This document shows positions 1 through 10,481 of a stretch of 10,481 nucleotides of DNA, in pieces. The notes beneath the pieces are model-generated. The model worked only from the letters and a program-made list of their open reading frames with translations, did not search any database and was not told the origin of the DNA. Source of the stretch: a virus (lineage: Duplodnaviria > Heunggongvirae > Uroviricota > Caudoviricetes); the IMG/VR virus record IMGVR_UViG_2690316224_000018. One strand, 5' to 3'. Numbering within the stretch: position 1 is the first letter of the stretch; each line of letters begins with the position of its first letter. The position numbers and the translations under genes are program-made.

Positions 1-584
1 ATCATCCACCCAACTTAACTGAAACCGGGATGAAGTATATGCATATAAAGTTCACTTTGCCAAACTTCAGTATAAAAAACCACATAAAAAATAGGGTGTG
101 ATAAAAAATACCGTAACAATAAAGCAAAGGATTATAAATTCCGTTACAGTTACAAATGATACTCAAGAAACAATTCCTTAGGAAAAACTTATTTACAGCC
201 AATAAGTAAGACACTTATATGATATCAAGTTTTCATAAAACATAACTAGGCTAAATAGCTGCGCCTAATACCGCTACACTTTTGCCAGCCCATGTTTGCC
301 TCCGGGTATTGACCCCTTCTCTACGCAACTTCAGTTCCCACCACCAACTTTGCGGCAGCTTTGTAGGATCAATGTCTAAAAGAATAATGGTGACCGATAA
401 GAAAACGACTGAATAACTGCAAATTTTCGCTCAAAACCTTCCTGTCAGATCCATAGCGAATCAAGTGCTGAATGTCACAGTATCGAACAGAAAACAGTGA
501 CGATCTAACCCTTCAAGAATATTCTACGATTGTTCTGTTTAGGAAAAGCAAGGCGGGAAGTCGGGAGATAAGTCATTGATAAAG

Positions 585-646
585 TGGCGGAGAGAGGGGG
601 ATTTGAACCCCCGGTAGAGTTGCCCCTACTCCGGTTTTCGAGACCG
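585..646 (-). tRNA. Truncated tRNA-Ser (CGA-anticodon type) 3' segment, ~62 nt from anticodon stem to CCA; probable prophage att core (attR-type junction)
   Basis: Minus-strand reading 646->585 gives CGGTCTCGAAAACCGGAGTAGGGGCAACTCTACCGGGGGTTCAAATCCCCCTCTCTCCGCCA: anticodon loop CTCGAAA, a long variable arm typical of Ser tRNAs, T-arm GGGGG-TTCAAAT-CCCCC, acceptor 3' strand and CCA. The sequence 5' of it on the minus strand (647-675) has no GGAGAGA acceptor strand or D-arm, so the tRNA is incomplete. Assignment to an enterobacterial serU-like tRNA is from memory, not a search. Confidence 0.6.
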
Positions 647-723
647 ATGATACAGAGTCGAAAAATCAAAGAGTTAAAAATTTTTCTTGGAATAAATGTC
701 TTAAAATCGTACACGAAAAATCA

Positions 724-891
724 ATGAATTACATAACATTAAAGAAGAATATTCCAAGCCTTCTTGAGGCTACTACCTGTTTTCAGGTGTCATTCAGACG
801 TGATTTGCCCCAGATTGGGAAAGCACGCTTTTTTCTCAGCTATCGTCCTCTTATTTTGCCGTTACATTTCTTTTTGCACTCTAATGATTAA
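724..891 (+). CDS. Hypothetical small ORF (55 aa, MNYITLKKNIPSLLEATTCFQVSFRRDLPQIGKARFFLSYRPLILPLHFFLHSND); possibly a gene remnant
   Basis: Hand-translated ATG(724)..TAA(889-891); below the size cutoff of the supplied ORF track. No clear Shine-Dalgarno upstream (ACACGAAAAATCA-ATG). Sits in the AT-rich cargo region, opposite in orientation to the tail genes. Confidence 0.15.
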   Translation: MNYITLKKNIPSLLEATTCFQVSFRRDLPQIGKARFFLSYRPLILPLHFFLHSND

Positions 892-1138
892 TTTACAATA
901 ATAATATCGGTAATTATTGAGTAATAATAAATTGATTATTGCAAATGTAATTTAATTCCATCTTCGCGTTATATTCCAATCTTTAATCTCCGCATGGAAC
1001 AAGTTGCATGCGTGACTATATTAAGACAACTTATAACCACCAAAACATTTGCTTTGCAAACAAAAACAGTGACCATTGACTCTAAGAAAATTCCGATCTA
1101 TTGTTAGGGTCATCAAAGTTACTTAACAGTATTCCGAA

Positions 1139-1240
1139 ATGAAAATGCAAAGCAAGCTAATTGTCTTATTAAACATTATCATTGCATTTATATTATTTGA
1201 GCTTTTAGCTCAAAAATTTGGTTTGAGCACATTATTTTAA
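1139..1240 (+). CDS. Hypothetical small hydrophobic peptide (33 aa, MKMQSKLIVLLNIIIAFILFELLAQKFGLSTLF), probably one transmembrane helix
   Basis: Hand-translated ATG(1139)..TAA(1238-1240). Possible sigma70-like promoter upstream: TTGACT (1076-1081), 17-nt spacer, TATTGT (1099-1104). Strong plus-strand terminator ~150 bp downstream. Weak or absent Shine-Dalgarno; AT-rich context makes chance ORFs likely. Confidence 0.2.
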   Translation: MKMQSKLIVLLNIIIAFILFELLAQKFGLSTLF

Positions 1241-1389
1241 AGCAAGATAAACAATATCGGGCACTCTAGTTTTTATAATTAACAATTAAACGTCCATAAA
1301 ATGTTATTTACTTTTGTTCGCTATTGTCATATCTTAATATAGTGGCTTACGCCACTCTACTTTCATCATATTTTGTACGTTTATGTACT

Positions 1390-1419
1390 CGCCATGAAGC
1401 TCTTTCATGGCGATTTTTT
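1390..1419 (+). terminator. Rho-independent terminator, plus strand
   Basis: 9-bp perfect stem CGCCATGAA (1390-1398) / TTCATGGCG (1404-1412), 5-nt loop GCTCT, followed by A-TTTTTT (1413-1419). On the minus strand the stem is not followed by a T-run, so it is unidirectional (plus). Confidence 0.5.
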
Positions 1420-1505
1420 ATTCTTAATCCAAGAACATACTCCCTATCTATAGCAAAATCACTTTTTGAACAAAAGAATAACGTATTTAGGTAATCATTA
1501 CGAAT

Positions 1506-2087
1506 TTACCCTATAGGTGCTACTGGCCATTCAATATCCTGTGCAGTTGACGTATCAACACGGTTCAGCAATACCCGATACTTTTTCCATGCTTCCAGCA
1601 ACGAGATTTCTTCCTCCGTTGCGATCTCCAGATCTACAGCATCCTGAAGTGGCGCTATATGCTCACTGGCTACCTGCATCAGGCTGTTTTTTGTTTCTTC
1701 CGCCTCCCGGATCCGGAACAGTTTTTCTGCTTCCGTATCCTTCACCCAGGCTGTGCCGTTCCACTTCTGATATTCCCCTTCCGGCGATAACCAGGTGACA
1801 TTTTCCGGTAACGAGCCAAGTTCAGAAATAAATAACGCGTCGCCGGAAGCCACGTCATAGACGGTTTTTCCCCGATGATCTTCAACGAGATGCCACGATG
1901 CCTCATCACTGTTGAAAACAGCCACAAAGCCAGCCGGAATATCTGGCGGTGCAATATCGGTACTGTTTGCTGGCAGACCTGTATGAGGCGGAATATATGC
2001 GTCACCTTCACCAATAAATTCATTAGTTCCGGCCAGCAGATTATAAATTTTTATGGTCCGTGGTTGTTCACTCATTCTGAATGCCAT
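1506..2087 (-). CDS. tfa: Tail fiber assembly protein Tfa (193 aa), chaperone for the side tail fiber
   Basis: Translation begins [54 protein letters not shown]..., recognised as lambda Tfa / Rac TfaR family. Start ATG overlaps the stf stop as TAATG (shared A at 2087), implying translational coupling. Confidence 0.9.
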
Positions 2088-5000
2088 TATGCAAGCCTCA
2101 CAATATAGTTAAATGCGATGTTTTTGACGGTGTTTTCCGCGTTACCAGCAGCGTTAACGGTGATGGTGTGTCCATGTGAACCAATCGCAACGGAGTGCGT
2201 ATGAGCACCAATACCGACAGTATGCGCGTGTGCACCTGCAGATGCTGCTGTGCCGGACAGTGAGTGGCTATGATTACCATCTGTACTGGTATTAGCTAAC
2301 CACCCCGTAGACATACCTACTGAGCCTTGTACACCCCAGGTATTTTGACCTGAGCTTGTATAACCATATTGATAAGTATCTTTAAAAACACTGGGGTTAA
2401 ATCGACGGCCATCTCTATGGCTGTGATTACCAGCTGCATTCGTGCTGCCACTTAAACTATGGGTATGCGCACCAGTGTTATTCGTGGATTTAGTGCCGTA
2501 ATCAAACGACGATGTGGTTTTCGTCCCCAAATCCGTACTGGATGCGCTGGCGCTGTGGGTATGCGATTTAATGCCATCCTGTTCCTGAGACAATACGGCA
2601 CGACCACTGGCGGGCTTGCCCTTAATCGTCCAGCCACGCATATCAGGGATCACGCCTGACGGATAAGCGGCTGCAAGTTTCGGGTAAGCAGATTTGTCAA
2701 AAGTCTGCCCCTGCATCAGGGCATAACCAGACGGAACGGTATCTGATGGCCACGGGATTGGTGCACCGACTGGATAAAACTCTGCAGGAGGATGAGCCGA
2801 GGTGTAAAGCTGCGCCCACGGCGACCAGTTTGCGTCGGTCGTATCCCGTCGTGAACGAATAAATGCCGGAGCATGAGCACCACTTGTACCACTCCAGCCG
2901 ATGAGTAACTCACCTTCGCCAACGGCTGTCATCCCTTTCAGGTGAATGATATTTCCATACGCTGTTGGATATCCGTTGTTATACACCTCGTATAACTCAA
3001 GACCTGCTGCCCCCTGCGTATTGTCTGTCAGCGCGGCTACCCGACCTTTTGAAGCCAGATTAACTGATGATACTGCTGTTCCACCTGACGGTAGCGCCCC
3101 GATCTCTGATGCCGTTGGCTTATTTCTGGAGTTATAGTCCCTTCGCCAGCCAGGTGAATAATCTGTTCCGTGATTAATATAGGTAAACTGGGCGTTGGTT
3201 GTTCCGCCACCGCTGGATGTGGTCGGAGTGGTAATGCGGATCGTCATCGCTGACTTTATCCCCATTACTTCAATGACAGCTCCGGCGAGATGAATATTAC
3301 CGCAGCCAGTATCAGTAATGATTTTATTATTGCCATAAGACCAGGAACCCTTGCACATCCAGTATGGATGGTTAAATGCTCCCTGAGAATCCAGCCACTC
3401 GATAAACTGTGCAGTCGTCCAGTTTCCTGTTGTTGTGCTTACTGACCCACCGAAGGCACGGCAGGCACCAATATTTTTCGTAAAGGTGTCTTTGCCAGGG
3501 ATATCCGCACCGTTCTGATCTTTCTGCAGACGTTTCTCAGCATTGTCATTGGCTGCTTTTACTGCCTTTGGCGTTGCCGCCAGCGTTTCAGACGTGCTGT
3601 TGGTCGCGCTGCTTAGCTGGATTATCCCTTTCTGTGCTGTCGTTGCATCCTGTGCGGTGTATTTCCCGTTAGCCAGGTCATACGCGGCCTTAACGGCTTT
3701 TGGCGTTGCCGCCAGTGACTCGGAAGTGCTGTTGGTCGCACTGCTGAGCTGTACTATCCCCTTTTTCGTCGTGCTCGCATCCTCAAGCGCCACGGCGGAT
3801 GCAATATCCTCTGCCCGTTTTGCCGCTGTCTCAGCGCGCGTTGCCGCGGATTCCGCCGTACTTTTGCTCTGAGCTGCTGCCGTCGCACTGCCAGCTGCCT
3901 CTGTCGCCTTCGTGGATGCCGTCGTGGCGCTACCCTTCGCTGCTGACGCCTGTCTGGTCGCCTCATCTTTTGAAGCAGACGCAGATGATGCCGATGACGA
4001 CGCCGAACTGGCTGACGATGCGGCAGCCGTTTTTGAGGATTCTGCGCTGGTTTCCGACGCTTTCGCGTTCGTCTCGGATGTCTTCGCTGCGGAAGCAGAC
4101 CTCGCTGCTGCGCTGGCCTGTACAGCGGCTTCGCCAGCCTTCGTTGTGGCTGTTGAAGCGGACGATGCAGCACTTTCTGCCGATTTTCCGGCGGCGGTGG
4201 CACTGGCTGAGGCCTGCCCGGCACTTGTTGACGCGGCACTGGCAGACGACGCAGCCGCTGTTTTTGAGCCTGCCGCAGCTGAGGCACTCTGTCCCGCTGC
4301 CGTTTCAGAAGCCTTGGCGTTCGTCTCGGACGTTTTTGCCGCCTTCGCAGAATTTGCTGTCGCCGTTGCCGAGGAAGCTGCGCTGCTGGCGCTCGAGGCT
4401 GCGCTCGTTTCTGATGATTTTGCCGCCTCTTTTGAAGCCGACGCATCCCGGGCTGAGGTGGCAGCTTCTGACGCTTTCGTGGTCGCGGTGGATGCTGAAG
4501 TGGCTGCTGATTGTTGTGACGCTGCCGCATTCGTTTCTGACGTTTTTGCCGCAGCGGCACTGGTGGCCGCCGCGCTTTTTGAGGACTCTGCAGCGGCAGC
4601 ACTTTTTGATGCTTCAGTGGCCTTTGCTGATGCCGTTCCTGCGCTGGAAGACGCTGACTGAGCCGACGAAGCGGCCTGTCCGGCTGACGTGCTGGCTGCG
4701 CGTGCTGAGCCTGCAGCATCAGTCGCATGGGTTGCCGCCTCACGGGCAGATGTGCCGGCATCGCCGGCTGACTTCTTCGCGGCTGCCGTGTTCTGTGCCA
4801 CTGCGGACGCGTTACGCGCCACCTCTTCCACCATCAGTTCAAAACGGCGCAGTGCCTCTGGCCGGACATCATCCTCCGTCATTGCACCGAGGAAATCATT
4901 CAGTGTGCCCGGCTTTGAGTCCTCATATACGGTGATAATCCCGGCGTGTGACGGCGGGAATCCCTCCACCAACAGACTGACGCTGTACTGACCATACTCG

Positions 5001-5158
5001 ACGTCCATTGTGTAACGCCCGGCTTCATCCGGGTTTTCTGAGGCCACTGTGTTCACCACCACCGTGGTGCTGTTGCGCCTGGCCTTTAGCTGAATGGTGC
5101 AGTTTTGTATCGGCTTACCTGCGCCATCTTTCAGTACACCTGAAATCCGTACTGCCAT
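2087..5158 (-). CDS. stf: Side tail fiber protein Stf (1023 aa), mosaic: lambda/Rac-like N-terminus, long Ala/Ser/Thr-rich repeat shaft, divergent central domain, conserved HxH-repeat C-terminus
   Basis: N-terminus [37 protein letters not shown]...[19 protein letters not shown] matches lambda Stf/StfR. Shaft (aa ~115-455) is repeats of [14 protein letters not shown] type. Conserved GI(V/I)[21 protein letters not shown] motif present twice. C-terminus [39 protein letters not shown]...GAHTHS...GNHSHS...[27 protein letters not shown]...[13 protein letters not shown]-like GGGGGG 3 nt upstream of ATG at 5158. Confidence 0.9.
3557..3763 (-). repeat. Internal tandem duplication (period ~132 nt, 44 codons) of the conserved fiber motif inside stf
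   Basis: Protein copies [27 protein letters not shown] (aa 466-492) and [27 protein letters not shown] (aa 510-536); matching DNA segments visible at ~3689-3763 and ~3557-3631. Confidence 0.6.
3796..4816 (-). repeat. Low-complexity Ala/Ser/Thr-rich coding repeat region of the Stf shaft
   Basis: About 340 codons dominated by GCN/TCN/ACN with recurring [13 protein letters not shown]-type units; it is stop-free in several frames, which produces the long overlapping phantom ORFs in the track. Confidence 0.6.
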
Positions 5159-5167
5159 ATTCCCCCC

Positions 5168-5197
5168 ACAAAAAAGCCCGCCTGAACCGGCGGGCTG
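5168..5197 (-). terminator. Rho-independent terminator downstream of lom, immediately upstream of the stf ribosome-binding site
   Basis: Minus-strand hairpin AGCCCGCC(5196-5189) / GGTTCA loop / GGCGGGCT(5182-5175) followed by TTTTTT (plus-strand A-run 5170-5175), then GTGGGGGG-AAT-ATG of stf. Confidence 0.5.
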
Positions 5198-5222
5198 TCA
5201 TAACACTGTGTTACCTGGCTAA

Positions 5223-5822
5223 TCAGAATTTATAACCGACACCAACGATGAAACTGTTGGTACGCCAGTCACCGCTGCCGGAGCCTTCATAAGCGACGTC
5301 AACGGCCACGGATTCGGTCGGGTTAAACTGCACGCCAGCTCCCCACGCCAGAGACGTGTTGCTGTGGCGACCGTCATCACTTCCGGTCAGCACATCGTGC
5401 GTTTTCCCCTTGTTGTCAGTTACGCGGATATAATCCCCGGAGAAAGTCGACACACGGCTGTAAGCCATACCCGCCATCGCATACGCGCTGAACCATTCAT
5501 TCACGCGCACAGACGGCCCCGCCATCACGCTGAACCAGCGATTACGCACGGAATCCTCATGCCAGCGGGTATCGCTGTAATGCGTTTTTTGCTCATCTTC
5601 AGCGTTGGCATAACTGAATGACGTAATCAGCCCCAGCGTGTCCGTAAACTCATAACGGTATTTCACGTTAATCCCGTTCAGATTTTCGCTGCCGGGAGCG
5701 TTCGTACGGGCATGAAGATACCCTGCGCTCAGTGTGGCCTGCTGCTCAGACGCCCATGCAGGCGCACCGGATACGGCCAGACAGATGGCTGCGGACAAAA
5801 TGGCTGCACAAACTTTACGCAT
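5223..5822 (-). CDS. lom: Lom outer-membrane protein (Ail/Lom/PagC family 8-strand beta-barrel), 199 aa with signal peptide
   Basis: MRKVCAAILSAAICLAVSGAPAWASE...LSAGYLHARTNAPGS...NLNGINVKYRYEFTDTLG...SDTRWHEDSVRNRWFSVMAGPSVRVNEWFSAYAMAG...VGVGYKF matches lambda Lom closely; terminal F is typical of outer-membrane barrels. SD GAGAGG 5 nt upstream of ATG (5822). Confidence 0.9.
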   Translation of the reverse strand: MRKVCAAILSAAICLAVSGAPAWASEQQATLSAGYLHARTNAPGSENLNGINVKYRYEFTDTLGLITSFSYANAEDEQKTHYSDTRWHEDSVRNRWFSVMAGPSVRVNEWFSAYAMAGMAYSRVSTFSGDYIRVTDNKGKTHDVLTGSDDGRHSNTSLAWGAGVQFNPTESVAVDVAYEGSGSGDWRTNSFIVGVGYKF

Positions 5823-5844
5823 AATTACCTCTCGCTTTTCTGCA

Positions 5845-5871
5845 ATAAAAAAGGCGCCATTTCTGGCGCCC
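5845..5871 (-). terminator. Rho-independent terminator between the J stop and lom
   Basis: Minus-strand hairpin GGCGCCA(5870-5864) / GAAA loop / TGGCGCC(5859-5853) followed by TTTTTTATT (plus-strand 5845-5852). Confidence 0.5.
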
Positions 5872-5889
5872 GTATATGGGTTATAAAAT

Positions 5890-8800
5890 TCAGCTGATAC
5901 TGATGCCTGCGGTGGCTTTCTTCATCACCACAACCAGCAAATCGCTGATACTTGCTGTGGGATACCAGTCATTTACCAGCCATGATGACACCGAAAACTC
6001 CAGCGTCATGTGGCCGCGACCAGCTGGCATATCAATAACACCACTGTAAATCAGCGTATTATCCAGCGCGGTACGGTTATAAATTTCAGCACCGTTTTTC
6101 CGTACTATCAGGCGGCATGACGAATAAATATCGTTATTCTCCCGCTCATGTTTAGCGCCGCTGAATGCCACCGCCGGAATAACAATCTGCCGGTCAAACG
6201 GCTGATCGTCATAAACCCTGACGGTGATGGTCCCTGATGGCCACCGTTCCGGTGCACGGGAGTCCCGGGGGAAAGCTTTGCCCACTGTTTTAACGAGATC
6301 GCCTTCAATCTGGTTGGCGGACAATTTTCCCAGAACCCGACAGTTCTCGTTAATCGTGACGTTGTTGAGCGCCCCGGAGTTCGCATTCACGTTACCGCTG
6401 ATATCGGCATTTTTCGCCGTCAGCCGCCCGTCCGGTGTCAGGGAAAATGCCGGAGGATTACCGCCACTGGTAATGGTCGGAGCCGTCAGGCGTTTCAGGA
6501 ACACGTCGTTCATGAATATCTGATCGCCCTGACCAACAAACATCGGCTTTGTGTTGCCATTCGCAGGATTAATCATCGCAATCCGGTCAGCAGCCAGAAG
6601 CACCTGACTCTGCATACCTGCTGGCGTATTCTCAATACCGGCTCCGATACCCGCAATATAAAGGCGTCCGTCCTTCATCTGCTGCAGTTTCACGGCCCAC
6701 ATGCTGTTCAGGTTATTATTTGTATCAACCTGAACTTTCTGTATCTGCTGGATTGCCGCACTCTGGTCTTCCAGTTTTTTATTGACGGTCTGCGTGATTT
6801 CATTGCTGACATTCGTAATGGACGTCCTGATTTCAGCCAGGTCCGGCGCAAGCTGACCGTTATCAATCTGCGTCCACAGCTCCTGGGCCAGATGTGTTTT
6901 CCCGATTTCTCCTTTGAAAAAATCCAGGTAACCTTCCGCATCATCGCTCGCCCGACCGACAGCCTCCACAAATGCCGATTTGCCAACGGTGTTCACACTG
7001 CGGATATAAAAGTAATAATCATGGCCCGGTTTGATATTGATACTGGCGGCTATCCAGTACAGCCCCGTGCCAAGGTAGCGGGCTGTGGTTTCAACCTGCC
7101 TGATATCGGTAATCCGCGTTTCCGAAAACCAGAACTCAAACTGTACCGTCGGGTCATACACCGCAAGACGCGGGACCGCTGTTATCTGAAAATAGCCCGG
7201 TGTCAGCTCAATCTGTGACGGCGCTGCCGGTGCGGCAATCCGGAACGATACCGACGCCGGATCGCCCTGCTGTCCCCGGGCATTTACCGCCCGGACTGTC
7301 AGCGTGTAACGCCCCAGCGCCAGTTGTGTGAAGCGGTATGTGGTTTCTGCCGTCCGGGCTGTGCTGACCAGCCGCTCACTGCCGTCATCCGCTGCCACGG
7401 TCAGGCGAAGCATGAAACTCACGCCCTTCACCACCTTCGGCGTGTCCCATCGCGCCAGCACCTGATATTCCCCGCTGTCTGCGGTGACTTCGGCAGTCAG
7501 GTGCTGCACTGCTGGCGGCGTGACACCATTCACCGTGCCGCTCTGGTCGCCGTCAAAGTGCGCCCCGTTATCCACGATGGCTTCTTTTTCCGGTACATGC
7601 TGCACGGCGGTGATGGCATACGTGCCGTCGTCGTTCTCACGGATACTCACGCAGCGGAACAGGCGCTGGCGCAGCGTCGGCAGCTTCAGCCCCCACACGC
7701 TGTATCCGGCAACGCCGTCAGGAACACGGCTCACTTTTACCTTCACGCCGTCGGTGACGGACTGGACCTCCACGCTGACCGGATTGCCACTTCCGTCAAC
7801 CAGGCTTATCAGCGTGGTACCGGAGGATGGCAGCGTGATTTCACGGTCGAGCGTCAGCGTCCGGGTCTGGCTGTTTACCGCCAGCACGCGCCCGCCGATG
7901 CTGATACCGGCATAGTCATCATCACAGATTTCAATGACATCGCCCGGCACATGGCGAAGCCCTTCTGCGCCCACGCTGAAGTCCACGGTCTGCGTTTCCA
8001 GCAGTTCTGTTTTAATCAGCCACAGCCCGGCGCGGTGTGCCTGCCCCCGGCTGGTACAGCCAAAAGCATCCATCTTCGTGACGTTACGACCGTAACGGGC
8101 AATGGCCTGCGTATCCTCCACAAGCTCTGTCGCCGTCTCCCAGCCGTTGTTCGGGTCAGTCCAGTTCACCTCAACGGCATTATGGCGGTCTTTCAGGGCG
8201 CTAAAGCTGTAGCGGAACGGCGCGCCATCATCCGGCATCACCACATTACTGCGGTTATAGGTCCACACCTTATCCGACGGTCGGTCCTGCACGAACGTCA
8301 GCGTCTGCCCGTTCCATACCGGCATACAGCGCATCGCCGAGCAGAAATCACTGAGCACATCCCATGCCTTGCGCTGTGTGGTCAGCCAGGCATTACAGGT
8401 GATGCGCGGCTCCGTGCCACCAAAGCCATCCGGCACCGACTGGTCGCAACTCTGGCCGATGACATACAGCGCCCATTTGTCCACATCCGCCGCACCAAGA
8501 CGTTTCCCCATGCCATAGCGCGGGTGGGTCAGCATATCCCACAGACACCAGGCCATGTTGTTGCTGTATGCTGGCTTAAACGTTCCGTCCCAGATACCGC
8601 TGTATTGCCGCGTCTGCGGGTTATAGTTCGACGGCACCTGCAGAATGCGCCCGCGAAGATGATAATTACGGCTCACCTGCTGGCTGCCGAACTGTTCCGA
8701 GTCCACCTGCACACCGACCAGTGCCGTGTTCGGGTAGCACTGTTTCACATCGATGATTTCGGTGTATGACGACCAGAGCGTTTTGTTCTGCAGCTGGTCT

Positions 8801-9369
8801 GTGGTGCTGTCCGGCGTCATCCTGCGCATCCGGATATTAAACGGGCGCGGCGGCAGGTTATCCACCACCACCGAGGCCAGATACTGCGAGGTGGTTTTGC
8901 CCTTAATGGTGATGTCTTTTTCCGTCACCCAGCCACCGTTACGCTGTATCTGAACCAGCAGGCGGACTTCCGATGGATTCCTGTCCCCCTTTGAGGTGGT
9001 TTCCACCAGTGCCTGCACACCGAAGGTAAAGCGCAGACGGTCGATGTTTGCCGACGTGATGGTGCGGGTGATCGGCGTGTCATATTTCACTTCCGTACCC
9101 AGCACCGTCTCGGAGCCGGAGGATTCAAATCCCTCCGGCGGTGTCTGCTCCTGCTCACCTGCCCGGAACACCACCGTGACGCCGGAGATGTTGGTATTCC
9201 CCTCAGTGTCCAGCACTGGCGTACTGTTCAGCAGCACGCTTTTTAATCCATCCACCGGACCTTCAATCGGCCCTTCGCTGATGGCATCGATCACACTCAG
9301 CAACTGCGTGGACTTCAGGTTGTCCTTCGCTTCGCGCGGAGTATGCCCCTTACTGCTGCCTTTACCCAT
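5890..9369 (-). CDS. J: Tail tip host-specificity protein J (central tail fiber), ~1159 aa
   Basis: From the ATG at 9369 the product starts [63 protein letters not shown]..., matching the lambda J N-terminus as recalled. The track's longer ORF (to 9414) begins at an upstream in-frame GTG and adds 15 residues not expected. SD AGGA lies directly upstream of the ATG. Fibronectin-like middle region is conserved; C-terminal region is divergent. Confidence 0.9.
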
Positions 9370-9392
9370 TCCTAACGCTCCATAAACGACAA

Positions 9393-9410
9393 AACCGCCC
9401 GGAGGCGGTT
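9393..9410 (-). other. Inverted repeat (possible weak terminator or RNA stability/attenuation hairpin) in the I-J intergenic spacer
   Basis: AACCGCC(9393-9399) / CGGA loop / GGCGGTT(9404-9410); on the minus strand it is followed by TTTTGTCGTTTAT and then the J ribosome-binding site. Confidence 0.25.
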
Positions 9411-9429
9411 TCACATAAAACGTTTTTCA

Positions 9430-10101
9430 TCAGCGACCAATCACTACAACCTGACCACCATCCCCTTCGTCTGCCGTGCTGATCTCCTGAGAGACCACCC
9501 GCGACCCCACGCGCATTTCACCGTACAGAACGGGCAGAACATTGCCCTGGGCAACCATGTTATCCAGTGAGGAGAAATAGGTGTTCTGCTTACCGTTATC
9601 CGTTGTCTGTGTACGGGGAGTTCTGGCTTTCGGTGCCAGCATCTGCGCCACACCACCGAGCACCATACTGGCACCGAGAGAAAACAGGATGCCGGTCATA
9701 CCACCGGCCCCAATGGCTGCCCCCCATGCTGCAAGGGTGGCTCCGGCGGTAAAGAATGATCCGGCAATGGCGGCAGCCCCCAGGACAATCTGGAATACGC
9801 CACCTGACTTGGCCCCGGCGACTCTGGGAACAATATGAATCACAGCGCCATCAGGCAGAGTCTCATGTAACTGCGCCGTTAACCCGGACGTGCTGACGTC
9901 CCGCCCGGCAATCCGTACCTGATACCAGCCGTCGCTCAGTTTCTGACGAAACGCCGGGAGCTGTGTGGCCAGTGCCCGGATGGCTTCAGCCCCCGTTTTC
10001 ACACGAAGGTCGATGCGGCGACCAAATCGTTGTAAATCCCCGTAAAGGCAGATGCGCGCCATGCCCGGTGACGCCAGAGGGAGTGTGTGCGTCGCTGCCA
10101 T
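9430..10101 (-). CDS. I: Tail tip assembly protein I (223 aa)
   Basis: MAATHTLPLASPGMARICLYGDLQRFGRRIDLRVKTGAEAIRALATQLPAFRQKLSDGWYQVRIAGRDV...VVSQEISTADEGDGGQVVVIGR is essentially lambda gpI as recalled (ubiquitin-like N-domain, Gly/Ala-rich hydrophobic stretch). Its start overlaps the 3' end of K by ~100 nt, as in lambda. Confidence 0.9.
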   Translation of the reverse strand: MAATHTLPLASPGMARICLYGDLQRFGRRIDLRVKTGAEAIRALATQLPAFRQKLSDGWYQVRIAGRDVSTSGLTAQLHETLPDGAVIHIVPRVAGAKSGGVFQIVLGAAAIAGSFFTAGATLAAWGAAIGAGGMTGILFSLGASMVLGGVAQMLAPKARTPRTQTTDNGKQNTYFSSLDNMVAQGNVLPVLYGEMRVGSRVVSQEISTADEGDGGQVVVIGR

Positions 10102-10481
10102 TTGTCGGTGTACCTCTCTCGTTTGCTCAGTTGTTCAGGAATATGGTGCAGCAGCTCGCCGTCGCCGCAGTAAATTGCGGCGTGATTCGGCACCGATGAA
10201 CCAAAACAGCACAGCAGCACATCGCCCGGCTGTGCCGCTGACAACGGCACCTGATACAGCCCCGTCGCCTCCAGATTATCCAGATAGAGATTCTGGCCGT
10301 TACGCCACCAGTCATCCTCACGATGAAAGTCCGGCATCTCAATCCCCGCCAGATGATAAGCATCCCGGAACAGTGTGTAACAGTCCGTCACACCGTGCTC
10401 AAAGCGCCGCCCGGTGAGATGCGGCACACAGCGGAACTTATGAATCGTCCCCCGGCAGACCAGCCACCACGGCAAATCACT
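9999..10481 (-). CDS. K: Tail tip assembly protein K (NlpC/P60-type C-terminal domain), 5' end truncated by the window edge
   Basis: The reading frame is open to the window end; the listed ORF begins at an internal Met (10475). Conserved TDCYTLFRDAYHLAGIEMPDF (Cys) and NHAAIYCGDGELLHHIPEQLSKRERYTDKWQRRTHSLWRHRAW (His) segments match lambda gpK; lambda K is ~199 aa, so the true start lies beyond 10481. Confidence 0.85.
   Translation of the reverse strand, partial: SDLPWWLVCRGTIHKFRCVPHLTGRRFEHGVTDCYTLFRDAYHLAGIEMPDFHREDDWWRNGQNLYLDNLEATGLYQVPLSAAQPGDVLLCCFGSSVPNHAAIYCGDGELLHHIPEQLSKRERYTDKWQRRTHSLWRHRAWRASAFTGIYNDLVAASTFV

Follow-up and report, generated by a model that had tools for sequence, protein, structure and literature searches.

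The closest described counterparts of the locus analysed here are the attR sites of lambdoid prophages integrated at serU, as in PP_SE11-6 of strain SE11, phage SerU-LTIIb and STEC O145:H28. These sites carry the same 62-nt serU fragment as our locus, a core of ~77-79 bp and an AT-rich arm that leads to the tail genes tfa, stf, lom and J, and they show the same pattern of host and phage alleles in the tRNA. The genuine serU locus of strain OSUCMP42NDM illustrates the complete arrangement, with zinT, yodB, serU-downstream DNA, the 62-nt serU 3′ fragment (serU′), the arm and tfa at one end, and exo, a DUF4224 gene, int, serU and mtfA at the other. This prophage measures ~40 kb, its intact serU is 90 nt long, and its arm and tail genes are those of our sequence. 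A second precedent is provided by the bio-type transducing phages of lambda, in which aberrant excision carries attR and the adjacent host DNA along with the phage. A third is CP-933H/OI-8 at thrW in O157:H7, which encodes PatE and holds the same module as the one described below. In the literature that we searched, serU is listed as an integration site, and we found no description of the relic reported here.

The sequence under study (hereafter referred to as the window) is the whole 10,481-nt stretch of a Caudoviricetes genome (IMG/VR record IMGVR_UViG_2690316224_000018), and contig CYDA01000007.1 of assembly GCA_001285085.1 ends in the same sequence with 100% identity. Most of it is occupied by tail genes on the minus strand, which were assigned by their Pfam domains: the tail fibre assembly protein Tfa (1506-2087; Caudo_TAP, E = 5.9e-44), the 1023-aa side tail fibre Stf (2087-5158; phage_tail_N, Phage_fiber_2 and Collar), a Lom/Ail outer-membrane protein (5223-5822; Ail_Lom, E = 5.7e-125), the tail tip attachment protein J (5890-9414; GpJ domains), the tail assembly protein I (9430-10101; Lambda_tail_I) and a K-like tail protein of the NlpC/P60 peptidase type (9999-10475; NLPC_P60), which is cut by the end of the window. 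The sole Rfam match at gathering level in the window, IS009 (RF02111; 1546-1744, minus strand; 222 bits against a gathering score of 117), falls wholly within the tail-fibre assembly gene. To the left of the tail genes lies the segment at 307-646. We interpret it as, very probably, the relic attR of a serU-specific lambdoid phage, with arm, core and bacterial flank, which was captured into a phage genome and is now carried as passive cargo.

The core of this relic is a fragment of serU on the minus strand at 585-646, which reads CGGTCTCGAAAACCGGAGTAGGGGCAACTCTACCGGGGGTTCAAATCCCCCTCTCTCCGCCA. All of its positions (62 of 62) agree with the 3′-terminal part of serU, the tRNA-Ser(CGA) gene of E. 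coli K-12 (L004, 3469-3530), beginning at base 2 of the anticodon stem's 5′ strand and ending with CCA. The 5′ 28 nt of serU, comprising the 5′ strand of the acceptor stem and the D-arm, are absent from the window, with unrelated phage-arm sequence in their place. A preliminary description of this DNA had recognised an anticodon-stem-to-CCA portion of tRNA-Ser(CGA) that lacked the acceptor 5′ strand and D-arm, and the comparison with serU bears this out exactly at both coordinates. Because the match forms part of 340 bp (window 307-646) that align colinearly with the serU locus of K-12 (97.4% identity, E = 3.7e-166), it is not a chance resemblance. Tested with a tRNA predictor, as the preliminary description had proposed, the window yields no complete tRNA: ARAGORN called zero tRNAs in the window, at the end of the source contig (L008) or in phage ev099, and called the intact serU in the K-12 and strain 602687 loci that served as positive controls. 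Rfam likewise made no tRNA call in the window; its low-threshold matches (a plastid 3′UTR family, sX4, mascRNA and tmRNA) merely reflect the tRNA-like T-arm. The fragment thus lacks the complete cloverleaf of a functional tRNA-Ser gene.

A difference in the variable arm allowed us to determine which copy of serU the fragment derives from. The host allele, GTAGGGGCAACTCTAC, is found in the window, in K-12 serU and in the fragments displaced at true attR sites, while the intact, integrase-side serU of two lysogens and an attP-like copy carry GTGGGGGCAACTCCAC (the phage allele); the two differ by a compensatory change from A-U to G-C. Every copy of the relic, that in the window among them, is of the host type, which identifies the fragment as the original 3′ part of the host gene and not a copy brought in by the phage. 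As at an attR, the displaced fragment is host sequence and the reconstituted gene is phage sequence, and the fragment is identical to the 3′ part of its target tRNA and is cut near the crossover. The crossover itself sits 5′ of the variable arm, inside CGGTCTCGAAAACCGGAGT, which spans the anticodon stem-loop. Recombination at serU by a tyrosine integrase is suggested by the adjacent integrase genes and by what is generally known of tRNA-targeting phages. The earlier attribution of the fragment to displacement by such a phage is thus supported, with serU as the target and the allele test in agreement. The serU-type integrase gene is annotated as frameshifted, over an equal span of 1051 nt, in three unrelated genomes (L003, 4939-5989; L007, 25796-26846; L018, 3489-4539), which could reflect a shared inactivating mutation, recoding, or a systematic effect of annotation or sequencing.

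The block common to the serU attB and the attP of serU phages comprises the 62 nt of tRNA and ~17 partly conserved downstream bases (568-646, minus strand). Its extent follows from strain 2013C-3264 (L003), where int, core and arm meet in a tandem, attP-like junction and 12 bp separate the end of the integrase gene from the start of homology to the window at 568. Citrobacter, Klebsiella and Escherichia phages match the window only from 566/570 to 647-649, over 77-84 bp, and the serU prophage of strain SE11 has been tabulated with a 77-bp att repeat (PMC2608844); both agree with a common block of about 568-646.

To the right of 646, the AT-rich P arm of a serU-type lambdoid attP extends from the core to the tail-fibre assembly gene (647-1505). 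It comprises ~860 bp, is mostly non-coding and has a GC content of 0.28-0.37. The same arm is present at a true serU attR (L006, OSUCMP42NDM) and at the int-proximal, attP-like junction of 2013C-3264, so the phage arm of the relic equals that of the cognate attP. We scored the 10.5-kb window against the IHF consensus WATCAANNNNTTR and obtained four matches, at 569-581 (minus strand), 664-676, 719-731 and 925-937. All four lie inside 569-937, against 0.35 expected, and an att site would be expected to have such a cluster around it. A stretch of 15 nt that is identical in window 662-676 and the downstream flank of thrW was considered as a possible second relic, and is better explained by the IHF-consensus sites. 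The arm also contains a small open reading frame of 55 aa (724-891, plus strand), which is annotated as a hypothetical protein in ev099 and has no Pfam match, and a strong terminator-like hairpin (1389-1413, plus strand) with an 11-bp stem followed by a T-run. Both lie on the strand opposite the tail genes, and a small transcript may arise here.

On the other side of the fragment, 278 bp of chromosomal serU-downstream DNA (307-584, minus strand) form the B′ flank, which in the chromosome faces yodB and is colinear with K-12 (L004, 3191-3468). At 307, the homology to the serU region of K-12 comes to an end. The adjoining 55 bp (252-306) are a terminal remnant of an IS630-family element with an internal truncation at 306/307, and show a 98% match to plasmid DNA (H114/L012) that carries the annotation of a C-terminal IS630-family transposase fragment. 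The 306/307 boundary appears to be a novel joint between mobile DNA and the captured piece of chromosome. In strain 602687, a 15-nt copy of the IS630 terminal sequence, 93% similar, adjoins the yagP′ pseudogene near the 3′ fragment of thrW (L001, 18593-18607).

The left end of the window (1-251, minus strand) is the upstream and promoter region of a gene for a PatE-type regulator of the AraC family, whose ATG lies immediately left of position 1. It contains a predicted sigma-70-like site at 63→34 on the minus strand, with 10 of 12 matches. The regulator has 247 aa with HTH_AraC and HTH_18 domains (L001, 19257-20000; L008, 10483-11226), and O157:H7 carries an orthologous AraC gene inside its thrW prophage remnant. 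PatE is z0321 of OI-8 (PMC10877973). By its OI-8 location and its family, the AraC gene is most probably patE, the equation with z0321 being made on the same two grounds. A search of species-representative genomes for PatE relatives, with the aim of finding a chromosomal patE beside serU in some species, found none. One sequence (H62), in which the AraC module occurs without the serU part, was considered as the ancestral state and set aside as uninformative, since it represents an IS1-mediated deletion.

Beyond the window, the source contig continues through the AraC gene, an rve_3 (IS3) remnant, a 3′ fragment of thrW (thrW′), LysR′ (yagP), paoDCBA and yagU. The thrW′ fragment has 46 nt (L008, 11716-11761; in 602687, L001, 18722-18767). 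Like the serU fragment, it is the 3′ part of a tRNA gene left by integration; unlike the serU fragment, it bounds an island and lies at its own locus, by the native genes yagP′ and paoD. Judged from this gene order, the surroundings of the window are the thrW integration hot spot and not the serU locus, an assignment that comes from the thrW′ fragment and from strain 602687, as the source contig stops inside the prophage. The right-hand boundary of the island is accordingly thrW′, ~1.2 kb left of window position 1 and ~1.9 kb from the serU relic. A 25-mer search of the window with up to 3 mismatches found no thrW attR, the thrW′ copy lying outside it. Since homology to the serU locus ends at 307 and the contig leads to thrW′ and paoD, the serU relic is not at the serU locus.

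None of the complete E. coli genomes matches the whole window above ~96%. The closest, strain 602687, is 99.9% identical over window 1-1600. In this strain, the prophage is bracketed by an intact thrW with an adjacent thrW-type integrase at one end and by thrW′, beyond the AraC gene, at the other, and the serU relic lies ~1.9 kb inside these thrW repeats. The tape-measure gene of this prophage is split by ISEc22 of the IS66 family (L001, 32088-37615), and this copy is probably defective. The native serU locus of 602687 is occupied by a different prophage, which encodes nle effectors and has its own host-allele attR by yodB and an intact serU with an integrase at its other end. This intact serU, at 2,804,567, is ~1.9 Mb from the relic.

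The relic is widespread. The block of IS3 remnant (IS3′), AraC gene and relic was found in 542 of 5426 complete E. coli genomes at a coverage of at least 80%, and a chimeric query of AraC module, intact serU and mtfA found an intact serU beside the AraC module in 0 of the 5426. In O157:H7, CP-933H at thrW contains the module as IS3′, AraC, IS630′, serU flank and serU′, with 98.6% identity to window 1-647. There it lies in a remnant prophage at thrW, followed by thrW′ and a P4-like element. Unlike the window, CP-933H is a short remnant, and its arm past 646 is unrelated (GIY-YIG, pinE and tail-fibre remnants). STEC313 carries the same module (tail genes, arm, serU′, the 278 bp, IS630′, AraC and IS remnants) in a prophage by ybhB/bioA. 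Beyond the IS remnants of STEC313, we recognised by eye a P-arm-like sequence and what we take to be a lambda-like core, TTAGTATAAAAAAG, which differs from the canonical one by a single base.

The module is also present in sequenced phages: ev099, mEp332 and PhiR70_1 contain all 2.6 kb of it with 98.7-99.2% identity, and in all three the relic lies ~2 kb from a lambda-type attP. The record of ev099 is linear and begins with the terminase genes. In it, tfa (23123-23704) is followed by the 340-bp serU-locus block (24564-24903), the AraC gene (25210-25953) and two transposase remnants, and then by the lambda attP core (26949-26963), int and xis. Among relic copies (STEC313, O157:H7 and ev099), the 340-bp block is identical at 338-340 of 340 positions, whereas relic and native loci (K-12, 602687 and OSUCMP42NDM) share only 331-332 of 340. 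The closest native match to the relic block, in strain T-HYM1, reaches 99.1% among 60 of 5948 matching records. That the relic copies are closer to each other than to native loci points to a single capture followed by horizontal spread.

In some genomes (H106-H109 and H195-H197), the serU-downstream flank is followed by just ~15 nt of the tRNA 3′ end. This indicates a second class of element at serU with a short, 3′-terminal core. It could be the TcpC island, which has been reported at serU in UPEC (PMC7545054).

Taken as a whole, the relic shares its anatomy with the attR of serU prophages and differs from it in its setting. Unlike those sites, it has just 278 bp of flank, is located away from the serU locus without a partner attL or a serU-type integrase in the same element, and lies inside the att repeats of a prophage of thrW type or lambda type. 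The serU fragment in the window is most probably inert, being neither a tRNA gene nor a current prophage boundary.

We propose that this state would have been reached in three steps. First, the integrase of a phage would recombine attP with serU inside the anticodon stem-loop, with the phage supplying a new 3′ part of the tRNA; the 62-nt 3′ part of the host gene and the DNA downstream of it would thereby be pushed to the tail-fibre end of the prophage, forming attR. Second, this attR would enter a phage genome along with no less than 278 bp of the chromosome next to it, giving the layout of a lambda bio phage: tail genes, P arm, core, bacterial DNA and novel joint. Third, the lineage would gain other att-int modules (thrW type and lambda type), or recombine with them. 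The module now resides in lambda-like phages with other integrases, of thrW type in this genome and of lambda type elsewhere, where it occupies a non-essential region that separates attP from the tail-fibre genes. Both the anatomy of the site and the allele test support the first step; the order of events and the mechanism of capture we infer.

The resemblance to lambda bio phages extends to the tail genes, the b-region/P arm, the hybrid core, the bacterial DNA on the B′ side and the novel joint, and the order holds in ev099. A hybrid att with contiguous host DNA is found within the phage genomes of ev099, mEp332 and PhiR70_1. In contrast to the bio phages, very little host DNA has been captured, and none of it is coding; the joint falls in what is left of an IS630 element, and the event is deduced from its product. 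The carriers of the relic, again unlike bio phages, have a working att-int module of other specificity, and further recombination must therefore have followed the capture. Such a change of module fits the mosaicism of lambdoid prophages, which have long homologous stretches in common and recombine among themselves (PMC7067040). The capture could have occurred by aberrant excision, or by IS-mediated or homologous exchange between prophages. The latter routes come into consideration because the 306/307 joint is an internal truncation of an IS630 remnant. No serU-type integrase remains.

Events after the capture may have been more varied than passive carriage. Two unrelated arms meet the relic at exactly 646/647 and have the same 306/307 joint, with 338 of 340 positions identical in between. 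Counted separately, arm 1, that of the window, occurs in ~224 complete genomes and arm 2 in ~417. Arm 2, the GIY-YIG/pinE arm of O157:H7, UPEC85 and others, is unrelated to arm 1; it encodes a LEM-3-like GIY-YIG protein and replaces window 647-1505 (L011, 10644-11600; L019, 7393-8342; O157:H7 and UPEC85). Because the two arms abut the relic at exactly 646/647, it may have recombined after its capture and may not be fully inert. This recombination may have been site-specific, with the relic as a portable landing pad, or homologous via the 340-bp block.

In its strongest form, the site-specific version holds that the relic is a still-active, portable secondary att site for serU-type integrases, at which arms with tail or cargo genes are swapped or tandem prophages are seeded. 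We consider this unlikely, yet it has more in its favour than any other alternative below. The full core with the anticodon stem-loop is retained, and the exact joints of both arms, with their counts, speak for such a site. Elsewhere, arm 2 follows a 23-nt sequence that mimics the serU anticodon stem-loop and resembles a short-core attP; in an e14-like prophage (L015, 4995-5020), this sequence is GGTTTTTGAGACCGGTCCGATCA, with one anticodon base changed. However, homologous recombination through the 340-bp relic and the shared tail genes would give the same pattern, and we found no genome in which a serU-type integrase adjoins the relic.

An inversion or translocation between a serU prophage and a thrW prophage would instead have moved the attR within a chromosome, so that the segment never resided in a phage genome. 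Long homologies between recombining lambdoid prophages (PMC7067040) would permit such an event. In the arm of the nle-effector prophage at serU of 602687, there is also a partial ykgJ pseudogene (L017, 6328-6416); ykgJ belongs to the chromosome on the far side of the thrW island, and this copy may be a reciprocal trace of an exchange between thrW and serU. Against this, the serU flank comprises just 278 bp, the genome that carries it also has a complete native serU locus, and no synteny breaks around thrW and serU were seen in 602687. Nor can a rearrangement of the chromosome account for the presence of the module at lambda attB and in the genomes of sequenced phages. We therefore regard this origin as highly improbable.

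The preliminary description had taken the fragment for a present junction between prophage and chromosome. Read literally, this means a live attR at the serU locus, with chromosome to the left of 585-646 and, tens of kb to its right, an intact serU and integrase. In its anatomy, 307-1505 is indeed indistinguishable from true serU attR sites, and serU is a documented integration site of lambdoid phages. The orientation proposed in that description stands insofar as phage arm and tail genes lie above 646 and DNA of bacterial origin below 585, but this DNA is native only at 307-584 and gives way to IS630′ and the AraC gene. At a live attR, native DNA would continue uninterrupted past the tRNA 3′ end; here it does so for 278 bp, and the source contig then runs on to AraC, IS3′, thrW′ and paoD. 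The expected intact copy beside an integrase, tens of kb away, is likewise missing from the far end of the 602687 prophage. That end is thrW with a thrW-type integrase, and the intact serU, 1.9 Mb away, belongs to another prophage. We give a live junction hardly any credence.

Equally implausible is a phage-borne attP copy of the serU 3′ end in an attP or tandem configuration: serU-targeting phages do carry such a copy of 77-84 bp, and a junction of int, serU′ and arm exists in 2013C-3264, but the window has the host allele, in contrast to the phage allele of reconstituted genes and of the attP-like copy, the 278 bp past the tRNA end match the chromosome in place of the integrase-side arm, and a patE-type gene is found where an integrase would adjoin.

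A relic attR captured into a phage genome thus accounts best for the window. If the relic were in addition an active landing pad, this would explain how two unrelated arms came to join a relic of single origin at the crossover boundary. It would also provide a site-specific route by which tail or cargo modules next to patE are swapped between prophages at different loci. As a corollary, specialised transduction may have brought patE into phages from a site adjacent to serU.

Fragments of tRNA genes are widely used to delimit prophages, and here this rule would misplace the boundary by ~1.9 kb. The error would drop the gene for a PatE-type regulator of virulence and acid resistance from the prophage, and would name serU instead of thrW as the integration site. 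Features of this kind are well known, and a relic hybrid att with its flank in phage genomes, linked to patE, is a modest addition to them. It does not constitute a new mechanism; it gives a date to some of what has happened to the patE region. The relic is the footprint expected of specialised transduction followed by the swapping of integrase modules, and it represents a natural and widespread case in which host DNA and a hybrid att have become fixed in phage genomes, with carriers that include O157:H7 and sequenced lambdoid phages.

Follow-up and report, generated by a model that had tools for sequence, protein, structure and literature searches.

Analysis of the 10,481-nt stretch of phage DNA IMGVR_UViG_2690316224_000018 (hereafter, the window) revealed that the interval 647–1505 lies between a displaced fragment of the host tRNA gene serU and the tail fiber assembly gene tfa, and that it carries a small putative plus-strand transcription unit. 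GC content across 601–1500 was 36.7, 34.0, 29.3, 29.0, and 30.0%, compared with 46–63% in the tail genes from 1501 onward (300-nt windows throughout), in agreement with the first-pass annotation, which had described an AT-rich gap beside the tail operon. Its statement that the interval holds no long open reading frame (ORF) was also correct, and the three short plus-strand ORFs that it had listed, 724–891 (55 aa), 994–1107 (37 aa), and 1139–1240 (33 aa), were all present at these positions. The features of the region are summarized in Table 1.

Table 1. Features in and around the interval 647–1505 (positions are those of the window)
Feature	Position	Strand	Basis or remark
Captured E. coli DNA, distal yodB-serU intergenic spacer	308–583	none	Collinear and near-identical with K-12 MG1655 and true serU-integrated prophage loci
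3' 63 nt of tRNA-Ser(CGA) serU, fossil attR junction	584–646	-	Identical to the 3' part of K-12 serU
Module A, att-proximal prophage arm	647–841	none	96–99% identity at the ends of otherwise different prophages
55-aa ORF, probably not a gene	724–891	+	Annotated as "hypothetical" in ev099
Linker, 86 bp	842–927	none	Only in window-type and L009-type arrangements
Left part of module B	928–1075	none	Includes the conserved island ~955–1035; overlaps the spurious ORF 994–1107
Sigma-70 promoter-like site TTGACT-17-TATTGT	1076–1104	+	Consensus match and conservation; putative
33-aa YncL-family single-pass membrane peptide gene	1139–1240	+	NCBIfam match, K-12 YncL alignment, dN/dS
Candidate second promoter TTTACT-17-TATCTT	1307–1335	+	Alignments
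Hairpin 1	1341–1356	+	Fold, alignments
Single-stranded tract CUCUACUUUCAUCAUA..	1357–1374	+	Fold, alignments
Small hairpin	1375–1388	+	Fold, alignments
Intrinsic terminator	1389–1413, T6 at 1414–1419	+	Stem and T-run
tfa, tail fiber assembly gene	1506–2087	-	Pfam Caudo_TAP, E=5.9e-44; right-hand anchor of the moron
Tail fiber gene	2087–5158	-	ORF list

In alignment with K-12, the window follows the chromosome up to 646 and is phage DNA from 647 on, whereas K-12 continues as tRNA; ARAGORN found no complete tRNA at 584–646. The crossover core likely lies at ~629–646, in the anticodon stem-loop; a prophage integrated at another site (L007) has the window sequence from 629 onward. On the other side, similarity to the chromosome ends left of ~307, where the only matches were the phages mEp332, ev099, and PhiR70_1 and a prophage of strain 602687, so that the embedded host DNA amounts to only 339 bp (308–646), all of it non-coding. 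Positions 1–306 follow the same path as in the three free phages, leading to an AraC-family regulator and IS fragments; beyond these, ev099 has a live lambda-type attP and int still further to the left. A displaced 3' tRNA fragment abuts phage DNA, as expected of an attR, but the prophage of this genome does not end at this junction. Of the att core proposed in the first-pass annotation, the serU junction at 646/647 is real, but it is not live here, phage sequence continuing at 1–306, and as read from these alignments it is a fossil in this genome. Module A contains an 18-nt direct repeat (659–676 and 714–731, spacing 55 nt) and probably represents the Int/IHF-binding arm of a serU-type attP.

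Comparison of prophages sharing this att arm (647–841) revealed that they differ in the cargo carried before the tail fiber genes, as expected of the variable cargo slot that had been suggested for this position. The slot is occupied by a sensor diguanylate cyclase gene in a serU prophage (L008) and by three DUF1076/NleG-like effector genes in a uspF prophage (L007), whereas SerU-LTIIb has almost nothing. Three loci with the common arm (L004, L007, and L008) carried other cargo and lacked the module present in the window, which is therefore present or absent at the same position among close relatives, as is characteristic of a moron. No feature was found in the linker 842–927. The conserved island at ~955–1035 possibly has a regulatory role; its predicted RNA structure was ordinary on either strand (z=-0.3 and 0.0), and no convincing promoter was recognized in it.

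Two of the three listed ORFs look spurious, being neither conserved as ORFs nor matched by any family. ORF 724–891 straddles module A and the linker, its homology in other prophages stops inside it, at 762 or 841, and it had no NCBIfam, Pfam, PHROG, or PADLOC match. In the remaining sequence classes of the module, ORF 994–1107, although annotated in PhiR70_1, is without its ATG or interrupted by stop codons. A further reading frame, 1324–1494, was discarded because it reads through the terminator described below.

Known RNAs of this genomic neighborhood were also considered. The Rfam family IS009 matched 1546–1744 on the minus strand, adjoining the 647–1505 region; this match lies wholly within the tfa coding sequence on its sense strand and is therefore a match to tfa, outside the slot. 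The flanks of the prophage-encoded RNA PasB are reported to be rich in IS009 matches (2026 preprint). In EPEC PP6, PasB has the tail assembly protein gene on one side and gpJ on the other; genes I and J of the window are just 15 nt apart, and the PasB Northern probe had no match in the window at up to 3 mismatches.

The right-hand part of the interval belongs to a second module (module B), whose left homology boundary was at 928 in 25 loci and at 960 in 6 loci. In nearly all loci having module B, homology reached into tfa to at least 1648; the exceptions (e.g., L014, L076, and the E. albertii type) are short or are remnants. Module B was found in a Qin-like remnant at ydfJ (L005), in a sitABCD-adjacent prophage (L006), in serU prophages (L009 and L010), and in free phages (L001, L002, and L011); in EPEC E2348/69, a strain with RIL-seq data, ydfJ was uninterrupted and the PP6 end lacked the module. 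Among 5,426 complete E. coli genomes, 816 (~15%) carried the unit, a carrier being defined as a genome with at least 80% of 1076–1420, and all copies were chromosomal; the ST131-type strain KBN10P04869 is one natural carrier. The unit was kept at 95–99% identity across these 816 genomes, in several prophage contexts, and no annotation lay under it among the 40 matches listed or in any other record inspected. By these comparisons, we regard it as shown that the unit is a separate mosaic module linked to the 3' end of tfa.

ORF 1139–1240 encodes the peptide MKMQSKLIVLLNIIIAFILFELLAQKFGLSTLF, in which residue 3 is I in most relatives. Its translation matched the NCBIfam YncL model NF000537 (E=2.8e-5, 23.9 bits) over profile positions 1–28 of 30. 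Because NF000537 is an equivalog model with a curated cutoff of 35 bits, and the score falls below that cutoff, the product was filed as a YncL paralogue rather than an equivalog, and the function of YncL cannot be assumed for it. An ungapped alignment to K-12 YncL gave 11 identities over 31 positions, more than in any of 20,000 composition-preserving shuffles, and the matching residues include S5, K/R6, N12, A16, L19-F20, and K/R26-F-G28. The hydrophobic core at residues 8–22 had a mean Kyte–Doolittle (KD) value of 2.82, compared with 2.41 for YncL, so the product has the marks of this family, namely a length near 30 aa, a single transmembrane helix, and the conserved polar and aromatic positions.

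The reading frame was intact in 56 of the 57 loci sampled, which represent five peptide variants, and the single exception was a truncated contig. Nei-Gojobori estimates of dN/dS were 0.05–0.07: 12 synonymous and 7 non-synonymous differences separated the ORF from a variant with 78% identity (dN/dS 0.07, binomial p<1e-4), and 4 synonymous and 1 non-synonymous difference separated it from a variant with 94% identity. Indels begin directly after the stop codon. No recognizable Shine-Dalgarno sequence could be read upstream of the ATG. The YncL homology, the intact frame across variants, and the dN/dS of ~0.06 together show ORF 1139–1240 to be a real gene, as far as sequence comparison goes, and on the same basis it is a previously unannotated, phage-borne YncL paralogue beside tfa. 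Among 15 billion predicted proteins the peptide occurred twice, both times unnamed, an exhaustive HMMER search for the 33-aa peptide returned only 2 representatives, and a literature search with the DNA, RNA, and peptide strings of the moron gave no match.

These results bear directly on whether the interval is simply spacer or decayed DNA, with ORFs arising by chance in AT-rich sequence and a terminator that once served a cargo gene since lost. The AT-rich, mosaic character of the region, the lack of annotation in the records inspected, and the chance-like look of two of the three listed ORFs would all suit such an origin; purifying selection on ORF 1139–1240, its homology to YncL, and the high identity of the whole unit across hundreds of genomes in different prophage settings contradict it, and we consider it quite improbable. 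The first-pass impression of a slot that is nearly empty or decayed did not survive for the same reason: strong purifying selection acts on a gene in the slot, and the unit to which this gene belongs is found in 15% of complete E. coli genomes.

Two promoter-like sites were recognized on the plus strand. The site at 1076–1104 has 9 of 12 consensus matches, a quality of site no more frequent in the region than in shuffled sequences, and it would place the transcription start near 1111, 28 nt upstream of the ORF. Its TTGACT was unchanged in 36 of the 37 E. coli variants compared; the -10 element retained TAT.GT in the 78% variant. The second candidate, at 1307–1335, has 8 of 12 matches and fell under the scan threshold; its TTTAC and TAnnnT skeleton was kept in all variants including E. 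albertii, while the adjoining bases vary. It is possible that this second site begins an RNA at ~1342, the first base of hairpin 1.

The strong plus-strand terminator reported in the first-pass annotation was present at 1389–1419. Its stem (1389–1413) has 11 pairs, of which 5 are G-C, and a 3-nt loop, and is followed by TTTTTT at 1414–1419; termination is predicted to be unidirectional (+) because the hairpin has no T-run on the minus strand. The 96 nt at 1330–1425 folded at -27.1 kcal/mol, compared with -10.5 +/- 2.4 for shuffled sequences (z=-6.9). The terminator closes a longer RNA-like element (1341–1419), which was the best-conserved piece of the unit, with 95% identity in the 78% variant against 64% and 67% in its flanks. 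We regard the element as certainly the terminator of the moron. A U-tailed intrinsic terminator following a conserved unpaired tract is typical of Hfq-type trans-acting small RNAs (sRNAs), and the element has this arrangement. The only variation in the tract at 1357–1372 was T or C at 1369 and a single change in E. albertii, and the range of the element was restricted to Escherichia. Comparison of 647–1505 with Rfam 15 found no family attaining its gathering score. A MicC-like match at 1313–1427 (24.6 bits, E=0.63; gathering score 90) was taken as chance; it reflects the hairpin-plus-terminator shape of the element.

In E. albertii, the element persists even though ORF 1139–1240 is there disrupted by the loss of its ATG, a new stop, and a 10-nt deletion, and the changes within the element are restricted to loops or wobble pairs. 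Because it is the most conserved piece and survives where the ORF has decayed, we consider the element a candidate sRNA of ~80 nt, or a candidate 3'UTR-derived RNA. The guess that the terminator implied either a small protein or an sRNA was therefore well placed, since the terminator lies inside a conserved RNA-like element and is accompanied by a conserved YncL-family ORF.

Could the RNA element be the only functional product, acting as a trans-acting sRNA or as a terminator or insulator protecting tfa against antisense transcription, with the 33-codon ORF incidental or a leader? In the variant from the sitABCD-adjacent prophage (L006), the block 1336–1416 was indeed better conserved than the ORF (95% vs. 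79%), E. albertii retained the hairpins, the tract CUCUACUUUCAUCAUA, and the terminator alongside its decayed ORF, and the missing Shine-Dalgarno sequence fits such a view. A dN/dS of 0.05–0.07 and a frame intact in all full-length E. coli variants are nevertheless hard to explain without translation, and the ORF shows significant homology to YncL, an experimentally detected protein. This alternative is therefore unlikely.

A different question is whether the block 1336–1416 has, beyond termination, any RNA-regulatory role, or is conserved as a recombination joint between mosaic phage modules. One locus (L020) is a recombinant, resembling L019 on the left side of the block and L006 on the right; because this crossover lies at the element, part of the conservation of the element could reflect recombination rather than selection. 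Across the alignment of the element, 96% of cells were paired, compared with 25–50% in slid controls, and its stems contained five one-sided compatible changes; no pair had changed on both sides, and so there was no compensatory covariation, in a set of five identity classes with low diversity. The lack of compensatory change, of an Rfam family, and of any literature match to the block is in keeping with a joint, as is the L020 crossover in or beside it. The observed changes, however, spare the stems or keep the pairing (C-G to U-G, A-U to G-U, G-C to G-U) while the loops vary in three lineages, and the block survives in a decayed E. albertii remnant that lacks the flanking homology; a joint would explain sharing, but not varying loops beside unvarying stems. 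We regard conservation as a joint as a plausible competitor, somewhat short of even odds.

The pairing of a hydrophobic peptide with a nearby RNA also suggests a type I toxin-antitoxin system, in which the peptide would act as the membrane toxin and either the downstream RNA or an antisense RNA as its antitoxin. Small size, hydrophobicity, and a basic N-terminus are features that the peptide has in common with type I toxins, and over-production of YncL depolarizes the membrane and cuts viability (PMC12542507). The predicted duplex between the tract and the ORF mRNA, however, had an energy of -8.9 kcal/mol, equal to the shuffle mean (-8.9) and matched by 47% of shuffles, and the sole antisense promoter-like site (1330 to 1301) was not conserved in the 78% variant. 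With no PADLOC match and no antitoxin known for YncL, such a system appears very remote.

Taken together, the evidence favors reading 647–1505 as a composite of a fossil serU att arm and a plus-strand moron that carries a YncL-family gene and a 3' RNA element, to which we assign a probability of about two in three. Under this composite reading, the arm of a serU prophage (647–841) would have been carried, with the adjoining 339 bp of host DNA, into a lambda-like phage, where both would now be a non-coding fossil. The sequence from ~1076 to 1419 would form a self-contained moron antiparallel to the tail operon, in which the sigma-70-like promoter is followed by the 33-codon gene and then by a 3' region of ~150 nt that ends in the hairpin, the single-stranded tract, and the terminator. 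Its own terminator (11-bp stem and T6) and a composition unlike that of the flanking phage genes (29–30% vs. 46–63% GC) are typical of morons. The moron is probably transcribed from the prophage in lysogens, and the terminator would halt its transcript before it runs antisense into tfa. By analogy with chromosomal YncL, the peptide probably enters the inner membrane and lowers the membrane potential; for the lysogen, this could mean tolerance of stress, dormancy, or the exclusion of superinfecting phages. A trans-acting sRNA may in addition accumulate from the last ~80 nt, either as a processed 3' fragment of the mRNA or by transcription from a weak promoter of its own. A bolder version, in which the moron in ~15% of E. 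coli makes two products, a peptide that tunes the membrane potential (for exclusion, abortive infection, or dormancy) and an ~80-nt trans-acting sRNA, produced from the 3' end of the unit, that regulates host mRNAs and can outlive both the prophage and the peptide gene, as in E. albertii, is offered as speculation that we would currently bet against.

The composite reading has several consequences. A blind spot of annotation is evident: the gene, under strong purifying selection, is carried by 816 of 5,426 complete E. coli genomes and by sequenced free phages, but was called in none of the records inspected. The existence of a phage-borne YncL-like copy suggests that temperate phages may exploit the YncL mechanism, and mEp332, PhiR70_1, and ev099, with K-12 or C hosts, are inducible and genetically tractable phages for studying such peptides. 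The RNA element is a concrete sRNA candidate that belongs to none of the known sets (Pas, Esr, and DicF). For the calling of prophage boundaries, the serU junction illustrates that an att-like tRNA fragment beside tail genes can be a fossil within a phage genome.

The closest known relative of the peptide is K-12 YncL (b4598), a 31-aa stress-response protein of the inner membrane that is induced by heat shock, minimal medium, and stationary phase; production of the chromosomal protein causes partial inner-membrane depolarization, nucleoid condensation, and reduced protein synthesis (PMC12542507). The two peptides are similar in length (31 and 33 aa) and each has a single hydrophobic helix. They differ in locus, since K-12 yncL lies between patD and ortT and the moron gene beside tfa in prophages, and yncL has the Shine-Dalgarno sequence AGGTGG, which the moron ORF lacks; the terminator and 3' region of the moron also differ from those of yncL.

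The serU junction resembles specialized-transducing capture of the lambda bio type, in that host DNA flanking attR and a hybrid att junction lie inside a packaged phage genome and the captured host DNA flanks the tail-fiber side of the prophage. Unlike the lambda bio type, only 339 bp of non-coding host DNA is left, the capture is ancestral and common to several phages, and a different integration module, which in ev099 is lambda attP and int, has since been acquired or retained by the phage.

Prophage-encoded sRNAs of enterobacteria include PasA-D, Esr41, and KilS, and CpxQ and SroC are derived from 3'UTRs. Like these RNAs, the candidate element is ~80 nt long, with a 5' hairpin, a conserved single-stranded tract, and a U-tailed intrinsic terminator, and it is intergenic in a lambdoid prophage, near tail genes, and restricted to Escherichia. 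Unlike them, it has neither an Rfam family nor covariation; it is not PasB.

Morons of lambdoid phages reportedly include lom and bor of lambda and gp15 of HK97, which is said to act in superinfection exclusion. Like these, it is an extra, putative transcription unit with a promoter-like site of its own, a terminator, and a distinct composition, located among or after the tail genes, variably present, and encoding a small membrane protein. It differs from lom, bor, and gp15 in that its product is far smaller, in that it runs antiparallel to the late operon, and in that it carries a conserved RNA element.

The interval between tfa and the serU junction (647-1505) was AT-rich compared with the tail genes, as the first-pass annotation had described: GC content was 36.7% at 601-900 and fell to 29-30% over 901-1500, versus 46-63% in the tail genes to the right of the slot (300-nt windows). 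The three short plus-strand ORFs that it had listed were all found in the ORF table, and its strong plus-strand terminator was also borne out, with the surrounding 96 nt folding at -27.1 kcal/mol compared with -10.5 ± 2.4 for shuffled sequences (z = -6.9). Inspection of the sequence revealed no T-run after the hairpin on the reverse strand, and the terminator therefore acts for the plus strand only.

Features of the slot and its flanks, with positions in the window
Feature	Position	Strand	Remarks
Promoter-like site for AraC-family regulator, TTGGCA-18-TATACT	63 to 34	-	strong, 10/12
serU tRNA-Ser(CGA)	584-646	-	3' 63 nt only
Module A	647-841		recurs at 96-99% identity
ORF, 55 aa	724-891	+	ORF table
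Module B	928-1505		left edge recurs at 928 or 960
ORF, 37 aa	994-1107	+	ORF table
Promoter-like site TTGACT-17-TATTGT	1076-1104		consensus scan; conserved among variants
ORF, 33 aa	1139-1240	+	ORF table
Weak promoter TTTACT-17-TATCTT			RNA start at foot of hairpin 1; TTTAC + TAnnnT skeleton kept in all lineages
Terminator, 11-bp stem (5 G-C) then TTTTTT	1389-1413 (stem)	+	consensus scan
tfa	1506-2087	-	ORF table; Caudo_TAP protein, E=5.9e-44
Tail fibre gene, 1023 aa	2087-5158	-	ORF table

The product of ORF 1139-1240, MKMQSKLIVLLNIIIAFILFELLAQKFGLSTLF, matched the NCBIfam model for YncL, a 31-aa stress-response inner-membrane protein of E. coli K-12, with E=2.8e-5 and 23.9 bits, not reaching the curated cutoff of 35. 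Its alignment to K-12 YncL was ungapped, with 11/31 identities at polar and aromatic landmarks, and scored higher than all 20,000 of 20,000 composition-preserving shuffles. Across 57 loci, the frame was intact in every full-length copy and five peptide variants were found, residue 3 being Met in the window and Ile elsewhere. Substitutions were overwhelmingly synonymous (12 synonymous and 7 non-synonymous differences from the 78% variant, 4 and 1 from the 94% variant), and indels began directly 3' of the stop codon. No Shine-Dalgarno sequence preceded the ORF. The peptide occurred twice, both times unnamed, among 15 billion proteins, and HMMER run exhaustively over 1.8 billion representatives returned only its own cluster and one frameshifted copy. 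ORF 1139-1240 is a so far unannotated addition to a known family of small proteins, and its setting is that of a classical moron. The slot had been described as nearly empty or decayed; it is instead occupied by a conserved YncL-type gene (intact frame, dN/dS 0.05-0.07), and the earlier guess that the terminator implies a plus-strand transcript for a small protein or an sRNA was a good one. ORF 994-1107 was rejected as a gene, its ATG being missing or stops lying inside it in the other sequence classes of the module, and the other frames had no matches in Pfam, NCBIfam, PHROGs, or PADLOC.

A sensitive homology search of the region defined the boundaries of two modules. Module A recurred in prophages that differ in other respects, each time at the end proximal to the chromosome, and carries an 18-nt direct repeat, with copies 55 nt apart, that may represent arm-type integrase sites. 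It was followed by a diguanylate cyclase gene in a prophage at serU (L008), by three DUF1076/NleG-like genes in one at uspF (L007), and almost directly by tail fibre genes in SerU-LTIIb; these differences support the cargo slot proposed in the first-pass annotation. Module B always adjoined the 3' end of tfa. Its contexts were serU prophages, free phages, a Qin-like remnant at ydfJ, and, at 78% identity, a sitABCD-side prophage. The latter variant had tfa fragments on both sides (4892-4991 and 5596-5754 of L006), a hint that the tfa end may have been duplicated or rearranged around the moron. The core (1076-1420) was present in 816 of 5,426 complete E. coli genomes (coverage of at least 80%), always on the chromosome and in up to four copies per genome; no annotated feature lay under it among the 40 matches listed. 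An island at 955-1035, upstream of the moron promoter, was conserved even in the 78% variant; neither strand had unusual RNA structure there, and it contained no clear promoter. Within the tail fibre gene, a long repetitive stretch rich in Ala/Ser/Thr (3500-5000; 59-63% GC, strongly negative AT skew) contained long spurious ORFs in other frames, and its identity to relatives fell to 88-94%, compared with 98-99% in the flanks.

Identity to the 78% variant was 81% in the promoter and leader, 79% in the ORF, 64% in the spacer (1241-1335), 95% in the element at 1336-1416, and 67% beyond it. The predicted fold of this element has two hairpins before the terminator, one at 1341-1356 and a small one at 1375-1388, with an unpaired tract between them. 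Among ten distinct variants, pairing was kept in 96% of cells and changes sat in loops or yielded wobble pairs; no pair was changed on both sides, so the structure is not proven by covariation. When one genome per species was scanned, the sole match outside E. coli sharing homology with the window was an E. albertii remnant between uspF and ttcA, in which the ORF lacks its ATG, has gained a stop, and is 10 nt shorter, and the element is kept. The weak promoter may be a second one, starting an RNA at the foot of the first hairpin, and the terminal ~80 nt are a candidate sRNA. No Rfam family matched the element, PasB was ruled out, and no published occurrence of the sequence was found in the literature. 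The L020 variant is recombinant exactly at this block, so conservation may partly reflect use as a recombination joint. The unpaired tract had no special complementarity to the mRNA of ORF 1139-1240, a result that speaks against the unit being a type I toxin-antitoxin pair. Separately, an Rfam IS009 match (1546-1744, minus strand, 222 bits) fell wholly within the tfa coding sequence, in the sense orientation; the "sRNA" modelled by this family has the look of a conserved segment of tail-fibre-assembly genes, which may account for the enrichment of IS009 near prophage sRNAs described in a 2026 preprint.

We take the unit at 1076-1419 to be a moron. A promoter-like site and a terminator belong to it, its composition is foreign and its presence variable, and it runs antiparallel to the late operon. 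It is probably expressed in the lysogen, and its product would be a YncL-type inner-membrane peptide. When chromosomal YncL is produced, the membrane is depolarised to a sub-lethal degree, the nucleoid condenses, a phage-shock response is triggered, and protein synthesis drops (PMC12542507). RIL-seq has also paired yncL mRNA with KilS, a Rac prophage sRNA (PMC8175672). By analogy with chromosomal YncL, the phage peptide would adjust membrane potential in a way that helps the lysogen, whether by making it stress-tolerant or dormant or by excluding incoming phage.

ARAGORN found no complete tRNA in the window. Alignment showed that 308-646 is collinear with the K-12 yodB-serU spacer and the 3' part of serU, and that at 646/647 the window switches to phage DNA where K-12 carries on with the tRNA, which confirms the att core junction of the first-pass annotation. 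In true serU lysogens (L009 and L010), the sequence continues leftward into the chromosome (zinT, yodB). Positions 1-306, however, are phage sequence, matching only mEp332, ev099, PhiR70_1, and the strain 602687 prophage next to paoD, whose identity to the window over 1-2773 is 99.9%. In these phages, an AraC-family regulator gene and then IS fragments follow leftward; farther out, ev099 has int and xis, and the sequence adjoining its int includes CAACTTAGTATAAAAAAGC, which we take to be the lambda attP core. The live attachment site in ev099 is lambda attP, ~1.75 kb left of position 1. The window begins 1 base upstream of the ATG of this 247-aa regulator (602687 prophage, L003:2698-3441), in the phage b-region. 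Its best matches were YdeO (E=3e-43, far under the equivalog cutoff) and GadX, followed by HilD and Rns, so the phage carries a relative of regulators of acid resistance and virulence.

In the 602687 prophage, a tRNA 3'-end-like piece (GGTGCCGATAATAGGAGTCGAACCTACGACC...) lies at L003:2100-2200, between a yagP-like LysR fragment and an IS fragment, and recalls the thrW/ptwF site where CP4-6 ends. This prophage end has been rearranged, since homology to the free phages breaks off within the IS fragment. The uspF-side prophage of an O26:H11 strain (L007, Rac-type site) has in common with the window both module A and the 18 nt that close the serU fragment (629-646; its 4980-5194 versus 629-841 overall), which suggests that these 18 nt, in the anticodon stem-loop, are the crossover core that this integrase family uses at more than one chromosomal site. 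Since the leftward sequence is phage rather than chromosome, unlike that of true serU lysogens, the serU junction is a fossil, made up of an old att arm and 339 bp of host DNA. The segment 308-646 is a remnant of an older serU lysogen within a phage genome packaged in virions (mEp332, ev099, and PhiR70_1), and host DNA with an att arm inside a phage genome resembles the outcome of lambda bio-type capture followed by module exchange.

Follow-up and report, generated by a model that had tools for sequence, protein, structure and literature searches.

Small membrane peptides and phage-borne accessory genes

YncL is a validated inner-membrane stress protein encoded on the core chromosome of E. coli, with 31 amino acids in strain K-12 (b4598; MNVSSRTVVLINFFAAVGLFTLISMRFGWFI). 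Its production at a near-physiological level was reported to cause sublethal membrane depolarisation, a phage-shock response, nucleoid condensation and decreased protein synthesis, and to reduce viability (PMC12542507). Both heat shock and growth in minimal medium induce the protein (Hemm et al. 2010, cited in PMC12542507). The yncL gene of Salmonella was described as sigma-S dependent, and its transcript was first catalogued as the small RNA (sRNA) STnc1110 (PMC5437024). The RseP protein was reported to cleave YncL in vivo (PMC10470546). YohP and other stress-induced small membrane proteins of E. coli (the set of Hemm et al. 2008/2010) have fewer than 50 amino acids and a single membrane helix and are missed by standard annotation; the production of YohP-type proteins was reported to depolarise the membrane sublethally and to slow metabolism (PMC12542507).

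Type I toxins such as Hok, Ldr, TisB, ZorO, Ibs and ShoB are also small hydrophobic peptides, and belong to systems in which a small RNA, encoded antisense or next to the toxin gene, base-pairs with its mRNA. Lambdoid phages, in turn, carry morons, extra genes equipped with their own promoter and terminator, among them lom and bor of lambda and the gene for gp15, the superinfection-exclusion membrane protein of HK97.

The DNA considered here, termed the window, is a stretch of 10,481 nucleotides from a virus of the class Caudoviricetes (IMG/VR record IMGVR_UViG_2690316224_000018) and comes from a lambda-like E. coli prophage, of whose late region it forms the right end. An initial annotation had pointed to a possible small membrane peptide encoded at positions 1139-1240 downstream of a promoter-like element, and had listed type I toxins, phage membrane modulators and superinfection-exclusion factors as functions of such peptides. 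As judged from comparative sequence analysis, the open reading frame (ORF) is very probably a real gene, namely a diverged yncL copy carried by lambda-like prophages beside their tail-fibre genes. The features of the region are the following.

960-1505, plus strand: conserved AT-rich cassette of ~550 bp, from BLAST searches and alignments to relatives L001-L007
1076-1104, plus strand: promoter-like element of the sigma-70 type, TTGACT-17-TATTGT, from a consensus scan
1139-1240, plus strand: yncL-like gene with an ATG start, 33 codons and TAA, from the ORF list
1341-1388, plus strand: 3'-UTR block with the hairpin AGUGGC-UUAC-GCCACU (1341-1356, 6 bp) and a U/A-rich linker containing a small hairpin, from alignments and variable-site density
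1389-1422, plus strand: intrinsic terminator with an 11-bp stem, a 3-nt loop and then TTTTTTATT, from a terminator scan
1506-2087, minus strand: tail fibre assembly gene tfa, from the ORF list and from RefSeq, which annotates an identical gene in L001
2087-5158, minus strand: side tail fibre gene (1,023 amino acids), from the ORF list

Genomic setting and distribution of the cassette

The tfa gene is the last of the late genes and is convergent with the cassette, which adjoins it downstream; lom and J are found on the minus strand, beyond the side tail fibre gene. On the other side of the cassette the neighbouring DNA varies, and may be a b-region with AraC, IS2 and int, the sitABCD genes, or an MFS transporter gene. 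That the same cassette stays with tfa while its other flank differs indicates that it behaves as one unit.

The G+C content of the region is 29-30%, compared with 46-56% in the tail genes. An autonomous cassette located between phage genes, with deviating base composition and variable flanking cargo, corresponds to what is termed a moron. Additional likenesses to the lambdoid morons are the promoter-like element and terminator of its own, the position among or after late genes, the presumed expression in the prophage state, and the predicted envelope or membrane location of the product. The gene is, however, much smaller than known morons and is convergent with the late operon, whereas these are embedded in it in the same orientation, and the peptide bears no sequence relation to the lom, bor or HK97 gp15 products (no match in PHROGs).

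In a search of 5,426 complete E. coli genomes, the stretch 850-1500 was found in 830 (~15%); searches with positions 1040-1300, which hold the ORF, and with the 3' part (1300-1430) each gave 827 genomes. The cassette also occurs in the functional phages mEp332, PhiR70_1 and ev099, where it occupies the part of the b-region that separates tfa from the gene of an AraC-type regulator, IS2 remnants and int; four phages of the collection searched contain the ORF. No relative was detected among the GTDB species representatives (185,579 genomes), either with a 29-nt pattern from the 3' block or with peptide patterns, and scans of viral and metagenomic sequences yielded 75 more loci and no lineage beyond the three described below. 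Thus, the searches made found no relatives outside E. coli prophages.

Between tfa and a partial tRNA-Ser gene there are 860 bp, in which the records inspected annotate only hypothetical genes, at positions equivalent to 994-1107 (PhiR70_1) and 724-891 (ev099). The tRNA-Ser fragment (window 575-645, sense on the minus strand) extends from the anticodon arm to the CCA end, with a few 3'-flanking bases in addition, and is 100% identical to the core tRNA-Ser locus of 5,422 of the 5,426 E. coli genomes; ARAGORN predicted no complete tRNA at this place. It also lies inside the genomes of PhiR70_1, ev099 and mEp332, between tfa and the AraC-type regulator gene, which suggests either the remnant of a former tRNA-Ser attachment site or captured host DNA.

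The yncL-like gene and selection on its reading frame

As stated in the initial annotation, the ORF spans positions 1139-1240 of the plus strand, from ATG to TAA, and is translated as MKMQSKLIVLLNIIIAFILFELLAQKFGLSTLF (33 amino acids). The hydrophobic core of the peptide (L7-A24) is flanked by K2 and K6 on one side and by K26 on the other, as read from the sequence, and the AlphaFold2 model consists of a single helix of residues 3-26 (mean pLDDT 84).

Taken alone, the ORF, its peptide and the promoter-like element do not rise above chance in DNA of 29-30% G+C, a caveat already raised in the initial annotation. The segment 969-1494 holds five other ORFs of 26-56 codons, and promoter-like sites number four against 4.2 expected from shuffled sequences. 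What raises the ORF above chance is its in-frame conservation, with a dN/dS ratio of 0.07, and its homology to YncL.

Relatives of the region were gathered independently of the ORF, by whole-region BLAST, with exact DNA patterns in the 3' block, and with an exact pattern 120 nt upstream. The 83 loci obtained were reduced to 55 distinct sequences, of which 47 were full length, and the aligned stretch comprised positions 925-1510, so that ORF 724-891 falls outside it. Three lineages were distinguished by their identity to the window, of 95-100%, about 91-94% and about 78%.

Conservation of the ORF in homologous prophage regions, suggested in the initial annotation as a check, was clearly found. 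The ORF is intact in 46 of the 47 full-length sequences, the sole exception being a metagenome contig (L089) in which ATG is changed to ATA. Even the 78% lineage (A21 type) retains 33 codons from ATG to TAA, and its indels all lie outside the ORF, including a 5-nt deletion immediately past the stop codon; a frameshift that the intactness count had flagged in this lineage was an alignment artefact of that deletion. In contrast, the five control ORFs (969-1076, 994-1107, 1021-1116, 1324-1494 and 1373-1453) are broken in 11-31 of the 47 relatives. For one of them, 994-1107, the start codon or the frame is gone in 23 of 47 relatives, and this ORF is probably not a gene. In the spacer adjoining the 3' side of the yncL-like gene (1241-1312), 45% of the alignment columns are variable and several indels occur.

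The substitution pattern is that of a protein-coding sequence. Between the main and A21 lineages, the method of Nei and Gojobori gave 12 synonymous and seven non-synonymous differences on 19.7 and 79.3 sites, respectively, that is, a dN/dS of 0.07 (binomial P = 4.6e-5); nearly all of the information on divergence comes from the three lineages, all of them from E. coli. Variable sites of the ORF are distributed 8:2:15 over codon positions 1, 2 and 3 (chi-square 10.2), a periodicity among the strongest of all 99-nt windows of the alignment, equalled or slightly exceeded only by windows of the same phase that overlap the ORF. Non-synonymous changes account for 12 of 25 single-site changes, compared with 17.6 +/- 2.2 expected from random placement (P = 0.013). 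Taken together, the sequence comparisons identify the ORF as being under purifying selection as a protein.

Some variation is present in the peptide. The non-conservative changes E21K and A24D, in or near the predicted helix, count against the reading as a gene. Met3 (ATG) was found solely in the window and in its closest relative, L001, and Ile (ATA) is the consensus of all the other relatives. Three natural loss-of-function variants of the yncL-like gene are available: the start-codon mutant L089; a database protein (P0003) of 43 amino acids, in which the A-run that follows codon 26 is one A longer and shifts the frame; and strain 504838 (L008, positions 2501-2640), in which an IS1 insertion is accompanied by deletion of the ORF.

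The gene has been almost invisible to gene prediction. The exact peptide was predicted as a gene just twice in ~15 billion predicted proteins, and a phmmer search of 1.84 billion representatives returned nothing beyond the peptide itself and a single frameshift variant. The peptide had no match in Pfam or PHROGs. Literature searches with the peptide sequence and for prophage YncL and STnc1110, together with the YncL papers by title and abstract, yielded no earlier description of the gene.

Homology of the peptide to YncL

When the peptides of all three lineages were compared with the 18,950 models of NCBIfam by hmmscan, one family was matched, NF000537, "stress response membrane protein YncL". 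The E-values of the three variants were 1.3e-5, 3.7e-5 and 2.8e-5, with scores of 25.0, 23.5 and 23.9 bits against a curated cut-off of 35 bits, and the matches covered positions 1-28 of the 30-position profile. None of nine shuffled peptides matched anything in NCBIfam. In a BLASTP comparison with K-12 YncL, made with compositional adjustment, the peptide scored 26.9 bits (E = 2e-7); the two align from Met1 with no gaps, 11 of 28 positions being identical and 18 of 28 positive. Not one of 100,000 shuffles reached the score of the YncL alignment, including those that kept the polar-hydrophobic-polar layout. The positions common to both proteins are M1, S5, K/R6, V9, L10, N12 (an Asn within the helix), A16, L19, F20, L22, K/R26, F27 and G28.

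The match is thus significant, full-length and not explained by hydrophobic composition, which makes the peptide a YncL homologue in the broad sense. It also shares with YncL a length of about 30 residues (33 and 31) and, by prediction, a single membrane helix. The transcript would be short and stand-alone, and open to being mistaken for an sRNA, as described for the Salmonella gene (PMC5437024). Another likeness is the C located directly 5' of the -10 hexamer, comparable to the CTATACA sequence, apparently of the sigma-S type, upstream of K-12 yncL.

The differences are equally clear. Identity is about 35-39%, and with scores of ~25 bits against the 35-bit cut-off the peptide is not a YncL equivalog or orthologue by the NCBI rule; the low score also explains why PGAP leaves the gene unannotated in all the genomes inspected. 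The gene is not at the core locus between patD and ortT, where K-12 yncL lies, but in the prophage b-region beside tfa. Neither the flanking DNA nor the 3' UTR is related to that of K-12 yncL, and no DNA homology of the cassette flanks to the K-12 locus was detected. Whereas K-12 yncL is preceded by the Shine-Dalgarno sequence AAGGTGG, the prophage gene lacks one, and its peptide has a C-terminal tail two residues longer (LSTLF instead of WFI). Since both the equivalog cut-off and the locus set it apart, the peptide was classed as a diverged prophage-borne paralogue of YncL and not as YncL itself. YohP and the other small stress-induced proteins showed no sequence similarity to the peptide; YncL alone was matched.

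Transcription signals and the conserved 3' block

The promoter-like element reported in the initial annotation is indeed present upstream of the ATG, at 1076-1104, and the -10 hexamer ends 35 nt 5' of the start codon. Transcription is predicted to begin at about position 1111, giving a leader of ~27 nt. Only five of the 29 positions of the element vary among relatives, compared with about 45% in the flanking spacers, and the 78% lineage keeps the -35 hexamer together with the T, the A and the final T of the -10. The poor ribosome-binding site that had been pointed out earlier was confirmed: no Shine-Dalgarno motif precedes the ATG in the window (...ACAGTATTCCGAAATG) or in any lineage. This absence is the main internal argument against efficient translation.

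Upstream of the promoter-like element there is another conserved block (975-1075, plus strand), which contains two near-palindromes, CGCATGGAAC/GTTGCATGCG at 991-1012 and TTTGCTTTGCAAA around 1048-1065, and which may be the binding site of a regulator. This block is kept in strain 504838 in a different, Qin-like context beside ydfJ, where IS1 cuts the cassette shortly before the ORF.

The terminator scan gave three sites against 0.5 expected, the one at 1389-1422 being the strongest, and all of its stem pairs are kept in relatives. It is predicted to work on the plus strand only and to shield tfa from antisense read-through. These signals imply a transcript of ~310 nt (roughly 1111-1420), convergent with tfa. 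Two terminator-like hairpins inside the ORF (1196-1214 and 1208-1228) were rejected as not conserved.

Within the intergenic region, conservation is highest in the 3' block (1341-1420), although in the viral and metagenomic loci it is partly enforced by the search patterns; it is also seen in loci obtained by BLAST or with the upstream pattern. A stretch of 48 nt (1351-1398), reaching into the terminator stem, is identical between lineages that are otherwise 78% alike. No Rfam family matched the cassette at gathering level. Models of several sRNAs gave scores below threshold on the 3' block (VrrA 25.2 bits, MicC 24.6, Hrs12 22 and Esr41 19.9), and membership in a MicC-, VrrA- or Esr41-like family was discarded, as the matches fall far under the gathering scores and reflect a generic hairpin plus terminator. 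None of 21 predicted pairs in the block showed a compensatory change, which is due to the block hardly varying. Accordingly, segment 1341-1422 has neither the Rfam match nor the covariation-supported structure by which an Hfq-dependent sRNA would be recognised. The whole transcript folds better than shuffled sequences (z = -3.6). Pairing of the linker to the start region of yncL was unremarkable (rank 184 of 2,990), as was its pairing to the start region of the cassette's own gene. Possible interpretations of the block are an sRNA module, either Hfq-binding or 3'-derived, and a recombination tract.

Relative A37 (L006), compared with A21 (L005) and the window, has a mosaic breakpoint at the terminator (window 1413-1505): it belongs to the main lineage left of about position 1413 and to the A21 lineage right of it. 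This indicates recombination between cassette variants at or near the conserved block.

Proposed function and alternative explanations

By analogy with YncL, the product is likely a membrane peptide with one span, whose role would be to modulate the membrane potential of the lysogen, so that "phage membrane modulator" is the most plausible of the functions listed earlier. The initial proposal, a gene that has its own promoter and encodes a small membrane peptide, agrees with the selection on the frame, the YncL homology, the predicted helix of residues 3-26, and the conserved promoter-like element and terminator. From these features we infer that the gene is transcribed and translated, and that its peptide enters the membrane, affects membrane potential and may benefit the phage or its host.

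A possible mechanism can be outlined as follows. In the lysogen, the ~310-nt AT-rich unit, a moron-type cassette located just beyond tfa with its own sigma-70/sigma-S-like promoter and intrinsic terminator, would be transcribed on its own, separately from the late operon. The peptide would insert into the inner membrane with its Lys-rich N-terminus inside and, like YncL, could partly dissipate or tune the membrane potential. For the lysogen, the outcome might be a stress-tolerant, low-metabolism state, or interference with those steps of superinfection by other phages that depend on the membrane. In the lytic cycle, late transcripts that are antiterminated and extend beyond tfa would cross the cassette in the antisense direction and thereby silence it. 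That the locus is a real gene for a single-span inner-membrane YncL paralogue, in a lambdoid moron-type cassette acting by this mechanism, is considered probable.

Other readings of the cassette may be weighed against the same evidence, beginning with those that deny the peptide a present role. A phage-captured yncL-like gene might now be untranslated or unexpressed, hitch-hiking with conserved neighbouring DNA, as could be suspected from the missing Shine-Dalgarno motif and from the rarity with which gene prediction has called it (twice in ~15 billion proteins). H-NS often silences foreign DNA that is rich in A+T, and probably binds the cassette. The start-codon mutant (L089), the frameshift variant (P0003) and the strain in which an IS1 insertion removed the ORF (L008) fit such a relic as well. 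However, a relic would gain non-synonymous changes, stop codons and indels at the rate of the spacer, whereas the ORF has a dN/dS of 0.07, no indels and an intact frame in 46 of 47 relatives next to a spacer that is 45% variable, and it was kept while the control ORFs were broken; a silent relic is therefore quite unlikely. Alternatively, the ~310-nt transcript or a shorter 3' fragment might be a non-coding RNA of the Hfq type, with the ORF incidental or a vestige of a captured yncL. It is the 3' block and not the ORF that is most conserved, and with its hairpin, U/A-rich linker, terminator and U-tail it is shaped like the 3' end of an enterobacterial sRNA; the weak matches to several sRNA models, the folding of the whole transcript (z = -3.6) and the ORF without a Shine-Dalgarno motif also agree with an RNA function. 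Nevertheless, all of the Rfam matches are far under their gathering scores, no helix is backed by covariation, and the linker does not pair remarkably with the yncL start. The dN/dS of 0.07, the third-position bias and the protein-level homology to YncL would be left unexplained. Hairpin 1196-1214, moreover, is disrupted in other lineages by substitutions that change amino acids, and so RNA structure does not account for the constraint on the ORF. A purely non-coding function is thus very unlikely.

The remaining readings retain the peptide and add an RNA partner or an RNA function. If the ORF encoded the killer peptide of a type I toxin-antitoxin system, its toxicity would be checked by an antisense RNA. 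The size and architecture of the peptide fit a type I toxin, its homologue YncL was reported to lower viability and to depolarise the membrane (PMC12542507), and an antisense RNA covering the ORF could arise from a promoter-like site on the minus strand (1330..1301). The in silico search for an overlapping antisense RNA, proposed in the initial annotation, spoke against this option: site 1330..1301 belongs to the four matches found at chance level and has a -35 hexamer that differs between relatives, no minus-strand terminator-like site occurs in 600-1600, and no antisense or divergent small RNA gene that might pair with the mRNA was detected. The predicted leader (~27 nt) is also short, unlike the long structured 5' UTRs of tisB, zorO and hok; the peptide has no similarity to the toxin families in NCBIfam, Pfam and PHROGs; and YncL itself is in no known toxin-antitoxin pair. 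A type I system appears very improbable. In a further reading, the cassette would produce a dual-function RNA: the YncL-like peptide would tune the membrane potential of the lysogen, as a lysogenic-conversion or superinfection-exclusion/dormancy device taken over from a stress protein of the host, and the almost invariant block 1341-1420 would act as an Hfq-type regulatory RNA, released or in cis, on host or phage targets. This combination is an unlikely one.

Relevance of the yncL-like prophage gene

The YncL paralogue in its moron-type cassette is not a new kind of system. It is, however, the first indication found of a phage carrying a copy of YncL, a host stress peptide that depolarises the membrane and condenses the nucleoid. 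Small membrane proteins are systematically overlooked by annotation, and the yncL-like gene, present in ~15% of complete E. coli genomes, is unannotated in the records inspected. Its occurrence in the culturable lambdoid phages mEp332, PhiR70_1 and ev099 makes deletion and testing possible. The copy offers a simple, testable model in which a peptide of 33 residues might allow a prophage to alter the physiology or the phage susceptibility of its host. The gene also provides a natural set of variants that can guide structure-function work on the YncL family, with 13 positions in common (identities or K/R exchanges), 11 of them identical, including the helix Asn and the C-terminal K/R-F-G.

Additional features of the window

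On the minus strand, positions 1546-1744 yield a full-length match to Rfam family RF02111, "IS009", with 222 bits (gathering score 117). The match is wholly inside tfa, and this "RNA family" coincides here with coding sequence. The side tail fibre protein contains a low-complexity run of repeats, ~350 residues long and rich in Ala, Ser and Thr (…AASSASSA…). Its length differs among relatives; the corresponding gene has 3,399 nt in L001, and is shorter or divided into two coding sequences in the phages.

Follow-up and report, generated by a model that had tools for sequence, protein, structure and literature searches.

Gene content of the window

The window, by which we mean the whole stretch of 10,481 nt analysed here, carries distal tail genes from a lambda-like prophage, every one of them encoded on the minus strand (Table 1). 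ORFs, Pfam domains, and colinear blastn matches to lambda 14393-22535 place these genes in the order K-I-J-lom-stf-tfa, which is expected for a lambda-family gpJ; K is truncated by the window end. The J reading frame begins at a lambda-like ATG at position 9369 and runs through 1159 uninterrupted codons to a stop codon at 5890-5892 (ORF and translation). Six gpJ Pfam domains were found in the protein (FNIII-A_GpJ, Phage-tail_3, Ig_J, Ig_J_second, Phage_Tail_Tip, and Ig_GpJ_C), each above its curated cut-off with E-values of 1e-30 to 1e-43, and overall identity to lambda J is 83% (BLASTP). With its full domain architecture, the gene order, and an intact ORF within the range of ~1130-1160 aa, J is a lambda-family tail tip protein.

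Table 1. Features of the window and segments of the J protein.
Feature	Coordinates	Strand	Evidence and remarks
Tail fibre assembly gene tfa	1506..2087	minus	Pfam Caudo_TAP; 93.7% nt identity to lambda 21824-22535
Side tail fibre gene stf	2087..5158	minus	Single intact ORF, 1023 aa; Pfam phage_tail_N, Phage_fiber_2, Collar
lom-like outer-membrane protein gene	5223..5822	minus	Directly downstream of J; Pfam Ail_Lom, E = 5.7e-125
J, tail tip / central tail fibre protein	5890..9369	minus	Intact ORF, 1159 aa + stop
J residues 1010-1159, receptor-binding domain, VT1-Sakai/gpJ-1A2 class	5893..6342	minus	Domain assigned by position; Pfam Ig_GpJ_C, residues 1029-1159, E = 1.2e-38
D1134, aligned with lambda D1107	5968..5970	minus	N in 1A2, WGPS2, and 204576; G in PhiR40_1
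Receptor-domain residues 1076-1079, variable loop	6133..6144	minus	R-E-N-N, K-E-H-T in 1A2; at the lambda 1048-1049 indel/variation hot spot (alignment)
J residues 901-1009, central straight fibre (Pfam Phage_Tail_Tip)	6343..6669	minus	PF09327 over residues 872-1000
J residues 820-900, variant alpha-helical shaft (AHS) region	6670..6912	minus	AHS assignment by position only
J residues 1-819, lambda-type hub domains and two FNIII/Ig domains	6913..9369	minus	97% aa identity to lambda J
Tail assembly gene I, lambda-type	9430..10101	minus	ORF; upstream of J; within block 95.9% nt identical to lambda

The genes downstream of J are related to those of lambda to different degrees. In laboratory lambda, stf is split into orf-401 and orf-314, whereas the window has one uninterrupted frame. 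Its N-terminal 326 aa are 82% identical to orf-401; its distal ~230 aa match orf-314 at 71% identity and include a divergent section (residues ~905-964). The lom-like product is 43% identical to lambda Lom, and a lom-like gene also follows J in the Stx phage records that we fetched, in phage 434, and in PhiR40_1; lom has been replaced, either together with the J C-terminus or independently of it. Downstream of tfa, no long ORF was found in window positions 1-1505; in E. coli STEC313, the closest complete genome (95% identity), the corresponding DNA bears no annotation. The related prophage of STEC313 adjoins a gene for an AraC-family regulator, IS remnants, and ybhB-bioA, the surroundings of the lambda attachment site.

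Divergence of J from lambda J is confined to distal segments

We compared J with lambda J (from NC_001416) segment by segment, using BLASTP and MAFFT. Over residues 1-819, 793 of the 819 positions are identical (97%), in agreement with the preliminary description, which had the first ~815 residues following lambda J closely. Identity then falls to 26% over residues 820-900 (21/81), where the window carries 28 extra residues; a divergent internal patch had been proposed at residues ~821-890 (nt ~6700-6907), and it is real and rightly located. Residues 901-989 are 76% and residues 990-1009 are 80% identical to lambda J, followed by a second drop to 44% over residues 1010-1159 (66/151), which bears out the divergence described for the last ~150 residues. 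Over the last 250 residues, identity is 57%, far from the value above 90% that had been named as speaking against a diverged receptor-binding region. The interval 5893-6342 given for that region is in frame and encodes residues 1010-1159, but the protein sequence quoted with it begins one residue after C1010.

The same pattern is seen in the nucleotide sequence. Window positions 6873-10481 are 95.9% identical to lambda and positions 6340-6703 are 75.8% identical, and blastn of positions 5893-6339 against lambda returned no match. A switch from 97% to 26-44% amino acid identity inside one intact ORF indicates a mosaic junction rather than noise.

Lambda J (PDB: 8iyk, 8xcj, 8xck), the archetype of LamB-binding tail tips, has the same gene position and domain architecture as the J of the window, and its shaft is 28 aa shorter. 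Its distal part consists of two FNIII domains, an AHS at ~809-861 that refolds upon receptor binding, a beta-prism fibre, and an Ig-like domain for receptor binding, which inserts four bottom loops into LamB (PMC11101478). By position in this architecture, we assign residues 820-900 to the AHS and the last 150 residues to the receptor-binding domain. The specificity region of lambda J spans residues 960-1132, and both natural variation and laboratory receptor switching concentrate at four loops within it, at ~1012, 1048-49, 1077-78, and 1107; of these positions, 1012 and 1107 are indispensable when OmpF use is gained (PMC6646904). The J of the window has a one-residue indel relative to lambda at 1106/1107 and substitutions throughout the 1008-1014 and 1042-1052 loops. 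It does not combine high identity to lambda residues 960-1132 with lambda's loops at 1012, 1048, 1077, and 1107, as a lambda-type LamB-binding domain would.

At least three module types are combined in J

Alignment with the J proteins of seven other phages (eight J classes in all) revealed different closest relatives for each segment. Residues 1-819 are 97-98% identical to lambda, phage 434 (98%), and Lambda_2E9 (97%), and only 74-77% identical to the J proteins of Stx phages. Residues 820-900 match Stx2 phage 1717 (99%), phage 204576 (98%), and Lambda_2E9 (96%), and residues 901-989 are 91-97% identical to the same three. The receptor-binding domain (residues 1010-1159) is 99% identical to that of phage 204576, 96% to Stx2a_WGPS2, and 89% to PhiR40_1, and only 63-65% to 1717 and Lambda_2E9 (65% for the latter) and 41% to 434. 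J thus joins a lambda-type body to a shaft of the 1717/2E9 type and a receptor domain of the Sakai type, at least three module types in a single mosaic protein. All eight aligned J classes have the motif NADISG, without change, shortly ahead of the receptor domain, and the conserved segment that contains it is a plausible crossover site.

In the assembled tail tip, residues 1-819 would build the lambda-type hub and FNIII domains, and residues 820-1009 would form the shaft and fibre, like those of 1717, Lambda_2E9, and 204576. The last ~167 residues would fold as an Ig-like domain for receptor binding, and they belong to the VT1-Sakai / gpJ-1A2 class. The AHS region varies in length among phages: that of the window is 28 aa longer than those of lambda and 434, and that of PhiR40_1 is longer again by ~73 aa. 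A heptad-register check of the longer shaft found 5-6 of 8 a/d positions hydrophobic, only a moderate periodicity.

The receptor module is nearly identical to that of VT1-Sakai and gpJ-1A2

A search with tblastn showed that the last 170 aa of J are 95.3% identical to the J in the records of the Stx1 phage VT1-Sakai and of the PPompW prophages of E. coli O157. These share the junction NADISG/NVNANSG with the window, and a lom-like gene and stf lie downstream in both. The J body is different: in the O157 Stx-phage J that we compared (Stx2a_WGPS2) it is only 74% identical over residues 1-819, whereas that of the window is lambda-type.

The same junction occurs in an engineered protein with a determined receptor. 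In A8 and 1A2, the C-terminus of lambda J was exchanged for that of a natural E. coli phage J variant. The two engineered proteins were obtained by selection for function in cells lacking lamB, and the receptor of each is OmpC (PMC11338833 and preprint). The gpJ-1A2 DNA given in the supplement of PMC11338833 keeps the lambda sequence as far as ...NADISG; its recoded part begins with NVNANSG and extends to the stop. As the available text of this DNA contains OCR insertions and deletions, it was aligned to the window protein by a frameshift-tolerant dynamic programme. Across 167 positions, 146 are identical, 8 are unreadable from OCR damage, and 8 are credible differences; five more apparent changes adjoin OCR damage (one is a stop codon) and were not counted as credible. 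With residues of the window inserted at the damaged positions, the sequence was then compared with a phage collection. The reconstructed module is 100% identical to the natural J of VT1-Sakai, of the PPompW prophages, and of vB_EcoS-783R2, a match that confirms the reconstruction and shows which natural type served as donor.

The window and the VT1-Sakai / 1A2 module are therefore nearly identical over the last 167 residues, with 159 in common (95%) and no indels. From window to 1A2, the eight substitutions are A1000T, R1076K, N1078H, N1079T, R1118H, S1129A, D1134N, and S1157T. Three of the window residues (A1000, S1129, and D1134) are absent from the other four class members examined.

The two engineered proteins differ in the OmpC variants that they accept: 1A2 accepts EDL933-type and most other OmpC variants, though not K-12 OmpC, whereas A8 accepts both K-12 and EDL933 OmpC (PMC11338833 and preprint). 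The recipients of the OmpC panel had lamB and ompC deleted and were complemented with ompC variants (PMC11338833). Particles with 1A2 delivered to ~98% of MG1655 cells with EDL933 OmpC (PMC11338833, Brödel et al., Nature 2024), and in wild-type MG1655, which is LamB+, they reached only ~5% of cells, compared with 98% for wild-type lambda (PMC11338833). By experiment, the transplanted module is thus enough to redirect lambda from LamB to OmpC, which gives the class of the window domain direct evidence of OmpC use. In one source-data sheet of that paper, the numbers for panel C (OmpC-EDL933) equal those for panel B (OmpC-MG1655), which contradicts Fig. 1b, and ED Fig. 8a gives ~98%; the identical numbers are probably a copy error in the sheet or in the text extraction. 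The delivery figures used here rest on the two other datasets (Fig. 1b and 8a) and the text of the paper, not on the discordant sheet.

Related receptor domains and their receptors

Among solved structures, 9wca, 'A8 gpJ 713', matches the C-terminal 250 aa best (E = 1.8e-105), followed by lambda J (8xcj, 8iyk; 3e-85), and the A8 gpJ and lambda J structures align over the whole of this region. A8 gpJ (PDB: 9wca, 9wcb), phi330, Lambda_2E9, and 1717 belong to the same fold family, with receptor domains 63-67% identical to that of the window; the C-terminal part of phi330 J, virtually the same sequence as that of A8, has 67% identity to the window across 185 aa. Compared with the window, loop 1 of this class lacks 4 residues and loop 2 has 5 more, so that the window domain does not show the close identity and equal loop lengths of a class member. 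Judged by these comparisons, A8/phi330 is a sister class of the window receptor domain. The shaft and fibre (820-989) of Lambda_2E9 and 1717 are 91-99% identical to those of the window.

The Stx2a siphophage phi330 does not plate on an ompC deletion mutant, plating is restored by ompC in trans, and the phage accepts K-12 OmpC (PMC12502783). Phage 434 is also described as OmpC-targeting (PMC12502783). Its J combines a lambda-type body (98% over 1-819) with an Ig-like C-terminal domain, which has longer loops than the receptor domain of the window; the shaft is lambda-type and not the long variant. OmpC use by both phi330 and 434 argues that this porin is widespread as a receptor among non-lambda J receptor domains.

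Several other candidates and sources were set aside. The J of Gifsy-1, an OmpC-using phage of Salmonella, has an unrelated C-terminus (18% identity to lambda), and no Gifsy phage is among the listed tblastn matches. Phage 21 is not natively an OmpC phage, as its native receptor is LamB. A 2026 receptor-prediction preprint treats the GpJ of Drexlerviridae, not lambdoid receptor domains, and reference 47 of the phi330 paper, cited for OmpC use by long-tailed Stx phages, concerns the virulent phage PP01 and is not relevant here. Lambda's own C-terminus was likewise rejected as the identity of the J C-terminus, since the BLASTP identity is 44% and the sequence is of the O157/Sakai type instead. 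In the literature on natural carriers of the exact module (PhiR phages on ECOR13/E. coli C, vB_EcoS-640R1, and JLK-2012), we found no usable receptor data.

OmpC is the most likely receptor

The preliminary description had proposed that the receptor is probably not the LamB used by lambda. Homology supports this, as the C-terminal module differs from that of VT1-Sakai/gpJ-1A2 at only eight positions, and close homology at this level (95%) connects it to a module that is active in a lamB-deleted host with EDL933-type OmpC and performs poorly on wild-type K-12. We consider it very probable, from this sequence relationship, that the J receptor module binds the porin OmpC rather than LamB. The lambda (LamB) and 434 (OmpC) classes are about equally distant from the window domain, which means that distant homology alone does not predict the receptor, and the argument for OmpC therefore rests on the 95% match to 1A2. 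By analogy with lambda, the bottom loops of the trimeric receptor domain would enter the trimeric porin, and the signal of binding would travel up the fibre and open the tail. For the window allele with its eight substitutions, both the choice of OmpC over LamB and the set of OmpC variants accepted are predictions.

The substitutions themselves bear on which OmpC alleles would be accepted. Indels between the aligned J classes fall at exactly the four hot-spot loops of lambda. Four of the eight differences between the window and 1A2 lie in such loops, three in the second loop (1076, 1078, and 1079) and one at D1134, the equivalent of lambda D1107, although the loop alignment is approximate at 44% identity. 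Since these are specificity loops and hot spots of natural variation, the range of OmpC alleles may differ from that of 1A2. It is a tentative but tangible possibility that OmpC is still bound and that the eight substitutions shift the accepted alleles, for example by gaining K-12-type OmpC or losing EDL933-type OmpC. The different OmpC ranges of 1A2 and A8 are consistent with such a shift, as are the three residues particular to the window allele (A1000, S1129, and D1134). Nothing speaks directly against it, and it refines the OmpC assignment rather than contradicting it; the conservation of the exact allele at 100% DNA identity in strains from many sources is uninformative on allele range. 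In a broader form, in which the eight substitutions could give either a different OmpC allele range, such as K-12-type OmpC, or partial use of a second porin, the proposal is speculative and somewhat unlikely. Were either to hold, the window allele would be a natural counterpart of the stepwise change of receptor loops known from evolution experiments with lambda.

Binding of a different outer-membrane protein instead of OmpC, be it OmpF, PhoE, or another porin-like trimer, is improbable. Few changes can suffice for a new receptor, in that one to four J substitutions can add OmpF use in lambda (PMC6646904) and OmpC and then OmpF use in phage 21, but these laboratory gains are additions made under strong selection that destabilise J. 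Moreover, the module is 95% identical to one of demonstrated OmpC dependence, and the 65%-identical A8/phi330 class likewise uses OmpC. Continued use of LamB is the least credible reading and is highly improbable: the domain shares its fold family with that of lambda (Pfam Ig_GpJ_C and the PDB matches to lambda J) and the lambdoid phage 21 is natively LamB-using, but only 44% of the last 150 aa are shared with lambda, the critical loops differ by an indel and by substitutions, and the 1A2 module is active in lamB-deleted cells and poor on LamB+ wild-type K-12, where lambda J delivers well.

OmpC as the receptor of the J module also bears on the side fibres. Ur-lambda Stf is reported to bind OmpC, and by analogy the side fibres and the tail tip of this phage may both address the same porin.

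The window-type receptor domain is the norm among E. coli prophages

The preliminary description treated the receptor module as an unusual variant, a view that does not hold in complete E. coli genomes, where it is the commonest J receptor module and that of lambda is rare. DNA of the window receptor domain (450 nt) is found in 3380 of the 5426 genomes, with a median of two copies per genome, and is at least 95% identical in 1913 records. Receptor-domain DNA that is 100% identical occurs in strains from dog, cattle, pig, fish, and human. The lambda J receptor-domain DNA is found in 98 of the 5426 genomes, always with at least 99% identity, and the carriers at the top of the list, which we inspected, are laboratory K-12, B, and DE3 strains. 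The window-type domain is thus the norm among E. coli prophages, and the LamB-binding domain of lambda is the exception.

The J module is already known and widespread, is annotated as gpJ in thousands of genomes, and is part of a typical lambdoid mosaic. A copy with 95% identity has a known receptor and is already in engineered delivery particles, and on this basis the receptor of the prophage is predictable as OmpC. Annotators should not presume LamB as the receptor of proteins described as 'lambda-like J'.
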